In this document: piece by piece, positions 1-64,000 of the stretch
How positions within the stretch are numbered: the stretch's first letter is position 1
Layout: each line of letters opens with the position of its first letter
Source: an uncultured Clostridia bacterium
GTDB lineage: Bacteria > Bacillota > Clostridia > Christensenellales > CAG-917
Assembly (NCBI GenBank): GCA_934254835.1
Contig: CAKQMI010000003.1
Span: forward strand, 14,240 to 78,239
Length of the DNA: 64,000 nt
Direction of reading: 5' to 3'
Program-made: the position numbers and the translations under genes
The notes under the pieces: model-generated
What the model was told of the DNA's origin: nothing
What the model saw: the letters and a program-made list of their open reading frames with translations, nothing else
Databases searched by the model: none

Positions 1-461
1 CTGATATAGAACGGCAACAGCAACGCCATCGTAATAAGGAAGTTGCTGATGAATACGAAAATTGACTTCGCAATGAAAATTTGCGTGCCGTTCACGGGGA
101 ATCGCAACAAAATTTCGTTGTCACCGCTGTAATACAACGCCTTGATGAGCGTCGTCGTGCAGATGAAAAACTGCAAAACAATCGACGCCATCGACACGAT
201 GACGATATAACTGTCGCGAAGTCCCGGACGCGCGATGAACATTTGCGTGAAAAGGAAAATCAAAAATACAACTATCGCATACATCAAACTTGACATAACG
301 AAGTTGAAAATCCACTTTCCGACGTTGCCCGCGCCGATACGTGTGCCGTATCCAAAGCGGGATTTCATATCGATTTTTAAAAGCGCGCGTATGGTAAACC
401 AATCGTCGCGCACCTTTTTTCGATGCTCGGCGAGCGCTTCCTTGTTAATCTTGTTAGACAT
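1..461 (-). CDS. ABC-2-type transporter permease (membrane subunit), N-terminal part; gene runs off the left edge
   Basis: The frame is open to position 1, so it is absent from the ORF track. My translation from ATG 461-459 gives MSNKINKEALAEHRKKVRDDWFTIRALLKIDMKSRFGYGTRIGAGNVGKWIFNFVMSSLMYAIVVFLIFLFTQMF... with hydrophobic helices. Its ATG overlaps the stop of the upstream ATPase gene (ATGTCTAA), the usual ATPase-permease coupling. Confidence 0.6.
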   Translation of the reverse strand, partial: MSNKINKEALAEHRKKVRDDWFTIRALLKIDMKSRFGYGTRIGAGNVGKWIFNFVMSSLMYAIVVFLIFLFTQMFIARPGLRDSYIVIVSMASIVLQFFICTTTLIKALYYSGDNEILLRFPVNGTQIFIAKSIFVFISNFLITMALLLPFYI

Positions 462-1419
462 TCCACGCCCTCCTTTCTTCTTCGGTGGACGAGATTTCAA
501 AGAAACGTTTTTCCAACGTTTCGCGGTTGGCGGGATCGGACAAATCTATGACGCAGTGAAGTATGCCGTCGTTGATGATTGCGACGCGATTGCACACTTT
601 AGCAACCATATCGAGGTTGTGACTGCTGAAAAATACCGTATTGCCCTTTCTGACGTGCTCACGCATATAACTTAATATTTCCGCCGTGGATTGCGGATCA
701 AGTCCCATCATCGGCTCGTCCAAAACCCAAAGTTTCGGCTCGTAAATAAGGGCGGCGATAATGCAGATTTTTTGTTTCATACCGTGGCTGTACGACTTGA
801 TTTGGCGGTCAACCGCAAAGCGCAGTTTGAACAAATCCAAAAACATATTCAGCCTTTCTTCGCGGTCGGCTTTCGGCACGCGGTAAAGGTCGGCGACGTA
901 GTTGACGTACTCCCTGCCCGTCAGACGCTCGTATACGCTGTGGTTGTCGGGGACGTAACCCATATTCATTTTCGCCTGCATCGGCTCTTTCACGATATCG
1001 TATCCGCAGATGGTGACTTTGCCCTCTTCAAACGGCAAAATGCCCGTCAGACATTTGATGGTCGTGGATTTTCCCGCGCCGTTTTTGCCCAAAAATCCGA
1101 AAACTTCGCCGGGCTTGAGTTCCAACGACAAATCTTTGACCGAATAAACCTCGCTGTTTGCATAGCGTTTTTTGAGGTGGTCGATTTTAAGCATCGGGGG
1201 CGCACCCTCGATGACGGTGTTTTCGTTTGAAAAATCGCCAAGACGAGCGTGACTTTCTTCCTCCGCTACGACGACTTCTTCGGGTTCACACGCGTCGAAA
1301 TCTTCATAAAGTCCTTCCATCTCGACGGCGACAGTGTCCTCAAGAACGTCGCTTTCGACAGATGTTACCGCGGTCTCTTCCACGGTTGCATTTTTATTCT
1401 TTCTGAATCTGTTTTTCAT
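454..1419 (-). CDS. ABC transporter ATP-binding protein (ABC-2 exporter type) with acidic N-terminal extension
   Basis: Walker A GKNGAGKSTT, signature-like YSHGMKQK, Walker B LWVLDEPMMGLD, H-loop SSHNL. Start placed at ATG 1419 (MKNRFRK) behind an AAGGTG RBS rather than the track start 1512. Confidence 0.9.
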   Translation of the reverse strand: MKNRFRKNKNATVEETAVTSVESDVLEDTVAVEMEGLYEDFDACEPEEVVVAEEESHARLGDFSNENTVIEGAPPMLKIDHLKKRYANSEVYSVKDLSLELKPGEVFGFLGKNGAGKSTTIKCLTGILPFEEGKVTICGYDIVKEPMQAKMNMGYVPDNHSVYERLTGREYVNYVADLYRVPKADREERLNMFLDLFKLRFAVDRQIKSYSHGMKQKICIIAALIYEPKLWVLDEPMMGLDPQSTAEILSYMREHVRKGNTVFFSSHNLDMVAKVCNRVAIINDGILHCVIDLSDPANRETLEKRFFEISSTEEERRAWNV

Positions 1420-1493
1420 TTCACACCTTTTCCGATTTAATTGCGCGCGTAAACCGCCAAAAACGCAATCGGTTATTATTTTGTACTTTCGAC

Positions 1494-1522
1494 ATTCTAT
1501 CATACACGGCAATTTTTGACAA
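1494..1522 (-). promoter_or_regulatory. sigma-A-type promoter candidate for the ABC operon
   Basis: Minus strand reads TTGTCA-N17-TGaTAGAAT (extended -10) about 75 nt upstream of ATG 1419. Confidence 0.45.
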
Positions 1523-1585
1523 ACGATTTGGTATGTTAGAATTCTTACAAAAGTATTACATTTGTGGCTTAAATGAACCTTAAAG

Positions 1586-1611
1586 GAAAAACCCTCGAAA
1601 ATTTCGAGGGC
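1586..1611 (-). terminator. rho-independent terminator after lacZ
   Basis: Minus strand reads GCCCTCGAA-ATTT-TCGAGGGT followed by TTTTCC, 27 nt after the lacZ stop. Confidence 0.65.
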
Positions 1612-1637
1612 TTTAACAAATCTATTATTGATTATTA

Positions 1638-4763
<3,126 letters not shown>

Positions 4764-4766
4764 TTA

Positions 4767-5471
4767 TTATTTATTAAGGATAACGATACGTCCGCAGTTG
4801 GGACACTCCACGAAATCGCCGTCGCCCCTAAGTTTTCCGATGCAGTCGTTTGGGAGGTTCATTCCGCAGTAGCAACTGCCGTCGCCCGCGTACTCGACAA
4901 ATGCGGGAAGCTTCTTTGCCGACCTGCACCGCTTGTACATTTGAATGAACTTCGGATCGATCTCCTTTTCCAGATTTTTGAGTTTTTCCATGACGGGACG
5001 CCCTTCGTTTTGAAGTTTGAGTTTCAACGCCTGATAGTTTTGAAGAGCGACTTTGTATTGCTCGTTCAGTTGAACCGCCTGACGGGTGAGGTTGTCGCTG
5101 TTGTCCCTGACCTGATCGATACGGCTCGAAACTTTTTGAAGTTCCCTCAAAAGTTTATTGACGTCCTCGGTAAGACCTGCCAACACCTTTTCAAAATATT
5201 CGATTTCCTGAAAATCCTGAACGTCCGAAATGGAGTCGGCGATTTCGTTGACTTCTGATTCGTACTTCTGAACGTTGGCGACAAGTTTTTCGGCGTTCAT
5301 ATTCAGTTCGCCTGCTTCGTTTTGGTACTTTGCCATATTTTCGCCGGCGGTTTTGATTTTCGCATTCAATGCGCTTGCCTTTTCTTTTTCGGTACTGCCG
5401 TTAAGTTCTCTTTCAATCTTGACGAGTTCCGAATCGATTTTTTGGTAGTCGAGCATGTTGTCAAATTTCAT
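4767..5471 (-). CDS. coiled-coil / C4 zinc-ribbon protein (COG1579, DUF164-like)
   Basis: 234 aa. A long heptad-rich coiled coil is followed by a C-terminal CYCGMNLPNDC...ECPNCGRI zinc ribbon. It lies immediately downstream of nif3, the usual partner of this family. Confidence 0.75.
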   Translation of the reverse strand: MKFDNMLDYQKIDSELVKIERELNGSTEKEKASALNAKIKTAGENMAKYQNEAGELNMNAEKLVANVQKYESEVNEIADSISDVQDFQEIEYFEKVLAGLTEDVNKLLRELQKVSSRIDQVRDNSDNLTRQAVQLNEQYKVALQNYQALKLKLQNEGRPVMEKLKNLEKEIDPKFIQMYKRCRSAKKLPAFVEYAGDGSCYCGMNLPNDCIGKLRGDGDFVECPNCGRIVILNK

Positions 5472-5489
5472 ATATACACCTCTTGGAAA

Positions 5490-6260
5490 TCAGCCGTTAA
5501 AGGGATTTCCTTCAAAATATTTTACAATGTTAAGTGTGTCAGAGTGACAGTCAAGTATGTCAAAAAGAATGTCATTGAAACACCTCTCGCTTGCGTAATG
5601 TCCTACGGACATTAACGCGTAATTAGTTTCGTTGGCTTCCAACAAAACGTGATGCTTGAATTCCGAAGACACAAATAAGTCCGCGCCGACTTCTCTTGCA
5701 CGGGCGAAACATTCGTCGTCACCGCCTGCGCCGTTGACCATTGCGACTTTTCTTATCGTCTTGTTTTCGTCGCCGACGGTGAAGACCGTCGCGTCGTCCA
5801 ACAAATATTTTATGCCTTCCTTAATTTCAAAAAACTTCATATCGACGTCGCCAACCGCGCCGATACCGTTTTCAAACAGCGTCGTCACGTTTTTTGCGCC
5901 GAGCGCATGAAGAGTGCGCACAGCCATATTGTCGTGATAGGCGTCGATATTCGTGTGCGCCGAATACACCGCAATGCTTAAAATGTATGCGGACGCGATA
6001 AGATCGCACTTGTAATCTTTCGTCAAGAAGTTTTTTCTCGGCGTAAAAATTATCGGGTGGTGCGTGATAATAAGGTTACATCCGTTTTCTTCGGCTTCTT
6101 GAAGCGCGCGGTCTGTCAGGTCAACCGTCAACAACACTCCCGTACATTCTTCGTCGCCGTTTCCGACAAGAAGCCCCGGGTTGTCGTACGGCATCGCCGT
6201 ATCGAGTGGCGCGACTTTTTCGATAGCGGTAATGATTTCACTGATTTTCATAGTTTTCAA
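5490..6260 (-). CDS. Nif3-like dinuclear metal-centre protein (YqfO / GTP cyclohydrolase 1 type 2 homologue)
   Basis: 256 aa. ITHHPIIF and C-terminal GHYASE motifs. Conserved position after trmK. Confidence 0.9.
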   Translation of the reverse strand: MKTMKISEIITAIEKVAPLDTAMPYDNPGLLVGNGDEECTGVLLTVDLTDRALQEAEENGCNLIITHHPIIFTPRKNFLTKDYKCDLIASAYILSIAVYSAHTNIDAYHDNMAVRTLHALGAKNVTTLFENGIGAVGDVDMKFFEIKEGIKYLLDDATVFTVGDENKTIRKVAMVNGAGGDDECFARAREVGADLFVSSEFKHHVLLEANETNYALMSVGHYASERCFNDILFDILDCHSDTLNIVKYFEGNPFNG

Positions 6261-6882
6261 TTTCCTCCATCTCGGTGACGATTTTTTGAAGCGAGTCGCC
6301 TTTGGCGCGTCCCGACAACATTTTCAAGACTTTTTTACGTATGCCGATAAATTCAACCAAATCAACCGTCTTGTCCTTTCCGAAGAAAATCTCGAACGGC
6401 GTGTAGCGCGTATATCCGACTCCTTCGGCGACGATGACGGGATAAAACTTGTTTCCGCTTTTGACGATGCCGTCCTTTTTGACGAAAAACCCGTTTTCCT
6501 GCAAAAACTGTCGAAGCACGTCTGCGTGCTGGTGCGGTACGAGAATATACTTGTCGTATCTCTTGTCCGAATCATTCAAAATCTTGACGATTTCGTGTGC
6601 GCCAAGTCCCGCGATAACCACCGTGTTGACGTCTTTGTCCCTGACGGGTTCCAGACCGTCGCCGACAAGACAAACGACGCTTTCTTCCTGCAATAATTCC
6701 TTGGAAAGCGTCCTTGCCTTCATCAGACATTCGGGGCTGATATCGACGGCGTACGCCACGTTTTTTGTGATTTCCACGGCGGAATTTGCGATTTTGCCGT
6801 GGTCACAGCCGATATCCGCCACCTTGTCGCCGAGCTCGAGCTCGTTCACGACGGCTTTTAATCTGTCGTCAAGCGCAATCAT
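6238..6882 (-). CDS. trmK: tRNA (adenine22-N1)-methyltransferase
   Basis: 214 aa. SAM-binding DIGCDHG motif. The sigA-trmK-nif3 order matches B. subtilis sigA-yqfN-yqfO. Confidence 0.85.
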   Translation of the reverse strand: MIALDDRLKAVVNELELGDKVADIGCDHGKIANSAVEITKNVAYAVDISPECLMKARTLSKELLQEESVVCLVGDGLEPVRDKDVNTVVIAGLGAHEIVKILNDSDKRYDKYILVPHQHADVLRQFLQENGFFVKKDGIVKSGNKFYPVIVAEGVGYTRYTPFEIFFGKDKTVDLVEFIGIRKKVLKMLSGRAKGDSLQKIVTEMEEIENYENQ

Positions 6883-6884
6883 TT

Positions 6885-7922
6885 TTAGGTATAATCTTTC
6901 AGCTTTTTGATGCGGTTGGGATGGCGCAACTTCCTCAGAGCCTTTGCTTCGATTTGGCGGATACGTTCACGGGTTACGTTGAACTCTTTTCCGACTTCTT
7001 CGAGGGTTCTGGGGTGGCTGTCGTCGATGCCGTAGCGAAGCCTCAGTACCTTTTCCTCACGCGGGGTGAGCGTGCTTAATACGCTGATGAGTTGTTCGCG
7101 AAGCATATTTGCCTCGGCAACCTCAGCAGGCGCGGCCGCGTTGCTGTCCTCGATAAAATCGCCGAGATGGCTGTCTTCTTCCTCGCCGATAGGCGTTTCC
7201 AAAGATACGGGATCCTGCGCGATTTTTTGGATTTCGCGCACGCGCTCGGGCGTGGAGCCGATAAACTCCGCAATTTCTTCGGGGCTGGGTTCGCGTCCCA
7301 ACTTTTGCAAAAGTTGACGGGTGGCGCGCACCTGCTTATTTATCGTTTCGACCATATGCACGGGGATACGAATCGTCCTTGCCTGATCGGCGATTGCACG
7401 GGTAATCGATTGTCTTATCCACCAAGTGGCGTAAGTCGAAAACTTGAATCCTTTTCGATAGTCGAACTTTTCAACCGCTTTCATAAGACCGAGATTGCCT
7501 TCCTGAATGAGGTCCAAAAACTGCATGCCTCTGCCGACGTAGCGTTTTGCAATCGACACGACAAGACGAAGGTTGGCTTCGCTCAAAATACGTTTTGCCT
7601 CCTCGTCGCCTTCTTCCATACGTTTTGCAAGTTCGACCTCGCGCTCCGCCGACAAAAGCGGTACGCGACCAATGTCTTTGAGGTACATTTTGACGGAGTC
7701 GTCCAGACTTCCTTCCGCCATGATTTTGTCGAAATTGTCCTCGGTTTCGCCGACGTGCACGACCGATTCAATCGTCTTGAAGACGTCCTCCATTTCGTCG
7801 GCGGTGGCGTCCAGACGTTCAAGTTTCGACATGATTTCTTCCTGAGTTAAAGCGCCTTTTTTCTTGCCTTCTTCAATCAGTTTTTCGGTTTCAGCCTTTA
7901 ATAAGGCTTCCCTGTTTTCCAT
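6885..7922 (-). CDS. sigA: primary RNA polymerase sigma factor (sigma-70/SigA)
   Basis: 345 aa. Region 2 [26 protein letters not shown] and region 4.2 [29 protein letters not shown]. Confidence 0.97.
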
Positions 7923-7965
7923 TAAGACCTCCTTATGTAACGCGAGTACTAATGATGAATATTTT

Positions 7966-9744
7966 TTACTTTAGCGACCGCAACAGTTTTTGACAGACCG
8001 ATAATTCCTCCATAATCTTACGTCGTTCTGCGGAATCTACCGCGACGTCAAAACTTTGCGAAAGTGTTTTGATGCGGAAATTGACGTAGTTTAAGTTCAA
8101 AAGTCTGACGCTGTCGCCATAGTATTTTATCAGTTTTGTTTCGTCGTGAAACTCCTTGACGGAGTTCAGGACGTTTGCGACTTCCTCGTCCTGCGACAAG
8201 GAATACAGCATATGCGCCTGCGGTTTTTCGCCGGCGTCGGTTTTTTCTTTGACGTAATCGTACACGAGTTTGTGCACCTCGTTGTCGCCGAAAACGTCAC
8301 GGGAGATGACGTCGTCGGGTTTTGCAAAGTCCGCGCCCGACGCCATTTTGTTCAGCACAAACCGCGCCGCTTCAAGACTTACGGGCAGTTCGGTTTTTTG
8401 TATTTGCGGTTCTTGGAACACAACTTCCGTTATGTCGTTTTCCAACCCGTCACGCAGTATATTCATCGCAACACGGCTTTTATCGTGCACAATTTCCAGA
8501 TAAACGTCGCGTCCTGTCGTATCAGGCAAAGTTTTGATGAACGCCAAAGCCTCGTTGACGTACTTTGCGCGACCTGTGTTGGTGGACAAGTTGTAGTCCT
8601 TTGCAATCACCGCCAAGACAAACTCGACGTAAGGCACCGCCTCGTCCAAAAGTTTTTCAAAGCCTTTTCTGCCGTGCTTTTTGACATAGTCGTCGGGATC
8701 CATACCTTCCTCGGGAATCGACACGACTTTCAGATTCAGCCCTTCCTTATTCAGGATTTCGAGGTTTCTGACGGTTGCGTGTTGTCCCGCAGCGTCGCCG
8801 TCGTAGCACACGCAGACGTTTTCGGAAAGGGTGCGAAGTGCGCGCGCCTGTTCCGGCGTGAACGCCGTCCCCATTCCCGCAACTACGTTGTTGAAGCCGA
8901 ACTTTGCCAAAGAAATAACGTCCATATATCCCTCGACCACGACGACGCGATTGACGGCGATTTTCTGTTTTTCTTTCTTGACGAAGTTGCCGGCGTACAA
9001 GACCTTGCCTTTTTCAAAAACTTTGGTATTGCGATAATTGACGTATTTTCCGCCCGTATATTCTTTGGTGATGGCTCGTCCGCTGAAAGCAACGACTCTG
9101 CCACGCATATCGAAAATGGGCACTATCATACGGCTTTGCAATGCGTCGAAAACGTTTTTGGATTTTTCGCTTTGCCACGCCACACCGCAGTCTAACATTT
9201 CCTGCTCGGAAAAACCTTGTTCTTTCAAGTGATTGATGACGCCGTCGTAACTTGGCGAATACCCGAGCCCGAACCTTGTCATAAGGTTTTTGTCGATACC
9301 GCGTTTTTCAAGGTAGGCGCGGGCATCTTTGCCCTCGTCGCCCATAAGACACTTGTAATAAAACTTTGCGGTGAGCGTCAAAATTTCAAAAAGCCTGTCC
9401 CGCTTTTCTTTGGACTCGGCACTGCGTTGAAGACCGACGGGCGTAGGCACTTGCATACCCGCGCGCTCGGCAAGGAAGGCAACCGCCTCGGGGAAAGTCA
9501 TACCCTCCATTCTCATAATGAACGTGATGACGTCGCCCGACTCGCCACAGCCGAAACAATGATAAAACTGTCCGTCCTCGTTGACGCACATCGACGGAGT
9601 TTTTTCATGATGAAACGGACAGCAACACCAAAACTTACCGCCTTTTTGTTGCAACTGGACGTACCGCGACATCACTTCGACTATGTTGTTTTTTTCCTTT
9701 AATTCCTGTAACCAGTCCAAAGGATAGCCTTCTTTTTGAAACAT
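7966..9744 (-). CDS. dnaG: DNA primase
   Basis: 592 aa. Zinc ribbon [14 protein letters not shown]...[17 protein letters not shown] motifs EGYMDVIS and YDGDAAG. Confidence 0.97.
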
Positions 9745-9793
9745 ATAACCTCAAACGTTTACAATTTATTATTCGTAAAAATTGTCGTAATTC

Positions 9794-10804
9794 CTAAAAC
9801 TCGCGCAATTTTTCTTGCCAGCCTTTCGGGATATAGATATCCGAAAAGACTTTTACGGCGTATCGGTCGCTCATTGCGGCGATATAATCGCACACGACGG
9901 TCTCCGCGCCGTAGTCGGACAACATATCTTTGTAAAGAACGGGAAGTTCCGCCGTGTTGCCCATAAAATATCCGAAAAGACTTTCGATAAGCCTCTTGGC
10001 TTTCACCTCTTCGTACTTTGCCTCCGACTGCGTATAAAGGTTTTTGAACATATACGAGCGCAGTTCGTCCAGCGCGCCCTCGAACTCGTCGGAAAGCGAA
10101 ATTTGCGGTTTGCTTATGCTGTTTTCGACAAGGTCGTACACAAGGTTGTTTATCCTGTCGCGGTGGGTGCGCCCCAAGACGTCGACGCACGACTTCGGCA
10201 GACTGTCCTCGGCAATAAGCCCCGCGCGTATTCCGTCGTCGATGTCGTGATTGACGTAGGCGATGCGGTCGGCGTATCCCACGACTTTCCCTTCCAAAGT
10301 TTTCGGATTGCCGTCGATGCGGTGTTCCCTTATGCCGTCCAGCACTTCCGCCGTGAGATTGAGTTTTTCCAGCACCTCGCACACGCGCACGCTCTGTTCG
10401 TTGTGCGAAAATTTGCCGTTGGTAAGCGCGCTTAAAGTGCGCTCGCCGGCGTGACCGAACGGGGTGTGTCCCAAGTCGTGTCCCATTGCGATTGCCTCGA
10501 TAAGGTCCTCGTTCAGGCGTACCGCGCGCCCGACAGTCCTTGCGATTTGCGACACTTCCAAAGTGTGCGTCAGACGGGTGCGGTAATGATCGCCCTCGGG
10601 CGACAAGAATACCTGCGTCTTGTGCTTCAATCGTCTGAACGCTTTGCTGTGGATAATCCTGTCGCGGTCGCGCTGAAACTCGGTGCGGATTTTGCACTCT
10701 TCAATCGGCGTTTCCCGCCCCGCGGTGTCGCGACTTTTGAAGGCATAGGGACTCAGATACTTGTCCTCGATTTCGTAGGTTACGTCTTTAATATCGTTGC
10801 TCAT
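9794..10804 (-). CDS. dGTP triphosphohydrolase-like HD-domain protein
   Basis: 336 aa. RDRDRIIHSKAFRRL, RLTHTLEVSQIAR and GHDLGHTPFGHAGE are typical of the Dgt family. Confidence 0.9.
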   Translation of the reverse strand: MSNDIKDVTYEIEDKYLSPYAFKSRDTAGRETPIEECKIRTEFQRDRDRIIHSKAFRRLKHKTQVFLSPEGDHYRTRLTHTLEVSQIARTVGRAVRLNEDLIEAIAMGHDLGHTPFGHAGERTLSALTNGKFSHNEQSVRVCEVLEKLNLTAEVLDGIREHRIDGNPKTLEGKVVGYADRIAYVNHDIDDGIRAGLIAEDSLPKSCVDVLGRTHRDRINNLVYDLVENSISKPQISLSDEFEGALDELRSYMFKNLYTQSEAKYEEVKAKRLIESLFGYFMGNTAELPVLYKDMLSDYGAETVVCDYIAAMSDRYAVKVFSDIYIPKGWQEKLREF

Positions 10805-11004
10805 TTCCTTTTTTTCGGTTGAACTTTGTGTTTTTCGCCGTTTTCGTCAACAATATACGTATTGTCGAGTTGCGCCTTTAAGGACGCCTTGACGCTGTCG
10901 ATATATTCACGGCGTATCGTGGCTTGTTCGGCCTTTTCCTCGTCGGTCAACCCTTCGATTTTGGATTTTTTTGCAAGATAATTCAGCCTTTCGATATCAA
11001 TCAT
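10801..11004 (-). CDS. DUF896 (UPF0291, YnzC-like) small protein
   Basis: 67 aa. MIDIERLNYLAKKSKIEGLTDEEKAEQATIRREYIDSVK matches the family pattern. 4-nt overlaps with both neighbouring genes. Confidence 0.75.
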   Translation of the reverse strand: MIDIERLNYLAKKSKIEGLTDEEKAEQATIRREYIDSVKASLKAQLDNTYIVDENGEKHKVQPKKRK

Positions 11005-11591
11005 TTGTTGTACCTTTCGATAATTTCTTCGTTTTGTTTCAAAAGTTTTGCTTTTTCACAAACGCTGTCGGCGGATTCCACCAAACGCAAGAATTCTTCG
11101 TCGTACTTTTCTTTGTCCGCCTTCGACTTGTCCAAAGCGAGTATCCGCGCATTGACGTCGGACAATCCCTCATACAATTCGTAATAACCCTTGATTTGCT
11201 TTTCGGTGAAGGTCGTCAACGCATGGTCGGCAACCGCCGTTATCTTCAATGAAAACTTCAAAATTTCTCTTTTTGCTTTTTCCTTGTCGCGGGTGTCGTA
11301 CAAAGTGTGGATATGCTTTGCAATGTACTGCGTCTCCTCAACGAGGCTGTTTACGTAGCCCTGCTTTTTCCTTTTGTTGACGGCTTTGATAAGCGGAATT
11401 CCCACGATAAGCGACAGCCCGAACGCGCAATAGGTTGCGATAAGTTTTATTAAGTCGTCGTTGGAAAACTCGACGTCGGGCTCGGCATTAGTGCCGTCAC
11501 CGCTTGTCGAAGCGTACGCAATCGACGTAGTCGAAAACGCAATAAGCAAGGTTAACAGTAAAAATATGACAAATAAACTATGTTTTTTCAT
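11001..11591 (-). CDS. hypothetical secreted/membrane-anchored protein
   Basis: Start moved to MKKHSLFVIFLLLTLLIAFSTTSIAYAS (signal peptide). The ATGA overlap with the mscS stop at 11588-11591 supports this start. A second hydrophobic helix and a helical C-terminus follow. No family recognised. Confidence 0.55.
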   Translation of the reverse strand: MKKHSLFVIFLLLTLLIAFSTTSIAYASTSGDGTNAEPDVEFSNDDLIKLIATYCAFGLSLIVGIPLIKAVNKRKKQGYVNSLVEETQYIAKHIHTLYDTRDKEKAKREILKFSLKITAVADHALTTFTEKQIKGYYELYEGLSDVNARILALDKSKADKEKYDEEFLRLVESADSVCEKAKLLKQNEEIIERYNK

Positions 11592-12403
11592 TGTTCGTTG
11601 CCTCCGACGACTTTTACGGCAAGTTTGTTTGTCGTGACTGATATGCCGTTTTCGTTCAAAGTCTTGACAATTTCTTCGTTCAAAATAAACAAAGCGTCCC
11701 AGTAAAACTCGGTGGGCACCCAGCAACGAAGCGTCACTACAATTGCGCTGTCGGTATAGGACGACAAGACGACGCTCGGCGCGGGCGAAGACAAGACTTC
11801 GCTTTTGTCGTTTGCGATTTTCAGCATTATTTTTCTTATCTTTTCCACGTCCTCGTCATAGGAAAACCTCAGACTGCACACAACCCTTCTTGTGGGATTT
11901 GTGCTGTAATTCACGACACCGCTTCCGATAAGAGATGAGTTGGGAAGCGTAATCATTTGGTTGTCGTACGTCACGAGCTTGGTGTTGAAAAACCCGATTG
12001 CCATAACCGTGCCCTCGACGCCGTTCACCGCAACGTAGTCGCCCACGACGAAAGGCTTGCTTCCGAGGATTATAAATCCGTTGGCAAGGTTGCTGAGACT
12101 GTCCTTCAACGCCAGGGATATCGCAAGTCCTGCCGCCGAAATGAGCGCAACGAAACTTGCCGTCGAAATCCCCGCCGACTTTCCCGTCATCAGGAACAGC
12201 CCGAAATAAAGCAGAACGCCCACAACCGACAAAACAAAACTGGAAATCGTCCTGTCCAGATGCGCGCGCACCGAAAGTTTGTTGGCGATAAGCATCAAAA
12301 GTTTGACCGCCAGCAAGCCGAAAATAAACACGGCAATCGTCCGCGCAATCGTCAGACCGTTGCCGGTGATAAACTCAAATAAGATTTTTTCAAATTCAGC
12401 CAT
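11588..12403 (-). CDS. small-conductance mechanosensitive channel (MscS family)
   Basis: 271 aa. Three N-terminal TM helices, then the MscS beta-domain KPFVVGDYVAVNGVEGTVMAIGFFNTKLVTYDNQMITLPNS. Confidence 0.88.
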   Translation of the reverse strand: MAEFEKILFEFITGNGLTIARTIAVFIFGLLAVKLLMLIANKLSVRAHLDRTISSFVLSVVGVLLYFGLFLMTGKSAGISTASFVALISAAGLAISLALKDSLSNLANGFIILGSKPFVVGDYVAVNGVEGTVMAIGFFNTKLVTYDNQMITLPNSSLIGSGVVNYSTNPTRRVVCSLRFSYDEDVEKIRKIMLKIANDKSEVLSSPAPSVVLSSYTDSAIVVTLRCWVPTEFYWDALFILNEEIVKTLNENGISVTTNKLAVKVVGGNEQ

Positions 12404-12409
12404 AGTACC

Positions 12410-13357
12410 CTACTGTTTCCACATCTTTTGGAAAATCCTGAAAAGGAGTTTGTCCGCTCTTTTTTGCGAGACGTCGCTTTGTCCCGTGACCGCCGAGTGT
12501 ATCGACCTTTCGGCAAGCGTCGGCACAAGCGCGGTGAGAACGTTGAATTCGATATCCTTTTCCATTGACGCCATCGTGAAATATGCGTCGCCGTCAAAGT
12601 TGGTGTGCGACGGCGAAATTGCCCGTGCAAGACCGTCGTGAGCGAGGTCCGCCAAGCGGTTTGCCTGCACTTTTGTGATTTTCGCATTCGTCAGGACGCA
12701 ACCTATCGTTGTGTTTGCGCCGTATTGCCCGACTGCGCCCGACGTGAAAACTTTCAGACTGTCCAAAAAACTTCCGTCGGGGGACTTTATCCCCGCAATG
12801 ATTTTGCCGTTGTCCACGACGTCGCCCAAAGCGTTCACGACGGAAATAACCGCCACTTCGATGCCGTTCAATGACACGCTCGCAACGCCGAGCCCCGCCT
12901 TTGCCAAACTTTCCATACCCAAAAGTTTGCCGACGGTTGCGCCTGTCCCCGCGCCGATATTACCGGACGAAAAGTCGCCCGCTTTGGCGTTCTTTGCAGA
13001 GAGGTAGCCTGCGTTTTTGTCGGGAAACGCAAAGTTTTTGTATTCCAAATCGAAAATCGACGCACCGACGACGATGGGCACAACTTGCTTTCCGACCTTA
13101 AATCCACAGCCGTTTTCGGCAAGGTATTGCATGACGCCACACGACGCTTCGAGTCCGTACGCACTCCCGCCCGACAAAACGCACGCGTTGACTTTCTCCA
13201 CCGTCTTTTCGGGGGAAAGCAAGTCGGTTTCGCGGGTTGCGGGGGACGCTCCGCGGACGCTTACTCCGCCCACTGCGCCGTCTTCACAAATGATTGCGGT
13301 GACGCCCGTCCCGTTTTCTTCGTCGGTAAAATGTCCGATTTTGAATTTTTCCAGCAT
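12410..13357 (-). CDS. P1/S58 family peptidase (DmpA-type L-aminopeptidase/D-esterase)
   Basis: 315 aa. N-terminus KIGHFTDEENGTGVTAIICEDGAVGGVSVRGASPATRETDLL and the internal NTTIGCVLTNA self-processing-type motif. Confidence 0.85.
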   Translation of the reverse strand: MLEKFKIGHFTDEENGTGVTAIICEDGAVGGVSVRGASPATRETDLLSPEKTVEKVNACVLSGGSAYGLEASCGVMQYLAENGCGFKVGKQVVPIVVGASIFDLEYKNFAFPDKNAGYLSAKNAKAGDFSSGNIGAGTGATVGKLLGMESLAKAGLGVASVSLNGIEVAVISVVNALGDVVDNGKIIAGIKSPDGSFLDSLKVFTSGAVGQYGANTTIGCVLTNAKITKVQANRLADLAHDGLARAISPSHTNFDGDAYFTMASMEKDIEFNVLTALVPTLAERSIHSAVTGQSDVSQKRADKLLFRIFQKMWKQ

Positions 13358-13365
13358 AGTATTCC

Positions 13366-15444
13366 TTATTTGATTTTCAGTGCGGTTTCGAACGCGTCTT
13401 TGGTTGCGCTTGCGATACGTCCCGTCTTGTCGGCGTCGCCGATGACAAAAATCCTTTCAAGCTTATCTTTCGCGTCGTTGAAAAGTTTGTTGTCGCTTCT
13501 TACGCCAAGACTGATGACGACGTTGTCGCACGGAATCTCGCTCTTGTTTTTGGTTTTTGTATCTTCAACTACGACGCCTCTTTCGTTGATTTCGACCAGC
13601 ATCTTGCCGGTGACGAATTTGGTGTCGAATTTTGACAGTTTTTGCATTGCGTCGTCAACGTGTTGGAACCACATTCCGGGTGCGATTTGGTTTTTGCCCT
13701 CGACAACGGTGACGTGATTGCCGTCTTTGCACAAGAACTCCGACGTTTCAAGCCCCGTCATACCGCTTCCAGCAACTACGATGCGTTTGTTTTCAAGTTT
13801 GACCGCGCCCGACAAAATCTCGGTAGACGTGCAAACGTTTGCATTGTCGATGCCTTTTATCGACTTCGGCTTGATGGCGACACCGCCCGTTGCCACGACG
13901 ACAGCGTACGGATTCATCTCTTTCAGCATATCGACGGTCGCCTCGGTGTTGAACATGAACTTCGCGCCAAGCTTTGTGACCGACGTCATAAGGTCTTCGG
14001 TCGCCCATGCAATTTTGTCTTTGCCGGGACCTTTGTCGGCAAGGTTCAGTTGTCCGCCCGCGGTGCCCTCTTTTTCGATAATCGTGACGTTGAATCCGCG
14101 GTTTAACAATACCTCTGCACACGTAAGCCCCGCGACGCCCGCGCCGACAATCGCCACATGTCTGCCGTTGCCGACCTTTTCGGTGATTTTGTCCATCTCG
14201 CCTTCGTGTCCGAGATAGGGGTTAAGCGAGCAAAGAGTGTGACTGCCGTGGAAAGCCTGTTCTTCCATGCTTTGTATGCAGTATAAACAGCAAATGCAAC
14301 GGCGGATATCCTCGGGGTGTCCCGACGCGCACTTGTTGACCAAATGAGGATCGGCAATGTGCGGACGTCCAAGGCTGATTAAATCTTGTACGCCTGCTTT
14401 CAGTTGCTCCTCGGCTTGTTCGGGAGAGCGGATAAGGTTGGCGGCAAGCACGGGAATTTTGACATTTTTCTTGACTTCCTCCGCCATAAACTTCCTCCAG
14501 CCTACGGGGAACGACGTGGGTTCAAGCCAGTAGTTGAAGGTGTCGTAGCCCGCCGACGATACGTCGATTGCGTCGATGCCCGCTTGTTCCAGACGTTTTG
14601 CCATTTCGACGCCCTCTTTGAGGTCGTAGCCGACGCCGGGCTTTCCGATGTAGGAATAGCACTCGTCCACGGTGAGCCTGACAAGTATGGGATAGCCGGG
14701 GCAACGCTCCTTTATGCCCTTGATTATGTTCAGAAGAAAACGCATACGGTTTTCAAGACTTCCGCCGTACTCGTCGGTGCGACGGTTGGTGTACGGACTT
14801 AAAAATTGCTGGATAAGATAGCCGTGCGACGCGTGCAGTTCAACGGCGTCAACGCCCGCTTTTTGCAACCTTTCGGCAGCGTCGATAAAATCCTTTTCCA
14901 GGCTGACGATTTGCTTATGCGAAAACGCCTTCATCTTGCTGTCGGCAAACTTCGCGCGCTCCGTAACAGACGGCGCGTAAACCTTCGGACACCAGTGCTT
15001 TTCCAAAAGTTTCGGCCCGACCTTCGGCACGACTTTGAAAATCATCTTTTTGATGCACTTCACGTTTTGGAAGGGAATCAAAAGAGGAATCGTCCCTATG
15101 CAAAGCCCGAGATTTTGACGTCCGGGGTGATGAAGTTGCACGGCGAGTTTTCCGCCCGCCTCGTGTATGCGGTCCGCAAATTTGCGCATAGGTTCGATAT
15201 GAGAATCCTTGCTCATCGAAAGTTGCGCGAACGCAGCGGCGCCGTGGAAATCGTTGACGCGCGTAATTTCCGTGATGATAAGAGCCGTTCCGCCCTTTGC
15301 GCGCTCAACGTAATAGTTCATAAGTTGTTCAGTGGGTTTGCCGTCGAAGTCGCCCATACCGATAAGCATCGGTGCCATAACAACGCGGTTTTTCAGTTGC
15401 ATGTTGCCGATTTTGATTGGGCTTAACAACGTTTCATATGCCAT
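13366..15444 (-). CDS. NADH:flavin oxidoreductase (OYE-like FMN domain + Fe-S + FAD/NAD(P) domain; 2,4-dienoyl-CoA reductase/NADH oxidase type)
   Basis: 692 aa. ELHASHGYLIQQFLSPYTNRRTDEYGGS (OYE), Cys cluster RRCICCLYC, Rossmann motifs VGAGVAGL and AGSGMTGLE. Confidence 0.88.
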   Translation of the reverse strand: MAYETLLSPIKIGNMQLKNRVVMAPMLIGMGDFDGKPTEQLMNYYVERAKGGTALIITEITRVNDFHGAAAFAQLSMSKDSHIEPMRKFADRIHEAGGKLAVQLHHPGRQNLGLCIGTIPLLIPFQNVKCIKKMIFKVVPKVGPKLLEKHWCPKVYAPSVTERAKFADSKMKAFSHKQIVSLEKDFIDAAERLQKAGVDAVELHASHGYLIQQFLSPYTNRRTDEYGGSLENRMRFLLNIIKGIKERCPGYPILVRLTVDECYSYIGKPGVGYDLKEGVEMAKRLEQAGIDAIDVSSAGYDTFNYWLEPTSFPVGWRKFMAEEVKKNVKIPVLAANLIRSPEQAEEQLKAGVQDLISLGRPHIADPHLVNKCASGHPEDIRRCICCLYCIQSMEEQAFHGSHTLCSLNPYLGHEGEMDKITEKVGNGRHVAIVGAGVAGLTCAEVLLNRGFNVTIIEKEGTAGGQLNLADKGPGKDKIAWATEDLMTSVTKLGAKFMFNTEATVDMLKEMNPYAVVVATGGVAIKPKSIKGIDNANVCTSTEILSGAVKLENKRIVVAGSGMTGLETSEFLCKDGNHVTVVEGKNQIAPGMWFQHVDDAMQKLSKFDTKFVTGKMLVEINERGVVVEDTKTKNKSEIPCDNVVISLGVRSDNKLFNDAKDKLERIFVIGDADKTGRIASATKDAFETALKIK

Positions 15445-15579
15445 AATTCACCTCAAAAATTTCAAAGTAATGTATATTATAGCACATACTCAGTGATATT
15501 ACAAGGAATTTTGACAAATGCTTTAATATTGTATGATCGTTTTGCGCCTTGCGTTTTCCGCCGTCACACGGCAAATAAT

Positions 15580-15608
15580 TTGACAAATTTTGAATAAAGT
15601 TGTATAAT
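15580..15608 (+). promoter_or_regulatory. sigma-A promoter candidate
   Basis: TTGACA (15580-15585)-N17-TATAAT (15603-15608), about 78 nt upstream of ATG 15686. Confidence 0.55.
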
Positions 15609-15685
15609 TAAATGGTAATTTATATTTGCACATATCGGCATTTATCGTTCAAATTACAACAATAAACCTTTGTTTTGGTGATATT

Positions 15686-16123
15686 ATGACAAAACGCGAA
15701 CAAGCAATGCAAAACTTCAAAAACGGATATAACTGCGCGCAGGCGGTGCTCCTTGCGTTCAAGGACGACCTGAATTTGGACGAAAAAAACCTTGCCCTTA
15801 TCTCGTCGTCGTTCGGCGGGGGCATGGGCAGAATGCGCGAAGTTTGCGGTGCGGTCAGCGGTATGTTTATGGTGGCGGGGTTGAAATACGGCTACTTCGA
15901 GCCGACCGCAAAACAGGAAAAAGCGGATCTTTACGCCCTCATTCAAAAGCTCGCGTCGGACTTCAAAGCACAAAACGGCAGTATTATTTGCAAGGAACTT
16001 TTGGGTGTTTCGGACACTTCTCCCACGCCCGAACCGCGCACGGAAGCCTACTATAAAAAACGTCCTTGTGTCGAACTTGTGGGAATCGCCGCCGAACTTA
16101 TCGAAAATTTGTCCGAAAAATAA
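15686..16123 (+). CDS. C_GCAxxG_C_C family redox-type protein
   Basis: Start at MTKREQAMQNF (GGTGA RBS). Motifs GYNCAQAV, CGAVSG, ICKELL and RPCVELV fit the family name pattern. Confidence 0.8.
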   Translation: MTKREQAMQNFKNGYNCAQAVLLAFKDDLNLDEKNLALISSSFGGGMGRMREVCGAVSGMFMVAGLKYGYFEPTAKQEKADLYALIQKLASDFKAQNGSIICKELLGVSDTSPTPEPRTEAYYKKRPCVELVGIAAELIENLSEK

Positions 16124-16141
16124 AAAATCACCTAAAAACTG

Positions 16142-16170
16142 TTTACAAATTCAAAATAGTGTGGTAATAT
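16142..16170 (+). promoter_or_regulatory. possible promoter of tRNA-Val
   Basis: TTTACA-N17-TAATAT ending about 13 nt before the tRNA 5' end. Confidence 0.35.
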
Positions 16171-16182
16171 AATCTTCGCTAT

Positions 16183-16258
16183 GGACGTTTAACTCAGCTG
16201 GTAGAGTGTCTTCTTGACGTGGAGAAAGTCAGCGGTTCGAGTCCGTTAACGTCCACCA
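16183..16258 (+). tRNA. tRNA-Val (anticodon GAC), CCA encoded
   Basis: The hand-folded cloverleaf has acceptor GGACGTT/AACGTCC, D arm ACTC-AGCTGGTA-GAGT, anticodon arm TCTTC-TTGACGT-GGAGA, T arm AGCGG-TTCGAGT-CCGTT, discriminator A and CCA. Total 76 nt. Confidence 0.93.
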
Positions 16259-16292
16259 AAATAACGCAATCAAACGGTTGCGTTATTTTTTT
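16259..16292 (+). terminator. rho-independent terminator after tRNA-Val
   Basis: ATAACGCAA-tcaaacgg-TTGCGTTAT followed by TTTTTT. Confidence 0.7.
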
Positions 16293-16296
16293 GTAC

Positions 16297-16306
16297 GCTA
16301 ACGTCC
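16297..16306 (+). repeat. partial copy of the tRNA-Val 3' acceptor (GCTAACGTCC)
   Basis: 9/10 match to GTTAACGTCC of the tRNA, direct orientation. Short, so weak on its own. Confidence 0.3.
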
Positions 16307-16384
16307 TCTGCGCAAATACATTTGCGCGGGCTACGCCACGTCACACACTTCGCTTTAAAAATCGCATTATTTCTTTTAATAATG

Positions 16385-16440
16385 CTCACTCTTGCGCTCG
16401 TGTGCTCCTCTTCCCCAAAAGTACAAAAGTATCTTTTGGG
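16385..16440 (-). repeat. inverted partial copy of the 105-bp unit head
   Basis: The reverse complement CCCAAAAGATACTTTTGTACTTTTGGGGAAGAGGAGCACACGAGCGCAAGAGTGAG aligns with 17013-17068 (CCCAAAAGATACTTTTGTACTTTTGGGGAAAAGGAGTATGCGAGCGTAAGACAATC). Confidence 0.6.
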
Positions 16441-16456
16441 AGCCCCATTATTACGC

Positions 16457-16629
16457 GCTGACCGCAAGCAAAGAGAGGAGCAAGCGCTTGCATTTGCGAA
16501 AATCGAGCGTAGCGGACATAGACAACGATTGCACGAATTTTTCGTGCAAAATGCAAGGCATTGTTGCTTTCAACAAATCGTTGTCATAGACGCTTCACTA
16601 TGCAAGTAAACTTGCTCGTTCCGCTATTA
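16457..16629 (+). ncRNA. candidate structured RNA/DNA core, copy 1 (second copy 50845-51017 minus)
   Basis: About 173 nt align with the reverse complement of 50845-51017. There is a three-hairpin junction (16523-16583) and a further hairpin (16602-16615), and the stems are kept by compensatory changes between the copies. No ORF. Confidence 0.45.
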
Positions 16630-16631
16630 AA

Positions 16632-16641
16632 CGAGTCCGTT
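16632..16641 (+). repeat. partial copy of the tRNA-Val T-arm/acceptor (CGAGTCCGTT)
   Basis: 10/10 identity to tRNA positions 16237-16246, directly after the 173-nt core. Confidence 0.4.
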
Positions 16642-16775
16642 CCAAGGGGCAGAGAACACCGAAATCTTGATTTCGGTGTTCGGCGGTTGCTTGCAAACGC
16701 TTACGTTGTGTAGCGTGTATGAAATGGTAGATAGTTTGTAGCATTTCGAAAAGCATAAATGGTACGCCCAACGCA

Positions 16776-16809
16776 GAGTAGCCCCGTTAACGTCACGCCC
16801 GTTAACGTC
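16776..16809 (+). repeat. two adjacent partial copies of the tRNA-Val 3' end
   Basis: GAGTAGCCCCGTTAACGTC and CCCGTTAACGTC compared with tRNA GAGTCCGTTAACGTCC. Confidence 0.5.
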
Positions 16810-16883
16810 GCTTTTTGTCCTCGGCAATTCTCTTTACAGCAACGAATTACTCTCTTATGTCATTGCGAGGAGGATATCGGTGT

Positions 16884-17003
16884 CTCCAAAAGATACTGAC
16901 TAATGGGCCCCGCGGGATACTGTGTACCCGTGGGGAAAAGGAGTATGCGAGCGTAAGACAACCGACTGTCGCTTGCGACAATCGGTTGGTCAAAAACGAA
17001 GCA
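16884..17003 (+). repeat. tandem repeat unit a (period about 105 bp)
   Basis: CTCCAAAAGATACT ... GGGGAAAAGGAGTATGCGAGCGTAAGACAACCGACTGTCGCTTGCGACAATCGGTTGGTCAAAAACGAAGCA. Confidence 0.7.
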
Positions 17004-17011
17004 ATCGGGGC

Positions 17012-17108
17012 CCCCAAAAGATACTTTTGTACTTTTGGGGAAAAGGAGTATGCGAGCGTAAGACAATCGACTGTCGCTTGCGACACTCGATTGGTCAAAA
17101 ACGAAGCA
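17012..17108 (+). repeat. tandem repeat unit b
   Basis: CCCCAAAAGATACT ... GGGGAAAAGGAGTATGCGAGCGTAAGACAATCGACTGTCGCTTGCGACACTCGATTGGTCAAAAACGAAGCA. The 72-nt body is near-identical to unit a. Confidence 0.7.
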
Positions 17109-17116
17109 TACGACGT

Positions 17117-17136
17117 GAGTAGCCCCGCTAACGTCC
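17117..17136 (+). repeat. partial copy of the tRNA-Val 3' end
   Basis: GAGTAGCCCCGCTAACGTCC compared with tRNA GAGTCCGTTAACGTCC, direct orientation. Confidence 0.5.
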
Positions 17137-17405
17137 TTCTATGCGCTCTTTTGCTTGTGTCAGTTAATACACCGTATCGTATCGGCTCATCGTTTCACAA
17201 GGTGTCCCTTCCGGGAGATTGCCACAACACCGCAAGGCGGTGTTTCGCAATGACGTATTGAGGGCGTTCCTCAGAATGACAGAAGCGAGTGCACCACGCA
17301 ACTCTTAAAATGGCGTATGCTCGCTATTCATTATTTTACCTTGTAAAAACAATACTTTAACACCTTGTTTTGTCAATTGAATATACTTTTCTCGTTTTTT
17401 GTTTT

Positions 17406-17819
17406 TCACAAAAAACGGCGCAATTCTTTGACATTGGCGTCATAAAGTTTGATGAGTTCGCCGGCAAACGGGGTATCCTCGTGACTATAAAGGTGCGACG
17501 TTTTGACAACGTCGTTAATGCCCATATTGTTGCCCTCGATAAGCATTTCGGCGATGTTGGTCGTGGACTTGTCAAGCCCCGATTTCATCTTTACGCCCAT
17601 TTTCATCATTGCCCTTTCCATCTTGTTGGGGTACGTTCCTTCGACCGCTGACGGCGTATCTCCAAGCTCTTTCGAAGCCCTTTCGGACAAATCCAAAATC
17701 TTTGTTTTTTGTTTCCACAAAGTTTCGCGCAGTTTAGTATCTTTGACGTTTTCCCAAATGTTATCGATGGCGTCCACGCCGACGTTGCAGTTTTTGATGA
17801 CTTCTTTCAATAAATTCAT
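17406..17819 (-). CDS. hypothetical helical protein (possible four-helix-bundle/ferritin-like fold)
   Basis: Start placed at MNLLKEVIKNCNVGVDAIDNI, with GGAGG 5 nt upstream. The N-terminal 31 aa of the track ORF overlap pntB. No family recognised with confidence. Confidence 0.5.
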   Translation of the reverse strand: MNLLKEVIKNCNVGVDAIDNIWENVKDTKLRETLWKQKTKILDLSERASKELGDTPSAVEGTYPNKMERAMMKMGVKMKSGLDKSTTNIAEMLIEGNNMGINDVVKTSHLYSHEDTPFAGELIKLYDANVKELRRFL

Positions 17820-17904
17820 ATTTGCCTCCATATCGGAGTTTGTGCAAAGCGCAAAAAAATATGCCACCGCATTACACGGTGGCAAATTTTCATTGTTTTT
17901 TGAT

Positions 17905-20900
17905 TTACGCATTCATATCGGAAATGAACTTTTGGAGCGTTTCCTGAGCGTTGCCAAGGTACAGATACACGCCGTTTTCGCGAGTGTACAAGGGGTTGTC
18001 AACGCCTGCGTAGCCGGGTTTCAAGTCGTAGTTGAAGATGAAGATATTCTTGCAATCCGCGACGTCCAAAACGGGCATTCCATAAATAGGCGTGCCTTCC
18101 GCGGTGTTTGCGGCGGGGTTCAGAACGTCGTTTGCGCCGATGACGATCGACGCGTCAGCCGTCTTGAACTCGGGGTTGATATCGTCCATTTCGTACAAAT
18201 CTTCGTAGTCAACGTCGGCTTCACACAGCAATACGTTCATGTGCCCGGGCATACGTCCCGCAACGGGGTGAATTGCGTATTTGACCTTGGTGCCGTTTGC
18301 GACGAGTTTGTCGGCGAGTTGCTTTACAAGGTGTTGAGCCTGCGCGATTGCCATACCGTAACCGGGGACGATAATCACGTTTTTGGCGTCCAGCAGAAGT
18401 TTGGCGGGGTTTTCGACCTTTTTGGGTGCGTCTTCCGTCTTTTCCGCAGTTGCCTCGACGGCAGGTTCAGCCGTATCGGCTTTTTCAAGCGCGACTTCGG
18501 CGGGTTTATCCATATCGGCGATGAATTTTTGCAAGGTGTCTTGAGCGTTGCCGAGATACAGATGGACGCCGTTTTCACGCGTATAGATGGGGTTGTCAAC
18601 GCCCGCGTAGCCGGGTTTCAAGTCGTAGTTGAAGATGAAGATATTCTTGCAATCTGCAACGTCCAAAACGGGCATTCCGTAGATAGGCGTACCTTCCGCG
18701 GTGTTTGCGGCGGGGTTCAGAACATCGTTTGCGCCGATGACGATTGTGGCGTCTGCCGTCTTAAACTCGGGGTTGATATTGTCCATTTCGTACAAATCTT
18801 CGTAGTCAACGTCGGCTTCGCACAACAATACGTTCATGTGTCCGGGCATACGTCCCGCAACGGGGTGAATTGCGTATTTGACTTTCGTTCCGCCTGCGGT
18901 AAGTTTGTCGGCAAGTTGCTTTACAAGGTGTTGCGCCTGCGCGATTGCCATGCCGTAGCCGGGGACGATGATGACTTCTTTCGCACCGTTGAGGCTTGAC
19001 GCGTAGTTGGTCTCAGTTTTCACTTCGACGGGTTTGACTTCGGCGGTTTCAGCCTTGACTTCGGTGGTCGTTTCGACGGGTTTATCCATATCGGCGATGA
19101 ATTTTTGCAAAGTTTCTTGAGCGTTGCCGAGATACAGATGTACGCCCTCTTCACGGGTGTAAATGGGGTTGTTGACGCCGGCGTAACCGGGCTTCAAGTC
19201 GTAGTTGAAGATGAAGATATTCTTGCAATCCGCGACGTCCAAAACGGGCATTCCGTAGATAGGCGTGCCTTCCGCGGTGTTTGCGGCGGGGTTCAGAACG
19301 TCGTTTGCGCCGATGACGATTGTGGCGTCAGCCGTCTTGAATTCGGGGTTAATGTTGTCCATTTCAAACAAATCCTCGTATTCGACGTTGGCTTCGCACA
19401 GCAATACGTTCATGTGTCCGGGCATACGTCCCGCGACGGGGTGGATTGCATATTTGACCTTGGTGCCGTTTGCGACGAGTTTGTCGGCAAGTTGCTTTAC
19501 AAGGTGTTGAGCCTGCGCGATTGCCATGCCGTAGCCGGGGACGATGATGACTTCTTTTGCACCGTTGAGGGTTGCGGCGTAGTTAATTTCGGTTTTCACG
19601 ACGGGTTTTTCGGCTTTGACTTCTTCTTTTGCGACAGCGGGTTTATCCGCTCTGACTTCCGCAGGAGCGGGAGCGGGGGCGGGTTTCGAGTCGCCGGACG
19701 TACCGCCAAGAAGGATTGCGCCGAGTTTTCTGTTCATTGCTTTGCACATAATTTGCGTCAAAAGGAGTCCCGACGCGCCGACGATACCACCGACGGCAAC
19801 CAGCAATAAGTCGTTGATTGCAAGACCGGCGATTGCGCCCGCGACGCCCGAAAGGCTGTTGAGCAAAGAAATGGTGATGGGCATATCCGCGCCACCGACA
19901 CGAATTGCGAAGATAAATCCGAAGAAGCCCGAGATAACAAGCAACAACGCAATCATGATACCGCAAAACGCTTTGATATCCATGCCGAGCACGATTTTGC
20001 CACTGCCCGCAAGAGCCGCAACCGTCGCGAACACGACGATAAGCGCGAGCGTCAACATAAGACTGCCGACGGTCATAGCCTGATGTCCCTTATAGACAAC
20101 GGGTTTTTGCGGGAGAATTTTGTGAAGTTTGCCTGCCGCGACAAGGCTTCCGATGAGGGTGATCATACCGACTGCAAGCGCAAGAGACGACGTCGTCGTG
20201 GAGAATCCGTCAAAGCCCGTGCCTACGCCGAGCATAGCGAACGCGCCGACGATTGCCGATGCCGCACCGCCCAAACCGTTGAGCAACGCAACCATCTGAG
20301 GCATTTGAATCATCTTGACTTTCTTTGCAAGGACGATACCCGCAACCGTGCCGAGTGCGAGACCGATATAGAGCGTCCAGACAGTCGCGATGTGATTTGT
20401 GCCGTTGCCGTAAACGATAATGAGGATTATTGCAAGGAGCATGCAAATCGCGCTGAAACGGTTGCCGATTTTGCTGTAAACGACCTTGCCCATCATAGCG
20501 ATGCCCAAAAGCACGCCAAGCGACAGTACGATTGCCATTGCAAGGTAGATCCAGTCACGAACAGAAGCGCCCGAGCCTGCGCCCGCCGATTTTGCGATGA
20601 CGTCCATACAGCAAATAACCGCAAGAAGCCCCGCGCCGACGATTGCCGATGCGACGTAAATTGCGGTTTGTCCCTTTGCTTTTTTCTTTGCGATCATGCC
20701 GAGCATACGGTCGGTGACCATAAATCCGCCGACGACGTTGACCATTGCAAGAGCGATTGCAAGCGAACCGAAGATCGCCGAAAGCACGACGCCCGCCGTC
20801 CCGAGATTGAACAGCGATGCGCTTGCCGACAATGCGCCAAGCACCGTCACGCCCGACAATGCGTTCATACCCGACATAAGCGGAGTATGCAAAAGCGTGG

Positions 20901-21045
20901 GAACGTTGGAAATAAGTTTGTAACCGACGAGCGTCGCAACAACGAATACGCCAAGAAGAATCAATTGGAAATAAATTGCCTTCTCAAGACCGAAGTTGCC
21001 CATTGCAAGAGCGCCCGTCATAACAGAGTTTAACGTTGATAACAT
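17905..21045 (-). CDS. pntB: NAD(P) transhydrogenase, fused alpha-2 (PntAB) + beta (PntB) subunit with three tandem dIII domains
   Basis: 1046 aa. The N-terminal about 125 aa are alpha-2-like TM helices (...GGFMVTDRMLGM). Next comes PntB dII (GGADMPITISLLNSLSG, IMCKAMNR). Then dIII occurs three times, each with VIIVPGYGMAIAQAQH, HPVAGRMPGHMNVLLCEA and GANDVLNPAA. Confidence 0.93.
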   Translation of the reverse strand: MLSTLNSVMTGALAMGNFGLEKAIYFQLILLGVFVVATLVGYKLISNVPTLLHTPLMSGMNALSGVTVLGALSASASLFNLGTAGVVLSAIFGSLAIALAMVNVVGGFMVTDRMLGMIAKKKAKGQTAIYVASAIVGAGLLAVICCMDVIAKSAGAGSGASVRDWIYLAMAIVLSLGVLLGIAMMGKVVYSKIGNRFSAICMLLAIILIIVYGNGTNHIATVWTLYIGLALGTVAGIVLAKKVKMIQMPQMVALLNGLGGAASAIVGAFAMLGVGTGFDGFSTTTSSLALAVGMITLIGSLVAAGKLHKILPQKPVVYKGHQAMTVGSLMLTLALIVVFATVAALAGSGKIVLGMDIKAFCGIMIALLLVISGFFGFIFAIRVGGADMPITISLLNSLSGVAGAIAGLAINDLLLVAVGGIVGASGLLLTQIMCKAMNRKLGAILLGGTSGDSKPAPAPAPAEVRADKPAVAKEEVKAEKPVVKTEINYAATLNGAKEVIIVPGYGMAIAQAQHLVKQLADKLVANGTKVKYAIHPVAGRMPGHMNVLLCEANVEYEDLFEMDNINPEFKTADATIVIGANDVLNPAANTAEGTPIYGMPVLDVADCKNIFIFNYDLKPGYAGVNNPIYTREEGVHLYLGNAQETLQKFIADMDKPVETTTEVKAETAEVKPVEVKTETNYASSLNGAKEVIIVPGYGMAIAQAQHLVKQLADKLTAGGTKVKYAIHPVAGRMPGHMNVLLCEADVDYEDLYEMDNINPEFKTADATIVIGANDVLNPAANTAEGTPIYGMPVLDVADCKNIFIFNYDLKPGYAGVDNPIYTRENGVHLYLGNAQDTLQKFIADMDKPAEVALEKADTAEPAVEATAEKTEDAPKKVENPAKLLLDAKNVIIVPGYGMAIAQAQHLVKQLADKLVANGTKVKYAIHPVAGRMPGHMNVLLCEADVDYEDLYEMDDINPEFKTADASIVIGANDVLNPAANTAEGTPIYGMPVLDVADCKNIFIFNYDLKPGYAGVDNPLYTRENGVYLYLGNAQETLQKFISDMNA
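17908..18405 (-). repeat. dIII-coding repeat 3 (aa 881-1046)
   Basis: AKLLLDAKNVIIVPGYG...QKFISDMNA. Confidence 0.9.
18511..19002 (-). repeat. dIII-coding repeat 2 (aa 682-845)
   Basis: ASSLNGAKEVIIVPGYG...QKFIADM. Followed by the 35-aa linker DKPAEVALEKADTAEPAVEATAEKTEDAPKKVENP. Confidence 0.9.
19087..19578 (-). repeat. dIII-coding repeat 1 (aa 490-653)
   Basis: AATLNGAKEVIIVPGYG...QKFIADM. Followed by the 28-aa linker DKPVETTTEVKAETAEVKPVEVKTETNY. Confidence 0.9.
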
Positions 21046-21071
21046 ATTAAAGACCTGCCTTAATCATTATT

Positions 21072-21103
21072 AAAAATACCCCCTGCCCGCAAGCAGGCAG
21101 GGG
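21072..21103 (-). terminator. terminator-like GC hairpin + U-run inside the pnt operon, about 25 nt upstream of the pntB ATG
   Basis: Minus strand reads CCCCTGCC-tgcttgcg-GGCAGGGG followed by GTATTTTTAATAATG. Confidence 0.5.
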
Positions 21104-21407
21104 ATTGCCTTTTATTGATAAAATTTTACGAAAAATGGTTTTTCGTCACCGTTTAGCCATTGAACTATGTATGTTCTCGGCAAAACGGCAAGATTTGGAT
21201 GAGATTTTGACGTTTCTTGTGGCGTTCTGAAAATCCTCAATAACAGATTTCAGCATCGCGTTAATGTCAAAATTTACATTCATTAAGCGACGAGATTTAG
21301 ATGAAGTTCTGACGTTTCTTTTAATGTTCCGAGTTTTCCAGTGTACTACCACGTACACGAAAACTCGGGTTCTTAAAAAAACTCAGAAATTCGCTAAATG
21401 TCGGCGA

Positions 21408-22574
21408 TTAAAGTCCCATCGCCTCGCGAGCGCCCTTATGCACAATCTCTCCATCAAGGGTGACAAGGATGCTTTGAACGATTTCGTCATTCATATCGAG
21501 TTTCACACTGCCGTCTTTTGCGAGGAAGGCGAGCAGGTTGTAAATGTTGTATGCGAAGAGCCAAGTCGAGCTTGTGGGAAGTTGACCGGGGATATTCTTG
21601 ATACCTTCGATGATGACGCCGTGTTTGATGTCGCGAATGCCGGGGCTGGTGATAGCGCAGTTTCCGCCTTGGTCGATGGAGATATCGATAATTGCGGAGC
21701 CGGGCTTCATGGAAGCGACCATTTCATCGGTGAGGAGCGTGGGAGCGAGTTGTCCTTGGAGGAGCGCGGAGCAGAAGATGATGTCGGCGTTTTTGACGGC
21801 GTCGGCAAGAGCTTCGCGTTCTTTTTCAAGCCATTCTTCGGGGAGGCGTTTTGCATATTCTACGACGCCTACGCGACGGACAGCGATTTCCTCGGGAACG
21901 CCGGTCGGAACGATTTTCGCGCCGAGAGACATTGCCTGTTCGTTTGCGGAAGGACGGATATCTGCAGAGTAAACTTTTGCGCCCAAGCCTTTTGCGGTTG
22001 CGACTGCACGAAGACCTGCAACACCGGTACCGATGACGAGAACGTTGGCGGGTTGGATAACGCCGACTGCCGAACCGATCAAGGGCATAAATTTGGAAAT
22101 ATCGTTTGCGCCCATGAGCATGCCTTTGTAGCCTGCGCAGGTGCTCATCGAGGACAAAGCATCCATGGATTGTGCGCGAGAAATACGGGGTACACCGTCA
22201 AGGGTAAGACCGATTACGCCTGCCGCCGCCATATCTTTGACCATTTGGTGGTTGACGGGAGATGCGGGGTGAATGAACGTAATGAGGTATTGACCTTTGT
22301 GCATCATTGCGATTTCGTGTTTGCCTTTTTCTTCGTTGAAGAGAGGCTCTTTAACTTTCAAAATAACGTCGGATTTTGCAAAAATTTCTTCGCAATCTTC
22401 CAAAATGGTTGCGCCCGCGGCAAGATAATCTTTGTCGTGATAGTGCGAGCCTTCGCCTGCTCCTTTTTCGAAAAGAACGGTCATACCGGAGTCGACCATC
22501 TTTTTAACGGTGTCGGGAATTGCTGCAACACGAGCTTCGTCGTGCATAATTTCCTTGGGGATACCAACTATCAT
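21408..22574 (-). CDS. pntA: NAD(P) transhydrogenase subunit alpha part 1 (dI, alanine-dehydrogenase-like)
   Basis: 388 aa. MIVGIPKEIMHDEARVAAIPDTVKKMV, Rossmann motif VLVIGTGVAGLRAVATAKGLGA. Confidence 0.93.
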   Translation of the reverse strand: MIVGIPKEIMHDEARVAAIPDTVKKMVDSGMTVLFEKGAGEGSHYHDKDYLAAGATILEDCEEIFAKSDVILKVKEPLFNEEKGKHEIAMMHKGQYLITFIHPASPVNHQMVKDMAAAGVIGLTLDGVPRISRAQSMDALSSMSTCAGYKGMLMGANDISKFMPLIGSAVGVIQPANVLVIGTGVAGLRAVATAKGLGAKVYSADIRPSANEQAMSLGAKIVPTGVPEEIAVRRVGVVEYAKRLPEEWLEKEREALADAVKNADIIFCSALLQGQLAPTLLTDEMVASMKPGSAIIDISIDQGGNCAITSPGIRDIKHGVIIEGIKNIPGQLPTSSTWLFAYNIYNLLAFLAKDGSVKLDMNDEIVQSILVTLDGEIVHKGAREAMGL

Positions 22575-22637
22575 AATTATTACTCCTTATTTAGGCTTGC
22601 GCCCTTTTTTTTATAATTTTGCGCAGATGCGCATATT

Positions 22638-23099
22638 TTACTTTTCTTTTTTCGCCTTGACGGGGATGTTGTAGTCGTTTTTCGGACTGCTGAGCACAAT
22701 GCTGGTTTGCGTCTTTGAAACGCCCGGAATGCTCTTTATCTCGTTCAGGACGTTTTCGAGAGTCCTCGTGTTGTCGGTGACGACCTTCAAGAAGTAGTCG
22801 AACTCGCCTGCGATATACAAACATTCGGCAATGTGGTGATTGCTCTTGACCGCAGTCACGAAGCCGTCGTTGAACTTCGGGTGGTCGATTGCGACGCTTA
22901 TCAGCGCGGTGACGTCTTTTCCGAGTTTTTCGGGGACGATAATCGCGGTGTAACCCTTGATAACCCCTGCGCTTTCAAGCTTTTTTATGCGTTCGATAAC
23001 AGTGGACGTGGACAATTTCACCTTCTCGGCGATTTCGGACGAATTCGCTCTGGCGTTTTTCATAAGACACTGCAAAATTTTTACGTCTGTATTATCCAC
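22638..23099 (-). CDS. Lrp/AsnC family transcriptional regulator
   Basis: Start placed at GTG 23099 (M)DNTDVKILQCLMKNARANSSEIAEKVKLSTSTVIERIKKLESAGVIKGY, behind an AAGGAG RBS. A C-terminal RAM/AsnC_trans_reg-type domain follows. Confidence 0.88.
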   Translation of the reverse strand: MDNTDVKILQCLMKNARANSSEIAEKVKLSTSTVIERIKKLESAGVIKGYTAIIVPEKLGKDVTALISVAIDHPKFNDGFVTAVKSNHHIAECLYIAGEFDYFLKVVTDNTRTLENVLNEIKSIPGVSKTQTSIVLSSPKNDYNIPVKAKKEK

Positions 23100-23323
23100 A
23101 AAACACTCCTTTCCTCTCACCATTTGATTTTAACATACGTTAAATGCGGTGTAAACGATATTATTCATTTTTTTCCGAATTTTTTACGGAAAAGCGTTCT
23201 TGTAACAAAATTTTTTTCGGAAATGGGCAAAGATAACAAAAAATTTCAATATCGGTCAAAATTTTACAATTGTAAAAAACGACGCCGAGATTTTTCACTC
23301 GACGTCGCCTGACTTTCGGTTCG

Positions 23324-23346
23324 AAAAAACGGCTGTTTCCAGCCGT
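23324..23346 (-). terminator. rho-independent terminator after the PLC-like gene
   Basis: Minus strand reads ACGGCTG-gaaa-CAGCCGT followed by TTTTTCG. A second weaker hairpin + T-run lies at about 23275-23312. Confidence 0.65.
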
Positions 23347-23355
23347 CTTATTTCG

Positions 23356-24564
23356 TTATTTTCCGCGCAAAGTCACGGTTTTGTCCTTTTCGTACAGGAC
23401 GGCGTAATAGGTGTCCGTCCACTTGCCCTTCGTAGGGTATTCCATTATTCTTTCCTTGACGTGCGGGGTGTAGTCGGTGCTTAAAATATTCGCGCCCGAT
23501 TCGATGCCGTTTTTGTACCAGTGTTCTTTGACGACGGCGTATTTGTCAAGCCTTGTCCTGACCATAAAGTTGTCGCGGTTTATCGCTTGCGCGATACTGT
23601 CTTTTGCTTTCGTCGGATCGTTCAAAATCGTCGTGAACGCGAAACGGGAATAAGCCTTGCCTTTTTTCAGGACGGTCGTGTATTCGAGGGCGATATTCAT
23701 CGCGCTTTTTTGCATATCGGGATCGCGGTTCATATACGTTTCCAAGCTGTCTTTTTCGTGCAGAAGGAAGATGATTTTGCCCTTCAAACTTTCGACGGTG
23801 GGATAAGCGTTGTTTTTGCGGAATTCGTCAAAGTCCTTTACGCCCGCCGTGTCCAAAAGTTTTTTGGGCGTCACGAGTTTGTCCCCAAACGCCGAAAAGA
23901 GCATTTCGTCGAACTTTTCAAACGCTTCGAGGTCGAAGTTTTTCCCGCCTTTCGGCTCGACAAGCACGATAATCGGCAGAGCGTCGGGGTTTCTGTCCAT
24001 CCACATTCTGATTTCTTTAAGACCTTTGTCGAAATTTATCATGGTGCTGTTGGTTTCCAACAAGTCGCCGTGCAGACACTCTATTTTGAAGCCGTCGTCG
24101 GTTTTTATCTTGTTGGCGTCCAACTCGATACTGCGGATACCGCAATTCAACTGCTCGGTTATCGTATCGAAGATATAGTCAAACTTTTTGCCCATAATCG
24201 CGCCGAACGGACCGTGATAAAAAAACTTCGTTTCGGGAGTAAGCCCCGTCTTATAACTGTTGTGCGAGGCAATGTATCTGATTTCGTTGAGCTTTGCGCC
24301 GTAGACTTCGGACAGCGTCGTGCGCGTCAAAAAATCCTCTTCGTTCACCCTTGAAAAGTTTGCGTCGTTTTTATAGCACTGTTCGAGATAGGCAACGTAT
24401 TCTTCCTGCCAGTTTATCCAGACCTCTTTTGCGTCCTTTGCCGACACCGTCGCCGAGATGAACCCGGCCAGCGCAACAAGGAACCACGCCGAAAACGCCC
24501 AAATAAATATAACGAGCGCCCACTTTCCGCCCTTGGACATCGGTTTTCTTGCTTTTTTCGTCAT
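23356..24564 (-). CDS. membrane-anchored PLC-like phosphodiesterase (PI-PLC X-domain-like)
   Basis: 402 aa. N-terminal TM anchor WALVIFIWAFSAWFLVALAGFISA. The IASHNSYK and SIELDAN motifs resemble the Ca-dependent bacterial PI-PLC family. The family call is tentative. Confidence 0.5.
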   Translation of the reverse strand: MTKKARKPMSKGGKWALVIFIWAFSAWFLVALAGFISATVSAKDAKEVWINWQEEYVAYLEQCYKNDANFSRVNEEDFLTRTTLSEVYGAKLNEIRYIASHNSYKTGLTPETKFFYHGPFGAIMGKKFDYIFDTITEQLNCGIRSIELDANKIKTDDGFKIECLHGDLLETNSTMINFDKGLKEIRMWMDRNPDALPIIVLVEPKGGKNFDLEAFEKFDEMLFSAFGDKLVTPKKLLDTAGVKDFDEFRKNNAYPTVESLKGKIIFLLHEKDSLETYMNRDPDMQKSAMNIALEYTTVLKKGKAYSRFAFTTILNDPTKAKDSIAQAINRDNFMVRTRLDKYAVVKEHWYKNGIESGANILSTDYTPHVKERIMEYPTKGKWTDTYYAVLYEKDKTVTLRGK

Positions 24565-24675
24565 AATATCACCCTTAATATTGATATATAAAATATACCA
24601 TAATAAAAGGTGGTTTGTAAACCCGTATTCGGTGCAAAAAAAATGATGTATGCAAAAAAAATTTATTTCAAACTA

Positions 24676-24727
24676 TTGACATTCGCGATTTTTGTGATAT
24701 GATATATATCGTCAGGCGATATACATA
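24676..24727 (+). promoter_or_regulatory. sigma-A promoter plus inverted repeat (possible PadR operator)
   Basis: TTGACA (24676-24681)-N16-TATGAT (24698-24703) preceded by TG. This is immediately followed by TATATCG-tcagg-CGATATA. Confidence 0.5.
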
Positions 24728-24744
24728 AGGAGGCGAAATATAAA

Positions 24745-25080
24745 ATGGCTATTAGCGCGGATATGCTACGCGGTCACACCGAAACGATAATTCTTGCAAG
24801 GCTCATTGACGGCGACAGCTACGGCTATGAAATAAGCAAGTCTATCGAGGAGTTGAGCCGTGGGGAACTTATCCTCAAAGACGCCACTCTCTACACCGCT
24901 TTCCGCCGTATGGAACACGACGGATTTATCGAAAGTTACTGGGGCGAAAGCGATGCGGGCGCAAGACGCAGATATTACCGCATCACGAAAAAAGGTCGCT
25001 CATTTTACGAATTCAACAAAAACAATTGGTTCGACGCCATAGAAATAATGAAAGATTTAATTAACGGAGGAAACAAATAA
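24745..25080 (+). CDS. PadR family transcriptional regulator
   Basis: 111 aa. LRGHTETIILARLIDGDSYGYEISKSI...LYTAFRRMEHDGFIESYWGE...RRYYRITKKG. Confidence 0.9.
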   Translation: MAISADMLRGHTETIILARLIDGDSYGYEISKSIEELSRGELILKDATLYTAFRRMEHDGFIESYWGESDAGARRRYYRITKKGRSFYEFNKNNWFDAIEIMKDLINGGNK

Positions 25081-25928
25081 TGTTAATCGACCGCTTCAAA
25101 AAGTATCTCGAACAACAATTCCGCGCTATCTCCCCCACCAAAGAGGCGATGGAGTACCGCGAAGAAGTCTTGCAAAACCTGCTCGACCGCGCGCAAGAGT
25201 ACAAAATAAAAGGCATGACCGACGAAGACGCCATCTACGACTTGTGCATCGACAGCCTTGGCAAGTTCAAAGATACGCTTGTCGATTTTGAAAACAGGCT
25301 CGACAACGTCAAGCGCGCAGTGCCCCGCATCGGAGCAAGAGTTCTTACGGGCATCGCAATCGCGCTTTTCGTGATTATCGGGTATCTGTCGGTCAGTTTC
25401 GCAACCCGCGCTTGGGACAAAACTTGGCTTATTCTCGTCGGCGGTGCGTTTATGGGCATTACCGCGGGCGCGATTTTCGGCATCATCGTCTTTGCAAAAA
25501 AGAAAAGACGCCTTGCCGTGCGCGGACTGTCCCACATTATTCTTGCGCTTGCGTTCACCTTTATTTTCTTGATTTTGCAAATCCTCGTGCGCTTCCAATA
25601 CAGCTGGATGACATTCCTCGTAATGGTCGTTGCAATGCTCATCACCGACACGGCGGAGGCGTATTCCTACGGCAGTAAAACCCGTCTTATCGACCTTTTG
25701 GCAACGGTTGAAGTGACGGCGGTTATGATGTACGTAATGCTGGGCGTGACGCACGTTATCAAGTGGAACCCGTGGTGGCTGTTGCCTGTCGGAGCCGCTC
25801 TTGTCGACGTGATTATCCTCATCGTATCCCTTCTTAGATATTCCAAGAAAAAGGAAAAAGCCATTGCCGAAAAGAAGGCGCGTATCGACGAAGCGTACTA
25901 CACTATGTGGAACGACGAAAATAAATAA
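25080..25928 (+). CDS. PadR-associated integral membrane protein (DUF1700/HAAS-like N-terminus)
   Basis: 282 aa. TAATG overlap with the padR stop. A soluble helical N-terminus is followed by about 5 TM helices. Confidence 0.65.
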   Translation: MLIDRFKKYLEQQFRAISPTKEAMEYREEVLQNLLDRAQEYKIKGMTDEDAIYDLCIDSLGKFKDTLVDFENRLDNVKRAVPRIGARVLTGIAIALFVIIGYLSVSFATRAWDKTWLILVGGAFMGITAGAIFGIIVFAKKKRRLAVRGLSHIILALAFTFIFLILQILVRFQYSWMTFLVMVVAMLITDTAEAYSYGSKTRLIDLLATVEVTAVMMYVMLGVTHVIKWNPWWLLPVGAALVDVIILIVSLLRYSKKKEKAIAEKKARIDEAYYTMWNDENK

Positions 25929-25979
25929 CACACACTTTATCTCGTAAAAACATTACGATAAACCCTTTATTTTGATATT

Positions 25980-27266
25980 ATGAGCAAAACTATAAAAGCC
26001 GAAATGTGGGATAAGATGCAATATCTTTTCCGCAACTATTACGACCGTATGGTGCACGCGACGCTCACCTTCGACGGGCTTTTGGACGAAAACGTTCTCA
26101 GAAACGTGCTGGTCATCATGTGCGAAAAAGCACCCGTCCTGCACAGCAGTTTTCACGAAAACCCCGTCAACCCTTACTGGAAGGTCGAGCCTTACGTCGT
26201 CGATGATATTCTGACGGTCAAGGACAGCGACGATCCCGAAAAGGAAGCCTACGATTTCTTGTGCCAAAGCATACCCGTCACGTCAAACGTGCAGTTTAAG
26301 GTGCTGGTTTTGAACAAGGACGGCAAATCGACTTTTTCGATGATAGTCAACCACATGTGCTTCGACGGCGGAGATTTCAAGTACTTTTTGAAAAAGCTTG
26401 CAAAAAACTACAACGCTTTTTTGAACGGCGAAAACCCCACCGACTTAAAACAAGGCACAAGAAGCGCGGAACAAGTTTATACCAAACTTGACGCGCCCGA
26501 CAAAAAAGTCGCCAAAGGTCTTTACAAAAACATCAGCGCAGTGAAAGATAAGCACGTCTTCCCGCTGACCGAGCCTCGCCCCGACGACTATACGATGATA
26601 AATATCCGAAAAATCGACAGGGACACTTTCGTCAAGATGAAGGACACCGGCAAACGCTTGGGCGTCACCGTCAACGACGTACTGCTTGCCGTTTACGTCC
26701 GCGCACTTTACGACATATCGAATATGCGCCCCGACGAAACGCTGTCAATCCCCTGCATGGTCGATTTGCGCCGTCATATCGAAGGCGGTGAGGACGCCGG
26801 CGGTCTTGCCAACCACACGGGATTTATGCTCTGCACGGTGCACGACAAAGGCGAAACCATCAACGACACCCTCATCAACGTCATGCGCTCCACAAAAAAG
26901 AGCAAGCGCGACAAATATATGGGACTTTACAGCCTTCCTCTTTTGAAGCTCGCCTATACGATTTTGCCGTTTTCGATTTCGGAATTCGCCATAAAACTTG
27001 GCTACGACAACCCGCTTATCGGCATGAGCAACATCGGACTTTTGCCCGTGGACAAGCTGACTTTCGGCGGTGCGAAACCCATCGACGGCTTTATGACGGG
27101 CGCGGTGAAGTACAAGCCGTTTATGCAACTTGCCCTGACAACTTTGAACGACGCCGTCACGATGACGATTGCGATACGCGGAAACAACGACGACAAGGTC
27201 ATCGTCCAAAAGTTTTTTGACCTGATCGTCGCAAATATCAACGACTTTATCAAAATCAACGAATAG
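25980..27266 (+). CDS. stand-alone condensation-domain-like acyltransferase
   Basis: 428 aa. NHMCFDGGD matches the HHxxxDG catalytic motif of the NRPS C-domain/PapA5/WS-DGAT superfamily. No A or T domains nearby. Confidence 0.6.
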   Translation: MSKTIKAEMWDKMQYLFRNYYDRMVHATLTFDGLLDENVLRNVLVIMCEKAPVLHSSFHENPVNPYWKVEPYVVDDILTVKDSDDPEKEAYDFLCQSIPVTSNVQFKVLVLNKDGKSTFSMIVNHMCFDGGDFKYFLKKLAKNYNAFLNGENPTDLKQGTRSAEQVYTKLDAPDKKVAKGLYKNISAVKDKHVFPLTEPRPDDYTMINIRKIDRDTFVKMKDTGKRLGVTVNDVLLAVYVRALYDISNMRPDETLSIPCMVDLRRHIEGGEDAGGLANHTGFMLCTVHDKGETINDTLINVMRSTKKSKRDKYMGLYSLPLLKLAYTILPFSISEFAIKLGYDNPLIGMSNIGLLPVDKLTFGGAKPIDGFMTGAVKYKPFMQLALTTLNDAVTMTIAIRGNNDDKVIVQKFFDLIVANINDFIKINE

Positions 27267-27280
27267 ATTCCCTCCAATCA

Positions 27281-27310
27281 AAAACCGCCCGAAAATTCGG
27301 GCGGTTTTGC
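27281..27310. terminator. bidirectional terminator between convergent genes
   Basis: AAAA-ACCGCCCGAA-aa-TTCGGGCGGT-TTTGCTTTT. Confidence 0.7.
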
Positions 27311-27324
27311 TTTTCTTCGATTGC

Positions 27325-28152
27325 TTATTTTTCCAGACGTTTTATCGCTTCGAGCGCACTGTCAAGATAGTTTGCGTCCAGCGTTTCGATTTCCCCTTCG
27401 TCGCAGGCTTTTGCGATTTCCTTGTCGAACGGGATACGTCCCAAAACTTTGAGGTCGAACTCGGTCGCGACTTCGTCAACCTTACTTTCGCTGAAAATCG
27501 AAAACTCCTTTCCGCAGTCGGGGCACTTGACGTAACTCATATTTTCAACGACGCCAAGCACGGGAATATTCATCATATTCGCCATCTTCACGGCTTTGCC
27601 GACAATCATCGACACAAGTTCTTGCGGACTTGTCACGACGATAATTCCGTCAACGTTGAGGCTTTGGAAAACGGTGAGAGGCACGTCGCCCGTTCCGGGA
27701 GGCATATCGACGTACATAAAGTCTACCTCGCCCCACACGCAGTCCGTCCAGAACTGCTTGACCATGCCCGCAATCACGGGACCACGCCAAATTACGGGAT
27801 CGTTGTCGCGCTCCAACAAAAGGTTTGCCGACATAATCTCGATTCCGCCCTTTGACTTTTCGGGATAGAAAAATTTGCCGTCGCTGTCAACGGGACCTTT
27901 CACGTTGAACATGCGCGGAATTGACGGGCCGGTGATATCAGCGTCCAAAATCGCCGTCTTAAACCCTTGTTTTGCCGTCAAAGACGCAATAAGCCCCGTT
28001 ACCAACGATTTGCCTACACCGCCTTTTCCCGACACGATACCGATGACGTGCTTGACCTTTGACAGTTCGTTGACGGCAACGGTAAAATCTGTTTTTTCAT
28101 TGCAATTCCCACGGCTTTCGCAAGAACCGCAATCGTGCGTACATTCGCTCAT
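27325..28152 (-). CDS. Mrp/NBP35/ApbC family Fe-S cluster carrier ATPase
   Basis: 275 aa. N-terminal Cys-rich CTHDCGSCESRGNC, deviant Walker A SGKGGVGKS, and CPDCG. Confidence 0.9.
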   Translation of the reverse strand: MSECTHDCGSCESRGNCNEKTDFTVAVNELSKVKHVIGIVSGKGGVGKSLVTGLIASLTAKQGFKTAILDADITGPSIPRMFNVKGPVDSDGKFFYPEKSKGGIEIMSANLLLERDNDPVIWRGPVIAGMVKQFWTDCVWGEVDFMYVDMPPGTGDVPLTVFQSLNVDGIIVVTSPQELVSMIVGKAVKMANMMNIPVLGVVENMSYVKCPDCGKEFSIFSESKVDEVATEFDLKVLGRIPFDKEIAKACDEGEIETLDANYLDSALEAIKRLEK

Positions 28153-28156
28153 AATC

Positions 28157-28888
28157 TCACTTCCTGTTTTCTATATTATTTATTAAAAAGTCTATTCCCC
28201 TTTTTAAGTCGTTGTAAGTTGCGTCAAAATCCCCCGTGTAGTACGGATCGGCAACGTCGCGCGTTTCGCCCGAAAACTCCAAAAACTTTTTTACCTTGTT
28301 CCCTTTATCGGGCGCGAAAAGCCTTTTCAGATATGCGACGTTTTGGTCGTCCATGCCAACCGTGAATAATACAAACTGTTAGAAATCGCCGATATTTCCG
28401 TGCTTTTCGGCAATTACTCACTTGTAGTACAAAAAGTACAACTGCGTTCGTCTTTTCCAAAAATCATCGAAACTCTCGACGGTTTGGTCTAAGGAGTATT
28501 GCCCCCGCGTTTTTAGACGAAAACAAGGCACGCGAGCGGGTTAATACTGTATGTATAAGCCGTGAGCGCAACGAAGTTTTAGTCAAAAACACGGAGCAAG
28601 ACCATAGTTCGTATTATTCACGGTTGGCATACCAAGAAACAAATCGTACTTTTCATAGTCGGATTTTTTGACGGGCTTTGAATAATGCGGATAAGTCGAG
28701 ACGCCATGCTCGTGCAGTTTTTCAAGGGCTTTCGGATAAGTCGGATTACCCTCTTCAAAGGAGCAAGTCGCCGAGGAATCGATTGTATATTTGCCACTCA
28801 ATCCCCTTTTTTGCAAGGCGTCGTTCATCATAAATTCCGCCATTGCGCTTCGACAAATATTCCCAAGACATACAAACATTATTTTCAT
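28157..28888 (-). pseudogene. low-molecular-weight protein-tyrosine phosphatase split by a 274-bp insertion
   Basis: The N-terminal part is MKIMFVCLGNICRSAMAEF...KYDLFLGM (28888 to about 28629). The C-terminal part is (M)DDQNVAYLKRLF...DVADPYYTGDFDATYNDL (28354-28157). Removing 28355-28628 plus one AT restores LFLGMDDQNV. Confidence 0.85.
28355..28628 (+). mobile_element. non-autonomous TIR element (MITE-like), copy A
   Basis: Ends are GCCAACCGTGAATAATAC...GTATTATTCACGGTTGGC (18 nt perfect, 22/23), with AT on both flanks. No ORF. About 90 percent identical by eye to copy B at 59668-59940. Confidence 0.8.
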
Positions 28889-28997
28889 GACATCGGCTAG
28901 CATAAGTAAAATGATAACACTTTCGATATGCAAAGTCAACGGAGTAAGGTTGGAAGTATCGTTTCTTTTCTTTATTTTCGGTTTTTTGAAAAATTCC

Positions 28998-29023
28998 GCA
29001 AAAAAGCCCGCAACCGCGGGCTT
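28998..29023 (-). terminator. rho-independent terminator after the P-type ATPase gene
   Basis: Minus strand reads AGCCCGC-ggtt-GCGGGCT followed by TTTTTGCGG. Confidence 0.7.
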
Positions 29024-29042
29024 CCTGATTTGAATTTTCTGC

Positions 29043-31559
29043 TTATGCGGATTTTTTGGCTTTTCTTTCTGCCCTTACCGCTTTGCGCTCTGCCTTTTTC
29101 GCTTCGCGTTTTTTGTCGAATTCCGCACGTTTAAGGTCGATTTTATCCTCGATTTCGCCGACGGTCGCCTGGAATCGAACGTTATACTTTTTGTCAAGCG
29201 CCCACATACACGCAAACACTACGACAAGTATCGACCACACGACGGCAAGGACTTTCCACATTGCGGGCGTTATACCGCGGTACAAGCCGAAGAACGCCTG
29301 TATATCTATGAACGACAACTGTACGAAATAGCACAGCACCAACAGTCCGATTACGCCCAAGAACAGCACAACGTGCAACAAGTTGAACGGCCAGCACGAC
29401 TTGAATACGAACAAGTATCCCGCAAACACCGTCGCAAGGAAATAAAGCGCGTGTTGCTCGTCGTTGGTAAGTCCCGTCAGTATCGTCTGCGTCGCCACGA
29501 CAATGGATATAATACCCACCATAACCGTTACCACGCCCGGCACGGTATTCATAATTACCTTTGGCAAAAACCTGCCTTCCACGCGATTTTTGTTGGGTTC
29601 CAACGCGAGTATCGACGACGGAATACCTATGGTCACACCGCCAAGTAGCGTCAAATGTTTCGGCTCGAACGGAAGTATCGACGGCACGATAAGGAACAAC
29701 AACGCGATAATCAGGTTGTAGCCCGTCTTGACAAGGAACAGCGACGCCGACCTTTCGAGGTTGTTTATGGAGCGTCTGCCCTCGGCAACGACTTGTGGCA
29801 TCGATGCAAAGTTGCTGTCGAGAAGCACCAAACTGCTGACGTTTTTCGCCGCGTCCGAACCCGACGCCATCGCAACCGAACAATCGGCTTCTTTGAGCGC
29901 AAGCACGTCGTTGACGCCGTCGCCCGTCATCGCAACGGTGTGTCCGTTTTTCTTCAATGCCTTGACAAGCAACAGTTTTTGGTCGGGCAAAACACGCCCG
30001 AATATAGTATATTTTTCCGCCGCCTCGATGACTTCCTCATCGGTTTTCAGCGTTGACATATCGATGATATTGTCGCAGTCTGTCAGTCCCGCGCGTTTTG
30101 CGACGGCGCGCACGGTCACGGGGTTATCGCCCGAAATAATCTTGACGGTGACGCCCTGTTCTCTGAAAAACCTGAGCGTATCGGGGGCTTCTTTCCTGAT
30201 TTTGTCGGCGATGAAAATAAACCCCATTGTCTTTAACCCCGCGGGCAAGATGTGTCCTTCCATGGCGTTTTCGGACGACGCAAGCACAAGCACCCTGAGC
30301 CCTTCTTCGGCTTTTTCGCGGGTGAGCGCGGAGATTTCATCTGCGGTGTCGGGGAACACGAATTCGGGCGCGCCCAAGACGTAACTTATGCCGTTAATGA
30401 CCGCCCCGCTCCATTTTCTGTCCGACGAGAACGGGACAACGTAGGACGCTTCGCCCGTTACCTCGTACGACGCAACGTAGTTTTTAACCGCAGACGCCGT
30501 TGCGTTTTCGTCGTTGACCGCGCTTGTCAGGTTTTTGAGATGACGGCAAAATTCCGCCTCGGACATATCGACGGGGTTCACGCCGTGAATTTCCATACTA
30601 CCTTCTGTAATGGTGCCCGTTTTGTCCAAACACAAGACGTCCACCCTTGCAAGCGTTTCGATGCAGTACATATCCTGCGCGAGGGTGTGACGGCTGGCAA
30701 GCCTTATTACGCTCAAACAAAACACCACCGACGTCAACGCAACAAGCCCGTTCGGAATCATTCCTACAAGCGTGCCGATAGTTGTGAGAACGGTGCTGTT
30801 TGCGTCGTTGCCCTGTATAAAAAACTTGACGCAAAACAGCGCGATACCCAGCGGTACAATGACCGCCGACATGGTTTTTATGATTTTATTGAGTGAATTT
30901 TTGATGACGGAAACGGGTTTTTTGAAATACTTTGCGCCGGCGGAAATCTTCATTGCGAAGTTGTCCATGCCGATATGCACGACTTTTGCCTTGGCGCGTC
31001 CCGACACGACGTAACTGCCCGACATAAGTTCGTCCCCGACATTTTTAAGGATTGCGTCGGGTTCGCCGGTGATAAGACTTTCGTTGACTTCAATCGAGCC
31101 TTCGACAACCACCGAGTCGGCACAAATTTGGTGTCCCGCCTGCAAAATGGTCAAATCGTCCAAAACGACGTCTTTTACGGCAACTTCCTTTTCTTCGTCG
31201 TCGCGAATGACGCGGACTTTCGGCGCGGAAATCAATGACAACTTATCCATCGTGTACTTTGCGCGGAGTTCCTGCACGATACCGATGAGCGCGTTGCCGA
31301 TGCACAAAAATACGAAACCGTAATTTCCGATTCCATCTTGGTCAAATCCCGAAAAACCGGCGACGATAATCGCCATCACTAAAAAAACAAAGTTGAAAAA
31401 CGTGAAAATATTATCGACGAGAATTCTGAAAACGCTTTTCGTCTTAATTGTTTGCACGCCGTTGACAAGTTTATTCTTGACGCGTTCCTCGACCTCTGTT
31501 ACAGTGAGCCCGATATTAAGATAATTGTCAGATGTAAATTCCTCTTTCATACATTCCAC
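29043..31559 (-). CDS. cation-translocating P-type ATPase
   Basis: 838 aa. DKTGTITEG phosphorylation site, ITGEPD actuator motif, hinge MTGDGVNDVLALKEADCSVAM, about 10 TM helices, and a Lys/Arg-rich tail. The track start is GTG and ATG 31550 is an alternative. Confidence 0.9.
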   Translation of the reverse strand: MECMKEEFTSDNYLNIGLTVTEVEERVKNKLVNGVQTIKTKSVFRILVDNIFTFFNFVFLVMAIIVAGFSGFDQDGIGNYGFVFLCIGNALIGIVQELRAKYTMDKLSLISAPKVRVIRDDEEKEVAVKDVVLDDLTILQAGHQICADSVVVEGSIEVNESLITGEPDAILKNVGDELMSGSYVVSGRAKAKVVHIGMDNFAMKISAGAKYFKKPVSVIKNSLNKIIKTMSAVIVPLGIALFCVKFFIQGNDANSTVLTTIGTLVGMIPNGLVALTSVVFCLSVIRLASRHTLAQDMYCIETLARVDVLCLDKTGTITEGSMEIHGVNPVDMSEAEFCRHLKNLTSAVNDENATASAVKNYVASYEVTGEASYVVPFSSDRKWSGAVINGISYVLGAPEFVFPDTADEISALTREKAEEGLRVLVLASSENAMEGHILPAGLKTMGFIFIADKIRKEAPDTLRFFREQGVTVKIISGDNPVTVRAVAKRAGLTDCDNIIDMSTLKTDEEVIEAAEKYTIFGRVLPDQKLLLVKALKKNGHTVAMTGDGVNDVLALKEADCSVAMASGSDAAKNVSSLVLLDSNFASMPQVVAEGRRSINNLERSASLFLVKTGYNLIIALLFLIVPSILPFEPKHLTLLGGVTIGIPSSILALEPNKNRVEGRFLPKVIMNTVPGVVTVMVGIISIVVATQTILTGLTNDEQHALYFLATVFAGYLFVFKSCWPFNLLHVVLFLGVIGLLVLCYFVQLSFIDIQAFFGLYRGITPAMWKVLAVVWSILVVVFACMWALDKKYNVRFQATVGEIEDKIDLKRAEFDKKREAKKAERKAVRAERKAKKSA

Positions 31560-31680
31560 GTAATAAGTAAAGTAATATTATTATTACATTAAATATACGC
31601 AATTGTCAAGAAATGACAAAAATATGAACGATTATTCAATATGTTTTTACAATCGTAATGTTTTTAAATGGCTTTTTACA

Positions 31681-31711
31681 AAAAATAAGAGCGTCGGTTG
31701 CCCGACGCCCT
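31681..31711 (-). terminator. rho-independent terminator after the M28 peptidase gene
   Basis: Minus strand reads GGGCGTCGG-gcaa-CCGACGCTC followed by TTATTTTTT. Confidence 0.65.
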
Positions 31712-31726
31712 TGCGTTTTTATTCGA

Positions 31727-32977
31727 TTATTTGTTCGAGATTTTCTTATCAAAGTTTTCAAGAGCGCGTACAGAAATTGCAAAGCAATCTGCAAGACAAT
31801 CTTTGTTGAGGTTGTCGTAGCTGTCTTTAACCGTGTGATAATAGTCTTCCAAAACGTGGTTCAAAGCGGTGATACCGGTTGCCTTGAAGCCTGCCTGTGC
31901 AAACGCTGCGCTGTCGGTTGCTCCGCCGAACGGAGGAACAAGCGTCTTGTTGCAAGGAATGCCCAGTTCTTTTGCGGCTTCCATAAAGCTGTCGGAAACG
32001 TCCTTGTCGGCTTTGACCATAGCGTTGAGGTCGCGATAGTTGACGCCCAAGAATTTGGGATCGTGAATGGTGTCGAAGGAATAAATCCAAGTGGGAACGT
32101 CGTCAAACTCGCCTTTGTGCTGTTCGCACCATGCTTTCGCACCGCGGAGACCTGCTTCTTCGGAACCCGAAAGGATAACGCCGACTTCGGTGTGCTCGAG
32201 TTCGATACCTTCGTCTTTCATAGCCTTCAAGACAGCGATACCCATAAGGCAAGCGGTGAGGTTGTCGTTGGCGCCGTCAACCGTCGTCTTGGGATCCCAC
32301 ATGCGGTACATACCGAAATAGAAGGGAACGAACGCAAGGTTTGCAACGCCCAGCCAGAACAATACGCCGGCTTCGGGTTTCAAAATCATAGGTCTGCATT
32401 TGGTGAGAATCGCCGATGCAAGACTGCAACCCATAAGGAACAATGCGCCGAGAACAACAACAACGATGTTGCCTTCGTAAACTTTTCCGCCGAACCTGTT
32501 GTTGACGGGCCAGTTCCACGCTGCGTCGGGGTGACCGTTGAAGAACACACGACCTTTTACTTCGCCCGTGCATTTCTTAATCGCGGTAACGTTGGTGCCT
32601 GTCTTTTCGGGGAACAGGAAGTCGAAAGTCTTTTTGTAAAGACCAAATTGCGTAATCATAGCATAAAAACCGAAAACGATAAGCGCAAAGCCCAAAATCG
32701 GCAGGAAGAAATACGCGACAAGTCCTGCAAGCACGCAAGTGATCGTGATGTAAATCCAGCCGTAGAAACTACCGGGGTTTTCTTTGAAAGACTCAACGTC
32801 GGAGCGCTCGCATCCGCAGTCGTTTTTGAGAACGTCCGCCATATACTCGCACGCGATTCTTTCGCCTTCTTCACCGGGAGTACGCTTGGGCATATCCTTA
32901 CAAATATGGGTAATTTCGTCAACCATATATTGTGCGGACTTTGCCTTGTTTTCAATCAATTTTGAAAAGTCTGCCAT
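31727..32977 (-). CDS. M28 family metallopeptidase with inserted TM segments
   Basis: 416 aa. GANDNLTA, GSEEAGLRGA and a C-terminal HTVKDSYDN-type motif. Hydrophobic helices lie between the N-terminal and catalytic parts. Confidence 0.78.
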   Translation of the reverse strand: MADFSKLIENKAKSAQYMVDEITHICKDMPKRTPGEEGERIACEYMADVLKNDCGCERSDVESFKENPGSFYGWIYITITCVLAGLVAYFFLPILGFALIVFGFYAMITQFGLYKKTFDFLFPEKTGTNVTAIKKCTGEVKGRVFFNGHPDAAWNWPVNNRFGGKVYEGNIVVVVLGALFLMGCSLASAILTKCRPMILKPEAGVLFWLGVANLAFVPFYFGMYRMWDPKTTVDGANDNLTACLMGIAVLKAMKDEGIELEHTEVGVILSGSEEAGLRGAKAWCEQHKGEFDDVPTWIYSFDTIHDPKFLGVNYRDLNAMVKADKDVSDSFMEAAKELGIPCNKTLVPPFGGATDSAAFAQAGFKATGITALNHVLEDYYHTVKDSYDNLNKDCLADCFAISVRALENFDKKISNK

Positions 32978-33127
32978 AATTTTCTCCTCTTTGTTTTTTA
33001 TTTTATTGATATGTTTATAATATCATAAAAACGACGCTATTTTCAAATAAACGACGTCTTTATTTTTTTTCCTATACAAACGACCAAAAATATACAAGAA
33101 AACGGTGATGAAACCCGCCGTTTTTTC

Positions 33128-33916
33128 TCAAACGTCAACGATAAGTCCCTCTTTTATGAACTCGCGCGCGTCGGAGGGAGATTTGCCCTTGTATTTTTGG
33201 AAATTGCGATTGAAGCTTCTGATGCTGTCGTAGCCTGCCTTTTCGGCAATTTCTGCAATCGAAAGCGTGGTCGTGTGCAACAAGTCGTCGGCGAAATTTA
33301 TGCGATAAGAATTGACGACGTCCGAAAAGTTTGCGCCGAAATATTCGTTGAAAATCGCCGACAGATAATTGTAAGAATATCCCATCTTGTCCGCCAAATC
33401 TTTGAGGCTGATTTCTTTGGTGAAATTGTCCAAAATATATCTGACGATTGCGGTGAGCCCTTCGTCCTTCTTTTTGTCAAGCGGGATAAACGCAGTGCGC
33501 GCCTCGAACTCGGCAAGAATATGATACAAAAACGCTTTCAGCGCGAACGTGTTGGTGACGGTGAAAAGTTTTCTGGTCAATGCCTCGGCAACCGACATGG
33601 TGAAAACAGGATACGTCGCGACGTAGCCCAGATGTTTTTCGTAAAAATCAAGCACCCAGTCCTTGGAAAATCTGCAAATGAAAACGTTGCTGTAATCAGG
33701 CGACTCATAAGCGTGGACGCACTCGGGCGGAATGACCATACATTTCCCCGCGCGAAGACGATAAATCCTGTCCAGCACCGTGACGTTGGCAACGCCGTCG
33801 TTGCAATACAAAAACTCATAAGTGTCGTTGAGGTGCATCGGCAGACTGATATTCTTTTCGACGTCGAATGCAATGAATTTGTCGCCGGAAGTTGTGTGTT
33901 TTACGAAATCCAACAT
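33128..33916 (-). CDS. AraC family transcriptional regulator (cupin sensor + HTH)
   Basis: 262 aa. C-terminal LSIAEIAEKAGYDSIRSFNRNFQKYKGKSPSDAR. Confidence 0.9.
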   Translation of the reverse strand: MLDFVKHTTSGDKFIAFDVEKNISLPMHLNDTYEFLYCNDGVANVTVLDRIYRLRAGKCMVIPPECVHAYESPDYSNVFICRFSKDWVLDFYEKHLGYVATYPVFTMSVAEALTRKLFTVTNTFALKAFLYHILAEFEARTAFIPLDKKKDEGLTAIVRYILDNFTKEISLKDLADKMGYSYNYLSAIFNEYFGANFSDVVNSYRINFADDLLHTTTLSIAEIAEKAGYDSIRSFNRNFQKYKGKSPSDAREFIKEGLIVDV

Positions 33917-33964
33917 ATCCCACCTTTCCTAAATCAACTTTATTCTACCACCAAATCTCGGATA

Positions 33965-33997
33965 AATCAAGCCCTCCTAAACACAAGGAGGGCTTGA
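33965..33997 (-). terminator. hairpin after the P-II-like gene (weak U-tract)
   Basis: CAAGCCCTCC-ttgtgttta-GGAGGGCTTG followed by ATTTAT on the minus strand. Confidence 0.4.
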
Positions 33998-33999
33998 AA

Positions 34000-34704
34000 T
34001 CATTTTGTTTCTTCGGTTTTTTCAACATTTTCGTCGGCAACGTCGTTTTCTTCATCGCGACGGAACCCTTCGACTTCGGACACGGGAAGCGAAAATACGA
34101 TTGCGTTCGCTTCGGTGCCTGCGCCCGCCGTCTCGACGATTGAACGCATAATATCCGTTTTCTTTTCTTTTTTGGCGACGATTATGATAATTTCCTTTTC
34201 GTGCGCGATTGACACGTTAAAGAATTTTTCGGTGTCCGTACCGCCGGTGCCTTTTGCGTGGATTACGGTTCCGCCACCCGCGCCCGCCGCCCGCGCCGCG
34301 TCCATAACGACGTCGGTGTGACCTTCGTTTGCGACAGCCACGATAAGTTCGTATTCAAAATTTATATCAGGTGCTTTCATTTCAATGTTACCTCCGTTCA
34401 AAAATCTGAGAGTACTGCCTCCGCCGACGCTTTTTACCGGGACGGATATCACGACACCGTTGCCGGGAGCGTCGATATAAAGACGTCTCTTTTCTTTGTC
34501 GATAAGCGCTTTGGTCTTTTTCTCGTCCGCCACCGCAAACACGATACGCTTTTCGGTGGATTCGATACCCCAGAGGTCGCGCACCTTCTGCGACGCCGTG
34601 CCGTGCCCGATAAGGGACAAAATCACGGGGATCTCCAGCCTTTGACAAATATTGTTTAATATTGACAATCCGTTGGGATTGATTACTGAAATCACGAAAT
34701 ACAT
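34000..34704 (-). CDS. tandem P-II (GlnB-like) domain protein
   Basis: Start at ATG 34704 (MYFVISVINPNG), 1 nt after the upstream stop (TGAtATG). There are two P-II-like halves, and the second contains ELIVAVANEGHTDVVMDAARAAGAGGGTVIHAKG. Confidence 0.72.
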   Translation of the reverse strand: MYFVISVINPNGLSILNNICQRLEIPVILSLIGHGTASQKVRDLWGIESTEKRIVFAVADEKKTKALIDKEKRRLYIDAPGNGVVISVPVKSVGGGSTLRFLNGGNIEMKAPDINFEYELIVAVANEGHTDVVMDAARAAGAGGGTVIHAKGTGGTDTEKFFNVSIAHEKEIIIIVAKKEKKTDIMRSIVETAGAGTEANAIVFSLPVSEVEGFRRDEENDVADENVEKTEETK

Positions 34705-34705
34705 A

Positions 34706-36292
34706 TCAGTTCCCCCACAGTTCGATAATATCGTTGTCGCCGTAGACGACCTCGGGTTTGCTTTCCGCGCGTTGTTTCTTCTTCTTATAGACAAGACCGG
34801 TTATCTGAATGGAGATAAGAGGCATCATCGCAACGATGGCGACCGCGCCGAATGCGTCGCTTAATACGTTGCCCCCGCGCGCCTCGCATACGCCGATGAA
34901 GAATTGAAGCATAAACGTCGCCGTCATAGGTCCCGACGCAACACCGCCCGAGTCGAACGCGATTGCCGTGAATATGTCGGGCACGAAAAACATAAGTATC
35001 AGCGCGATGAGATAACCGGGCACGATAATCCAAAGTATCGATATGCCCGTAAGCACGCGAACCATCGACAACCCCATCGCAAGCGCGATTGCAACCGACA
35101 AGCTGATTTTGATGGCTCGTCCCGGGATTGCGCCCGAACTGACGTCCTCGATTTGTTTCTCGAGAACGAACACCGCAGGCTCCGCCGAGATGATAAACCA
35201 ACCCATAAGCATTGCCACGGGTATGAGAATATATTGCGTCCAACCGCTGTACAATTGTTGTCCGAGGAATAAGCCGAGCGGTGAGAAACCGATGTTTACA
35301 CCCGTCAAAAACAGCACTAAACCCACGTATGTGTAAAGAATACCGATGAGCGTCTTCAAAAAACTTTTCTTGCTCATCTTGAACGCGGCGACTTGGAAAA
35401 TCAAAAACAGAATAAGTATCGGCGACAACGCAATCGCCATTTCCGCCATGTACGTCGGGAATGCTTTTAAGTATTCCAACCCCATTTCGGTGGTCGTTTC
35501 GGGAATGAACGGCTTGGTAATTTCGGCAACGCCCTGCCCCTTATAAAAGAAGCCCAAAATCAATACGGCAAGTATCGGACCTATCGAGCACAACGCAACC
35601 AAGCCGAAACTGTCCGCCTCTGCCTTTTTATCGCTTCGGATATTCGCGACACCTATGCCCAGCGCAAGAATGAACGGCACCGTCATCGGCCCCGTCGTCA
35701 CCCCGCCCGAGTCGAAGGCAATGGACAAAAAGTTTTTGTCCGCAAACCCCGCCAGCACGAATATCGCAATGTAAAACACGAGGATAAGCCATTTGAGCCG
35801 TATGCCCAACAGCGTCCTCAGCATGCACACCGCCAGGAATAATCCGACGCCGACGCCGACAGTCACAAGCAATACTTTGCTGTTGATGTGAGGCACCGTC
35901 TCGGCAAGAACCTGCAAATCAGGCTCCGCAATAGTAATAGCAACGCCCAGTATGAAGCTGACGAATAAGATAAGTGGCAGGTTTTTGGACTTTGTAAGAG
36001 TCGTGCCGATTCTGCTTCCGATGGGCGTCATCGACGTGTCCGCACCCAGCGTGAACAATCCCATACCCACGATAATCAACATCGCGCCGATAAGGAAGGA
36101 CAGCAAAAGCCCCGTAGGAACGGGCTGTATCGACAAGCACATTATCGCAACGATGATGATAATCGGCAACGTCGAAACAAAAGACTCCCTTATTTTTTCG
36201 GTGATGAGAGCGCGCCTTTTTTGGATGTCGCGCACGTCAATGTTTTTCAGTTTTTTGTTGTCTTTCTTTCTCATTGTAAATATATTATACAT
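34706..36292 (-). CDS. DUF1538 family polytopic membrane protein (internal duplication)
   Basis: 528 aa. Duplicated motifs AFDSGGVTTGPMTVPF and AFDSGGVASGPMTATF. The start could be the second ATG (MRKKDNK, 36274). Confidence 0.8.
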   Translation of the reverse strand: MYNIFTMRKKDNKKLKNIDVRDIQKRRALITEKIRESFVSTLPIIIIVAIMCLSIQPVPTGLLLSFLIGAMLIIVGMGLFTLGADTSMTPIGSRIGTTLTKSKNLPLILFVSFILGVAITIAEPDLQVLAETVPHINSKVLLVTVGVGVGLFLAVCMLRTLLGIRLKWLILVFYIAIFVLAGFADKNFLSIAFDSGGVTTGPMTVPFILALGIGVANIRSDKKAEADSFGLVALCSIGPILAVLILGFFYKGQGVAEITKPFIPETTTEMGLEYLKAFPTYMAEMAIALSPILILFLIFQVAAFKMSKKSFLKTLIGILYTYVGLVLFLTGVNIGFSPLGLFLGQQLYSGWTQYILIPVAMLMGWFIISAEPAVFVLEKQIEDVSSGAIPGRAIKISLSVAIALAMGLSMVRVLTGISILWIIVPGYLIALILMFFVPDIFTAIAFDSGGVASGPMTATFMLQFFIGVCEARGGNVLSDAFGAVAIVAMMPLISIQITGLVYKKKKQRAESKPEVVYGDNDIIELWGN

Positions 36293-36438
36293 AAATATAC
36301 AATATGTTGCAAGCGATAATTACGGCGATACCGCACAAAATTGTACGAATGTAAAAATAATATGAATTGCCTTTTTACATTCCAAATTGTAAAAATAACC
36401 CGATTGATTATTCTTTATGACAGCCGTAAATAATGCAA

Positions 36439-36576
36439 GATTAGGTCACGCGACACTATTTTCGATGATTTTTGAAAAAGGCGAGCGCAGTTGTACTTTT
36501 TGTACCACAAGCGAGCATTTTTTGAAAAGCGCGGAAAGAGTGGCGTTTGGACAAGATTGCATTGTTTTCGGTTGGC
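36439..36576 (-). mobile_element. diverged, 5'-truncated copy (D) of the TIR element, inverted orientation
   Basis: ...TTCGATGATTTTTGAAAAAGGCGAGCGCAGTTGTACTTTTTGTACCACAAGCGAG...TTTTCGGTTGGC followed by AT. It aligns with the reverse complement of the left half of copies A and B. Confidence 0.55.
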
Positions 36577-36583
36577 ATATAAC

Positions 36584-36616
36584 AAAAAAATGCGGTCGCT
36601 TTTCAGCAACCGCATT
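36584..36616 (-). terminator. rho-independent terminator after the lipase-like gene
   Basis: Minus strand reads ATGCGGT-tgctgaaaagcg-ACCGCAT followed by TTTTTTTG. Confidence 0.6.
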
Positions 36617-36663
36617 TTATTTGTTATTTATTAAGGCTTAAAGAATGGATTTTCAATATCTTC

Positions 36664-38370
36664 TTAGACAATCTCATCGATCATCTCATAGAAGTCCCAT
36701 TTCAAAACGTCCCAGTATCCGCCGACAGTGCCGTGGTCTGCGATGTACAAGCAGACGGAACTGACTTGATTGAACGCTTTGGAAATCTTGCGGTTTTCCA
36801 AAACGAATTTGCCATCAATGAGAACGTGTCTTCTGGCTTTGACGTTTTCCAGGGTTTTGCCGTCCTTATAGTTAAGTCCGCCAACACACGCATTGGTGGG
36901 CATTGTGCCGTCGCCGTCGCCGTAAAGAATGGCATTGTGGTCGTAGGAATAATACTCGATACTGGTCAGCGGATTATCGTACGCGTGGTTTTTGGTATCC
37001 CACATTTCGTACGTAACCTTATTGACCTTGACGGTGTCAGTATCCTGCGTCACGATTTGCAAACTCTTTTTGGTGTTGTAACCGGTGCCCAAGCAATAAG
37101 TCGTTTTGACAAGTTCGGGCGCGAAAACGTTCGCCTCGTCGGCATTGTTTTCCTTGACATAGAAAGAGTTCCAATACTCGGGAAGGTCTCTCATGCCGGG
37201 CTTGAGTTTATCATAGATGCCGTCGACGTCCGGTCTCCAATCGCTGGTGTGCGCCCACGGACGCGAGCAATACCATGCATACATATCCGTCACGGGCTTG
37301 CCGTCAACGTACACGGGGCTTTCGCCCTCTTTGTAATATTCGGAATCCGCAAAGGTTTGGAACGGCAACAACTGCATAACCGATGTCATATTTTGCGCAA
37401 GAGGACCTGCGATTTTCTTGACGCCTTCCTTGATTGCGTCGATGCCGAGCACGAGATTGCCGAGTTTGTCGCCGATTGCGCCGGTGACTGCGTCCGCAAC
37501 ACCGCCCGCGGGATCGTCAAGATAATAGATTGCGTCCAAAGAACCTGCGGTTGCGGGAGAGAACGCACGATAAGCTTTCACGATTTGGTTGGGACGCTTG
37601 ACGGCTTCTTGACCGGGATTAATCTTTTCGGCTTCCAACCATCTGTTTTGAAGCAGTGCTATGTATCCCGCAACGACGGGACCGCCCATACTGTGCGAGG
37701 TAAGAACGACTTCGTCCCAGCCGTTGGTTTTGATGAACTGATCCAAAAGTTCGGAGTTTCTTCTGTTGTCCCAACGCCAGTCGTAGTTGAAAACGACGAC
37801 GTCCCAGCCGAGTTTCTCATATCTTGCTTTGAGGTCGAGGCACTGCTGACGATACGTTGCGATTGCGCCGTACTGAATTTTTTCTCCGCCGGTGTACGCG
37901 CCGTATCCGTCGATGATCTTGCCTTCCTCATTCCAGAAAGTGGCTTTGTAGTTGCCGTCCTCTGTGGTGGGCAGTACGTTTGCGGGACGCAGGTTGGGGT
38001 TGTTGCTTTCGCCCTGCTCGTTCAGCGTGATTTGCCACAAAAAGTTTTTGGTGCCCTCTTTATACTTCAATACTCCGCCGATTAGGTCGAACGTCGTGCT
38101 GTCGGTAAGCACCGACATAACAAGCCCCAACATATCCCCGCCCGGAAACACTTGTTGGAAATAGACGCCCTCTGCAACGGGGTCCCAAACCGACTCGTTC
38201 GTCTCTTTGTCGTAAAGACCGCCCGACAACAACGCCGTACAAATGACAACGGCTTTTTTGTTCTTCGCCGAATTCTGCGATGAATCGTCGCACGCCGTCA
38301 GAACGCCAAGGCTCAGAACCGCCATCACGACAACCAGCAGAATTACGATTAATTTCTTTCTCGCCTTCAT
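36664..38370 (-). CDS. lipoprotein, alpha/beta-hydrolase of the LCAT/lipase type
   Basis: Start at MKARKKLIVILLVVVMAVLSLGVLTAC (lipobox LTAC) behind a GAGGAGG RBS. Nucleophile elbow VVLTSHSMGGPV. Confidence 0.7.
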   Translation of the reverse strand: MKARKKLIVILLVVVMAVLSLGVLTACDDSSQNSAKNKKAVVICTALLSGGLYDKETNESVWDPVAEGVYFQQVFPGGDMLGLVMSVLTDSTTFDLIGGVLKYKEGTKNFLWQITLNEQGESNNPNLRPANVLPTTEDGNYKATFWNEEGKIIDGYGAYTGGEKIQYGAIATYRQQCLDLKARYEKLGWDVVVFNYDWRWDNRRNSELLDQFIKTNGWDEVVLTSHSMGGPVVAGYIALLQNRWLEAEKINPGQEAVKRPNQIVKAYRAFSPATAGSLDAIYYLDDPAGGVADAVTGAIGDKLGNLVLGIDAIKEGVKKIAGPLAQNMTSVMQLLPFQTFADSEYYKEGESPVYVDGKPVTDMYAWYCSRPWAHTSDWRPDVDGIYDKLKPGMRDLPEYWNSFYVKENNADEANVFAPELVKTTYCLGTGYNTKKSLQIVTQDTDTVKVNKVTYEMWDTKNHAYDNPLTSIEYYSYDHNAILYGDGDGTMPTNACVGGLNYKDGKTLENVKARRHVLIDGKFVLENRKISKAFNQVSSVCLYIADHGTVGGYWDVLKWDFYEMIDEIV

Positions 38371-38487
38371 AGTTTCCTCCTCAAAAGGGGACAATAACCC
38401 TTATACACTACTATAATAACATTACTTTTTGAAAATAACAAGAACTTTATCAACAATTGTTTTTCCCCCACCCCCAAAAAATCCAAA

Positions 38488-38523
38488 GAAAAACGGCAAT
38501 TCCGCCGTTTCGGAATTGCCGTT
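38488..38523 (-). terminator. rho-independent terminator after the 605-aa lipoprotein gene
   Basis: Minus strand reads ACGGCAATTCCG-aaacgg-CGGAATTGCCGT followed by TTTTTC. Confidence 0.7.
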
Positions 38524-38560
38524 TTGTATGTTTTAATTATTATTGAAGTTCCGTAAAAAA

Positions 38561-40378
38561 TTACAAAATATAGAATTTTGCATTGTTAAGTCCGATACCT
38601 CCAATTGACGTTGCGACATCCTTTGGAGCTTCATATTTTTGAGCGTCGGACAATTTCTCGTTGATTTTCAAAACTATCTCGTTTGTCAACACGATATTTC
38701 TTTCCGTATACTCGCCATCGGTCGGGCAGTAACGGATTTCTGTTTTGATGTTTATCGACACAATCGCGCCGTCCTTCATTTCGATAACCATTTCCGACTC
38801 GTCTATTTGATTTTGTTCCGCATTGAAATAATTCTCGACGTCTGTGATTTTATTGGTCGGATTTGAGTTTATAACGCTTGTTATTTTACCTTGAACGCCG
38901 TGCGTTGCGCTATTGTTGAGATAGATATAATACAAAACCTTGCCGTCTTTTTCGACTTTCTTTATGCAATCTACGTCAGAAGCGTTTGCTTTTGCAACAG
39001 CCATAAGATAATCGAATTGTCCGTCCGCACTTATCCCTTCAAGCTTCTCGTTGGTATTTGTACCCTTTCTCGAAATACGATAAACTTCGCCCGTTTTGAT
39101 ATTTCCGATAGTAAATTTAAATTTATCTTTATCATCGGTATCCGTATGTGCATTGTAAACAAAGGAATGGTTAAAATCAACTCTTCCCGTGTCGGCATCC
39201 GTGTTTTTATACATTCTCGCAACATACTTGTCCACAGTGGCGTTTATATTCCACGCCGGATCAAATTCATTTTTCGCTTCTAAATCAATGGAATAAGCAT
39301 TTGAATTTTTCAAATCGGCAATGGCATTTTCAATTGTTGACATTTCTCTTTCAACTGCCTCTCTTTCGGTAATTAGACCTGCTACGGACGGGATAACTAC
39401 TTCTGTCGAATTCGCCTTTTGCAAATATGTAAGTTTAAATTGAACATTGACACCTTTAACAGGGAACGAAATATCCGCGCTTAATTTGAAGTCGACAAGC
39501 TTTTTATCGTTTCCAATATTGAAGTATAAGGATACGCCCATCGGATTGGAAAATGCTACGCCTTTCAAGTCTACTTTCGTTCCGAGTTTTTCCAACACAG
39601 AGAGTAATTTTGACACTATAGAATTGTTCGAATGAAGTCCTATCGTCGCAACGTATTTATAATCTGTACGTCCCGACAGCGCGATTTTTTTAACGTTATC
39701 TTCTTTAAGCGCATTGATAAGCGATACAAACGGAATGTTTATAAGATTGAGTTCCTCGTCTTCGGCAGGAATAATCGCTGTTTTTTTGACTTCTCCTTTA
39801 TCGTTTGCAACGACTTTAACTTTCGCATCGTTTTGAGTGTAGATATATTCCGTTGAATCGACAAGCAAAAGACCGCTTGTTTGACGCCAGAATTTGATTT
39901 CACCGGTATCTTGATTATATCTATACTTCCCGTCATAATTGGCGTTTGCCGTTTGCGTGATACCTAACGCATCAACAGTGCCAGCAAGATTCAGATAAAA
40001 ATCATAGTTTTGAACCTTGTCGTTTTTTGCAAGTGTTCGTGCGGAAACCAGCAATTTCGCACTCGGCATAACAATCATTTTTGCATTTAATGTCTTTGGG
40101 TTATAACCATCTTTTGACACTGTTACTGTTGCATTGTATTCGCCGATTTCGGTTGCGGTATTGTTATCATACTCAATCGTTGCCCCAGCCGGTGCACCTT
40201 TAACCTCGATTTTGTGTTCGGTTCCGTCATACTCGAACGTTGCATCTTCAAAAGTCAGGTTGTCAAATGACGCCAGACCTTTTGTTCCGCCACCCTTGTC
40301 GCCGCAGGCAACGAGCATCATCATCACCAAAACGGCAATGACAAGAGTTACAAAGAATAAAATCGGTTTTCTTTTCAT
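38561..40378 (-). CDS. large lipoprotein of unknown function (N-terminal MBG/Ig-like module)
   Basis: 605 aa. Signal + lipobox MMMLVACG. FEYDGTEHKIEVKGAPAGATIEYDNNTATEIGEYNATVTV resembles MBG-type surface-protein repeats. Confidence 0.6.
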   Translation of the reverse strand: MKRKPILFFVTLVIAVLVMMMLVACGDKGGGTKGLASFDNLTFEDATFEYDGTEHKIEVKGAPAGATIEYDNNTATEIGEYNATVTVSKDGYNPKTLNAKMIVMPSAKLLVSARTLAKNDKVQNYDFYLNLAGTVDALGITQTANANYDGKYRYNQDTGEIKFWRQTSGLLLVDSTEYIYTQNDAKVKVVANDKGEVKKTAIIPAEDEELNLINIPFVSLINALKEDNVKKIALSGRTDYKYVATIGLHSNNSIVSKLLSVLEKLGTKVDLKGVAFSNPMGVSLYFNIGNDKKLVDFKLSADISFPVKGVNVQFKLTYLQKANSTEVVIPSVAGLITEREAVEREMSTIENAIADLKNSNAYSIDLEAKNEFDPAWNINATVDKYVARMYKNTDADTGRVDFNHSFVYNAHTDTDDKDKFKFTIGNIKTGEVYRISRKGTNTNEKLEGISADGQFDYLMAVAKANASDVDCIKKVEKDGKVLYYIYLNNSATHGVQGKITSVINSNPTNKITDVENYFNAEQNQIDESEMVIEMKDGAIVSINIKTEIRYCPTDGEYTERNIVLTNEIVLKINEKLSDAQKYEAPKDVATSIGGIGLNNAKFYIL

Positions 40379-41283
40379 TTTGTTTCTCCCATAATATTTT
40401 TTATTTGTTTATTTATTTTCGATATTGTAAACGGGTACGAAAACGGCGCAACGATAACGCCGACACCGACGCCGATAAAGAATAACAATACGCCCAGTAA
40501 AAATCCCAAGATTGCAAAGCCGATTTTTGCGACTACTAAAAACGCAAGTCCGCCCAAGTCCAACGAGAATATTATCCCCGGAAGTCTAATGGGACGCGTC
40601 ACAAACCACACCAAAATCTCGGGTATCGGTCCTTCGTCCAAAATGACTTCCGAAACAAAGGCGAACGCCCCGTAAATCATAAATATTGAAAACGGGATAA
40701 ATATCCCGAGATATTCGTTGAACTCACCGCTTGCCATCAATATAATATTGAATATCAATACCAAAGCGGTAACGATACTTCCCCAAATTATGCTTTTACG
40801 TTTTTTCTTTTTGACGTCTTTTGCTTTATTTTCTTTGTTTTGTTGCGCAATTTCCGCTTTCTTTGCATCGATTGCCTTTTGCGCTTCATAACATTTTCTG
40901 CACAACACTTTCGGCGCAATCATACCCGCATTGTCCATTGTGACGATTGTCCCGCACGAAACGCAATATCCGATTGTATTCGCCTGATTTTGCTTGACGG
41001 CATTTTCGACAGCGGTTGCAATTTGCTCGGACACAACAGCCTCTGTCTCTTGTCCGTCCGATACGGTTTTGTCGTCCGCGGTTTCATGATTGATATCCAA
41101 AAAATCATCAATTGATATCTTGAATATGTAACTAATCTTTTTGATGGTTGATAAATCGGGCTCGGCTAAGTTGTGCTCCCATTTGGAAACCGCTTGCGCG
41201 CTTACGTTCAGCGCCTCACCAAGCTGTGTTTGCGTCATATTTGCGTTTTTGCGTAATTGCGTTATCTTTTGTCCATAAGTCAT
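40375..41283 (-). CDS. XRE-family HTH protein with zinc ribbon and C-terminal TM domain
   Basis: 302 aa. ITQLRKNANMTQTQLGEALNVSAQAVSKWEHN, CVSCG...CRKC, and 4 predicted TM helices. GGAGGTG RBS. ATGA overlap with the downstream lipoprotein gene. Confidence 0.8.
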   Translation of the reverse strand: MTYGQKITQLRKNANMTQTQLGEALNVSAQAVSKWEHNLAEPDLSTIKKISYIFKISIDDFLDINHETADDKTVSDGQETEAVVSEQIATAVENAVKQNQANTIGYCVSCGTIVTMDNAGMIAPKVLCRKCYEAQKAIDAKKAEIAQQNKENKAKDVKKKKRKSIIWGSIVTALVLIFNIILMASGEFNEYLGIFIPFSIFMIYGAFAFVSEVILDEGPIPEILVWFVTRPIRLPGIIFSLDLGGLAFLVVAKIGFAILGFLLGVLLFFIGVGVGVIVAPFSYPFTISKINKQIKNIMGETK

Positions 41284-41728
41284 ACAGCCACCTCCATATT
41301 TGAATTATATGTGATTAAACCGATGGTTGCAAACGGAGAGGCTCAACCAAAAGTTGAATTGCTAGAAATTAAGTTGAGTTGATTACATTGCCACAAAAAT
41401 ATGACGAAAAATCGACAATTTTTCAGCGTTTATTCGGCTATTTCGGTACAAAAAATTAAGAGATATATAACAAGAGCCTTATGCTAAAAGTTTACCCCCC
41501 CCCCGTATTTTGTCAAGCTGTTTTTTTATACGCTTCGGCAACCTTATAACCGCCAACGTTGCAAAAGCCGAGCGGATAAGGAAAATTTGAATTAAATCGT
41601 TTTGGAAAATAAAATAATCAACCACAAAAAAAGCGCGGATCGGCGGGGGATTTGCGATTCGCGCGGGTAAGTTTTAATTTGGTTTTTATGCGGATTTTGA
41701 CGCGGATTTTGATGCGGTGTGCGGTTTT

Positions 41729-43525
41729 TTAAGAAAAATTGTATTGAGCGTTATAGATTTCGGCGTAAAAACCGTTCTTTGAAAGCAATTCGTTGTGCGT
41801 GCCCGTTTCGACGACGTCGCCGTTTTTGATGACCAAAATTTTGTCGGCGTTGACGATTGTCGAAAGTCGGTGGGCGATGACGAAACTCGTTTTTTCTTTC
41901 ATAAGCCTATCCATTGCGCCCTGTATCAAAAGTTCGGTGCGGGTATCGACGGAACTTGTCGCCTCGTCCAGAATAAGAAGCGGTCTGTCCGACAAAAACG
42001 CTCTTGCAATCGTCAGCAACTGTTTTTGCCCGCCCGAAAGGTTGGTCAGCGACTCGTTGACTACCGTGTCGTAGCCGTCGGGGAGCATTCGTATAAACCC
42101 GTCGGCGTGGGCGGATTTTGAGGCGTTGACGACCTCTTCGCGAGTGACGTTGTCTTTGCCGTAGGCGATGTTGTCGTAAATGGTACCGCCGAAAAGCCAA
42201 GTGTCTTGAAGCACCATCGAAAAGCAATTTCGGACGCTCTCGCGCGAAACTTTGCCGGTATCGACGCCGTCGATTTTTATAGTGCCTCTGTCCGCGTCGT
42301 AAAACCTCATCAAAAGGTTGACTATGGTGGTTTTGCCCGCGCCGGTAGGTCCGACGATTGCGATTTTTTGCCCCTTTTCGACGTGGATATTCAGGTCTTT
42401 GATAAGCGGATTTTCGGGATTGTACGAAAACGCGACGTGCTCGAAATCGACAACGCCCTCAACTTTTCTTGGCATATCGCCCGTTCGCACTTCCATCTCG
42501 GGTTCGTCCAGCACCTCGTACACCCTTTTCGACGCGGACGCAACCCTTTGCATACTGCTTATCGCGCCTGCGATTCTTTCAAGTGGCGAACTGAACATTT
42601 TGGCGTAAATGACGACGGCGATTATGTCCGCGACGCTCACTGCGCCCCCTCCGATTTTCACGCCCTCGATTGCAAAGTACGCGCCGATAAGACAAATCGC
42701 AACGTAGGCGATATTGTTGGTCAGCGACACGACGGGAGCGATTATCGACGACAAGAACGTCGCCCTCTCTTCCGCCTTGCACATTTCGTCGTTAAAGCGC
42801 GCGTGCTTTTCTTCCTGCTGATTTTCGAGGTTATAACTCTTTATGGTCTGATAGCCCGAATAGGTTTCTTCGACAACTTGATAGATGTCACCCGATGCCT
42901 TGAACATAGTGTCGTAACAAGGCTCGCTCTTTCTTGCGATGACGTACGAAACGATGACCGACAACGGCACAAACGCAATCACAATCAGCGCAAACACCCA
43001 GTTTATCGTGAAAATCATAACTGTAATCGTCAGAAGTTGCAAAATGCCCATCAACAGCGTTTCGACGATACTATGTATGCTGTTGCCCATTTGCGACACG
43101 TCGCCGGTCATACGATCCAACAGTTGTCCCGCCTCGGTTTTGTCAACGTAGGACACCGGCAAAAACTTGATTTTCGTCGACATATCCATGCGAAGTCCCG
43201 CCGTGAAGTGCATACTGACAATCTTGTTGGACGCCAGCATTTCGACGTAATGCAAGATGGAATACAGCGTGTAAATGACGATGAGAATTATCAGCGAATT
43301 TTTGATTTGTCCGACAAGGTCACCCTCACCGCCGTATGCGTTTATGACGTCCAAAGCGTCCGACAAGAACTTGGGTGCGGCGATATTGACAGCCATCGTG
43401 AGCGCGCTCAAAACGCACACCAGCACCATGCCCCACTTAATTCTGCCTATTTCTTTTATCAGGCGCAAGATGATATTTTTCGTCTCCGACCTGCTCAATT
43501 TATCTGCATCGCTGAAACGTTTCAT
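41729..43525 (-). CDS. ABC exporter, fused permease/ATPase (ABCB/MdlB-type)
   Basis: Start at MKRFSDADK (ATGA overlap with the upstream stop). 6 TM helices, Walker A GPTGAGKTT, LSGGQKQ, LILDEATS. Confidence 0.9.
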   Translation of the reverse strand: MKRFSDADKLSRSETKNIILRLIKEIGRIKWGMVLVCVLSALTMAVNIAAPKFLSDALDVINAYGGEGDLVGQIKNSLIILIVIYTLYSILHYVEMLASNKIVSMHFTAGLRMDMSTKIKFLPVSYVDKTEAGQLLDRMTGDVSQMGNSIHSIVETLLMGILQLLTITVMIFTINWVFALIVIAFVPLSVIVSYVIARKSEPCYDTMFKASGDIYQVVEETYSGYQTIKSYNLENQQEEKHARFNDEMCKAEERATFLSSIIAPVVSLTNNIAYVAICLIGAYFAIEGVKIGGGAVSVADIIAVVIYAKMFSSPLERIAGAISSMQRVASASKRVYEVLDEPEMEVRTGDMPRKVEGVVDFEHVAFSYNPENPLIKDLNIHVEKGQKIAIVGPTGAGKTTIVNLLMRFYDADRGTIKIDGVDTGKVSRESVRNCFSMVLQDTWLFGGTIYDNIAYGKDNVTREEVVNASKSAHADGFIRMLPDGYDTVVNESLTNLSGGQKQLLTIARAFLSDRPLLILDEATSSVDTRTELLIQGAMDRLMKEKTSFVIAHRLSTIVNADKILVIKNGDVVETGTHNELLSKNGFYAEIYNAQYNFS

Positions 43526-45258
43526 ACCGCGCCTCCTTCGACGTGTTGTCCCGTTTGCGACTCGTAAATTTCGCGGTATTGTCTGCACGACGCAAGCAAG
43601 TCCTTATGCCTGCCTTGCCCAACGATTTTCCCTTCGTCCAAGACGTAGATTTTGTCGGCGGACGACGCCGTGGACGCGCGTTGCGTCATCACGATTTTCG
43701 TGCGACCTGCAAGTTTTTCGTCCAAGTTTTTCTTGACGCGGGCTTCCGTCAAAAAGTCGAGTGCCGAAAAACTGTCGTCGAAAAGGTAAATCGAGCCGTT
43801 TTTCAGCATCGCTCTTGCAATCGACAAGCGTTGTTTCTGCCCGCCCGACAGGTTACTGCCCCCGCTCAAAATTTCGTAGTCGAGCCCCGTTTCGAGGTTG
43901 TCGACAAAGCCTTTCAACTCGGCGGTTTTCAAGGCGTCCAAGACTTCCTCGTCGTCGGCGTCCGAAAACGACATTCTGACGTTACTGCCGATTGTTCCGG
44001 AAAATATGGTGGCGTTTTGCAAGACGCACGTCACGTTGTTGCGCACGCGCTTACCGCTGATGTTTTCGGTGTTTTCGCCGTCGAAAGCAATCTCACCCGA
44101 AGTCGGGTTGAAAAACTTCATAATAAGTTTGACAATACTGCTTTTTCCACTGCCCGTACCGCCGATGAACGCGACCTTTTCGCCGGGTGCAATTTCAAAC
44201 GACACGTCGCTTAATGCATTTTCCGACGCACCCTCGTATCTGAAATCGACGTGCGAAAAAGTAAGTCCGCCAAAAAAAGCGGGTTTATTTTCGTCGTCGG
44301 GTTCGTTTGTGACTTCCGTTTCAAGTATCTCGTTTATGCGCCTGCTGTTGACGGCGACTTTCGGCAAAAACGCCAGCATCATCGCAAACATCATTATACC
44401 GTTCATAACCAGCGCGACGTACTGCACGATTGCGATAATGTCCGCCCCCGTGACCGCCGATTTTCCGCCCTGCATCAGTTTTGCGCCGACGTACAGAATA
44501 AGCACCGTCACAAGGTTGAGCCCCAACAGAATTATGGGCGTAAGCATACCCATATTGACGTTTGCTTTTATGATATTTTCAGCCATTACCCGCGTGGCGA
44601 CGTTGGCGCGTTCGCACTCTTTGTCCTCGCGATTGAACGCTCTGATGACGCGGATGCCCGTCAATCTTTCGCGGATAATGCTGTTTTGTTTGTCGATATA
44701 CTCGTCGCTCTTTTCCCAAAGTGGCATAATGCGCCTGACGACAAAATACAATATCGCCACCACCACGGGGACGAAAGTAAACATTATGAGCGCAAGCCAC
44801 GGATCGGCAAGGAACGCCAGCGCGCTTCCGCCGAATACCAAAATGGGAATGCCGATTACGCCCTGCATAAGCATGGCGGCGCACTCTTCCAACAGCCAAA
44901 TGTCGTTGGTGCTTCTCGTGATGAGCGCGCCCGTGCCCCAGTGATTGAGTTGGTCGGGATTGAGGGTGTTGACTTTTTTGAAAATTACTTCGCGCAGGGT
45001 TTTGGAATATCTGCTTATCACGCCCGACGAAACCTTGTACGACACTATGCCGACGACAAGTCCCAAAAGCGACGTCGCAAGCATAATCGCCGAGCAAATC
45101 AGCGTGACTTTCATGTTTTGACCGCCGATGCCGTACTCCACTATGTAACTCATAAGATACGGCAACGCAAGACTTGACGCCGAGGTTATCAGCGTCAAAA
45201 ATACGACCAAAACTATTCTGCCCGCGTCGGGCTTCAAAAGCCGAAGTAACTTGAACAT
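43522..45258 (-). CDS. ABC exporter, fused permease/ATPase (heterodimer partner)
   Basis: 578 aa. GGTGSGKSS, LSGGQKQRLSIARA, YLFDDSFSALD. Confidence 0.9.
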   Translation of the reverse strand: MFKLLRLLKPDAGRIVLVVFLTLITSASSLALPYLMSYIVEYGIGGQNMKVTLICSAIMLATSLLGLVVGIVSYKVSSGVISRYSKTLREVIFKKVNTLNPDQLNHWGTGALITRSTNDIWLLEECAAMLMQGVIGIPILVFGGSALAFLADPWLALIMFTFVPVVVAILYFVVRRIMPLWEKSDEYIDKQNSIIRERLTGIRVIRAFNREDKECERANVATRVMAENIIKANVNMGMLTPIILLGLNLVTVLILYVGAKLMQGGKSAVTGADIIAIVQYVALVMNGIMMFAMMLAFLPKVAVNSRRINEILETEVTNEPDDENKPAFFGGLTFSHVDFRYEGASENALSDVSFEIAPGEKVAFIGGTGSGKSSIVKLIMKFFNPTSGEIAFDGENTENISGKRVRNNVTCVLQNATIFSGTIGSNVRMSFSDADDEEVLDALKTAELKGFVDNLETGLDYEILSGGSNLSGGQKQRLSIARAMLKNGSIYLFDDSFSALDFLTEARVKKNLDEKLAGRTKIVMTQRASTASSADKIYVLDEGKIVGQGRHKDLLASCRQYREIYESQTGQHVEGGAV

Positions 45259-45327
45259 ACTTTGAGATTATACCATAACGCCCATAACTTTCACGCGCGT
45301 ATAGATTACTAAACAAAGTTTTTGATA

Positions 45328-45360
45328 AAATTAAAATCCGCCTTGTTCAGGCGGATTTTC
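45328..45360 (-). terminator. rho-independent terminator after the YfcC-family gene
   Basis: AAAATCCGCC-tgaacaa-GGCGGATTTT followed by AATTTT on the minus strand. Confidence 0.7.
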
Positions 45361-45381
45361 GGGTGAATATCGTTTTTCTTT

Positions 45382-47019
45382 TCAGGCGTAGATGACAAAC
45401 TGCGCCAGCATCAGTATGCCGACCGTCATGCCGAATTCCATTAAAAGTATCGGTCCCGCCCATCTGAACCACTTGGGATAAGTCACCGTCGTAAGTCCCA
45501 ATATCAGTAAAAGCGCAGCGTTCGTGGGCATAAATACGTTGACCAATCCGTCGCCGAAAGCAAACGCCAAAACCGCCACTTGCGGGTGAATTCCCAGTTG
45601 CGAACATATCGCTCCGATCATCGGCATAAGAAGGAACGCTTTTGCACTTCCTGACGTAATAAACAGTTCAAACAACAAAACGACAAGATAAATTATCATT
45701 ATCAGCGAAGCGGGGCTTTGTCCCTTTGCCACGTTGATGGTATGAAACAGTATCGTGTCCATTACGTTTCCTTCTTCGATTATATAGCGCACACTGCTGG
45801 CGATAAGCACCATTCCGGTGGCGGGAAGAAGCGTGAGCGCGCCCTTGCCCATGACCTTTGCCAACTCTTTTCCTTTGAGTCCGCAATAAATGCACGCCAC
45901 CACTCCGCCGATTATGTAAATGGCGATTGTGATGTACAAAATGTAGTCGGCAAGTTTGAAGTCGCCGAGCGCAGGAATGTACGCGCCCTGTATGAATATC
46001 GAAAGCACCGCGAAAACCACGATTGCAATCATACAACCCGCAAAGAATTTCAACGCTTTTGCCTTGCCCGCGTCGTAAACGAACGGACGGTGCTCGAAGT
46101 CGAAATTCGCCTTGCGTTTCAAGTCATCTTTATAAACGGGCGAGCGTTCGGGGTGTCTGTCCAGCATTTTTGCGTACGGGAACAGGAACGCCATCAATAT
46201 AAGATAGGCAAGCACGAACGTCAAAATCCTGACGCCGATTCCGCTGAACATAGGCAAGCCGACAATCGACTGCGCTATGCCCACGTTGAAGGGGTTCACG
46301 ACGCCAGTCATAAAGCCGAGCCCCGCCGACAGCACCGAAAAACCAAGCCCTATCAATGCGTCCCAGCCCAAGCCGTAACTCAAAATAACCGCGATGGGAA
46401 CGATGGGAATTACCTCCTCCATCATGCCCGACGTCGTGCCCAAAAACATAAACGTGAACGGCAATAAAAACAGCAAAAGATACCGCTTATTGCCGAAGTT
46501 GTGGCGTATGGATTCCACAAGATATACCAAGACGTCGGTTTTGTCCAGCGCACTGAACACCGCGCCGATGACGATGAGCATCAAAAGTATCGCGACAAGC
46601 GTCACCGTGCCGTCTCCGCCAAGTACCAAAAACGGCGAAAGCAGTGCCTTCCACCAAGGGAGCCGTCCGAGCGTCGGATCTTCGTGATAATCACCGCTGA
46701 TATATACGTTGCCGTCGGCGTCGGTGCTTCTTTCGTAGCGTCCGAGTGGCAGAGTGTATGCCATAACTATCGACGCGATAATCAGTAACAGTACAACGAC
46801 AACCGAGATTATCACCGACGCCTTGCTTATCGCAAGAATTTTCGGCTTGTTTTGCTGAATAGCCATTGCGTCCTTGCCGTTTGTCACGGCGAAATCATCG
46901 CAGTTTTCGACGTTTTCTTGGATATCGTCCACCGCGTTTTCTACGACTTCTTCAACGAGATTTTCCTTTGTCGAAAACTCCGTTTGAGACGCCTTTTCAT
47001 TCCTAATTTTTCTTTTCAT
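45382..47019 (-). CDS. YfcC / C4-dicarboxylate-anaerobic-carrier-type transporter
   Basis: 545 aa, polytopic. GTTSGMMEEVIPIVPI and NPFNVGIAQS regions are typical of YfcC-like (putative basic amino acid) carriers. The hydrophilic about 60-aa N-terminus makes the start uncertain. Confidence 0.75.
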   Translation of the reverse strand: MKRKIRNEKASQTEFSTKENLVEEVVENAVDDIQENVENCDDFAVTNGKDAMAIQQNKPKILAISKASVIISVVVVLLLIIASIVMAYTLPLGRYERSTDADGNVYISGDYHEDPTLGRLPWWKALLSPFLVLGGDGTVTLVAILLMLIVIGAVFSALDKTDVLVYLVESIRHNFGNKRYLLLFLLPFTFMFLGTTSGMMEEVIPIVPIAVILSYGLGWDALIGLGFSVLSAGLGFMTGVVNPFNVGIAQSIVGLPMFSGIGVRILTFVLAYLILMAFLFPYAKMLDRHPERSPVYKDDLKRKANFDFEHRPFVYDAGKAKALKFFAGCMIAIVVFAVLSIFIQGAYIPALGDFKLADYILYITIAIYIIGGVVACIYCGLKGKELAKVMGKGALTLLPATGMVLIASSVRYIIEEGNVMDTILFHTINVAKGQSPASLIMIIYLVVLLFELFITSGSAKAFLLMPMIGAICSQLGIHPQVAVLAFAFGDGLVNVFMPTNAALLLILGLTTVTYPKWFRWAGPILLMEFGMTVGILMLAQFVIYA

Positions 47020-47205
47020 AATTTCATCCGAAAATGTAATGACACAACTATACCACTTAATTGATAAAAGAGCAACAAATATCGCATAGTATTATAATTT
47101 ATTCACAAAATTGCAACATTTTTGCATAAAACTCTCCGCTTCTCCTGCCATTGTCACTGTTTTTTGTATTTTTATTCAATTATTTTTACAAAATTATGCG
47201 CATCT

Positions 47206-47237
47206 AAAAATCCGACGCGGGATGACGTCGGATTTTT
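47206..47237 (-). terminator. rho-independent (bidirectional-looking) terminator
   Basis: AAATCCGACG-tcatcccg-CGTCGGATTT followed by TTAG on the minus strand, 22 nt after the stop at 47259. Confidence 0.65.
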
Positions 47238-47258
47238 GAAACGCTGTGGTTTATGTAA

Positions 47259-47780
47259 TTACTTATTGTCTTTGGCGTTCTCGTCTCTTACGAAGCGGAT
47301 TTTACAATAATCGGAGCCGTCGGCGATGGTTTGTTCGAGGTTCAGCTTGCCACCAAACTGCGAAATAATGCCTCTGTCCCCGCACATAGCGGCGTCGCAA
47401 AGTTTCTTGATTCTTTCGTCGTCATAGCCCATTTTCTGCCATGCTTTTACGAGGGGGCAATAGTGGAAGTTGATGGACAGTTTGTCCTCGGTGGACTCGA
47501 CGATATCCATTTCAAACACTTTTCTTGCGAACGAATCAAACAAGTTTTTCTTCAGCGTTCTGAAGTCTTTTGAACCGCCCGAAAGTTTTGCGCCTTGGAT
47601 AACGCCACATCTTCTGATTGCGTCGCCCGCATACTCTTCAAGCGTAAGACCGTGTTTTTCGGCTTCGTCGGTAAGGACGGCGAGCCACATAGCCCTGTGT
47701 TCAAGTTGTTCTCTGATTCTAGTTACTACGTATTTGACACCCGGGGTTTTGATACCATTTTCGTTTTTGATGTTTGACAT
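47259..47780 (-). CDS. L-2-amino-thiazoline-4-carboxylic acid hydrolase-like protein
   Basis: 173 aa. Cys-rich C-terminal half (HYCPLVKAWQKMGYDD...LCDAAMCGDRG...DYCKIRF) resembles the ATC-hydrolase family. Tentative. Confidence 0.5.
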   Translation of the reverse strand: MSNIKNENGIKTPGVKYVVTRIREQLEHRAMWLAVLTDEAEKHGLTLEEYAGDAIRRCGVIQGAKLSGGSKDFRTLKKNLFDSFARKVFEMDIVESTEDKLSINFHYCPLVKAWQKMGYDDERIKKLCDAAMCGDRGIISQFGGKLNLEQTIADGSDYCKIRFVRDENAKDNK

Positions 47781-47784
47781 TTGT

Positions 47785-49050
47785 TCACCTCTTATTATTA
47801 AGCATAATGCTAATTATTTCATCGTCAGTTTCTTTCATACCATCCTTGCCAAGGCGCGACACGTTTTCGATTGTGCCCTCGATATCGTTATCGATTATGC
47901 CGTCTCCGCCGTTGAACGCGTTGTCGCTCATCGCCATGTAGTACGCCATGATACCCGCGTCGATGCTTGACGATATTTTAGCGGCGCACGAGGACTTCGC
48001 TCCGTCGCAGACAATACCCGACACGTTGGCTACGGTATTGGTTATGGCTTTCTCCACTTGGGCAAAAGTTCCGCCCATAAGGTAAGTAAGTCCTGCCGCC
48101 ACGCCTGTGCTTGCGCTGACCGCTCCGCAAAAAGCCGATAACTTTCCAATGCCTTTTTTGATATAAATGCTGATAAGGTTGCTGAGAAGTAACGCCCTCA
48201 ACGTGCTTTCCTTATCCTTGTTGTATTCCTTGCTGAATACGCAAATGGGGACGCAAAGCGTGATGCCTTGGTTGCCACTGCCGGAGTTGATTACAACGGG
48301 CATCGCGCAACCGTTCATTCTCGCGTCGCTACCCGCCGCCGCCATCGCCCTCGCTTTGAGGTTGACGTCGTTGGGGTAATGCGCCAGCAACGTTTTGCCG
48401 ATCATCTGACCGTAGTCGTGCCTCATACCCTCTTCGGCAATCGCCATGTTGTAAGTCATTTGTTTGACAAGCAAACTTTCCACTTTCGACAGTTCAACGT
48501 CCGTTACGAACTCATAAACGTCTTCTAATGAAAAATCAAAGCAATCTTCTTCCGACTCCTCGCTGTTCGTTGCCAGCAAGATTTCGCCGTTTTTGACGAT
48601 TTTCACGATGTTGTCGTGCTTGTCTTTAAGTTCGACCTCGGCGCTGTCGTCGCCCGCAAACACTTTTACGATGATATGCAAATTCGCCTTGCCTTTCAGC
48701 GGATAAATTTTGCAAAAATCGTTTTTGATCAACTCTTTGGTTTTTGCGACGTCGTCGTCGGTGACTTTCGTCAACACTTCCAGCGACAAATCGGCGTTTC
48801 CTCCGACAATCCCCAGCACGCAAGCAACGTCGATGCCCTTCATACCGTTGGTGCACGGCACGGTGACGCTTTTTACGTTCTTGACAATGTTGTTGCTGAC
48901 GTAGATTTCGACTCTGTCGGGGAACGCCCCCAACACCTCTCTCGCCTTCGCCGACGCAAACGCTATCGCGATAGGCTCGGTACAGCCCAACGCCGTGACT
49001 AATTCGTGATTAAGCAAATCCAAAAAACTTTGTTCTTTATTTGTTTGCAT
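47785..49050 (-). CDS. UPF0597 / L-cysteine desulfidase family protein (YhaM/CdsB-like)
   Basis: Start at MQTNKEQSFLDLLNHELVTALGCTEPIAIAFASAKAREV behind GGAGG. Serine-dehydratase-alpha-like fold motifs. Confidence 0.8.
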   Translation of the reverse strand: MQTNKEQSFLDLLNHELVTALGCTEPIAIAFASAKAREVLGAFPDRVEIYVSNNIVKNVKSVTVPCTNGMKGIDVACVLGIVGGNADLSLEVLTKVTDDDVAKTKELIKNDFCKIYPLKGKANLHIIVKVFAGDDSAEVELKDKHDNIVKIVKNGEILLATNSEESEEDCFDFSLEDVYEFVTDVELSKVESLLVKQMTYNMAIAEEGMRHDYGQMIGKTLLAHYPNDVNLKARAMAAAGSDARMNGCAMPVVINSGSGNQGITLCVPICVFSKEYNKDKESTLRALLLSNLISIYIKKGIGKLSAFCGAVSASTGVAAGLTYLMGGTFAQVEKAITNTVANVSGIVCDGAKSSCAAKISSSIDAGIMAYYMAMSDNAFNGGDGIIDNDIEGTIENVSRLGKDGMKETDDEIISIMLNNKR

Positions 49051-49660
49051 TGAAAAAAACCTCCACAACCATCAAAAAACATTTGTCCATAGTGTTTTTA
49101 TATTCTTCCAAACTCTTGAAATTCGACTTGTCAAACTTGAACGAGGTGATAAGCCCTATCACGCAACTCCAAATGTAGGCGTAACTGAACGCGATGTCGG
49201 TGTCCTTTGGAATCAAGCCTTCTTTTGTCGCCTTGTCGAATACCTTGCATACCTTGCTGTTGATCGTGTTGCTGAGCTCGCCGATTGCGAACGCGCTGTC
49301 CGCGCCCAACTGCTTGTTTTTGTAGTCAACGTTGCCGATGATACCCATGAAATACACCATGTGGTTTTCTTTGAAATTTAAAACCTCATGACAACATTTC
49401 AGATAAATCTCCTTCGCGGGCAGGTCAAGACTGAGTATTTCCTCAAAATTGTCCTTGAACTTGAGCATGTGTCGGTACAAATTGCTCGCGTAAATCTCCT
49501 CTTTCGACTCGAAATAAGCATAAATCGTGGGCTTTGTGTACTGTGAATTTTTGGCGATCATTTCTATGGTTGTCTTCTCAAAGCCGTATTTGGAAAACAA
49601 CTTGTCCGCCTCATCCAGTATATTGTCGCTGTGGAAACGTGCCATTTTTTCTTTGTTCAT
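49037..49660 (-). CDS. TetR/AcrR family transcriptional regulator
   Basis: Start at MNKEKMARFHSDNILDEADKLFSKYGFEKTTIEMIAKNSQYTKPTIYAYFESKEEIY behind GAGGG. Overlaps the downstream gene by 14 nt. Confidence 0.88.
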   Translation of the reverse strand: MNKEKMARFHSDNILDEADKLFSKYGFEKTTIEMIAKNSQYTKPTIYAYFESKEEIYASNLYRHMLKFKDNFEEILSLDLPAKEIYLKCCHEVLNFKENHMVYFMGIIGNVDYKNKQLGADSAFAIGELSNTINSKVCKVFDKATKEGLIPKDTDIAFSYAYIWSCVIGLITSFKFDKSNFKSLEEYKNTMDKCFLMVVEVFFNANK

Positions 49661-49783
49661 TTTACCCTCGTACAAGATATTTTACCGTGAGTTAAATTTA
49701 TTATATCCCTTTTCCGACAATATAGCAATAAGAAACGCACCGATTTTGTTAAAATTTTAATTTGATAGATTTTTTAGTAAACT

Positions 49784-49804
49784 ATGCCAATCGATAATAC
49801 GAAC
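49784..49804 (+). repeat. possible solo terminal repeat of the TIR element (fragment E)
   Basis: ATGCCAATCGATAATACGAAC compared with the element end ATGCCAACCGTGAATAATACGAAC (2-nt gap, 1-2 mismatches). Confidence 0.35.
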
Positions 49805-49907
49805 CGCCCCAAAATAAAAAAAGGAAACGCGAAATTCGCCGTTTCCTTTTTTTGACGCAGATAACTTTTAATATTGCAGAACCTCGCTTATCCAACCTTT
49901 CCCCTAT

Positions 49908-49944
49908 AAAAAAGCAACCGATTCCATTGTGAGTCGGTTGCTTT
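49908..49944 (-). terminator. rho-independent terminator after the 248-aa hypothetical gene
   Basis: AGCAACCGA-ctcacaatggaa-TCGGTTGCT followed by TTTTTAT on the minus strand. Confidence 0.65.
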
Positions 49945-49948
49945 TTGT

Positions 49949-50695
49949 TTAGTTTTCGCAAGGCATTTTGTCGATATACTCGCAAAAATAGCAGGTTACG
50001 CCGTCTTTTGGGGATATCGCGCAGTTGTTTCTGGTGCTGTTGATTGCCGTCATAAGCTCGTACCCTTCAAGCCCGAAAAGGTCGGTTTTTGCAAACAGGT
50101 CGCTTGAAATAAACTCGGTCGGACTATCAAATCTTTGAATTTTGACAACCTTTGCAGTCACTTGGGCATAGCGCCCCTCATACGGCCAATACACGCCAAC
50201 GTCGCCCTCCTCAACGTTGTACTCCTCCTCGCTCGTTGCAAGCACGTTGATGACTTTTCCGTCATTGCAGAGCGAATCGAAACGAGTTGCGGTCATACCC
50301 GTTTTGAAATAGCGCGGGTGCGTGAATAGCGACTCGTCAACGTTTTCTTCGGGGTATTTCAGGTCGCTGTCGTTAATGCAACAATCCATATACCAGCCCA
50401 TATAATCGAGCGGAAAATGGTTGCCGTCAAACACGGCGTGCGCCATAAGCGCGCCCCACTCGCGCATACTGCAACGCACGACTTGTCCCGTGCTCAAAAG
50501 TGGCACACATCCGTCGCGTCGCTGATGCGAGTCACCGCCGAAACAATAGCCTTGCTCTCGAATTTCCTTTGCGACGGCTTCCACAACCTTGTCGCTCAGC
50601 GGTGCTTCAACATAGTCCGAATCGCCCCACCAAGTCCACCCAACTACCTTGTAGGTCACCTCGCGCGCTTTTTCTTCTTCAAAACATCCCTTCAT
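49949..50695 (-). CDS. hypothetical Cys/Trp-rich cytoplasmic protein
   Basis: 248 aa, compositionally protein-like. No motif I can assign and no obvious RBS. Confidence 0.5.
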   Translation of the reverse strand: MKGCFEEEKAREVTYKVVGWTWWGDSDYVEAPLSDKVVEAVAKEIREQGYCFGGDSHQRRDGCVPLLSTGQVVRCSMREWGALMAHAVFDGNHFPLDYMGWYMDCCINDSDLKYPEENVDESLFTHPRYFKTGMTATRFDSLCNDGKVINVLATSEEEYNVEEGDVGVYWPYEGRYAQVTAKVVKIQRFDSPTEFISSDLFAKTDLFGLEGYELMTAINSTRNNCAISPKDGVTCYFCEYIDKMPCEN

Positions 50696-50726
50696 TTTTT
50701 ATATAATCCTCAAATTATCTTGATAT

Positions 50727-50799
50727 GCCAACCGTGAATAATACGAACTGTGCCAAAACGCCGATATTTCCGTGCTTTTTGGCACAGTTCGTATTATTC
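50727..50799 (+). mobile_element. internally deleted mini-copy (C) of the TIR element
   Basis: AT+GCCAACCGTGAATAATACGAACTGTGCCAAAACGCCGATATTTCCGTGCTTTTTGGCACAGTTCGTATTATTC. The left end is intact and the right TIR is truncated. It forms a 22-bp perfect hairpin. Confidence 0.6.
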
Positions 50800-50804
50800 C
50801 TGTC

Positions 50805-50826
50805 TGGTATGGAGATGCGGGGTTTG
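50805..50826 (-). repeat. partial duplicate of the tmRNA 3' end (att-like)
   Basis: Minus strand reads CAAACCCCGCATCTCCATACCA, compared with the tmRNA 3' end CAAATCCCCGCATCTCCACCA (51150-51130). Direct orientation. Confidence 0.6.
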
Positions 50827-50844
50827 TAGCAAGCAAAGTTTGCG

Positions 50845-51017
50845 TAATAGCGGAGCGGGCGAATTTATTCACTAAAGCGGAGCGTCTACGCTCAACGATT
50901 TGTTGCGAGCAACAATGCTTCGCATTCGTGTGATAAATCACACAATCGTTGGCTATGTCCGCTACGCTCGATTTTCGCAAATGCAAGCGCTTGCTTCTCT
51001 CTTCGCTTGCGGTCAGC
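50845..51017 (-). ncRNA. candidate structured RNA/DNA core, copy 2
   Basis: The reverse complement aligns over about 173 nt with 16457-16629. It has the same hairpin architecture with compensatory substitutions and lies 112 nt downstream of tmRNA on the same strand. Confidence 0.45.
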
Positions 51018-51090
51018 CCGGGTACCGGGGTTCACGTTGCAAAGCAACGGCACGGCTTTTGCCGTGCAAAATCCCCGCTTTAGCGACATA

Positions 51091-51120
51091 GAAAAATAAG
51101 TTGAACAGGAGTTCAACTTG
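51091..51120 (-). terminator. rho-independent terminator after ssrA
   Basis: AAGTTGAAC-tcc-GTTCAACTT followed by ATTTTTC on the minus strand. Confidence 0.7.
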
Positions 51121-51129
51121 TTTCTCGTT

Positions 51130-51496
51130 TGGTGGAGATGCGGGGATTTGAACCCCGGTTCGTCCTTCTACGTCCGATACCTTCTACATGCTTATTCGGT
51201 GATTAGTTTCTCTTACCGTCGTTCGCCGACAGACGGCGGTTTTGAAGAGACGGAGAATGCCGATTTACCTACCGTCGTGAGTAAACCCGTAGCCCGTTCA
51301 GTATGACGCCGATTGCTTACGGAACAGGAACGTAAGGTCGACGTGCCACAATAATTAAGCGGCGAATGCGAACGCAGGAGCGTTCACTTTTTCGTTATTT
51401 TTTGCGTTTAATTTTAATTTTCCGTCTTTAACGCAGTCGGACCTGCGACATGCTTCTTATCGCCCATACAAAAACGTCGAATCCAAAAACATCCCC
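51130..51496 (-). ncRNA. ssrA: tmRNA (SsrA)
   Basis: 5' end GGGGATGTTTTTGGATTCGACG and 3' end GGACGAACCGGGGTTCAAATCCCCGCATCTCCACCA form the tRNA-like domain. The tag reading frame at 51405-51355, GCA AAA AAT AAC GAA AAA GTG AAC GCT CCT GCG TTC GCA TTC GCC GCT TAA, gives AKNNEKVNAPAFAFAA*. smpB is nearby. Confidence 0.93.
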
Positions 51497-51597
51497 GTAT
51501 TGAAAAATAACGAAATCTATTAAGTTGTAATATCCTGCGGTTTATCGCGCGGATTTGCACGATAAACCGTATGATTTGCAGTATTATTATATGCCGA

Positions 51598-52509
51598 TTA
51601 TTTTGAAATCGTGTCGATTTCGTACGGCGTGACCTGATAAACGTAGTAGTTGAGCCAGTTGTAATACAAGAGATTTGCGGTACTGCCCCAACTCATATCT
51701 ATGCTTCCGTCCTCGCGATAATAGTTTTTGGGCGGATCGATTTCCATACCTTTGTCCTTATCGCGGACGTACTCTCTTTCGAGGGTTTCGCGGTCGTACT
51801 CGCTGTGTCCCGTGAGGAAGATGCGACGGTTATCGTTGGATTTTATAATCGACGGACCGCACTCTTTTCCCGACACAAGAACTTCTAAATCGGGGCACTT
51901 TTTGAGTTTTTCCTCGTCGATTGCGGTGTGGCGCGAGTGAGGAATTTTTATTACGTCGTCCATGCCTTTGAGCAACGGCTCGTGCAACACTTCCTTAACA
52001 TTGTTATACACCCCGAAGAGTTTTTTGTCAAGTTGATGCTTTTCGATGCCGTAGTAATAATATAACGCGGCTTGCGCTCCCCAGCAGATAAACATCGTAC
52101 TTGTGACGTTGTCGTCCAAAAAATCGAAAATTTCCTGCAATTCCGCCCAGTATTTGACGTCGGTAAACGGCAACGTTTCGACGGGTGCGCCCGTGATAAT
52201 CATACCGTCGAACTTCATTTTTTTGATTTCGTCGAGGCTTTTGTAAAACTTTTCGAGGTAGGTTTCGCTCGTATGACTTGCCTTGTACGTCGAAGTTTTG
52301 ATAAGCGTGACGTTCACCTGCAACGGCGTATTACCCAGCAATCTAAGAAGTTGCGTTTCGGTAATTTCCTTGGTGGGCATGAGGTTCAGAATGGCGATTT
52401 CGATGGGACGAATGTCCTGCGACACTGCGCGAGTGCCGTCCATAACGAAAATCTTTTCGTTGCTGAGGCTGTCGAATGCCGGAAGATCGCGCGGGATAAC
52501 GATTGGCAT
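51598..52509 (-). CDS. metA: homoserine O-acyltransferase (MetA family)
   Basis: 303 aa. MPIVIPRDLPAFDSL...IRPIEIAILNLMPTKEITETQLLRLLGNTPLQVNVTL and the FICWGAQAAL active-site Cys region. Confidence 0.93.
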   Translation of the reverse strand: MPIVIPRDLPAFDSLSNEKIFVMDGTRAVSQDIRPIEIAILNLMPTKEITETQLLRLLGNTPLQVNVTLIKTSTYKASHTSETYLEKFYKSLDEIKKMKFDGMIITGAPVETLPFTDVKYWAELQEIFDFLDDNVTSTMFICWGAQAALYYYYGIEKHQLDKKLFGVYNNVKEVLHEPLLKGMDDVIKIPHSRHTAIDEEKLKKCPDLEVLVSGKECGPSIIKSNDNRRIFLTGHSEYDRETLEREYVRDKDKGMEIDPPKNYYREDGSIDMSWGSTANLLYYNWLNYYVYQVTPYEIDTISK

Positions 52510-52510
52510 A

Positions 52511-53797
52511 TTATTTCACCGCCTTTTCAAGCGCCTGTTTGATATCCGCAATGAGGTCGTCCGCACTTTCAAGCCCCAAACTCACGCGAATGAGGTCGGG
52601 GGAAATGCCCGCCGCCGTCAACTCCTCGTCGGTCATCTGACGGTGCGTCGAACTTGCGGGGTGCAAGCAACAACTTCTGGCGTCGGCGACGTGGGTTTCG
52701 ATGGCGATGATATTGAGCGCAGCCATAAACTTTTCGGCGTTTTTCCTTCCGCCCTTTACGCCGAAGCTGACGACACCGCACGCCCCGTTTTTAAGGTACT
52801 TTTGCGACACGTCGTAGTATTTATCGCCCTCGAGGCAAGGATAGGACACCCACGCGACGTTTTCGTTATCTTTCAAGAATTTGGCAACGGTAATGCCGTT
52901 TTCGGCGTGGCGTTTCATTCTGACGTGCAGGCTTTCCAGCCCCAAATTCAGATAAAACGCATTTTGCGGGGACTGTATCGAGCCAAAGTCACGCATAAGT
53001 TGCGCCGTGGCTTTGGTGATAAACGCGCCCTCTTTTCCGAACCTTTCGGCATAAACGATGCCGTGATAGCTGTCGTCGGGAGTGGTGAGCCCCGGGAACT
53101 TATCTGCGTGTGCGAACCAGTCGAACTTGCCCGCATCGACGATTGCCCCGCCGACCGCAACGCCGTGACCGTCCATATATTTCGTCGTGGAATGGGTGAC
53201 GATGTCCGCGCCCCACTCGATGGGACGGCACTGCACGGGGGTGGCGAAAGTATTGTCGATGATAAACGGGACGCCGTGACGGTGCGCCACGCGCGCAAAC
53301 ATTTCGATATCTACGACCGCAAGCGCGGGGTTTGCGATAGTCTCGCCGAACAACGCTTTCGTGTTGGGACGGAACGCCTTGTCAAGTTCCTCCTCGGTGC
53401 AATCGGGTGCGACGAAAGTGAAGTCGATGCCCATTTTTTTCATCGTAACGGAGAAAAGGTTGAACGTACCGCCGTAGATTGCCGAACTGCTGACGACATG
53501 GTCACCGCAACCCGCGATATTGAACACCGAATAAAAATTCGCCGCCTGACCGCTGGACGTAAGCATACCCGCCGTACCGCCCTCGAGCGTTGCGATTTTA
53601 TTGGCAACATAGTCGTTGGTGGGGTTTTGCAATCTTGTGTAAAAGTAACCGCTGGCTTCAAGGTCGAAAAGTTTTGCCATTTCGGGGCTCGAATCGTACT
53701 TGAACGTGGTGCTTTGCACGATGGGGATTTGACGCGGTTCACCGTTTTTGGGGGTGTAGCCCGCCTGTACGCATAAGGTATCGATGTTTTTATCCAT
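52511..53797 (-). CDS. metY: O-acetylhomoserine sulfhydrylase / aminocarboxypropyltransferase (PLP)
   Basis: 428 aa. PLP-lysine region HSTTKYMDGHG, and N-terminus TLCVQAGYTPKNGEPRQIPIVQSTTFKY. Confidence 0.9.
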   Translation of the reverse strand: MDKNIDTLCVQAGYTPKNGEPRQIPIVQSTTFKYDSSPEMAKLFDLEASGYFYTRLQNPTNDYVANKIATLEGGTAGMLTSSGQAANFYSVFNIAGCGDHVVSSSAIYGGTFNLFSVTMKKMGIDFTFVAPDCTEEELDKAFRPNTKALFGETIANPALAVVDIEMFARVAHRHGVPFIIDNTFATPVQCRPIEWGADIVTHSTTKYMDGHGVAVGGAIVDAGKFDWFAHADKFPGLTTPDDSYHGIVYAERFGKEGAFITKATAQLMRDFGSIQSPQNAFYLNLGLESLHVRMKRHAENGITVAKFLKDNENVAWVSYPCLEGDKYYDVSQKYLKNGACGVVSFGVKGGRKNAEKFMAALNIIAIETHVADARSCCLHPASSTHRQMTDEELTAAGISPDLIRVSLGLESADDLIADIKQALEKAVK

Positions 53798-53806
53798 ATA
53801 TTTCTC

Positions 53807-54280
53807 CTATCTCGCGCCGTATTCTTTCAACACGCGGTCGAGTTTTCTTTTGTTTTCTTTTTCTTGGATAGCGTCGCGCTTGTCGTGCAACTCTTTTCCT
53901 CTGGCGACGCCGAGCTCGACTTTCACGAGGGCGTCCTTGAAATATAGTTTGGTTGGGACGAGAGTATATCCTTTTTGCTCCACCTTTTGTTTCAGTTTTC
54001 TTATCTCGGACTTGTGCAACAAAAGACGGCGGTTGCGCATCGGATCGATTTTGAACATCGTCGCCATTTTATAGGGCGAAATGTGCATGCCGACAAGGAA
54101 AACCTCGCCGTTTTTCACGATTGCGAAACTGTCTTTCATATTGACGTTATTAAGCCTCAGCGACTTGACCTCGTGCCCTTCGAGGGCGATTCCCGCCTCG
54201 ATAGTGTCCTCGATGAAATAATCATGATAGGCTTTTTTGTTGGTGGCAATAATTTTATTGCCGTCTTGCTTTTTCTTCAT
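53807..54280 (-). CDS. smpB: SsrA-binding protein
   Basis: 157 aa. [32 protein letters not shown]...[11 protein letters not shown]. Confidence 0.95.
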
Positions 54281-56363
54281 AGACCGAGAAGTTTACACGG
54301 CGGATTTCGCGCGAAATGCCGTCCACTTTGATTTTGATTTTGTCGCCCAACGAATAAACGTTTTTGCCCGACGAAAGCGTAAAGCGCGCCTCGTCGAATT
54401 TGTATTTGCCGGCGGGCAGTTTTTCAAGCGAGATAAAACCTTCCACCGTGTTTTCAAGTTGTACGAAAACGCCAAAGCCCGTTACACCACTGATAATGCC
54501 GTCGAAAACCTCGCCCGATTTGTCCGCCATATACAGCATTTTGAAGTAGTCGTCGCCGTCGCGCTCGGCGCATTCCGCGGCAATTTCCCTTTCCGACGAT
54601 ATCGACGCCGACTTTTCGCATCTTATCGAAGTCTTTGTGATTTCCGCCCCGGTGAGTTTCCCCGCCAGCATCTTTTTGATGACGCGGTGTATCGTAAGGT
54701 CGGGATAACGGCGTATCGGCGACGTGAAATGACAGTAATATTCAAGAGCAAGCCCGAAATGTCCCGCGTTCCCCGTCGTATATTTGGCTTTTTGCATACT
54801 GCGAAGCATCATTTTGCTGATAATGCGCTCCTCCGCGGTGCCCTTTATTGCGTCCAACAGTTTTTGGTATTCCGACGCGTGCATGCTTTGGTGCACGACG
54901 AAATTGTAGTTGAACGGCGCAACGAATTTCTTGAATTCCAGCACCTTTTCCTTGTTCGGGGCTTCGTGCACGCGGTAAACGAAAGGCAGTTCGGTATGGT
55001 ACATAAACTCCGCCACCATTTCGTTGGCAAGCAACATAAACTCCTCGATGATAAGGTTGCTTTCGTAATAAGGATACGGCGCGACGGAGGTGACTTTGCC
55101 GTTTTTGTCGAACGTGAACTTCGGCTCCTCCGATATAAAGTTGATGCTTCCGCGGTTTTTCCTTTTGGTATTCAGTATCCTTTCAAGGTCGCGCGCGCAC
55201 GTTATCATATTATAAACGTCGGCGTATTTTTTGATGAGTTTTTCGTCGCCGTCCAAGATTTTTTGCACGTCGTCGTAGGTCATGCGATGGTTGCTTCTTA
55301 TCACGCTTTCGACGATTTTGTTGTCGGTGATTTTGCCCGAATTGTCGATTTTCATCACACAGGAAAGCGTCAGCCTGTCCTCGTTTTCGACAAGACTGCA
55401 CACCCCGTTTGAAATAGGCTCGGGAAACATAGGCAAGACCATGTTTGGAAGGTAAACGCTTGTTGCGCGTTTCATCGCTTCGACGTCCAAAATGCCGTCC
55501 TGTTTTATATAGTGCGCAACGTCCGCGATATGGACGTACAGCACAAATCCGTCCTCGTTCTTTTCAACGGTGATTGCATCGTCAAAATCTCTTGCGTCTG
55601 CGCCGTCGATTGTAATTGTCATCAGGTCGCGATAATCCACGCGTCTTGCAATTTCTTTCGTATCGACGGGTTTATTTATCCTTTCGGCGTCATAAAGTGC
55701 CTCTTTTGAAAAGTTCTCATAAAATCCGTGGTCGCGAATTATTGCCAGAGTATCGCCTTTTATCGTGCCGGTGCGCCCCAAAATCTCGGTGATTTCGCCA
55801 ACGGGATTTTTGCCCGAATCCCAGTCGTAAATGTTGACGACGACCTTGTCGTTGTTTTTTGCTCCGCCACGATTGGACGACGGAATAAAGATGTCCGAAA
55901 AGTAACTTTCGTCGTCGGGAATGACAAACCCGTGCCCCGCGCGATCGCTTGTGTATGCACCCACGATTTGGCGTTTGCCACGCTCGATAACGGCAACGAC
56001 TTTGCCCTCGTCCACCGTCCCTTTGACGGGTACGACAAATACTTTGTCACCGCTTTGCGCGCCGTGCAAACCTTTGTGCGGTATAAACAAATCGGCTTTT
56101 CCGTCGTCGCGAGAAAGGAATGCAAAACCCCTGCGATTTCCGCGCAGTACGCCCGACACGGCGTCGCACTTTTCACGAAGGGAATAATTGCCCTTTTCCA
56201 TGGATACGAGCACGCCGTCTTTGACAAGTTCGTCCAACGCTTTCGTGACCTCGCGTTTTTCAAAGGTCGAGTAAATGCCGAGCCTTCTGTTCAGAAGTCT
56301 GTCGGTGAAATTGTCGAGCCCCGCCGATTTTATTTCGTTTAATAATCTATCCTTAAATTCCAT
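54255..56363 (-). CDS. rnr: ribonuclease R
   Basis: Start at [15 protein letters not shown] (in frame in the track ORF, whose first 100 aa overlap secG). Cold-shock-like domains, an RNB catalytic domain and a C-terminal S1 domain ([15 protein letters not shown]). Confidence 0.92.
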
Positions 56364-56396
56364 ATTAAAAATAAGGGCGACTTGTCGTCGCCCTTT
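56364..56396 (-). terminator. terminator-like hairpin between secG and rnr, abutting the rnr start
   Basis: AAGGGCGAC-gacaa-GTCGCCCTT followed by ATTTTTAAT then ATG on the minus strand. Confidence 0.5.
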
Positions 56397-56413
56397 GTAC
56401 TTCAAAAAAACTG

Positions 56414-56725
56414 TTAGCCTCTTCCGCTGACACTTAAAATCACGAAGTAGATTACCGAAACCACGAGAAGGAGTACCGATAATACCACCGTTGCGATTCT
56501 GAGCCTGCCCTCGGAACTTTGCGATTTGTTCTTTCCAAAGAACGAGTCGTTTTTCTGGTTGTAGCCTGCGATCGCGCTCATATCTTCGCCACTGCTTTTT
56601 TGCATAAGCACCACGACGACGAGTGCTATTGCCGCAAGCACCATGAGCGTCATCATTGCCCAACCTACCTTTTGAGCGACGTCATATTGTATAACCGATA
56701 ACATCGGCATGAAACTATTCAACAT
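56414..56725 (-). CDS. secG: preprotein translocase subunit SecG
   Basis: 103 aa. Two TM helices flank a Gly/Ser/Asn-rich loop (SSGEDMSAIAGYNQKNDSFFGKN). The position upstream of rnr-smpB matches Bacillus. Confidence 0.82.
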   Translation of the reverse strand: MLNSFMPMLSVIQYDVAQKVGWAMMTLMVLAAIALVVVVLMQKSSGEDMSAIAGYNQKNDSFFGKNKSQSSEGRLRIATVVLSVLLLVVSVIYFVILSVSGRG

Positions 56726-56908
56726 TATAAATTCCTCCGAATTTAATTAGCAAACTGAATTTTACCATATAAAAAACAAAATAACAACTATTTTTATGGT
56801 AAAAAACGGTCAAATATTAAAAAAATCACCTTATTTTTCGCCGTTTAGTATTGACTTTATAAAAAAACGACTGTATATTAGTAATAACCTTATTAGTATA
56901 GTGGTAAA

Positions 56909-58090
56909 ATGGAACGCAAGATTTTTAAGCGAAAACTTAGGCTTTTTTCCACCGATCCGCACGACGGAACGGACGCTTACTTGCGCCTTTTAAAGTTCAA
57001 AAATCTTCTGAAAAACAATATTATCGTGATTATTGCCATCATCGGCGCGATAATAACCTGCTTTTTCGTCCCGCCCGACAAGGAGTATCTCAACTACGTC
57101 AGCTACAAAACGATATTGTGTCTGCTGTCGCTGATGCTTGTCGTAAGGGGGCTTAAAGACTGCCGTTTCTTCGGGATTATGTCGGGAAAAATCTTGGATA
57201 AAATATCCGACCGCCGTGCCATCGCGACGGTGCTTATTTTTTTGCCCGCATTCTTCGCCCTTTTCATCACCAACGATATCGCAACGATTACGTTCATTCC
57301 GTTTGCGATTATTATGCTGTCGCAGGCGGAGGCGAACGACCTTATCCCGTTCGTCGTTATTATGCAAACGATGGCGGTCAAGTTGTCGGGCATTATCTCC
57401 CCTCTCGGCAACGCGCAAAACCTGTTTCTCATCGACTACTACAACTTTGACTTTTTGTGGTTTATCAAAAACTTGTGGCCACTGGCGGTCGCGGGCTACG
57501 GACTGACGGCGATTTTGTGCCTTTTTGTCAAGAAAGGAAAGTTAAATCCCCCGCCCGTCGGCGAATATCGACTGCCGAAGTTCAAGCTGTTTATATATTT
57601 TGTAATGTTCGTTTTCATCATCATCTCGATTTTCGACGTGCTTCCTTACTATATAGTCACGCCGATTATCCTTGCGGTGATGCTTGTCGTGCACCCCAGA
57701 AGTTACAAAAAAGCCAACTACGGCGTCATTATTATGTTCACGGCGTTTTTCATAATGAGCGGAAACTTTTTGCGTATGCCGTTGGTCAATAGTTTTCTGA
57801 CCAACGTCATCGCCGGCAACGAACTGTGGCTTTCTGCAATCGCGTCGCAACTGCTCACCAACAACCCCGTCGCGCTGGTGTTCCCGACGTTTTCAAAAGA
57901 CACCGTTGCCTTGATGTACGGTATCAATATCGGCAAATACGGCACCGCCCCGCTGAACAACTATATGGTGATGAGCCTTGAAAGAAAGTACGACGTCAAA
58001 AAGCATTTCGTCCTCAAACTTCTGCTTGTCAACTTCTTATATTTCCTCGTATTGTTCGGCGTCTCCGCCATCGTCATTTACACGAAGTAA
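56909..58090 (+). CDS. ArsB/NhaD-superfamily anion permease (YbiR/SLC13-like)
   Basis: 393 aa, polytopic. The SPLGNAQNL motif resembles the GNPQN signature of this superfamily. Confidence 0.65.
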   Translation: MERKIFKRKLRLFSTDPHDGTDAYLRLLKFKNLLKNNIIVIIAIIGAIITCFFVPPDKEYLNYVSYKTILCLLSLMLVVRGLKDCRFFGIMSGKILDKISDRRAIATVLIFLPAFFALFITNDIATITFIPFAIIMLSQAEANDLIPFVVIMQTMAVKLSGIISPLGNAQNLFLIDYYNFDFLWFIKNLWPLAVAGYGLTAILCLFVKKGKLNPPPVGEYRLPKFKLFIYFVMFVFIIISIFDVLPYYIVTPIILAVMLVVHPRSYKKANYGVIIMFTAFFIMSGNFLRMPLVNSFLTNVIAGNELWLSAIASQLLTNNPVALVFPTFSKDTVALMYGINIGKYGTAPLNNYMVMSLERKYDVKKHFVLKLLLVNFLYFLVLFGVSAIVIYTK

Positions 58091-58135
58091 CGTTTTCTCG
58101 CCCTTTTGCATATCTTGTTCGGGCGGAGGAACTTT

Positions 58136-58648
58136 ATGGATTTTTCAAGTTTGAGCGTAATATCCGAACTACCTTATCCCGAACCTATTATACCCTACTC
58201 GAACCCGGTCGAGGCAAAAAAACTTATGAACGACTACGGCGGGCGCGACAGCGAAACGACGGCGATCTTCGGATACGCTTATCAAAGTTATATTCTCTCT
58301 CGCGAATACCCGTTGTTTTCGCAAAAACTTTTGGAGATTGCAGAGGTCGAAATGCACCACCACAAAATCTTGGGCACGGCGATTTCGGCGTACGGAAGTT
58401 TTCCCGTCATCGGCGGGCGCACGGCGTTTTGGAACGGCAGTTACGTCAACTACGCAACCAACTTAATAAAACTGCTGGAAAGCGATATTCAAGGTGAACT
58501 ATGCGCAATCGAAAACTACAAAAAGACGGCTTTATCACTGCAAAACCAAACGTTAAAAGCCGTGATTGAGCGGATTATCCTTGACGAAGAATTGCACGTT
58601 ACGGTGCTGAAAGCAATGCTTTCAACGGCAAAAGAAGAAAGAAAATGA
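58136..58648 (+). CDS. ferritin-like di-metal protein (Mn-catalase/CotJC-like)
   Basis: Start at MDFSSLSV behind GGAGG. Paired ExxH motifs EVEMHHH and DEELHVT. Confidence 0.6.
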   Translation: MDFSSLSVISELPYPEPIIPYSNPVEAKKLMNDYGGRDSETTAIFGYAYQSYILSREYPLFSQKLLEIAEVEMHHHKILGTAISAYGSFPVIGGRTAFWNGSYVNYATNLIKLLESDIQGELCAIENYKKTALSLQNQTLKAVIERIILDEELHVTVLKAMLSTAKEERK

Positions 58649-58650
58649 TT

Positions 58651-58692
58651 AAAAAAACCGCCACGCTTTACTTGTGTGGCGGTAATGTTTTT
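58651..58692. terminator. bidirectional terminator between convergent genes
   Basis: AAAAAAA-CCGCCAC-gctttacttgt-GTGGCGG-TAATGTTTTT. Confidence 0.6.
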
Positions 58693-58709
58693 GCGCTTTA
58701 ATATCCGCG

Positions 58710-59249
58710 TTATTTGAAGAACAGCGGAAGCTCCTGCAGGTATATTATGTCGTGTCTTTCGACAGCGTCGCCCTCTGCAAGCACCGCCATTTTGCCGACG
58801 ATTTCACCGCCTGCGATACGGACAAGTTCCTCAATCGCATGCAAACTTTCGCCCGTCGAAATGACGTCGTCAACGATGAGAATACGCTTTCCCTTCATCT
58901 TGTCGATGTCGAATTTGTCAAGATAAAGCGTCTGCTCTTTTGCGGTCGTAATCGACTTGACCTCGACCTTGACAGGCTCGACCATATACGCTTTCAAACC
59001 CTTTCTGGCGAGGATATAATTTTTGTTTTCCTGCTTCGCCATTTCATAAGCCAAGGGGATACCTTTCGACTCCGCCGTGATGATGAGGTCGTGTTCGGGG
59101 GCTTTTTTCAGAAGTTCCTCGGCGCACCTGACCGTCATTTCGACGTCGGAAAACATAACGAAACCCGCTATGTAAAGATGTTCGTTTATGGGACAAATGG
59201 GCAAATCTCTTTCCAGCCCTGCGATGTTGATGTGATAAAACTTATCCAT
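58710..59249 (-). CDS. phosphoribosyltransferase (adenine/xanthine PRT-like)
   Basis: Start at MDKFYHINIAG behind AAGGAG. PRPP-binding loop RILIVDDVISTGES. Confidence 0.8.
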   Translation of the reverse strand: MDKFYHINIAGLERDLPICPINEHLYIAGFVMFSDVEMTVRCAEELLKKAPEHDLIITAESKGIPLAYEMAKQENKNYILARKGLKAYMVEPVKVEVKSITTAKEQTLYLDKFDIDKMKGKRILIVDDVISTGESLHAIEELVRIAGGEIVGKMAVLAEGDAVERHDIIYLQELPLFFK

Positions 59250-59344
59250 AAAATTACTCCTTTCAAACACAACACATTATAAATCACCACGACGACGAAA
59301 GTCAATGAAATCTTGCCTTGTGCCCGCTTAAAAGTCGTTTTATT

Positions 59345-59644
59345 TTACATACCGTATTTTTCAAGGTCAACGGTGAAGTCGTCGCGAACGACAATGCCGT
59401 CCTTTTCAAGAAGTTGCTTTTGCACCTCCCGTCCGCCGAAAGCAAACGCGGGAGCGAGCGCACCGAATCTATTGACCACTCGATAACAAGGAATTTCAAA
59501 CGGATTCGGGTTGAAATGCAAGGCGTATCCGACGGCGCGACTTGCCTTTGGACTTCCGCACAAAAACGCAATCTGCCCGTACGTTGCGACCTTGCCCTTT
59601 GGGATTTTTTTCACTTGTTCATAAACCACATCATAAAAACTCAT
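59345..59644 (-). CDS. MGMT-family (methylated-DNA-protein-cysteine methyltransferase DNA-binding domain) small protein
   Basis: 99 aa. IPKGKVATYGQIA...SRAVGYAL...IPCYRVV (variant of PCHRV). Confidence 0.8.
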   Translation of the reverse strand: MSFYDVVYEQVKKIPKGKVATYGQIAFLCGSPKASRAVGYALHFNPNPFEIPCYRVVNRFGALAPAFAFGGREVQKQLLEKDGIVVRDDFTVDLEKYGM

Positions 59645-59667
59645 AGTTCTATTTTATCCTGTTTTAT

Positions 59668-59940
59668 GCCAACCGTCAATAATACGAACTTTGCCAAACC
59701 GCCGATATTTCCGTGCTTTTTTGCAAAAACTCGCTTGTAGTACAAAAAGTACAACTGCGTTCGTTTTTCCCAAAAATCATCGAAACTCTCGGTGGTTTGG
59801 TCTAAGGAGTATTGCCCCGCGTTTTTAGGCGAAAACAAGGCACGCGAGCGGGTTAATACTTTTTGTCTAAGCCGTGAGCGTAACGAGGTTTTGGTCAAAA
59901 ACGCGGGGCAAGACCATAGTTTGTATTACTCACGGTTGGC
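59668..59940 (+). mobile_element. non-autonomous TIR element (MITE-like), copy B
   Basis: GCCAACCGTCAATAATACGAAC...GTTTGTATTACTCACGGTTGGC with AT on both flanks. Collinear with copy A. Intergenic, between the MGMT-like gene and ilvB. Confidence 0.8.
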
Positions 59941-60100
59941 ATGAATAATATCAATACAAAATTAAATCTAAATAATTGACTACAGCGGATAATATCAACA
60001 CAAAATTCAAATTGAAATTATTGACTATATATGATAATTATAATACAATAATTAAAAATATATAATTGCGCGAGGCTTCGGCTTTGACGGCGGGTTACTT

Positions 60101-61660
60101 ATGAAAAAAGGCTCGGAAATCTTAATAAAAGAACTGGAAAGACACGGCACGGAGATTGTTTTCGGATACCCGGGTGCCAGCGTCTTGTCGCTTTACGACG
60201 AGTTGTCCCGCTCGAATATCCGTCACGTTTTGCCTGCGGACGAGCGCGGTGCGGTGTTTATGGCAAACGGATATGCCAGGTCCACCGGTAAAGTCGGCGT
60301 GTGCATCGCAACGTCGGGCCCCGGCGCAACCAACCTTGTCACGGGGATTGCCGACGCATTTTCGGACAGCGTCCCCCTTGTCGTGATAACGGGGAACGTC
60401 AGCGTTGATACACTCGGTCACGACGGCTTTCAGGAAGTCGATACCACAGGCATCACAATGCCCGTCACAAAATACAACTACATCGTAAAAGACGTCAAAG
60501 ATTTGTCTTTCGCCGTGGCGGAGGCGTTTTTCGTGGCGACGAGCGGACGGAAAGGTCCCGTGCTTATCGATATCCCCACCAACGTCTTTGACGAACTTTG
60601 CGACTACGTCCCAAAAACAATAACCAAAAAAACCAAATCCCCCGTTGACGCGAGCGAGGTCGAAAACGCCGTCAAACTCGTCAATGAGTCAAAACGCCCC
60701 TTAATCTATGCGGGAGGCGGTGTTCATCAAAGCAATACGGCGGATTTGGTGAAAAAACTGTCAAAAACCATCGGCGCGCCCATCGGCGTTTCGATGCGAG
60801 GAATAGGCGTCACCGACAGCGACAACGACCTCTTTATCGGCGTATCCACCGCCAAAAACAAACTTGCAAAACGCGCCCTCAAAGAAGCCGATCTTCTCAT
60901 CTCCGTCGGCGCGAGGTTTTCAAGCAAGGCAACCGAAAAATCCTTTTACAACAAAAATCTGAAACTGTTGCACCTTGACGTCGATCCCGCCGAAATCGAC
61001 AAAAATCATCAGTCGGACGCGCGTATTACGGGCGACCTTTCTGACACTCTCCCCGCTCTTTTGAACCTTGTCAATGGCAAGGAAAAATGGTTTGCAAAAG
61101 GCGCGGACGCTCCCGAAAAACCCACCACGGTGCACGAATATATGAACGTGCTTTGCAAGCACTTCGGACGGGACGCATACGTCACCACCGACGTCGGACA
61201 GCACCAACTCTACGTTGTCAACTACTTCGATTTTTCGTCCAAAGGACGACTTATCACCAGTGCGGGGCTCGGCGCAATGGGCTTTGGAATAGGCTCTGCC
61301 TGCGGTGTCGCGTTCGGCACGAAAAAGCGCGTGCTTTACGTCACGGGCGACGGCTCGTTTAATATGAGTTTTAACGAGCTTATCACGATAAAAACCTACG
61401 ATTTGCCCGTGGTGAGCGTCATTTTCGACAACTCGTCGCTTGGTATGATACGCGAAATTCAGATGAAAAAGTACGAGGGAAACGTCGTTGACAGCAATAT
61501 CCCCGTCGGCGTCGATTACGTCGCATTGTCTTCGGCATTCGGCATACCCGCCTACCGCGTCGAAAACGTAAATCAACTGGAAAATATATTAAATACAATC
61601 GACTTAAACTCCCCTGCCGTCATTCACGTCAAACTGAAACGGCAAGAAAACGTATTGTGA
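60101..61660 (+). CDS. ilvB: acetolactate synthase large subunit (ThDP enzyme)
   Basis: 519 aa. GYPGASVLSLYDEL, the GPGATNLVTGIADA region, and the ThDP motif GDGSFNMSFNEL. Confidence 0.9.
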   Translation: MKKGSEILIKELERHGTEIVFGYPGASVLSLYDELSRSNIRHVLPADERGAVFMANGYARSTGKVGVCIATSGPGATNLVTGIADAFSDSVPLVVITGNVSVDTLGHDGFQEVDTTGITMPVTKYNYIVKDVKDLSFAVAEAFFVATSGRKGPVLIDIPTNVFDELCDYVPKTITKKTKSPVDASEVENAVKLVNESKRPLIYAGGGVHQSNTADLVKKLSKTIGAPIGVSMRGIGVTDSDNDLFIGVSTAKNKLAKRALKEADLLISVGARFSSKATEKSFYNKNLKLLHLDVDPAEIDKNHQSDARITGDLSDTLPALLNLVNGKEKWFAKGADAPEKPTTVHEYMNVLCKHFGRDAYVTTDVGQHQLYVVNYFDFSSKGRLITSAGLGAMGFGIGSACGVAFGTKKRVLYVTGDGSFNMSFNELITIKTYDLPVVSVIFDNSSLGMIREIQMKKYEGNVVDSNIPVGVDYVALSSAFGIPAYRVENVNQLENILNTIDLNSPAVIHVKLKRQENVL

Positions 61661-61667
61661 GGCTTTT

Positions 61668-62183
61668 ATGAACGACAACACGCACAAATTATCAATCCTC
61701 GTATTAAACCGTCCCGGCGTACTCACGCGCATATCGGGGCTTTTCGCGCGACGCGGGTACAACATCGACAGCCTGACCGTCTGCGCAACCGAAAACGACG
61801 ACTATTCGCGAATGACCGTCACCGTACGCGGAAACGACAAAATCATTCGCCAAATTCAGGCGCAACTCCAAAAGCAGGTTGACGTCGTGAAAATCGCCGA
61901 TTTGGATCGCGACGACTGCGTTTTCCGCGAGTTACTGCTCATAAAAATCAAGTGCGCGCCCGGTCAGCGCAGTGAAATCGTCGATATTTGCACCATTTTC
62001 AAGGCAAAACCCATCGACGTTTCGTCCGACGACACGATGATTATCGAGCTCACCGGCGAAACCCGCAAAGTCGATGCGCTTATCGACGTCTTGAAGCCTT
62101 ACGGCGTGTTGGAAATGGCGCGCTCGGGCGGTTCCGCTCTTGAACGCGGTCACAAAATTTTGAGAAACGATGAGAACGATTAA
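61668..62183 (+). CDS. ilvN: acetolactate synthase small (regulatory) subunit
   Basis: 171 aa. ACT domain HKLSILVLNRPGVLTRISGLFARRGYNIDSLTV. Confidence 0.9.
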   Translation: MNDNTHKLSILVLNRPGVLTRISGLFARRGYNIDSLTVCATENDDYSRMTVTVRGNDKIIRQIQAQLQKQVDVVKIADLDRDDCVFRELLLIKIKCAPGQRSEIVDICTIFKAKPIDVSSDDTMIIELTGETRKVDALIDVLKPYGVLEMARSGGSALERGHKILRNDEND

Positions 62184-63684
62184 ATTACTGGACACCACCC
62201 TTCGTGACGGCGAACAGTCCCCCGGGTGCAGTATGCACATCAACGAGAAAATCGCCGTTGCCGACGCGCTTTCTCGCTTGAACGTGGACGTTATCGAGGC
62301 GGGCTATCCCGCGGCGAGCGAAGGCGACTTCGAGGCGGTCAGACAAATCGCAAAACGCATACGAACCGCCGAAATCACCGGGCTTGCGCGGTGCAAACAG
62401 CACGATATCGACGTGTTGTGGGACGCCTTGAAAGACGCCGAAAATCCGAGGTTGCACCTCTTTATCGCAACCTCGCCCATTCACCTTGCTTACAAATATA
62501 AGATAACGCCCGACGTCGCAATCGACACGTTGACCGACGCCATCGCTTACGCCAAAAAGTATACGAGCAACGTCCAGTTTTCGTTCGAGGACGCGTCGCG
62601 CACCCCCATCGACTACCTTATAAAAGTCGCGCGTCTTGCGGTCAATGCGGGCGCAACCACAATAAATATCCCCGACACCGTCGGCTACTCCACCCCCGAC
62701 GAGATGGCGCATATCGTCAAAACTCTTCTTCATGAGGTCGAGGGGCTTTCGGATATCGACCTGTCCGTCCACTGCCACGACGACTTGGGACTTGCCGTCG
62801 CAAACTCGCTGTCGGCGATTAAGGCGGGCGCAACGCAAATCGAAGGCACGGTTTTGGGCATCGGCGAGCGCGCGGGCAACGCCGACCTCGAAGAAATCAT
62901 CATGGCGCTGAAAACCCGCAAAAACTTTTTCGACGCGGACACTCGCGCCGACAGCCACGAAATTTATCGCGCTTGCACCCTTTTGTCGAGCGTGGTCGGC
63001 TTGAAAATCCCGATGAATAAGGCAATCGTCGGCAGAAACGCTTTCGCGCACGAGGCGGGCATTCACCAGCACGGCGTAATGCAGGCGCGCGAAACTTACG
63101 AGATTATGAATCCCAACGACGTCGGCATCGTCGACAACAAAATCCTCATCGGAAAGCACAGCGGACGGCACGCTTTCGGACAGTTTTTGGCGGATATGGG
63201 CTATACCTTCCCAAAGGAAAAAATCGACGAATTGTTTGAAAAGTTCAAGGCTCTTGCCGACAGAAAAAAGACAATTTCCCGCCGTGACGTCGAGGCTCTT
63301 TTGCCCCACGTCGACCGTCTGACCACCAACGTGCCAAAAAAATACTCGCTGGAAGCATACGATATTTCGTCGTACAAAAACAGCGCGTTTTCGGAAATAA
63401 CCTTGAAATCCGACGACGGCGTCGCCACCGAAAAGGAGTCGGGCGACGGCCCTGTCGACGCCAGTTTCAAGGCAATCAATAATATCGTGGGCAAAGACTT
63501 TGTCCTTCGCGATTTCTCGTTGCACTCGGTCACAGAGGGCGAGGACGCTTTGGGCGAAGCAATCGTAAAACTGACGCTCGACGACCACACGGTCAGCGGA
63601 CGCGGAGTTTCCACCGACGTCTTGGAATCCGCAATCATCGCGTACGTCGACGCAGTCAATAAATTACTGAACGAAAGCAAATGA
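62170..63684 (+). CDS. leuA: 2-isopropylmalate synthase
   Basis: 504 aa. [27 protein letters not shown], and a C-terminal LeuA dimerisation/regulatory domain. Confidence 0.93.
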
Positions 63685-64000
63685 AAATCGACGTTTTGGA
63701 CACAACTTTAAGGGACGGCACCCAAGCCGAAGGCGTCACTTTGTCAATCGACGACAAGGTGGAATGCATACGCCTTTTGGACGAACTATCCATCGACTTT
63801 ATCGAGGCGGGCACGCCGTTTGCCAACCCGAAAGACAAAAAACTTTTGTGCGACGATGACCTTGTCACGCACAATTCTCATATCGTCGCTTTTGGCTCAA
63901 CTCGACACAAAAACAACTTAACCGATGAAGATAGCGCGTTAAACCTGCTTTCTTTGTCAAAAACGCAATTTGTATCGGTTGTCGGAAAAAGTAGCGCGAC
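63681..64000 (+). CDS. citramalate synthase / second IPMS-family enzyme, N-terminal part (runs off the right edge)
   Basis: Not in the track. ATG 63681 overlaps the leuA stop (ATGA). Translation gives [56 protein letters not shown]..., CimA-like. Confidence 0.72.
   Translation, partial: MKIDVLDTTLRDGTQAEGVTLSIDDKVECIRLLDELSIDFIEAGTPFANPKDKKLLCDDDLVTHNSHIVAFGSTRHKNNLTDEDSALNLLSLSKTQFVSVVGKSSA

Follow-up and report, generated by a model that had tools for sequence, protein, structure and literature searches.

A gene-free tract behind tRNA-Val in a Clostridia genome is probably a decayed array of miniature protein-less elements inserting at a T-loop position of tRNA and tmRNA genes

Introduction

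In a stretch of 64,000 nucleotides from an uncultured Clostridia bacterium, referred to below as the window, the gene for tRNA-Val(GAC) (16183-16258, plus strand; ARAGORN and Rfam) is followed by 1.1 kb (16259-17405) that an earlier note described as gene-free, built of repeats and punctuated by five partial copies of the tRNA 3' end. This raises the question of how such a tract arises, and whether it records serial insertion at the tRNA followed by decay, as the note had proposed. Integration that regenerates the tRNA gene and displaces its 3' fragment is an established principle, which is used by the island finder Islander (PMC4383910).

Results

The absence of genes from the tract was borne out by Pfam searches and ENA gene calls. 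The two longest ORFs (148 aa, 16815-17261, and 95 aa, 16322-16609) had no Pfam match, which ruled out protein-coding or pseudogene content, and the interval between the C_GCAxxG gene and the DUF2383-like gene is empty in the gene calls of 100%-identical ENA contigs. A known RNA family was rejected both for the tract and for the array of A and B units described below, as neither had an Rfam match: over the window only tRNA and tmRNA passed the gathering score, and permissive searches gave nothing credible at E-values up to 5 for the tract or up to 1 for the A+B array. In agreement with the note, no integrase gene was found at the locus, and no recombinase of any kind was detected in the window or in the fetched flanks.

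All five tRNA-like fragments (16297-16306, 16632-16641, 16776-16794, 16798-16809 and 17117-17136) are present and lie in direct orientation with the tRNA. The words shared exactly with tRNA-Val, all on the plus strand, are CCGTTAACGTC (at 16784 and 16799), CGAGTCCGTT (16632) and TAACGTCC (at 16299 and 17129). Compared with 1000 dinucleotide-preserving shuffles of the tract, such matches were well above chance: 13 8-mers are common to the tract and tRNA-Val (0.42 expected) and 5 10-mers (0.027 expected), numbers that none of the 1000 shuffles reached. In the remainder of the window, 8-mers matching tRNA-Val occur at about 0.2 per kb. The five fragments are not independent of each other, since those at 16776 and 17117 are copies of a single variant (GAGTAGCCCCGYTAACGTC) and the one at 16798 duplicates 16784 in tandem, as a local copy of 15 nt.

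The recurring modules that had been reported, namely a core, 105-nt units and short blocks of a 274-bp TIR element, all exist. The core at 16454-16629 is 82% identical to 51020-50845, and the two members of the 105-nt tandem (16916-17003 and 17020-17108) share 91% identity. The 13-bp hairpin of the note is there as well, although its position is 16654-16681 and its loop has 2 nt, and the terminator of tRNA-Val was also recovered, but it ends at about 16294 instead of 16292.

To place these modules in a wider context, we compared the window with 26 metagenome loci; all comparison sequences are metagenome assemblies, in which contigs often break inside these repeats. The arrays appear to adjoin defence islands and a serine-recombinase prophage. 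In the 26 loci and the window, the 173-nt core lies downstream of and on the same strand as tRNA-Val, tRNA-Ser(TGA), tRNA-Ser(GCT), tRNA-Arg(CCG) or tmRNA. The tRNA-Ser and tRNA-Arg genes that precede the units are intact, and so is tRNA-Val. Of the 15 loci in which ARAGORN identified a tRNA upstream, 14 repeat 16 nt or more of the cognate gene's 3' end, in direct orientation, downstream of the core. This repeat always starts at C56. Eight of the 15 tRNA-linked loci have it as a perfect 21-nt copy and another six with a length of 18 or 16 nt; the exceptions are L029, which has none, and the window, which has a 10-nt stub. It abuts the core as a perfect 21-nt copy in L028, L044 and L032, and as 18 or 16 nt at most Ser(GCT) cores. 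Register (nt 56-76) and length are equal at the four tRNAs, and at tmRNA the repeat has a one-base deletion. All copies with readable surroundings are in arrays at tRNA or tmRNA genes with a 21-nt repeat.

The unit is bounded by tRNA position 55/56 in the T-loop on one side and by the downstream copy of tRNA nt 56-76 on the other. Directly after the regenerated tRNA 3' end comes the unit's own intrinsic terminator, then a short segment matching the tRNA T-arm, and finally a conserved right arm ending in ...CGCTATTAAA. At Ser, Arg and tmRNA, the matched segment corresponds to nt 45-70 in reverse complement and is in some cases interrupted by hairpins at position 56. The units contain no ORF and consequently no integrase gene. 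Their ends (the terminator versus ...CGCTATTAAA) are not inverted repeats, so that they do not resemble MITE ends. Three types were distinguished by size: A' (about 170 nt), B (about 193 nt) and A (about 280-320 nt), where type A is A' with a nested structured module. This core module of 126-129 nt lies after CTGAC, has its own end ...AGAC and occurs in two different backbones, converting A' to A (L026 compared with L006) and sitting in a B-like backbone in L034, L035, L038 and L039. The short form A', with the junction GCTGAC/GCTCC, was found in L006, L056, L057, L043, L059 and L060. There are also B/A hybrid units, and L029 joins tRNA-Ser(TGA) to a flank that elsewhere follows tRNA-Val.

The note had taken the elements for small, non-autonomous remnants of the CIME type. 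Their non-autonomy and att-type repeats stand, but they are more than remnants, as they form a coherent family at no fewer than five tRNA/tmRNA genes with the same junction. So the family, as far as sequence comparison goes, would represent retargeted miniature non-autonomous elements and not random decay. A partial literature search retrieved no prior description of it, which by itself does not prove newness.

A single A unit of the window is nearly intact (16238-16641); it bears a nested copy of the 105-nt unit (U105), which enlarges it to 404 nt, and a distal repeat cut to 10 nt. Its proximal repeat is formed by the last 21 nt of tRNA-Val, CGAGTCCGTTAACGTCCACCA (nt 56-76; 16238-16258, plus strand). 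Terminator T1 (16259-16294, plus strand) follows directly and, to judge from its sequence relationships, was probably supplied by the inserted element rather than being the original terminator of tRNA-Val. Next comes the specificity module of this first unit (16295-16337, plus strand), which consists of ACGCTAACGTCCTCTG, i.e. the first tRNA-like fragment, the hairpin GCGCAAAT-ACA-TTTGCGC and then GGGCTACGCC. At this position L006, L056 and L057 then have GAACCGCT, the reverse complement of tRNA-Val nt 49-56, and other tRNAs have the reverse complement of the respective T-arm. The fragment at 16297-16306 is thus not the insertion scar that it had been taken for, but an internal, target-matched segment of the first element.

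The module is followed by an inverted copy of the approximately 105-nt unit nested in the first element (16338-16450, minus strand), of which 57 nt (16390-16446) are 89% identical to 17007-17063 and which is missing from that position in L006, L056 and L057. The structured type-A core (16458-16631, plus strand; covariance model R1, 150.7 bits, E 9e-38) includes the module of about 129 nt (16463-16591, plus strand) that is missing from the short form A'. It is followed by the truncated distal repeat CGAGTCCGTT, corresponding to tRNA-Val nt 56-65 (16632-16641, plus strand). Alignment with L006, L056 and L026 revealed that AACGTCCACCA and a second terminator (61 nt in L006) were lost here, and it is this deletion that left the 10-nt stub. 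The 13-bp hairpin (16654-16681, no strand assigned) is kept in relatives with compensatory changes, and lies there distal to the second terminator.

Further out, an older decayed repeat copy, GAGTAGCCCCGTTAACGTC, with a 4-nt insertion relative to the tRNA, is followed by the 15-nt tandem duplicate CCGTTAACGTC (together 16776-16809, plus strand); in L006, a second A unit, which is truncated, lies behind the homologue of the 16776 repeat, GAGCAGCCCCGTTAACGTC. Next comes a tandem pair of U105 units (16905-17006 and 17007-17116; 16905-17116, plus strand), whose first hairpin shows compensatory changes (CGCGGG/CCCGTG versus CAAAAG/CTTTTG); elsewhere, members of this family sit inside A units in L024, L035, L049 and L050, and L026 has the family too. 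The second copy of the variant repeat, GAGTAGCCCCGCTAACGTCC (17117-17136, plus strand), and the first (16776-16794) bracket a block of 322 nt. A copy of another short repeat family (GTCATTGCGA ... GGCAATCTCCCGGAAGGG; 17195-17254, minus strand), of which L026 has many copies upstream of its core, precedes the conserved 3' flank of the downstream DUF2383-like gene (17335-17405, no strand assigned), where synteny with L006 resumes (BLAST: window 17335-21218 to L006 8656-4767). The repeats at 16776-16809 and 17117-17136 are probably relics of at least one older unit, and further short repeat families are present in the tract.

The covariance model found only two core copies in the 64-kb window, the second of which belongs to a type-A sister unit behind tmRNA (50810-51150, minus strand; 171.2 bits). 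All parts of this unit are on the minus strand: tmRNA nt 56-76 (51130-51150), terminator (51090-51129), GCGGGGATTTTG (51067-51078), a pair of hairpins (51035-51066), GAACCCCGGT (51024-51033), the core (50843-51016) and the repeat CAAACCCCGCATCTCCA (50810-50826).

We then asked how the tRNA-Val locus differs between relatives, using the related genomes L006 (about 84% DNA identity to the window), L056 and L026, and L057, whose flanking C_GCAxxG protein is 74% identical to that of the window. The tRNA-Val sequence shown for L006, L056 and L057 is identical to that of the window. The tract is not invariant: L006, L056, L026 and L057 differ by whole blocks, several boundaries of which coincide with tRNA-like fragments, and its length is about 460 nt in L006 versus about 1000 nt in the window. 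L006, L056 and L026 have the full 21-nt repeat CGAGTCCGTTAACGTCCACCA and a second terminator, which differs from the first, exactly where the window retains only CGAGTCCGTT. These results support att-type repeats left by serial insertion at the tRNA and subsequent decay, with the restriction that not all five fragments are scars. Besides the fragment at 16297, that at 16798-16809 drops out as a separate footprint, being a local tandem duplication; those at 16776 and 17117 are indeed repeat copies, albeit decayed ones that share one 4-nt insertion. A cleanly empty site was not found at tRNA-Val in L057 or at tmRNA in L061 and L063; L061 contains about 185 nt of unrelated inserted sequence that has a 16-nt repeat of its own. 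As even L057 has a decayed A' unit, insertion at tRNA-Val may be old.

Gain or loss of exact units was seen at tRNA-Ser(GCT), where, between near-identical flanks, L033 differs from L046 by one additional exact B unit of 193 nt including the 21-nt repeat, and L043 has an extra A' unit of 171 nt. Such gain and loss could also be explained by recombination between the 21-nt repeats or shared modules. The terminator next to tRNA-Ser(GCT) varies with the type of the neighbouring unit and is common to units at two different Ser tRNAs; therefore, we conclude that the terminator belongs to the unit.

The target-matched segment follows the tRNA at which the unit resides. B units at Ser(GCT) and Ser(TGA) carry ACAGGGATTTGAAC and AGAGGGATTCGAAC, respectively, which differ exactly where the two tRNAs differ, and a cross-matrix of segments against tRNAs favoured the cognate tRNA for B, A-Arg, A-Ser(TGA) and A-Ser(GCT). 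Since ACGTTAACGT is palindromic, the matched segment at tRNA-Val is ambiguous as to direct or inverted orientation. In minimum-free-energy folds of the whole Ser(TGA), Ser(GCT), Arg and tmRNA units, the closing helix is predicted to form between the matched segment and the distal repeat. Covariation is also evident in the core helices, where 92% of the cells are paired and 28 of 45 pairs are changed on both sides, a level reached by 0 of 500 shuffles, and slid controls gave 22-52%. By eye the tRNA-sense strand was favoured as the folding strand, but this was dropped since wobble counts are even (30 G-U, 29 A-C). No convincing conserved sigma-70 site was found as a promoter for a core RNA. The predicted pairing of a target-matched inverted segment with the repeat suggests that a folded single-strand or guide-like step may take part in site recognition.

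Discussion

The features described above are best explained if the tract is a decayed accretion array of miniature protein-less elements that insert at a fixed T-loop position of tRNA and tmRNA genes, and we regard this as the probable answer to the question posed by the locus. A unit would arrive as a circle or single strand with tRNA nt 56-76 at its junction. Recombination in the T-loop would provide a replacement 3' end that keeps the tRNA intact and would displace the former 3' end downstream; new units would be added at the tRNA side, shifting older ones outward, where they decay. The enzyme would act in trans, a tyrosine integrase of the T-loop class being the candidate.

Mobilization in trans by such a putative integrase of the 'T-stem region' class is the variant that we favour. 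No inverted core-type site was seen at the junction of right arm and repeat, although a tyrosine recombinase normally needs one. The sole integrase-like sequence beside an array is a fragment (Phage_int_SAM_3) beyond the tRNA-Ser(TGA) array of L028; it was rejected as helper because its relatives sit in hsdS shufflons of Type I restriction-modification systems. The large serine recombinases of the viral contigs L025, L059 and L060, which abut a B-type terminator at two different Ser tRNAs, were also rejected as movers: they cannot explain the 21-nt repeat and are thus taken to belong to a separate prophage that uses the array or lies beside it.

One alternative, which we hold to be improbable, does without present mobility and sees the units as fused arms of large integrative elements after internal deletion (CIME-type), with the similarity of loci and the unit polymorphism arising from homologous recombination and gene conversion between arrays. 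This would fit the large cargo also carried by tRNA loci (restriction-modification and defence-like genes in L050, L049 and L030), the serine-recombinase prophage in L025, L059 and L060, the recombination between modules evident from the B/A hybrids and the L029 join, and the age of the tRNA-Val unit, which is present in L057 in spite of only 74% identity of the flanking protein. However, the same internal join of specificity module, backbone and right arm exists at five target genes, which independent deletions would not repeat; moreover, neither the 26 metagenome loci nor the 3 viral contigs yielded a larger parent bearing these arms, and near-identical strains differ by exact units.

Equally unlikely in our view is movement as single-stranded DNA through an IS200/IS605-type (HUH, TnpA) pathway, as in palindrome-associated elements, with insertion 3' of GTTC, a universal word of the T-loop. 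On this view, evolution would have turned the left end, which stretches between cleavage site and first hairpin, into a tRNA 3'-end copy, and further pairing with the target strand would come from the inverted segment. Members of the IS200/IS605 family have a conserved flank word that resembles the element's own 3' end, and each right end of our units terminates in C immediately before the repeat. Subterminal hairpins are present as well, formed by the terminator at the left end of the units and by GTGAGTAAACTCAC or the B hairpin at the right end, terminal inverted repeats are absent, and the pattern CTGAC/ ... AGAC/ of the nested core module (slashes mark junctions), like a possible GTTC/ for the units, would suit this pathway. 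Yet no TnpA gene was seen, the units were found solely at cognate tRNA/tmRNA genes although GTTC is ubiquitous, the expected top-strand asymmetry of wobble pairs is missing, and no family member is known to bring along and duplicate a 21-nt stretch of its target.

Casposons insert next to tRNA genes, and repeat duplication occurs at the CRISPR leader; by analogy, the 21-nt repeat might be a true target-site duplication made by an integrase cutting with a fixed 21-bp stagger from the T-loop, so that any tRNA could be used and the repeat would always end at CCA. We consider this very improbable: it agrees with the equal length and register of the repeat at four tRNAs (and at tmRNA with its one-base deletion), with the tRNA-proximal addition of units and with the variant repeat pair (4-nt insertion; 16776 and 17117) around the 322-nt block, easier to understand if the target itself was duplicated, but that pair could be a segmental duplication, pure duplication leaves the target-matched internal segments unexplained, no Cas1-like or other candidate gene was seen, and a 21-nt block from T-loop to CCA is also predicted by the classical identity-block model (PMC4383910).

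Returning to recombination in the T-loop by an enzyme in trans, the interrupted reverse complement of the T-arm, with its segments flanking position 55/56, might act as a nucleic-acid guide (single-stranded DNA or RNA) that steers this recombinase and makes the units retargetable; we offer this as a speculative and rather doubtful extension. If it were true, a few base changes in the guide and in the carried 3' end would move the element to a new tRNA, and the units would be a natural programmable insertion cassette, protein-less and with nested passenger modules. The units form a natural series in which a single backbone serves five tRNA/tmRNA targets with small matched changes on each side of the crossover, and this makes the encoding of target choice in site-specific insertion directly testable.

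Compared with the islands that are commonly catalogued, the elements occupying integration sites in tRNA genes can be smaller by two orders of magnitude. The units account for long gene-free spacers and at least some contig breaks that flank tRNA and tmRNA genes in the small genomes of gut Clostridia, and their arrays appear to drive rearrangements between tRNA loci. Because of their small size and lack of an integrase, at least one standard island finder removes them: Islander drops candidates below 2 kb or without integrase (PMC4383910).

Comparison with known systems

The units most resemble the islands and prophages that tyrosine integrases insert into tRNA and tmRNA genes: the gene is split in its 3' part and restored by the element, the displaced 3' fragment forms the far-end direct repeat, tmRNA is among the targets and tandem arrays occur. 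The 'T-stem region' site class, which is common (1836 of 3919 islands; PMC4383910), fits the 21-nt block from T-loop to CCA. Unlike these islands, the units have 170-320 nt and lack an integrase or any other gene, a single family serves five or more targets, and there is an internal inverted copy of the T-arm.

Known CIMEs are kilobases long. Like the units, they stand in tandem with other elements at tRNA 3' ends, and no parent element is known for the units. CIMEs are decayed ICEs or IMEs that keep attL/attR-type repeats and have lost integration and transfer genes (PMC5704250), and in these repeats and absences the units are alike. The recurrence of the tiny architecture at different tRNAs, however, argues against independent decay and in favour of the small form itself having spread.

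A eukaryotic counterpart in target choice is given by the Dada DNA transposons of fish, whose insertion is specific to multicopy small RNA genes such as tRNA genes (PMC8869645), but these encode a transposase and have other ends than the units.

Small size and tandem insertion at one regenerated site are shared with the units by IMEX elements at dif (CTX phage, RS1, TLC) and by integron cassettes with attC, whose recombinases are possibly not self-encoded and whose site is an imperfect palindrome foldable in single strand. The likeness to attC is limited to the palindrome-like layout of repeat, terminator and inverted copy, of which the folding is predicted, and neither intI nor attI was detected in the window; the target of the units is the tRNA T-loop and not dif or attI. 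IS110-family bridge RNA elements, finally, have a structured non-coding part beside a DEDD recombinase gene. The units likewise combine a structured part with two target-matching segments that flank the crossover and have a hairpin between them; they differ in that no DEDD gene or ORF is found in or beside them, in that a 21-nt repeat is formed, and in that their segments make up one interrupted reverse complement instead of a loop with paired guides.

The tRNA-Val tract

The tRNA-Val(GAC) gene (16183-16258) is followed by a tract that reaches to the next credible gene, a DUF2383-like minus-strand ORF ending at 17406. The earlier note had described this tract as gene-free, built of repeats and carrying copies of the tRNA 3' end, and this observation is confirmed. 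Contigs from four ENA gut-metagenome samples were 99.96-100% identical over the parts of the region they held; three of them (L001-L003) covered the whole tract with zero gene calls within it, and a Pfam search with its two longest ORFs gave no match. All five quoted tRNA-like fragments were found in place, and we ran the suggested comparison with shuffled sequence: the tract contains 13 eight-mers from the last 25 nt of tRNA-Val, all on the tRNA strand, versus 0.42 expected from dinucleotide-preserving shuffles of the tract (0/1000 reached this count), and their density in the remainder of the window is ~0.2 per kb. The internal repeats proved genuine as well, namely a 174-nt core (82% identical to the tmRNA-flank copy), a 105-nt tandem and a 57-nt inverted copy. 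Contigs L004, L005, L058 and L062 stop inside tRNA-Val, a 105-nt unit (U105) or tmRNA; short-read assemblies are broken by these repeats.

A family of protein-less units at tRNA genes

A search with a core-derived pattern identified 26 human-gut metagenome loci and one viral contig, from which 30 flanks were extracted (the 26 loci, the viral contig viewed twice, and the window's two copies). A same-strand tRNA, Ser(TGA), Ser(GCT), Arg(CCG) or Val(GAC), lay upstream of the core in 15/30 flanks. Of these 15, 14 had their own tRNA 3' end directly repeated downstream over 16 nt or more, always starting from T-loop C56; in 8 loci the repeat is perfect over 21 nt, and in the other 6 it is 18 or 16 nt long. 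A unit lies between tRNA position 55/56 and a distal repeat of nt 56-76. Besides type A (~280-320 nt; short form A', ~170 nt), we found a type B unit (~193 nt) with a different interior and an identical junction. The classical model predicts just such a 21-nt block, running from the T-loop to CCA, and sites of the T-stem class are frequent (PMC4383910); as a rival, a fixed 21-bp target duplication would make the repeats.

At tRNA-Ser(GCT), near-identical strains differ by whole units: L033 matches L046 apart from one exact extra B unit with its repeat, and L043 has an additional 171-nt A' unit. A rival account would see in the units immobile remnants, shuffled by homologous recombination. The terminator right after the tRNA varies with the adjoining unit and is common to units at both Ser tRNAs; therefore, the terminator travels with the unit. 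In L029 (3900-5390), the DUF2383/PntB flank that the window has after tRNA-Val adjoins tRNA-Ser(TGA) and a hybrid B/A unit, either by rearrangement via shared cores or by chimeric assembly.

The tRNA-Val locus in relatives and the layout of the tract

The syntenic tRNA-Val locus was located by a protein-anchored scan. In L006 (CP091734.1, 'Clostridiales bacterium', a complete 1.53-Mb MAG chromosome with ~84% DNA identity to the window), the tract between the same flanks measures ~460 nt, whereas that of the window measures ~1000 nt. Three relatives, L006, L056 and L026, have all 21 nt of tRNA nt 56-76 (CGAGTCCGTTAACGTCCACCA) after the right arm (...CCGCTATTAAA), and a second, different terminator next. 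These 61 nt are missing from the window, and their loss explains the abrupt 10-nt end of its repeat copy. L006, L056 and L057 carry the A' short form, in which 126-129 nt of the core are absent (junction GCTGAC|GCTCC); the A' unit of L057, whose flanking protein is just 74% identical, is decayed but still present. No empty tRNA-Val site was found in the relatives, including L057. The neighbouring PntB transhydrogenase subunit (17905-21045, minus strand) has three tandem C-terminal nucleotide-binding domains, with 300-nt repeats at 17899, 18496 and 19072; the L057 version is 853 aa long.

The window's tract opens with one A unit (16238-16641), consisting of the regenerated tRNA end, terminator, matched segment (16297-16306, the first fragment of the earlier note), hairpins, a nested inverted U105 copy (16338-16450, minus strand), core and truncated repeat. 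The stretch found beyond the second terminator in relatives (16654-16775) is followed by an older copy of the repeat that carries a 4-nt insertion (16776-16794) and is kept in L006 with a second, truncated A unit after it, a local duplication (16798-16809), two U105 units (16905-17116, plus strand), the variant repeat once more (17117-17136) and another short repeat (17195-17254); synteny with L006 picks up again at 17335. U105 units are also nested within some A units at other loci, and the family shows compensatory hairpin changes (window, L024, L035, L049, L050, L026). The short repeat at 17195-17254 belongs to another family (GTCATTGCGA ... GGCAATCTCCCGGAAGGG), which also occurs at 16859 and has many copies upstream of the L026 core (L026 3700-4500).

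The tmRNA site

The core lies 3' of both tRNA-Val and tmRNA (51130-51496, minus strand) and is oriented alike with respect to each gene; in both places a short copy of the adjoining gene's 3' end comes next (CGAGTCCGTT at tRNA-Val, CAAACCCCGCATCTCCA at tmRNA). The tmRNA gene has its own complete type-A unit (50810-51150, minus strand), whose distal repeat is a 17-nt copy of tmRNA nt 56-72 with one base deleted, so that both tRNA-like genes of the window are occupied. The tmRNAs of L061 (~3800-4060) and L063 (~3830-4050; MetA 78-79% identical) lack the A core; in L061, ~185 nt of unrelated, gene-free DNA are inserted there, with a 16-nt copy of tmRNA nt 56-71 (1 mismatch) as the boundary. The window also holds two full copies and one partial copy of a 274-bp element with terminal inverted repeats (element and solo end-hairpin sites: 28352-28630, 59665-59942, 36416-36554, 50718-50810). 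A solo hairpin of its ends directly abuts the tmRNA distal repeat, and AAGGAGTAT...GAGCGTAA...GGTCAAAAACG is common to its interior and U105.

Target-matched segments and the core

Past the terminator, each unit contains a reverse-complement match to the T-arm region of its own tRNA: ACAGGGATTTGAAC (B) and GAAACAGGGATTT ... GAACCCCGGCT (A) at Ser(GCT), AGAGGGATTCGAAC (B) and GGAAGAGGAATT ... GAACCCCC (A) at Ser(TGA), GGGGGGGGCGAACCCT (A) at Arg, and GCGGGGATTT ... GAACCCCGGT (A) at tmRNA. In longer A units, one or two hairpins part the halves of the segment at the equivalent of position 56. Cross-comparison favoured the cognate tRNA for B, A-Arg and A-Ser; the Val match is ambiguous in orientation (direct or inverted), because the acceptor/T-stem sequence includes the palindrome ACGTTAACGT. 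In predicted folds of the whole Ser(TGA), Ser(GCT), Arg and tmRNA units, the matched segment and the distal repeat would form the closing helix.

The nine-helix core structure was drawn by hand and then realigned with a covariance model, which found just two cores in the window. In this alignment, which was fitted to the structure and so favours it, 92% of cells are paired, versus 22-52% in slid controls and with 0/500 shuffles equalling it, and both sides change in 28/45 pairs. Both strands fold about equally well, wobble counts do not distinguish them, and no convincing promoter was found upstream of the core. The central 126-129 nt (window 16463-16591; also L026, L034, L035, L038, L039) begin after CTGAC and end in ...AGAC in both A' and B-like backbones; with equal ends in two backbones, this part looks like a nested passenger module. 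It resembles an IS200/IS605-derived palindromic element, and single-strand HUH transposition is a further rival account of how the units move.

Mechanism and neighbouring genes

The anatomy of the units, their constant junction, their whole-unit polymorphism and the matched segments are established. We infer that the units would move by site-specific recombination in the T-loop, with the enzyme supplied in trans. No recombinase was found in the window and fetched flanks. The sole integrase-like fragment near an array (L028 2738-3380, past the tRNA-Ser(TGA) array; an N-terminal tyrosine-recombinase portion) was rejected as a helper, as it belongs to an hsdS shufflon; its intact relatives (L052-L055) sit in multi-hsdS Type I restriction-modification shufflons. 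We regard as a neighbour a prophage-like element with two large serine recombinases (L025 1-4500, L059, L060), whose end ...GTTGGGYAACCGCA abuts a B-type terminator in arrays at two different Ser tRNAs, and whose end region contains an apparent other tRNA 3' end (ATCCCGCGGTGTACCA). Restriction-modification-like or defence-like genes adjoin arrays at L050 960-4400, L049 430-1390 and L030 6760-11130; the restriction-enzyme-like ORF and DNA methylase of L050 and the large helicase of L030 were assigned by sequence appearance only. At the L050 junction, the tRNA end is reduced to its last 8 nt.

Comparison with known systems

The serial insertion at tRNA-Val with att-type repeats that the earlier note had proposed is supported and sharpened. 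Our literature search, partial in coverage, found no prior description of these units. Islander drops candidates that are <2 kb or lack an integrase (PMC4383910) and would thus miss them. The arrays correspond to the definition of CIMEs, in which att sites are kept and genes lost (PMC5704250). In contrast to CIMEs, they have no known parent and share one tiny architecture at five targets, which argues that the small form itself spreads.

Follow-up and report, generated by a model that had tools for sequence, protein, structure and literature searches.

Two copies of a 173-nt sequence lie in a 64,000-nt stretch of DNA from an uncultured Clostridia bacterium (the window), one behind a tRNA gene and one behind the tmRNA gene, and the question is what kind of element they represent. 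A preliminary description proposed them as a candidate novel structured RNA with a tRNA-like gene 110-200 nt upstream on the same strand. The copies, at 16457-16629 (plus strand) and 51017-50845 (minus strand), do align end to end, with 144 of 175 columns identical (82%) and four 1-nt indels. A search of the whole window with nhmmer recovers both at E values of about 1e-60 and no third copy. The upstream genes are also as described, tRNA-Val(GAC) (16183..16258, plus strand; ARAGORN and Rfam) at a distance of 198 nt and tmRNA (ssrA; 51130..51496, minus strand; Rfam RF00023, 146.7 bits) at 112 nt. The tmRNA gene was called by Rfam and overlooked by ARAGORN. We find that the copies belong to a family of structured elements that is real and well supported, with no counterpart in Rfam and no published description in the literature that we searched. 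The element does not appear to be a simple stand-alone RNA gene. It is probably a mobile module, nested in repeat units that derive from tRNA ends.

Known RNA families do not account for the sequence. When the window and 10 further loci were compared with Rfam 15, only tRNA and tmRNA reached the gathering threshold, and nothing overlapped the core even at E<=10, GOLLD, ROOL, 6S, RNase P, SRP, HEARO, the IS605-orfB motifs and riboswitches included. The preliminary impression that the sequence is not RNase P, SRP, 6S, tmRNA or a riboswitch, with GOLLD and ROOL to be excluded formally, is therefore upheld. We see next to no chance that the core encodes a small protein. It is true that 95-aa ORFs overlap both copies (16322-16609 on the plus strand and 50699-50986 on the minus strand) and that an SD-like GAGAGGAG stands ahead of a TTG. 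However, these ORFs differ both in frame and in the part of the core that they cover, and every frame is shifted by one or other of the four 1-nt indels that separate the copies, which makes the sequence non-coding. With no frame conserved between the copies, a protein-coding gene was rejected. The six-frame translation query gave a single database match, a 642-aa large serine recombinase ORF (locus L013) that runs past its true end and reads 130 codons into a third copy of the element.

To find homologues, we began with a 20-mer, GCGAAAATCGAGCGTAGCGG, which had no match in viral, genome or metagenome collections because it held a variant specific to the window; the majority of copies carry GCGGAAAT. 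A pattern conserved in three copies led to 9 loci among species-representative genomes, and these are Clostridia MAGs such as Christensenella sp. UBA7588, UBA7571 and an 'uncultured Clostridia' MAG from the Hadza. Besides these there is one 4-kb contig binned as Bacteroidales. A degenerate pattern added 101 metagenome stretches, every listed record being from the human gut. In these 9 loci and 101 stretches nhmmer identifies 133 matches, 115 of them full length, although these are metagenome assemblies in which repeats may be mis-joined. Thus, the further homologues that the preliminary description proposed to look for do exist in gut Clostridia. Contigs identical to the window are also present in human-gut metagenomes, one of them a Hadza sample. 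Further scans of the viral collection were empty, a plasmid database gave no match, and synteny through the downstream 248-aa protein yielded no additional copies.

The homologues show that the 173 nt are not a single unit, contrary to what was first proposed. The core is a composite of GCT, a module that we call M, and the right-hand frame of a repeat unit derived from tRNA ends (GCTYCRCT, a hairpin H4 and CGYTCCGCTATTA). M is non-coding, 131-134 nt long (131 nt in the core as first described), and has constant boundaries, ...GAC/CGCAAGC...GCGTAGAC/, where a slash marks the junction. It consists of an invariant 62-nt 5' domain and a 3' domain with one closing stem and three hairpins. In copy 1, M (GAC/CGCAAGC...CATAGAC) occupies 16460..16591, its 5' domain 16460-16521, and the right frame (GCTTCACTAT, H4 as GCAAG-TAAA-CTTGC, then CGTTCCGCTATTA) 16592..16629, all on the plus strand. 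In copy 2, on the minus strand, M occupies 50884..51014 and the right frame (H4 as GTGAA-TAAA-TTCGC, then CGCTCCGCTATTA) 50845..50883. Downstream of M, 94 distinct contexts were distinguished: the right frame in 45, an inserted repeat family K in 14 and other sequence in 35. Family K adjoins M in L013, L020 and L129 as well.

The fold of the element is well supported. All the stems named in the preliminary description were located: CAACGATT (16523-16530) pairs with AATCGTTG (16576-16583) around hairpins H1-H3, and the fourth hairpin, H4, lies at 16602-16615. For both 173-mers the fold is better than those of dinucleotide-shuffled sequences (z = -3.4 and -2.4). In single-sequence folds of M, the 5' domain is closed by CCGC/GCGG and the 3' domain forms an 8-bp closing stem around three hairpins. 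When 13 copies of M were aligned with MAFFT and scored on the RNAalifold structure, 97.6% of cells paired, against 89.4% in shuffles and 24-43% with slid partners, and 40 cells were double changes against 18 in shuffles. With 54 distinct copies, in an alignment that was fitted to the structure and leans towards it, double changes occur in 25 of 30 pair columns; structure-fitted, the closing helix has 17 distinct stem sequences, H1 has 13, and H2 and H3 have 11 each. The compensatory changes that had been noticed between two copies are thus confirmed for the closing stem and the three hairpins with 13-70 homologues, and H4, which belongs to the frame, covaries around its UAAA loop. Since the 5' domain is identical across all subfamilies, it is uninformative on pairing. 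A helix in the 173-nt fold between AGCGUAGCGG of M and CCGCUCCGCU of the right frame was rejected as a part of the M core, M often being without the frame. By eye, an A-to-U change of subfamily 2 in this helix is uncompensated.

The strand that folds runs in the same direction as the tRNA or tmRNA gene. In 68 of 70 distinct M sequences its MFE is below that of the opposite strand, on average by 6 kcal/mol, to which base composition contributes, and with that qualification the original argument on polarity holds. The linkage itself is systematic, as the proposed comparison of homologues shows. Of the 129 matches of M with an intact 5' end, 77 are preceded within 800 nt by a co-oriented tRNA, typically at about 100 or about 300 nt, and 18 are too near a contig end to judge. 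The other 34 are mostly found behind tmRNA, or at the right end of an island lodged between the ...CACCA end and the unit; such islands carry large serine recombinases or, in L080, a tyrosine integrase. Wherever an upstream tRNA could be identified (77 copies), M shares its orientation. There is one clear exception to the common orientation, a diverged, inverted copy in L023. M is linked to 15 tRNA species, with tmRNA as the sixteenth context, and these include Ala-GGC, Leu-GAG, -CAG, -TAG and -AAG, Glu, Ser-TGA and -GCT, Tyr, Lys, Arg-CCG and -ACG, Ile and Val.

These findings bring in a first alternative, in which M, alone or with its frame, would be a structured ncRNA family expressed by read-through from the tRNA or tmRNA gene or from its own promoter, the copies being paralogous genes. 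Strong covariation and strand asymmetry on the tRNA-sense strand, the strict co-orientation, the 5' domain kept in every subfamily and the stable tie of subfamilies to given tRNAs across samples all speak for it. Units also end in ...CCA and a terminator, as tRNA genes do; because of this ending in the 3' strand of a tRNA, the RNA might be trimmed by tRNA-processing enzymes. However, an intrinsic terminator precedes each window copy, no sigma-70-like promoter common to both was found upstream of them, and the element behaves in ways that suit an insertion or repeat better than a housekeeping RNA gene, which we turn to below. On the sequence evidence we consider an ncRNA family possible but would not bet on it.

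The surroundings of M are built from the 3' ends of tRNA and tmRNA genes. The layout of these units was read by eye from the locus sequences. It begins with a tRNA ending in CCA and its terminator T1, behind which the T-loop and T-stem 3' strand are repeated in inverted orientation, a copy that sometimes reaches into the acceptor strand. One or two small hairpins come next, then the T-stem 5' strand twice over, first inverted and then direct, followed by CTGAC, M where present, the right frame and a tail ending in CTA. The unit closes with the tRNA segment C56 to CCA, repeated in direct orientation and often with T1 again and a second unit behind it. The conserved frame is CTGAC...H4...CGCTATTA, and in a second type of unit CGGCGTGATAGC...GCGGAG replaces it. 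In the window, T1 of tRNA-Val (a hairpin and T-run, 16260..16292) is followed by ACGCTAACGTCC (16295-16306), a 9/12 inverted match to the tRNA-Val 3' end, and by a hairpin (16310-16327), both on the plus strand. Just upstream of the frame lies an inverted copy of family K (GGGGNCCCCAAAAGATACTTTTGTACTTTTGGGG..., 16340..16446, minus strand). The left frame, GCGCTGAC (16455..16462, plus strand), is a remnant of the T-stem 5' strand with CTGAC, its GAC being the point behind which M is inserted. On the right, the unit is bounded by CGAGTCCGTT (16632..16641, plus strand), a direct repeat of the tRNA-Val T-loop and T-stem 3' strand that starts at C56 and recurs 3 nt beyond core copy 1. Two more direct repeats of the tRNA-Val 3' end, CCGTTAACGTC, are found at 16784-16794 and 16799-16809 on the same strand.

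The tmRNA unit, on the minus strand, has the same plan. Past T1 (51092..51119), its left part (51024..51078) opens with GCGGGGATTT (51069-51078), in which the T-loop and T-stem 3' strand of tmRNA are repeated in inverted orientation. Two small hairpins (51035-51067) lie between this copy and an inverted ACCGGGGTTCA (51024-51034). The left frame, CCCGGGCTGAC, is at 51012..51022. Behind the right frame, the segment 50810..50844 consists of the tail CGCAAACTTTGCTTGCTA and a direct repeat of the tmRNA 3' end, CAAA-CCCCGCATCTCCA (50810-50826). The exact 13-mer CCCCGCATCTCCA within it, at 50822-50810, begins 23 nt beyond core copy 2; by our own estimate, the chance expectation of an exact 13-mer from a 36-nt query within about 400 nt is about 1e-4. 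Whereas the window has this 13-mer and the 10- and 11-mers of tRNA-Val, direct repeats bounding units in other loci are 11-21 nt long and always match the local tRNA. The inverted copies, and the direct copies of up to 21 nt, start mid T-loop. Direct repeats of the target gene's 3' end thus flank the units, as is expected of cis-mobilizable elements or att remnants. They are 140-540 nt long, gene-free, and occur behind most of the tRNA operons examined. In the same loci, M-free units with 21-nt repeats lie behind tRNA-His, Lys, Pro, Ala-CGC and Ser-TGA. We conclude that tRNA operon ends in this clade generally carry the unit, and that M is an insert which a unit may have or lack.

A related strain offers a direct comparison at the tmRNA locus. 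Strain L003, 97.6% identical to the window, is collinear with it up to 51130, the final base of tmRNA. Beyond this point come 3 kb of foreign, AT-rich DNA, with an rve integrase fragment, an Mrr-like protein and a kinase, and homology to the window picks up again at 50726, so that the whole copy-2 unit is missing. Thus, the copy-2 segment is strain-variable and starts exactly at the tmRNA 3' end. The strain had come to light via synteny of the downstream 248-aa protein. For a family of paralogous ncRNA genes, the absence of the unit from so close a relative is a point against.

M itself behaves as an insert. Empty sites, GCTGAC/GCTTC, stand beside filled ones in otherwise identical arrays (L013, L023, L024 and L110), and in L013 two tandem units are split by CTCATCTCCACCA, one of them without the central about 130 nt. 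M occurs in M-M tandems (L089 and L027) and as solo and truncated copies. We considered truncated copies as the ends of a longer element and rejected this, since they are contig ends or decayed array ends. The left flank of M is always ...GAC/ (once TAC/), while right flanks are varied. The GAC may belong to the frame, to a copy of the tRNA-Leu acceptor strand or to the end of another M. At tRNA-Leu-GAG loci, M sits within the acceptor-strand copy (CAAGTCTCGGTAGAC/M/CGCACCA). One identical 131-nt M is present in 21 loci, behind tRNA-Ala-GGC, tmRNA and tRNA-Arg-ACG. Other subfamilies each track one tRNA across samples, for example the AAACAATC type, which is found only at tRNA-Leu-GAG; this fits old, vertically inherited copies and tells against the reading as an insertion module that is given below. 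Filled and empty sites, tandems, truncations and the nesting of other repeats within the element all tell against a plain set of ncRNA genes.

Thus, of the original proposal of a novel structured RNA, the conserved fold, the sense polarity, the tRNA linkage and the absence of an Rfam family stand, while the element acts as an insertion or repeat: it is multi-copy, strain-variable, present or absent, tandem, truncated and bounded by tRNA 3'-end repeats. To judge from these sequences, M resembles a small mobile insert more closely than it does a stand-alone RNA gene. We lean towards a reading in which the 173-nt core represents what is conserved in a system of nested repeats, specific to this lineage and situated on the 3' side of tRNA and tmRNA genes, with M as a non-autonomous, structure-dependent insertion module. 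The first layer is the unit behind the tRNA terminator, with inverted copies and direct copies of up to 21 nt of the tRNA end (C56 to CCA); its anatomy is that of small integrase-less units integrated at the T-loop sublocation, as in CIME-like accretion. The second layer is M, which lies immediately 3' of GAC. Its 3' domain forms a four-way junction whose pairing, rather than sequence, is conserved on the tRNA-sense strand. M may then spread among pseudo-sites made of tRNA ends by an enzyme supplied in trans, and its fold would be required in single-stranded form. A role as functional RNA would not conflict with mobility. It is conceivable given that the 5' domain does not vary, that the orientation is strict and that units end in CCA and a terminator. 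The 5' domain and the elaborate junction exceed the usual needs of a transposase site and would suit a functional RNA.

We must also consider that the units could be leftover arms of degraded islands at tRNA and tmRNA att sites, with the hairpins as palindromic protein-binding sites and the fold without a role. Template switching or gene conversion would then keep the hairpins alike. The units are indeed bounded by att-type direct repeats, lie in integration hot spots and are abutted by islands with serine recombinases or tyrosine integrases. In none of these islands is the island's own end formed by the frame or by M. Against degraded arms, M and the att-like frame can occur apart, and identical M copies lie behind different tRNAs with different att sequences. 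Moreover, the four-helix architecture is kept across 11-17 unrelated stems per helix while loops and junctions differ. We regard degraded arms as improbable, and conversion or template switching as the keeper of the hairpins equally so.

How might M move? A MITE, as a derivative of a DDE transposon, was rejected, because M has no terminal inverted repeats (CGCAAGC... against ...GCGTAGAC) and is flanked by only a shared GAC. Derivatives of the IS200/IS605 family (PATEs) insert 3' of a short fixed sequence without target duplication and leave exact empty sites. They carry strand-specific hairpins, exist in multiple non-coding copies and can insert in tandem. M likewise lies 3' of a short target, with no duplication and with exact empty sites. 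Like PATEs and the TnpB omega/reRNAs found at their right ends, M is of similar size, directed by GAC and equipped with strand-specific hairpins, and its tandem insertion can follow the element's own terminal GAC. We therefore suggest, tentatively, that M may be moved by single-strand 'peel and paste' of the IS200/IS605 (HUH) type, given its left-flank-only specificity, the lack of target duplication, the apparently exact empty sites, the strand-specific hairpins and the tandems after its own GAC. It is the mechanism that we prefer, although we think it less likely than not. Against it, the ends of M seem to lack the matching hairpins of the classic IS200/IS605 kind; there are hairpins near both ends, and these are unlike in sequence. 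M also differs from IS200/IS605 elements in having no match to Rfam families of the IS605 or HEARO type and a 3' four-way junction instead of a single subterminal hairpin. No tnpA or tnpB, and no cognate tnpA-bearing element, was found within 3.5 kb of the 133 copies, and the 581 ORFs in that range include no recurrent transposase, reverse transcriptase or autonomous copy. The moving enzyme is hypothetical for this reason.

In the main mechanistic rival, M would travel as a miniature integrative circle, and a site-specific recombinase, such as the large serine recombinases of neighbouring islands, would move it. This rival owes its place to the joined ends of M, GTAGAC/CGCA, which mimic the tRNA-Leu acceptor strand: GCGTAGAC/CGCAAGC could serve as an attP resembling the acceptor GGTGAC/CGCACCA, with CTGAC/G as a secondary site. 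In tRNA-Leu-GAG loci GTAGACCGCA lies on either side of M, a 10-nt direct repeat of the acceptor strand, and large serine recombinase genes, the sole recurrent neighbour genes, occur next to units in 7 loci. There is also a precedent in the ssrA islands of Dehalococcoides, where a CcrB-like serine recombinase inserts mid T-loop, leaving 20-bp repeats, tandem arrays and integrase-less members (PMC3146451). However, only the left GAC is constant and right flanks are diverse, and a recombinase acting on double strands leaves the strand-specific, G-U-tolerant covariation unexplained. The recombinase islands are found not at M but in the interval that separates the tRNA from the unit, and a 69% homologue of the L013-type recombinase is found in a viral contig (L014) with no M nearby. 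The link between the L013-type recombinase and M is thus indirect. Overall, we think the circle unlikely.

The units resemble the Dehalococcoides islands in targeting the 3' part of a tRNA-like gene and in having about 20-nt direct repeats that separate tandem units, and they may be set beside the integrase-less units at tRNA and tmRNA genes as well as SCCmec and pseudo-SCC arrays. Unlike the integrase-less ssrA islands, they span just 140-540 nt, hold no genes, are found at most tRNA operons examined rather than at one gene, and contain an inverted tRNA-end copy and a separate structured module. The integrase-less-unit model does not cover these inverted copies, the near-universal spread over tRNA loci, or M. 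As for M, it is short, multi-copy, extragenic and hairpin-forming, with compensatory changes and often a post-gene position, as are REP/BIME/REPIN, ERIC, BOX and Correia repeats. Unlike these, it is tied to tRNA and tmRNA 3' flanks in one orientation, has an invariant, non-palindromic 5' domain and sits in tRNA-derived repeats. Integron attC sites are arrayed recombination substrates in which the single-strand fold rather than the sequence is conserved. M shares the arrays and the conservation of fold over sequence, but neither an integron integrase nor attI is present here, and M does not form a simple imperfect palindrome and is linked to tRNA ends. GOLLD and ROOL are structured and often adjoin tRNA genes; in contrast to them, M is far smaller, has no Rfam match and shows repeat-like behaviour.

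If our reading of a nested repeat system is true, Christensenella-related gut Clostridia carry an undescribed two-layer repeat system at most tRNA operon ends and at tmRNA. Because over 100 copies have been sampled and the covariation is very clean, M is ready for an Rfam-style family definition. It is also a concrete substrate for finding its moving enzyme, be it a HUH transposase, a serine recombinase or a reverse transcriptase. The palindromes of tRNA ends may also account for the way in which hot spots of integration arise, and are buffered, at tRNA genes. A further scenario, for which we see only a slender chance, is that units and M are expressed as RNAs ending exactly in the neighbouring tRNA's 3' strand and CCA (a top-half mimic), or that they form a SINE- or retroplasmid-like element with an RNA intermediate. 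In the former case, M would be part of a new kind of tRNA mimic, a structured insert replacing the T-loop of a hairpin or minihelix, which could be processed, CCA-repaired and even charged, and could act as a decoy or a spare 3' half. In the latter, tRNA 3' ends would serve as primer or target. Either would be RNA biology of a new class, linked to tRNA, in a gut lineage that is heritable. The units have practical effects too, namely broken assemblies, spurious ORFs and host DNA deposited as 'phage'. Two unverified fecal contigs in a phage database carry the unit, again behind a host-type tRNA.

The units that lie 3' of the tRNA and tmRNA terminators and host M, the structured non-coding module, also host nested copies of K, a second small repeat family of about 110 nt that starts with GGGGNCCCCAAAAGATACTTTTGTACTTTTGGGGAAAAGGAG and has its own hairpin. 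K often stands directly 3' of M, where it replaces H4, the hairpin in the right frame of the unit. In the window there is one inverted copy at 16340-16446 and two tandem copies at 16890-17110, and further copies are found outside it (L013:11960-12070; L020; L129:6175-6295). K has the look of a further insertion module.

Some tRNA-end units form a second class, which is without the CTGAC frame and has in common CGGCGTGATAGC...stem...GCGGAG directly 5' of the C56-CCA repeat, the direct copy of the tRNA end (L026:2427-2760; L047; L004:9126-9300). This motif may resemble a kink-turn or GA pairing of the box C/D-like kind. The units of this class 3' of tRNA-His and tRNA-Pro are tandem duplicates with 100% identity. 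A third repeat family is based on a long hairpin, AATAATACGAAC...GTTCGTATTATT, and occurs in the window at 50737-50798, 28352-28630, 36416-36554 and 59665-59942. Since this stem acts as the terminator both 3' of tRNA-Leu in L014 and 3' of several units, the family may be a terminator-like dispersed repeat.

Large serine recombinase genes are located upstream of units in L013 (10001-11929), L026, L103, L117 and L121, and these genes have a tRNA-3'-like end, GGTTCGA...CACCA, followed by a tRNA-type terminator. In L013, the called recombinase ORF (P0020) extends for about 130 codons across two units into M. Thus, part of this database protein is translated repeat DNA. Units also occur in two unverified GenBank "Bacteriophage sp." records from human faeces, MT835493.1 (L129) and MT835490.1 (L130), where they follow a promoter-bearing tRNA-Arg or tRNA-Leu. 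The tRNA and unit portion of both records probably represents DNA of the host or the flank of a prophage.

The tmRNA at 51130-51496 scores 146.7 bits with Rfam and its tag reading frame ends in ...APAFAFAA, though ARAGORN reported no tmRNA either here or in the related loci. In a 97.6%-identical strain (L003), the unit is replaced by 3 kb of AT-rich DNA (L003:6953-9968, against 51129-50727 in the window) that starts exactly 3' of the tmRNA CCA and contains an rve integrase fragment, an Mrr-like nuclease and a fructosamine-kinase-like gene. No tmRNA-end repeat was found at its far side.

Downstream of copy 2 of M is a gene for a 248-aa protein (49949-50695, minus strand) that has no Pfam domain, and its database clusters number only 19. 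It is also found in L004, L008 and L012; in L004 its 63% homologue is again preceded, at a distance of about 875 nt, by a tRNA-Val(CAC) with a unit of the class lacking the CTGAC frame.

The 1046-aa PntB-like ORF at 17905-21045 (minus strand) is an unusual internal triplication of the transhydrogenase beta subunit: three internal 300-nt repeats are 87-92% identical at a spacing of about 590 nt (17899-19371), and the PNTB profile matches the protein in three stretches.

What the first reader, a model, noticed from the sequence alone, without database searches (positions are those of the whole stretch)
17908..19578. Transhydrogenase beta subunit with a triplicated NADP(H)-binding dIII domain on flexible linkers
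The 1046-aa ORF fuses the small membrane part of PntA (alpha-2) to PntB, which is a known layout. What is unusual is that the C-terminal dIII domain occurs three times in tandem: aa 490-653 (nt 19087-19578), aa 682-845 (18511-19002) and aa 881-1046 (17908-18405). Each unit keeps the complete dIII signature ([56 protein letters not shown], KPGYAGVxNPxY). By eye the units differ at roughly 10-15 of 164 positions (for example EANVEYEDLF / EADVDYEDLY, LVANG / LTAGG), and there are no stops or frameshifts. They therefore look like diverged, maintained paralogous copies rather than an assembler stutter. The units are joined by 28- and 35-aa Ala/Pro/Glu/Lys/Val/Thr-rich linkers. The first unit hangs on dII by a similar PAPAPAPAEVRADKPAVAKEEVKAEKP linker. 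This recalls the linkers between the 1-3 tandem lipoyl domains of 2-oxoacid dehydrogenase E2 (inference). Characterised transhydrogenases (E. coli PntAB, Thermus, mitochondrial NNT) have one dIII per beta chain. Their mechanism depends on that one dIII swivelling between dI and dII. A 3:1 dIII:dII stoichiometry is not covered by current models.
Basis: partly seen in the sequence, partly recalled or inferred. Interest (0 to 1): 0.78.

Follow-up and report, generated by a model that had tools for sequence, protein, structure and literature searches.

The report
Transhydrogenase carrying three tandem dIII domains
A gut-type Clostridia bacterium encodes a proton-pumping NADH/NADPH transhydrogenase whose membrane subunit carries three intact copies of the mobile nucleotide-binding domain on flexible tethers; this layout is widespread in anaerobes (2-5 copies) but I found no paper that describes it, and published mechanisms assume one copy.

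Summary
ORF 17905-21045 (-) encodes 1046 aa: alpha2 (4TM), dII, then three dIII units (aa 490-653, 682-845, 881-1046) joined by disordered Ala/Pro/Glu/Lys linkers.

- **Not an artefact.** The units are 87-91% identical in DNA, with dS 0.37-0.51 and dN/dS about 0.1. An ortholog cluster of 1498 sequences, sampled members mostly 3x, sits on contigs up to 1 Mb.
- **Not unique.** Relatives carry 1-5 dIII units. They occur in Clostridia, Porphyromonas, Prevotella, Bacteroides, Desulfovibrio, Riflebacteria and Anaerolineaceae. Named species (Alkalicella caledoniensis, P. uenonis, D. intestinalis) have 4. Copy number differs even within 90%-identity clusters.
- **Apparently undescribed.** No paper in the searchable library mentions it. 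A 2017 review calls the three-domain architecture universally conserved.
The loop-E KRS motif, part of the NADP(H)-binding site, is N-Y-D in all three units. N-x-D marks a whole clade, mostly anaerobes by record title, with a separate soluble dI. Nearly all multi-dIII forms fall in it. Every solved structure has K-R-S/G.

Best explanation (inferred): the dIII units act as several swinging arms that shuttle between soluble dI dimers and one dII channel.

Verdict: a real new variant of a known enzyme. Interest 0.68.

The parts
22638..23123 (-). Lrp/AsnC-family transcription regulator upstream of pntAA
   Evidence: Pfam HTH_24, AsnC_trans_reg and HTH_AsnC-type. A homolog sits in the same position in at least 17 of 50 related loci and in L081.
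21408..22574 (-). pntAA: separate soluble dI, the NAD(H)-binding subunit, 388 aa. It keeps the Asp at the end of Rossmann beta2 (KVYSADIRP).
   Evidence: Pfam AlaDh_PNT_N and AlaDh_PNT_C; NCBIfam PRK09424 residues 1-368. A separate dI gene precedes alpha2/pntB in all of the first 50 related loci that extend far enough upstream.
21046..21407 (-). Structured 362-nt spacer between pntAA and pntB, with two ~48-nt direct repeats (21183-21230 and 21285-21332)
   Evidence: Repeats; pattern found only here in the window. RNA fold -114 kcal/mol, z = -6.9. Conserved in L081, which has one extra ~100-nt module. No Rfam match.
21078..21105 (-). Terminator-like hairpin (12 bp, 8 GC, then a T-run) about 35 nt upstream of the pntB start codon
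   Evidence: the stem is conserved in L081.
17905..21045 (-). pntB fusion gene, 1046 aa plus stop: alpha2 + dII + 3 x dIII
20689..20955 (-). alpha2 segment (aa 31-119) with the HTPLMS histidine (His53, nt 20887-20889)
   Evidence: PF12769. Aligns to T. thermophilus alpha2 and the C-terminus of E. coli alpha. Coordinates.
19708..20568 (-). dII membrane domain (aa 160-446). The position of E. coli beta-His91 is Asn256 (nt 20278-20280).
   Evidence: Alignment to E. coli 9L76_C and ovine NNT. AlphaFold predicts helices throughout. Coordinates.
19579..19707 (-). Linker L0, dII to dIII-1 (aa 447-489): GGTSGDSKPAPAPAPAEVRADKPAVAKEEVKAEKPVVKTEINY
   Evidence: pLDDT below 50 at 447-485.
19087..19578 (-). 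dIII unit 1 (aa 490-653); loop-E N-Y-D at nt 19198-19206
19003..19086 (-). Linker L1 (aa 654-681): DKPVETTTEVKAETAEVKPVEVKTETNY
   Evidence: pLDDT below 50 at 660-677.
18511..19002 (-). dIII unit 2 (aa 682-845); loop-E N-Y-D at nt 18622-18630
18406..18510 (-). Linker L2 (aa 846-880): DKPAEVALEKADTAEPAVEATAEKTEDAPKKVENP
   Evidence: pLDDT below 50 at 852-877.
17908..18405 (-). dIII unit 3 (aa 881-1046); loop-E N-Y-D at nt 18025-18033
17862..17884 (-). Terminator-like hairpin directly after the pntB stop codon

Best explanation
**What it is (shown).** This is a genuine, selected proton-translocating NAD(P) transhydrogenase of the three-polypeptide type. Soluble dI (PntAA) is encoded separately. 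Here alpha2 is fused to beta, and the beta chain ends in three intact dIII domains joined by disordered 28-43-aa Ala/Pro/Glu/Lys linkers. It belongs to a distinct PntAB clade, mostly anaerobes by record title, that is marked by N-x-D in place of the loop-E K-R-S motif. Within this clade the number of dIII units per chain runs from 1 to 5 and changes often through unequal recombination and gene conversion.

**How it most likely works (inferred).**
- In current models one dIII swivels between two partners. On dI it takes part in hydride transfer. On dII its nucleotide site is opened and closed in step with proton passage.
- I propose that the tethered dIII units are several equivalent swinging arms that take turns at the single dII.
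- While one unit is docked on dII exchanging NADP(H), the others are docked on their own soluble dI dimers doing hydride transfer.
- The membrane channel would then be kept busy, and turnover per membrane-embedded dII would rise.
- The logic is the same as for tandem lipoyl domains in 2-oxoacid dehydrogenase E2 or tandem ACPs in PUFA synthases.
- Copy number would then set enzyme capacity and could be changed quickly.
For: **Shown**
- Three PNTB stretches and three dIII HMM hits.
- Purifying selection on every unit: paralog dN/dS 0.09-0.13; ortholog dN/dS 0.028 for unit 1; nonsynonymous difference pN 0.029 for each orthologous unit pair.
- 513 of 539 units in multi-dIII proteins keep all five motif patterns tested.
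- In 50 Porphyromonas-type 4x proteins each of the four units is equally conserved, at 92-93%.
- Loops D and E differ between the three window units at only two loop-E positions (N/D and I/L, both outside the N-Y-D triplet). The remaining differences lie at the N-terminal junction, one surface loop, one helix and the C-terminal part.
- The linkers are disordered in the AlphaFold model. Across 312 proteins they are A/E/P/K/T/D/S-rich, with a trimmed median of 18 aa and a range of 11-45.
- The dI gene is separate, with no membrane anchor, in every related locus examined. dI could therefore be present in excess of beta.
- A terminator-like hairpin between pntAA and pntB is compatible with more dI than beta being made.
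- Multi-dIII forms occur in many lineages, with independent gains and losses mapped on the dII tree, and copy number is polymorphic within 90% clusters.

**From the literature**
- dIII is mobile and communicates alternately with dI and dII.
- dI2:dIII forms a 2:1 complex with Kd below 60 nM (PMC5742237).
Against: - No kinetic, structural or expression data exist for any multi-dIII enzyme.
- If the dII-coupled step is rate-limiting, extra dIII units give no gain.
- Extra dI-dIII complexes that released nucleotide without visiting dII would uncouple the enzyme.
- The N-x-D lid raises doubt about how tightly NADP(H) is bound, or even whether it is bound.
- Many members of the same clade manage with one dIII, so extra units are not essential.
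- The intercistronic hairpin is not general: several multi-dIII loci have almost no gap between the genes.
- The AlphaFold model has low global confidence (pTM 0.50) and says nothing about docking.
Confidence: 0.5

Rival explanations
1. **Avidity scaffold.** The extra dIII units mainly serve to capture the untethered soluble dI dimers and hold them at the membrane. Only the proximal dIII cycles on dII.
For: dI is always a separate soluble protein in this clade. dI2:dIII binding is tight, with Kd below 60 nM (PMC5742237). All multi-dIII forms seen in complete proteins belong to lineages with a separate dI.
Against: - A binding-only role would not need the whole catalytic and nucleotide site conserved in the distal units. 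Yet all motifs and loops D and E are kept in every unit, and the units are equally conserved.
- R. rubrum and Thermus also have a soluble dI and need only one dIII.
Confidence: 0.17
2. **Buffer or sensor.** The distal dIII units are tightly binding NADP(H) reservoirs or redox sensors. They modulate the proximal unit or buffer the NADP(H) pool rather than turning over.
For: In some lineages the second dIII is degenerate (P0139, P0138), which looks like a regulatory pseudo-domain.
Against: In the window protein and in most relatives no unit is degenerate. A few protein-bound nucleotides per enzyme are negligible against cellular pools. The N-x-D lid argues against unusually tight binding, if it argues anything.
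Confidence: 0.1
3. **Near-neutral repeat dynamics.** The tandem units expand and contract by unequal recombination and are tolerated but give no functional benefit.
For: Copy number varies (2, 3, 4) among sequences at least 90% identical. Units within a protein are homogenised. Single-copy members are interspersed in the tree.
Against: - dN/dS is about 0.1 with dS 0.4-0.5 between units.
- Stable 4-unit arrays with positional orthology occur across 50 Porphyromonas-type proteins.
- The layout recurs in at least five phyla.
- Useless 190-aa modules would be expected to decay or be lost.
Confidence: 0.1
4. **Assembly artefact.** The triplication is an assembler stutter of a single dIII.
For: Several related short-read contigs end inside the dIII array (L004, L022, L023, L030, L037, L042, L043, L046), which shows that the repeat is hard to assemble.
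Against: - The units differ at 45-62 of 492 nt, mostly at synonymous sites.
- The linkers differ in length and sequence.
- The 3x form heads a 90%-identity cluster of 1498 sequences. Of the 15 members listed, 14 are 1044 aa and sit on contigs up to 1 Mb.
- The 4x protein of Alkalicella caledoniensis lies on a 3.7-Mb contig.
Confidence: 0.01

Closest known systems
Three-polypeptide PntAB of Thermus thermophilus and Rhodospirillum rubrum (PntAA, PntAB, PntB; PDB 4O9U, 1PNO and others)
   Same: - Separate soluble dI, an alpha2 membrane piece, and beta made of dII plus dIII.
- As in T. thermophilus, the channel histidine lies on alpha2 (HTPLMS). In the window protein the E. coli beta-His91 position is Asn.
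- dIII unit 1 matches R. rubrum dIII at E 6e-53.
   Different: - Three dIII units per beta chain instead of one.
- alpha2 is fused to beta.
- The dII-dIII linker is 43 aa, against the published 14-19 aa.
- Loop E carries N-Y-D instead of K-R-S (R. rubrum) or K-R-G (Thermus).
E. coli PntAB and mitochondrial NNT
   Same: The same three domain types and the same conserved dIII motifs: GYG, [12 protein letters not shown], GANDxxNP, YGMP and GYAGVxNP.
   Different: - There, dI is fused to the membrane part.
- They have one dIII, an intact KRS motif, and beta-His91 present in E. coli.
- They fall in a separate deep branch of the dII tree from the window's clade.
Tandem lipoyl domains of 2-oxoacid dehydrogenase E2 (1-3 per chain), a functional analogy only
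   Same: Repeated small mobile domains joined by 20-40-aa Ala/Pro/charged flexible linkers. They visit several active sites. Copy number varies between species. (Linker composition; the E2 facts are from my own knowledge.)
   Different: There is no homology. The lipoyl cofactor is covalently attached, whereas NADP(H) is a dissociable substrate that must be exchanged at dII.
Tandem ACP domains of PUFA synthases and some PKS, a functional analogy only
   Same: Arrays of near-identical carrier domains on Ala/Pro-rich linkers that evolve in concert. From my own knowledge, output scales with the number of carriers.
   Different: There is no homology, and the cofactor is a covalent phosphopantetheine arm.

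Membership tests
Proton-translocating NAD(P) transhydrogenase PntAB (EC 7.1.1.1) | dI: an NAD(H)-binding AlaDh/PNT-type subunit encoded next to the membrane subunit | tested here: met
   pntAA at 21408-22574 (-). PF05222 (E 7e-43) and PF01262 (E 2e-55); PRK09424 residues 1-368. The Asp that ends Rossmann beta2 is kept.
Proton-translocating NAD(P) transhydrogenase PntAB (EC 7.1.1.1) | dII membrane domain: the alpha2 helices plus the beta helices with conserved motifs | tested here: met
   PF12769 at aa 31-119 and PF02233 profile positions 4-454. Aligns to E. coli, T. thermophilus and ovine dII, including GGADMP, LNS.SG and MCKAMNR.
Proton-translocating NAD(P) transhydrogenase PntAB (EC 7.1.1.1) | A protonatable histidine in the channel (E. 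coli beta-His91 or T. thermophilus alpha2-His42) | tested here: inconclusive
   The beta-His91 position is Asn256. The alpha2 'HTPLMS' histidine (His53) is present, which is the T. thermophilus arrangement described in PMC5742237. Its role was not tested.
Proton-translocating NAD(P) transhydrogenase PntAB (EC 7.1.1.1) | dIII Rossmann domain with the GYG, [12 protein letters not shown], GANDxxNPAA, YGMP and GYAGVxNP motifs | tested here: met
   All are present in each of the three units. Unit 1 matches solved dIII at E 6e-53.
Proton-translocating NAD(P) transhydrogenase PntAB (EC 7.1.1.1) | Loop-E K-R-S motif (E. coli beta K424-R425-S426), part of the NADP(H) site | tested here: not met
   N-Y-D in all three units, in a gap-free alignment to R. 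rubrum, E. coli and T. thermophilus. The motif is named in PMC9529548. Of 586 distinct dIII units, 475 carry N-x-D and 103 carry K-R-x.
Proton-translocating NAD(P) transhydrogenase PntAB (EC 7.1.1.1) | One dIII per beta chain (a dI:dII:dIII = 1:1:1 protomer) | tested here: not met
   Three dIII units per chain. PMC5742237 calls the three-domain architecture universally conserved.
Proton-translocating NAD(P) transhydrogenase PntAB (EC 7.1.1.1) | NADH/NADP+ hydride transfer coupled to proton translocation | not testable with these tools
   This needs a biochemical assay.
Swinging-arm multi-carrier enzymes (E2 lipoyl arrays, tandem ACPs): works-like comparison, not membership | Tandem small mobile domains joined by flexible Ala/Pro/charged linkers | tested here: met
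   Linker composition is A 21%, E 12%, P 10%, K 9%, T 9%. The linkers have pLDDT below 50.
Swinging-arm multi-carrier enzymes (E2 lipoyl arrays, tandem ACPs): works-like comparison, not membership | A covalently attached prosthetic group carried between active sites | tested here: not met
   dIII binds a dissociable dinucleotide. No lipoyl or ACP domain was found by Pfam.

The most novel reading that the evidence does not exclude
Anaerobic bacteria have a distinct, uncharacterised class of proton-translocating transhydrogenase that differs in two linked ways.

- **Rebuilt nucleotide lid.** The 2'-phosphate lid of dIII is changed from K-R-S to N-x-D. Lys/Arg at position +4 and Tyr in the NPxY motif are gained along with it.
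- **Multiplied dIII.** dIII is present as 2-5 units on flexible tethers.

Together these would change the enzyme's operating mode. Possibilities include:
- weaker or different nucleotide binding with multi-arm shuttling;
- a different coupling ratio or preferred direction, for example NADPH-driven proton export as an energy-conserving step in fermenters;
- a nucleotide specificity other than canonical NADP(H).

If so, this would be a natural test of the dIII-swivel mechanism.
Probability: 0.25. Interest if true: 0.85.

Novelty: new variant of a known kind. Interest (0 to 1): 0.68.

Why it matters
How hydride transfer on dI-dIII is coupled to proton passage through dII, some 30-40 Å away, is still debated. 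It rests on one dIII per protomer swivelling between the two partners in antiphase within the dimer.

Natural enzymes with 2-5 equivalent dIII units per dII, all kept by selection, cannot work in exactly that way. They therefore offer a direct experimental handle:
- Does each unit visit dII?
- Does rate scale with copy number?
- Is the proton-per-hydride ratio kept?

The linked N-x-D replacement of the KRS motif marks a large clade, mostly anaerobes, including Porphyromonas, Prevotella, Bacteroides, Desulfovibrio and many gut Clostridia. Its nucleotide binding has never been measured, and no structure exists.

Two practical points follow:
- These genes are annotated only as 'subunit beta', and short-read assemblies often break inside the array, so copy number is probably under-reported.
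- Compact multi-dIII enzymes might be useful for NADPH regeneration in engineered strains.

Tried and rejected
- **Tandem Repeats Finder** found nothing, because the period (576-597 nt) exceeds its 500-nt limit. The repeat finder was used instead.
- **Assembly artefact** was rejected on unit divergence and independent assemblies.
- **Literature.** Eight successful full-text searches found no description of multi-dIII or of an N-x-D lid; two further attempts were rejected as malformed. Searches were too broad and uninformative. The apicomplexan isoform paper deals with alpha-beta order and gene duplication, not dIII repeats.
- **Contig look-up.** The look-up of encoding contigs for the window's own product (P0001) returned nothing. 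The 92% ortholog P0002 gave locus L081.
- **Rfam** scan of the pntAA-pntB spacer and the upstream region found nothing.
- **AlphaFold** on the full length gave only moderate confidence (mean pLDDT 66.7, pTM 0.50) from a 17-sequence alignment. I used it only for order and disorder boundaries, not for docking.
- **An unreliable number.** My fixed-offset 'dII' slice gave a meaningless identity (minimum 0.065) and is disregarded.
- **dIII has become NAD(H)-specific.** I considered this and set it aside as a primary reading. dI keeps its NAD-type Asp, so both sites binding NAD(H) would make the reaction pointless. It remains untested.
- **KRS-type double-dIII proteins.** P0136 and P0140 look like fragment or chimera artefacts. 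P0138 has a diverged second unit.
- **A general intercistronic terminator** in multi-dIII loci was rejected, because many loci have almost no gap.
Full report
**1.

The minus strand carries an ATG-initiated ORF at 17905-21045 of 1046 aa. Pfam finds PNTB_4TM (the alpha2 piece, aa 31-119) and PNTB with three matched stretches, the best covering aa 170-650. NCBIfam's PntB model also matches in three stretches.

The repeat finder reports one family of three copies spaced 597 and 576 nt apart, 87-92% identical over 300 nt. Tandem Repeats Finder missed it only because the period exceeds 500 nt. An HMM made from the units places them at aa 490-653, 682-845 and 881-1044.

- The units share 90-94% of residues and 87-91% of nucleotides.
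- Nei-Gojobori dS is 0.37-0.51 and dN/dS is 0.09-0.13.
- The linkers are 43, 28 and 35 aa and rich in Ala, Pro, Glu, Lys, Val and Thr.
- A full-length AlphaFold model (mean pLDDT 66.7, pTM 0.50) has pLDDT below 50 exactly at 447-485, 660-677 and 852-877, and three Rossmann-type units between them.
- Unit 1 matches R. rubrum dIII at E 6e-53.
- No other dIII-bearing ORF exists in the window.

**2. It is not an artefact**

The copies differ at 45-62 of 492 nt, mostly at synonymous sites, and the linkers differ in length and sequence. A 92%-identical ortholog (P0002, 1044 aa, 3 units) heads a 90% cluster of 1498 sequences. Of the 15 members listed, 14 are 1044 aa and sit on contigs up to 1 Mb. One member (P0271, 1229 aa) has four units.

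The syntenic locus L081 shows the same gene order: PI-PLC, AsnC-type regulator, pntAA, spacer, pntB.

**3. It is widespread**

Of the 120 best protein hits, 88 have four dIII units, 19 three, 8 two and 5 five. This ranking favours multi-copy proteins because their scores add up.

Named examples with four units are Alkalicella caledoniensis (WP_213166588.1, on a 3.7-Mb contig), Porphyromonas uenonis, P. bennonis and Desulfovibrio intestinalis. All are annotated simply as 'subunit beta'.

Among the 80 best loci from one genome per species, about 36 have two to four units. They include Clostridia, Christensenella, Porphyromonas, Prevotella, Bacteroides, Desulfovibrio, Riflebacteria, Anaerolineaceae, Limnochordia and Haloplasmataceae. 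The distant hits (Bremerella, Sphingobacterium, Halieaceae, Deinococcales and others) have one unit.

In the unbiased library of 50%-identity representatives, about 20 of the 2374 proteins with E up to 1e-10 have two or more dIII stretches. That is roughly 1% of sequence clusters.

The context is constant: often an Lrp/AsnC regulator, then a separate soluble dI gene, then alpha2 (separate or fused), then pntB.

**4. How the array evolves**

Units within one protein are usually more alike (about 79-100% in most proteins examined) than they are to units of diverged orthologs (about 70-88%). Near relatives show unit-by-unit orthology.

Between the window and L081, the nonsynonymous difference is lowest for orthologous units (pN 0.029 each). 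The synonymous difference is lower between paralogs in the same genome (pS 0.29-0.36) than between orthologous units (0.43-0.58). This is the pattern expected from gene conversion combined with selection on a few unit-specific residues, though it rests on a single pair of genomes.

- Ortholog dN/dS is 0.013 for alpha2, 0.067 for dII and 0.028 for unit 1.
- In 50 Porphyromonas-type 4x proteins the four units are equally conserved, at 92-93%, with clear positional orthology.
- 513 of 539 units in multi-dIII proteins keep all five motif patterns tested.
- A neighbour-joining tree of dII shows copy numbers 1-5 scattered through one clade, which implies many gains and losses.
- Copy number differs within 90% clusters: 3 against 4 in the window's group and in the D. 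intestinalis group.
- A few lineages have a degenerate second dIII (P0139, P0138).

**5.

The loop-E 'KRS motif' (E. coli beta K424-R425-S426) is named as part of the NADP(H) site in PMC9529548. That it binds the 2'-phosphate comes from my own knowledge of the dIII crystal structures. In all three units it is N-Y-D, in gap-free alignments to R. rubrum (KRS), E. coli (KRS) and T. thermophilus (KRG).

Among 586 distinct dIII units collected here, 475 carry N-x-D (x = Y, F or L, rarely R), 103 carry K-R-x and 8 something else. The split matches the deepest split of the dII tree.

Nearly all multi-dIII proteins are N-x-D. Many single-dIII relatives, mostly from anaerobes, are N-x-D too.

Three positions co-vary with N-x-D:

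| Position | N-x-D clade | K-R clade |
|---|---|---|
| Lys/Arg four residues after the Asn | 77% | 18% |
| Tyr in NPxY | 98% | 19% |
| Residue before PIYGMP | Thr (95%) | Ser (89%) |

The rest of the site is unchanged. dI keeps the Asp that ends Rossmann beta2 (KVYSADIRP), which is typical of NAD(H) sites. A dIII that bound NAD(H) would therefore make the reaction pointless. I infer that NADP(H) is still the ligand and that the lid has been rebuilt, but this is untested.

In dII, the E. coli beta-His91 position is Asn and the alpha2 HTPLMS histidine is present. This is the T. thermophilus arrangement described in PMC5742237.

**6. Mechanism**

The published picture is this. dIII lies between dI and dII, is mobile, and communicates with each alternately. 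Isolated dI and dIII form a 2:1 complex with Kd below 60 nM, and a second face-up dIII clashes sterically. The dII-dIII linker is 14-19 aa, and the three-domain architecture is called universally conserved (PMC5742237).

Against this, the window enzyme has three equivalent, selected dIII units on long disordered tethers, and an untethered dI.

The best-supported reading is by inference and analogy, not experiment. The units would be several swinging arms that take turns on dII while the others sit on soluble dI dimers. This would raise throughput per membrane channel, and copy number would set capacity.

Rivals, with my confidence in each:
- a scaffold that holds soluble dI at the membrane (0.17);
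- a nucleotide buffer or sensor (0.1);
- near-neutral repeat dynamics (0.1);
- an assembly artefact (0.01).

**7. Novelty and score**

The enzyme is a PntAB by domain content. It fails two features that current descriptions treat as universal: one dIII per chain, and the KRS motif.

No paper in the searchable library describes either deviation. The library lacks most subscription journals, so this absence is not proof.

I rate it a new variant of a known kind. It is real, widespread and mechanistically provocative, but it is not specific to this window. Interest 0.68.

**8. Limits**

- There is no biochemical evidence.
- Taxon labels of MAGs may be wrong. The nearest species-level genome, at 76% identity, is labelled Bacteroidaceae while its neighbours are Clostridia.
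- 'Anaerobe' is inferred from taxon names.
- The gene-conversion inference rests on one pair of genomes.
- The AlphaFold model is only moderately confident.

Noticed in passing
window 19198-19206, 18622-18630, 18025-18033 (-): The loop-E K-R-S motif of dIII is N-Y-D in all three units. N-x-D defines a whole PntB clade, mostly anaerobes, that is separate from every solved structure (K-R-S/G). Lys/Arg at +4 and Tyr in NPxY co-vary with it.
   Followed up: partly
window 21046-21407 (-): The spacer between pntAA and pntB is unusually long (362 nt) and strongly structured (RNA fold z = -6.9). It holds two ~48-nt direct repeats and a 12-bp terminator-like hairpin about 35 nt before the pntB start. 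It is conserved in L081, which has one more ~100-nt module, and has no Rfam match. It may be an attenuator or a device that sets the dI:beta expression ratio.
   Followed up: partly
window 22638-23123 (-); L001-L043 upstream of dI: An Lrp/AsnC-family regulator is conserved directly upstream of pntAA in at least 17 of 50 related loci, which suggests amino-acid-responsive control of the operon.
   Followed up: partly
window 20278-20280 and 20887-20889 (-): The position of E. coli beta-His91 in dII is Asn256. The alpha2 'HTPLMS' histidine (His53) is present, as in the T. thermophilus type of proton channel.
   Followed up: partly
P0271, P0007, P0053, P0285-P0288 (relatives): dIII copy number is polymorphic among sequences at least about 90% identical: 2, 3 and 4 units in the window's group, and 3 and 4 in the Desulfovibrio intestinalis group.
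   Followed up: yes
P0139, P0138, P0019 unit 5 (relatives): Some lineages carry a degenerate extra dIII that has lost the [12 protein letters not shown] or GYAGV motifs. This may be a pseudo-domain with a regulatory role.
   Followed up: no
window 17862-17884 (-) and ORF 17406-17912 (-): A terminator-like hairpin right after the pntB stop lies inside the 5' end of the listed 168-aa downstream ORF (weak DUF2383 hit). That gene therefore probably starts at a later Met (MEANMNLL, about nt 17831). L081 calls a 137-aa gene there.
   Followed up: partly
window 16239-17108: Non-coding repeats lie downstream of the operon: 81-nt direct repeats at 16923-17003 and 17028-17108 (93%), a 57-nt inverted repeat at 16390-16446 and 17007-17063 (89%), and a 31-nt hairpin at 16239-16308.
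   Followed up: no
L081 9807-13364: The syntenic locus of the 92% ortholog carries a DndB, D12-methyltransferase and DUF7226 block (defence-island-like) between pntB and the C_GCAxxG gene. No comparably sized ORFs are listed at that position in the window.
   Followed up: no
L004, L022, L023, L030, L037, L042, L043, L046: Many short-read MAG contigs end inside the dIII array. dIII copy number is therefore probably under-reported in public assemblies.
   Followed up: no

Follow-up and report, generated by a model that had tools for sequence, protein, structure and literature searches.

The question raised by this locus is what the 325 bases behind the tmRNA gene represent, and how they came to end in a second copy of the 3' end of that gene. 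In the window, by which we mean the full 64,000-nt stretch of DNA that was analysed, the tmRNA gene (ssrA) occupies positions 51130–51496 of the minus strand and is followed at 50805–51129 by a gene-less and highly folded segment, here called the module, whose sequences are quoted on the minus strand throughout. The original prediction had described a non-coding module of about 320 bp bounded by a duplicate of the tmRNA 3' end, and every element that it listed was found in place.

Boundaries and layout of the module

The host gene of the insertion is a full-length ssrA, which matches the Rfam tmRNA model RF00023 over model positions 1–374 (146.7 bits) and ends with CCA at 51130. It was not called at 51130–51496 when ARAGORN was run on the window and, ARAGORN having missed the window tmRNA, the ssrA loci of relatives were gathered with an nhmmer profile. 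The gene order SecG–RNase R–SmpB–CysMet PLP enzyme–HTS–ssrA is kept in relatives. [quoted passage not shown] The indels sit in DR2 and not in DR1, and the tmRNA gene stays full-length. The two repeats share a single gapless 16-mer with 15/16 identical positions; their local alignment score is 16, the best shuffle scored 12.5, and none of 1000 shuffled versions of the 1000-nt downstream sequence reached 16, which indicates that the predicted duplicate is real. The equivalents of DR2 in relatives are perfect repeats of 18–21 nt.

Read away from the gene on the minus strand, the module begins with an intrinsic terminator (51091–51119), composed of a stem-loop (51098–51119; 9-bp stem, loop of 4) and a T-run that extends to 51091. 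A homologue of this terminator is present in the first unit of an array at L009 (L-numbers are labels of compared loci or contigs), and other units and arrays have different terminators. Behind the terminator lies an inverted copy of the tmRNA T-arm, overlooked in the original prediction and split by two small hairpins. Its first half, X (GCGGGGATTT, 51069–51078, minus strand), is the reverse complement of the 3' part of the T-loop and the 3' strand of the T-stem, and its second half, Y (TGAACCCCGGT, 51024–51034, minus strand), is the reverse complement of the T-stem 5' strand and the start of the T-loop. The intervening hairpins are P1 (GCACGGCAAAAGCCGTGC, 51050–51067) and P2 (CGTTGCTTTGCAACG, 51035–51049), both on the minus strand; L009, L108 and L109 also have hairpins there, and the stem sequences are different ones in L108 and L109. 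The equivalents of X in every family match the T-arm sequence of the adjoining gene, and those of Y are species- and gene-specific (CGAACCCCCG in L007, GAACCCTGGT in L010 and GAACCCCTG at the tRNA-Arg gene of L108). Each module begins with an inverted copy of the T-arm of its host gene, able to pair with either direct copy.

The left edge of the variable region is formed by a hairpin (CCCGG-TAC-CCGGG, 51012–51029, minus strand) that overlaps the conserved motif GGGCTGAC. This motif, or CAGCTGAC, is common to L009, L007, L108 and L109, and the copy beside tRNA-Val reads GCGCTGAC. The core of the module, 176 nt long (50845–51020, minus strand), is repeated elsewhere in the window. Alignment delimits a 128-nt extra domain of the long form (50884–51011, minus strand), which is missing from the short forms L009 and L109 and occupies the same position in the tRNA-Val copy (16463–16591) and in the L108 tRNA-Arg module. 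The right part of the body (50827–50883, minus strand) consists of CTCCGCTTTA, a hairpin at 50859–50872, CCGCTATTACGC and a hairpin at 50829–50843; it is common to the L009 and L109 units, where the hairpin stems vary in sequence and pairing is kept. Short open reading frames (ORFs) over the modules were checked for conservation and none was conserved, and the two window copies of the core differ by several single-base, frame-breaking indels, so coding potential was rejected. These indels, together with substitutions that compensate one another in stems, agree with the original view that the module contains no gene.

Occurrence beside ssrA and tRNA genes of related bacteria

The ssrA survey covered 61 loci from species-representative genomes of related bacteria. 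A full module is present at 10 of them (110–190 nt, non-coding, each ending in a copy of its own tmRNA 3' end), and five (L045, L053, L071, L079 and L084) have the left end only, followed by housekeeping genes; these solo left ends could be remnants, or a left part with a use of its own. At the other surveyed loci, neither a 3'-end copy nor an inverted T-arm copy was detected. In two pairs of occupied and empty loci (L050 and L033, L046 and L034), the same flank starts right after CCA, and L012, with a tmRNA 3' end identical to that of the window, lacks a module. The presence of the module at 10 of 61 loci, its absence from most others and the occupied/empty pairs support the interpretation of the tmRNA 3'-end duplicate as an insertion signature. 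Empty ssrA sites, which had been expected among relatives, were thus found within the family but not at the locus of the window species itself. There, an empty site would read tmRNA...CCACCA joined directly to GACAGGAATAATACG; of the candidates, L105 proved chimeric and L106 too short, and every strain contig is occupied. All 7–8 contigs of the window species carry an identical module, with no strain polymorphism. Relatives have other genes downstream of ssrA than the window species, and the ssrA locus of the related genome that is ∼83% identical was not found in the phage collection.

The second copy of the core in the window belongs to a module beside a tRNA-Val gene (16454–16629, plus strand). 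It is 82% identical to 50845–51020 over 178 alignment columns (E = 1.8e-42), and the core has the same orientation relative to tRNA-Val as relative to ssrA. Directly after it lies CGAGTCCGTT (16632–16641, plus strand), which repeats 10 nt of the tRNA-Val T-loop and T-stem. The parallel drawn between the two loci in the original prediction thus stands for the core and its orientation, but the 10-nt duplicate that it had singled out is the weakest of several fragments. Further tRNA-Val 3'-end fragments (16776–16794, 16797–16810 and 17117–17136, plus strand) bound more small non-coding units, and another is located at 16293–16306. The junction of CGAGTCCGTT and (T/C)CAAGGGGCA is also present in L119, the related genome with ∼83% identity, where the syntenic tRNA-Val locus is without the core module. 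The repeat GAGTAGCCCCG(T/C)TAACGTC occurs once in L102/L103 and twice, 341 nt apart, in the window; the flank of L102/L103 is ∼99% identical to that of the window, and the non-coding DNA around the repeat can be aligned in part only. The differences of L102/L103 and of the L119 tRNA-Val locus from the window would reflect gains or losses at the repeats among close relatives.

The window module type is also found after tRNA-Arg(acg) in L108, with a core that is 91.5% identical and a perfect 20-nt repeat, and in its short form after tRNA-Leu(cag) in L109. A body of a second type was found behind tmRNA, behind tRNA-Leu(tag) and tRNA-Leu(gag), and behind at least two further tRNAs. This recurrence of bodies with matched ends bears out two earlier proposals, namely that one family is aimed at tRNA-like 3' ends and that the core would be met beside other tRNA genes. 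Module copies adjoin tRNA and tmRNA genes only. Between species, the core is 91.5% identical, compared with ∼83% for their syntenic DNA (mostly genes) and 82% for the two window copies. Tandem arrays were observed in L009, L089, L095 and L097. Along the L089 array, the terminator differs behind each of three consecutive repeat copies, a pattern that serial insertions would produce and that is in line with the proposal that the module brings its own terminator. In L008, which includes an assembly gap, cargo that contains a Uzume defence gene is located between one repeat-plus-terminator and the next module. On this comparative sequence evidence, the family is spread through gut Christensenellales and sits after tmRNA, tRNA-Val, tRNA-Arg and tRNA-Leu genes; both module ends always match the adjoining gene, modules stack in tandem beside it, and the site is empty in some related species. 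The core 20-mer AAAATCGAGCGTAGCGGACA had no match in genome_contigs or viral_contigs, and the core 20-mer GCGAAAATCGAGCGTAGCGG had none in metagenome_contigs, so the long form is rare outside the genus of the window species.

Folding of the module and searches for related elements

When the two window copies of the core were folded together with RNAalifold, 51 pairs were obtained, of which seven are fully compensated and none is broken. A long-range helix of the core is formed by GUAGCGGA (50958–50965) and UCCGCUAU (50847–50854). For the second family, compensation extends to 12 of its 29 pairs, and the covariation score is 0.251, compared with 0.096 in shuffles (0/500 reach the observed value) and ≤0.087 in slid controls. 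The covariation of the stems indicates that a single strand folds. The fold of the 288-nt module has a z-score of −4.9 and is closed by the pairing of X with DR2. The opposite strand folds about equally (z = −4.6), so folding energy was rejected as a means of choosing between the strands. When the tmRNA 3' end is added, the z-score is −9.8, and X and Y pair with the entire T-arm over 21 bp that the two hairpins interrupt.

No recombinase domain was detected in Pfam scans of 30 window ORFs, nor was a recombinase found among the ORFs tested beside modules in L008, L045, L053, L071, L079 and L089. The L008 segment carries no integrase but the Uzume defence gene, which has a GIY-YIG-like domain. 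Viral contigs, phage records and plasmids contained no full-size parent element with these ends, and the patterns of three module types had no match in viral contigs. A phage origin of the core was also rejected: its two matches among GenBank ‘Bacteriophage sp.’ records carry either hydrogenase-maturation and tRNA-editing genes or synteny with the window at ∼83% identity, which identifies these scaffolds as bacterial chromosome. Searches against Rfam 15 (E up to 10 for the window and up to 1 for seven relatives), which would extend to transposon guide RNAs as far as Rfam includes them, returned only tmRNA and tRNA at gathering score; the sub-threshold overlaps (STnc480, BcKCsr2, tmRNA_permuted and MicX) are chance-like. 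A promoter scan of the window module found nothing inside it. Reading of the sequences led us to discard three further ideas. GGGGAT near X would not form a tRNA-like acceptor stem, since X tracks the T-arm of each species and not the acceptor; pairing of a conserved GGAG motif with a 3' CUCC fails for the tRNA-Leu copies; and the ends of group II introns, IS200/IS605 and IS110 offer no matching features and leave the long direct repeat unexplained.

Interpretation and relation to known elements

The module is probably a non-autonomous integrative mini-element that is fixed in the window species and mobilised in trans. It would insert in the T-loop of tRNA and tmRNA genes and replace the 3' end of the gene together with its terminator. 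Positions 51130–51150 would then be the 3' end brought by the module along with the module terminator, a replacement that would keep the tmRNA gene intact, and the original 3' end would have been displaced by ∼320 nt downstream, where it decayed (50805–50826). Between the repeats, such an element would comprise the hairpin-split inverted T-arm, the GGGCTGAC junction and a folded body, which in the long form holds the 176-nt core. As there is no gene in any module, a recombinase from outside the modules must carry out insertion and loss; it would act at the T-loop, like known tRNA- and ssrA-specific integrases, with the folded body and the inverted T-arm copy as its cis-acting parts. Neither an excised form nor a recombinase was seen, so we infer movement of the module from comparison; the copy in the window species is probably fixed and no longer moving. 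Several considerations speak against this interpretation. Classical integrases act poorly on double-stranded circles of 110–330 bp, covarying stems whose loops vary in length resemble RNA or single-stranded DNA more than double-stranded protein-binding arms, and we know of no role for an inverted T-arm copy in textbook attP sites.

Much of the folding evidence would also suit a module that is mainly a small structured RNA gene, or a read-through RNA domain of the ssrA or tRNA gene, which we consider unlikely. Such a module would be antisense at its 5' end to the T-arm of the gene next to it and would have at its 3' end a copy of the 3' half of that gene with a terminator, and copies would arise through duplication and recombination and not through dedicated transposition, a scheme compatible with a mobile element. 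The compensated stems with loops of variable length, the 5'-to-3' closure of the fold, the terminator that ends each unit, and the G-U pairs on the tmRNA-sense strand of the core, which has no A-C pairs, are consistent with an RNA, as are TATAAT-like hexamers seen by eye in one family 7–17 nt before the inverted copy (L031, L055, L074, L087 and the solo left ends). However, the window module has no promoter-like site, the second body type has no consistent −10 box, the opposite strand folds nearly as well and no Rfam family matches. Moreover, patchy occupancy among close species and arrays of near-identical units are typical of selfish DNA, and one body recurs beside tRNA genes that are unrelated, with its ends altered. 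The same boundaries could be those of an inert scar left by an ordinary prophage or genomic island once integrated at ssrA and then almost wholly deleted, that is, a strict cis-mobilizable element (CIME) without function or family. CIMEs are decayed ICEs/IMEs, described in streptococcal ICE/IME accretion, that are mutually unrelated beyond their att sites (PMC5704250). The 3' ends of tRNA genes and ssrA are classic integration sites with such repeats, decayed tandem remnants are common there (PMC5704250, PMC3146451) and DR2 is decayed by two indels. Like CIMEs, the modules are bounded by attL and attR, lack integration and transfer genes, stand in tandem at the 3' end of the target gene and are expected to rely on a recombinase from another element (PMC5704250); the window module keeps both repeat copies. 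Random deletion, however, would not leave the same delimited body, with ends fitted to the gene, beside ssrA, tRNA-Val, tRNA-Arg and tRNA-Leu in a number of species; nor would it maintain stems through compensating changes or keep the core more conserved than the syntenic DNA. The module contains no gene fragments, and viral contigs, phage records and plasmids yielded neither a parent element nor a related sequence; a scar is highly improbable.

The inverted T-arm raises the further idea that modules are recombination sites folded as single strands, like integron attC or the folded attP of phage CTX, in which the inverted T-arm and a direct copy would rebuild the duplex target and cassettes would be added serially at the T-loop in trans. 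Integron attC and CTX attP contain short, imperfect inverted repeats through which a single strand folds into a duplex copy of the target, and integron cassettes conserve structure more than sequence, form arrays beside a fixed site and have no recombinase in the unit. The modules share the conservation of structure over sequence, the arrays and the lack of a recombinase in the unit and, by analogy, may share this fold. As in attC, a closing helix (inverted copy with DR2) surrounds covarying internal hairpins; the T-arm folds back on X and Y, the inverted copy holds T-loop bases missing from DR2 (TTGCA at tmRNA, TTGAA at tRNA-Leu), arrays grow beside the gene and the Uzume cargo of L008 sits where an integron cassette gene would. 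Yet the T-arm can fold back in full only while the unit is integrated, since the 5' strand of the T-stem would be missing from an excised unit; the match between inverted copy and gene could persist unselected through template switching between imperfect inverted repeats; and the L008 locus contains the assembly gap. Neither an integron-type integrase nor another recombinase is linked to the modules. Unlike integrons, the arrays have no IntI gene, attI site or GTTRRRY core beside them and the target is the T-loop of tRNA/tmRNA; unlike integron cassettes, most modules carry no gene, and their single-strand activity is predicted from the fold. Folded sites of the attC or CTX kind are very unlikely in our estimate. 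A more far-reaching variant, to which we assign a low but slightly higher probability, takes the modules as cassettes of an undescribed array system on tRNA and tmRNA genes, with the units as folded single-strand sites. In such a system the inverted T-arm could rebuild the duplex T-loop target or guide the unit to it, and gene-less units of 110–330 nt, with occasional cargo such as Uzume, could be added serially through a recombinase from another part of the genome.

Elements with their own integrase and many genes are known from textbooks to integrate at the 3' ends of tRNA and tmRNA genes. The mini-element that we favour shares with integrative elements an insert bounded by the 3' end of the host gene and a direct repeat of it, and an intact target ssrA whose 3' end is supplied by the element, but it has no integrase or recombinase of its own. 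The ssrA-specific islands of Dehalococcoides, among its closest counterparts, extend over several kilobases or more and possess an integration module, the serine recombinase DsiB (PMC3146451). Both insert in the middle of the tmRNA T-loop, are closed on the far side by a ∼20-bp direct repeat of the 3' end of ssrA, rebuild the gene from element sequence and form tandem arrays downstream of ssrA (PMC3146451). Unlike these islands, the modules are 110–330 nt long and gene-less, with a conserved folded body, an inverted T-arm and no recombinase nearby. MITEs and REP-type repeats are likewise small, non-coding, hairpin-rich, multi-copy and non-autonomous, but they have no fixed target gene, no 20–100-nt duplication of a tRNA 3' end and no terminator. 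MITEs derive from DDE transposons, and a short target-site duplication borders their terminal inverted repeats at dispersed positions; in the modules, X and DR2 are inverted relative to each other, but such a duplication is present and the terminator lies between it and X.

Within only 110–330 non-coding bases, the modules combine four signs of activity: a conserved fold, ends adapted to each tRNA gene, conservation above that of syntenic DNA, and arrays. If they are mobile, the family defines the minimal cis requirements for T-loop-specific integration and points to a trans-acting recombinase in abundant, little-studied human gut bacteria. The modules also create pseudo-genes from tRNA fragments, mark hotspots for cargo such as defence genes and break short-read assemblies, as contigs end at the tRNA-Val array. 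Genuine dispersed repeats of the MITE/REP kind, which are unlike the modules, adjoin the arrays or are nested in them: a 64-nt palindrome is located at 50736–50800, and a repeat of ∼105–130 nt, nested also in L108, is found at 16923–17108.

The module downstream of the tmRNA gene

The full-length tmRNA gene (minus strand, 51130–51496; Rfam, 146.7 bits) is followed on the same strand by a module. Comparison with other loci shows it to be an insertion at the ssrA T-loop and a member of a family whose ends are specific to each gene, which forms arrays and for which empty sites exist. Directly after the tmRNA CCA lies a terminator (stem-loop at 51098–51119, with a T-run to 51091), followed by GCGGGGATTT (51069–51078), two small hairpins (51050–51067 and 51035–51049), TGAACCCCGGT (51024–51034), a CCCGG/CCGGG hairpin with the motif GGGCTGAC (51012–51029), and a long folded stretch. 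The module is closed by CAAACCCCGCATCTCCATACCA (50805–50826), a repeat of the last 21 nt of tmRNA with two indels; an equally good match arose in 0 of 1000 shuffled versions of the kilobase downstream. The original prediction had described the terminator, hairpins, core and duplicated 3′ end accurately, each at the position it had given. It overlooked that the tmRNA T-arm (ACCGGGGTTCAAATCCCCGC) is present in exact reverse complement as GCGGGGATTT plus TGAACCCCGGT, with the two small hairpins interrupting it in the loop. The described parallel with tRNA-Val (16183–16258) also held, as the core (50845–51020) has a second copy downstream of this gene (16454–16629; 82% identity) in the same relative orientation. 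No conserved ORF was found in the module. ARAGORN fails to call the tmRNA of the window and those of L001–L003 and L009; in relatives that are slightly more distant, it does call this gene.

Genes for SmpB, a Cys/Met PLP enzyme and homoserine O-succinyltransferase (HTS) are located upstream of ssrA, and a TetR regulator and serine dehydratase are encoded downstream. Homologues of the HTS assign the window to the Christensenellales of the gut; the identity is 71% with Candidatus Faecicola pullistercoris and 67% with Christensenella. An identical module is present in every metagenomic contig of the window's species, and it is therefore fixed in this species.

Occupied and empty loci at tmRNA and tRNA genes

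Among 61 species-representative ssrA loci, located through HTS-ssrA synteny, 10 contain a 110–190-nt non-coding module that is terminated by a copy of the locus's own tmRNA 3′ end, and five retain the left end of the module alone, with housekeeping genes after it. Neither the 3′-end copy nor the inverted T-arm copy was found in the remaining loci. In many module-free loci, tmRNA passes directly into a conserved flank, CGTCGAAGCA..., which in L050 and L046 is placed after the second repeat copy. The flanks are ∼95% identical between L050 and the empty L033 and ∼85% identical between L046 and the empty L034, so by their sequences these are precise occupied/empty pairs. L012 also has no module, and its tmRNA 3′ end is the same as in the window. 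These unoccupied sites are evidence for the family as a whole; at the ssrA locus of the window's own species, none was found among its contigs. The closest species representative, L009 (CP091734.1; HTS 91% identical to the window), carries two tandem 184-nt units of the window module type and part of a third; the extra 128-nt domain of the long form is missing from them. The flank (∼130 nt after the CCA in L033, L034, L026, L048, L058, L060 and others; CGTCGAAGCA...GCTTCTCCTTTTTCCCAAAAATCTTTTG...CAAAATCTTTTCGGGAGCCC) is non-coding, contains long inverted repeats and is 85–95% identical between species, which is unusual for intergenic DNA; it may serve as a terminator or represent a small RNA.

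The same module bodies occur beside other tRNA-like genes. A second body type follows tmRNA in L029, L046 and L050 and tRNA-Leu(tag) in L039, L047, L057 and L061; in one metagenome scan it was found, often in tandem, after tRNA-Leu(gag) (L089 and L097) and two other tRNAs (L095 and L100). BLAST matched the window type in two GenBank records titled 'Bacteriophage sp.' In MT835493.1, a module of this type follows tRNA-Arg(acg), with the core, inverted halves AGGGATTC and GAACCCCTG that match tRNA-Arg, and a perfect 20-nt closing repeat. In MT835490.1, a short form of the module lies after tRNA-Leu(cag), and its repeat is perfect over 21 nt. A phage origin was rejected for MT835493.1, which carries genes for HypA, HypB and a tRNA-editing protein, and for MT835490.1 and MT835548.1, which share ∼83% identical synteny with window positions 4–41385. 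These three human faecal virome records ('UNVERIFIED: Bacteriophage sp.') are chromosome of a relative of the window organism; MT835476.1, MT835503.1, MT835718.1 and MT835522.1, linked by a shared dispersed repeat only, probably are as well (loci L108–L119 cover the virome records). In ∼400 kb of this genome, two of eight tRNA genes bear modules of the window type, and the core module is absent from the syntenic tRNA-Val locus. Searches of viral contigs, plasmids and genuine phages found nothing related to the modules.

All these modules share one layout: the host gene and a terminator come first, then the host T-loop and 3′ T-stem in inverted form, covarying hairpins and, last, the host gene's 3′ end as a direct copy. 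The window type additionally carries the inverted 5′ T-stem. The inverted copy holds T-loop bases that are missing from the downstream direct copy, and it tracks the host gene (TTGCA beside tmRNA, with T-loop TGCAA; TTGAA beside tRNA-Leu, with T-loop TTCAA). The repeat runs through the terminator in L055, L061, L010 and L009. The L089 array has three repeat copies in succession, each with a different terminator after it, which supports the proposal that the elements bring their own terminator and fits serial insertions beside the gene, each with its own 3′ end and terminator.

Folding and possible modes of movement

The core copies at tmRNA and tRNA-Val together support 51 predicted pairs, including seven with compensating changes on both sides; no pair is disrupted. 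In this prediction, GUAGCGGA and UCCGCUAU form a long-range helix that links the right part of the module body with the extra domain. In the consensus of the second family (10 members), pairing between the inverted copy and the direct copy downstream closes off the hairpins; 90.8% of cells are paired, 12 of 29 pairs are compensated, and the covariation score is 0.251, compared with 0.096 in shuffles (reached by 0 of 500) and at most 0.087 with partners slid. The window module (288 nt) is predicted to close in the same way (z = −4.9), and when the tmRNA 3′ end is added, both inverted halves are instead predicted to pair with the entire T-arm (z = −9.8). Stem and loop lengths differ among copies, so a folded single strand fits better than fixed double-stranded protein sites. 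Folding energy does not distinguish the two strands; in the core helices, G-U pairs occur on the tmRNA-sense strand and A-C pairs do not.

The gene-specific ends, arrays and occupied/empty pairs support the original reading of an element family at tRNA-like 3′ ends. Between species, the core is 91.5% identical at different tRNA genes (window and MT835493.1), compared with ∼83% for syntenic, mostly coding DNA and only 82% for the two copies within the window, which points to either recent movement between loci and species or strong constraint. Known ssrA- and tRNA-specific elements use tyrosine or serine recombinases and insert at the same T-loop position (PMC3146451). The search for an associated integrase was negative: no integrase, transposase or resolvase domain was found in the 30 window ORFs, and no recombinase was among the tested ORFs adjoining modules elsewhere, which are housekeeping genes apart from a gene of the Uzume defence system in L008. 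The modules would be moved by a recombinase supplied in trans. CIMEs are likewise gene-less elements, located between attL and attR (PMC5704250), but they consist of assorted debris, whereas the modules have a single recurrent structured body. A full-text literature search found no description of such modules.

The inverted T-arm copy may form a fold-back recombination site, or it may act as an antisense or guide segment; it may also stay gene-matched without selection, via template switching between imperfect inverted repeats. The module could primarily be a small RNA gene, which would be compatible with mobility; the modules of the window and its relatives matched no curated RNA family in Rfam, and a promoter scan found no promoter-like sites inside the window module.

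The tRNA-Val flank, dispersed repeats, a defence gene and a possible island

The 1.15-kb non-coding region at 16259–17405 contains several tRNA-Val 3′-end fragments. In L102 and L103, contigs with a flanking gene region ∼99% identical to that of the window, the repeat GAGTAGCCCCG(T/C)TAACGTC is present in one copy, compared with two in the window (16776–16794 and 17117–17135, 341 nt apart). A unit was likely gained or lost here, but the sequence comparison is not clean because the surrounding non-coding DNA is only partly alignable. A ∼105–130-nt repeat (GGGG..CCCCAAAAGATACT..GGGGAAAAGGAG...) is tandemly duplicated in the array (16923–17003 and 17028–17108), with an inverted partial copy at 16390–16446 and at least 12 dispersed copies across the ∼400 kb of related genome, one of them nested in the tRNA-Arg module of MT835493.1 (L108). 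Metagenomic contigs of the window's species (L101–L104, compared with window 16200–17030) tend to stop in or just before the array, which therefore appears to break short-read assemblies.

A ∼64-nt palindromic element (GGAATAATACGAACTGTGCC...GGCACAGTTCGTATTATTC; 50736–50800) directly follows the displaced tmRNA 3′ end. This REP- or MITE-like sequence has at least five further copies in the window (59665–59725, 28353–28412, 28603–28637, 36525–36580 and 49783–49814; 77–94% identity) and was not found in the ∼400 kb of related genome.

In L008, a strain of Candidatus Faecicola pullistercoris, a 303-aa protein with a GIY-YIG-like C-terminus, encoded downstream of ssrA (9601–10512), has a PADLOC match (E = 8.6e-53) to UzuA from the Uzume defence system. 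Its gene lies inside a 3.4-kb segment between two module-plus-repeat copies; the segment is absent in strain L007, and there is an N gap nearby in the L008 assembly. In the window, a low-GC stretch at 38000–42000 (40–42%, compared with ∼48% elsewhere) encodes a 302-aa protein with an HTH_3 domain and an N-terminus resembling PADLOC RmrA models, and a 605-aa protein without a Pfam or PADLOC match; this stretch may be an acquired island.
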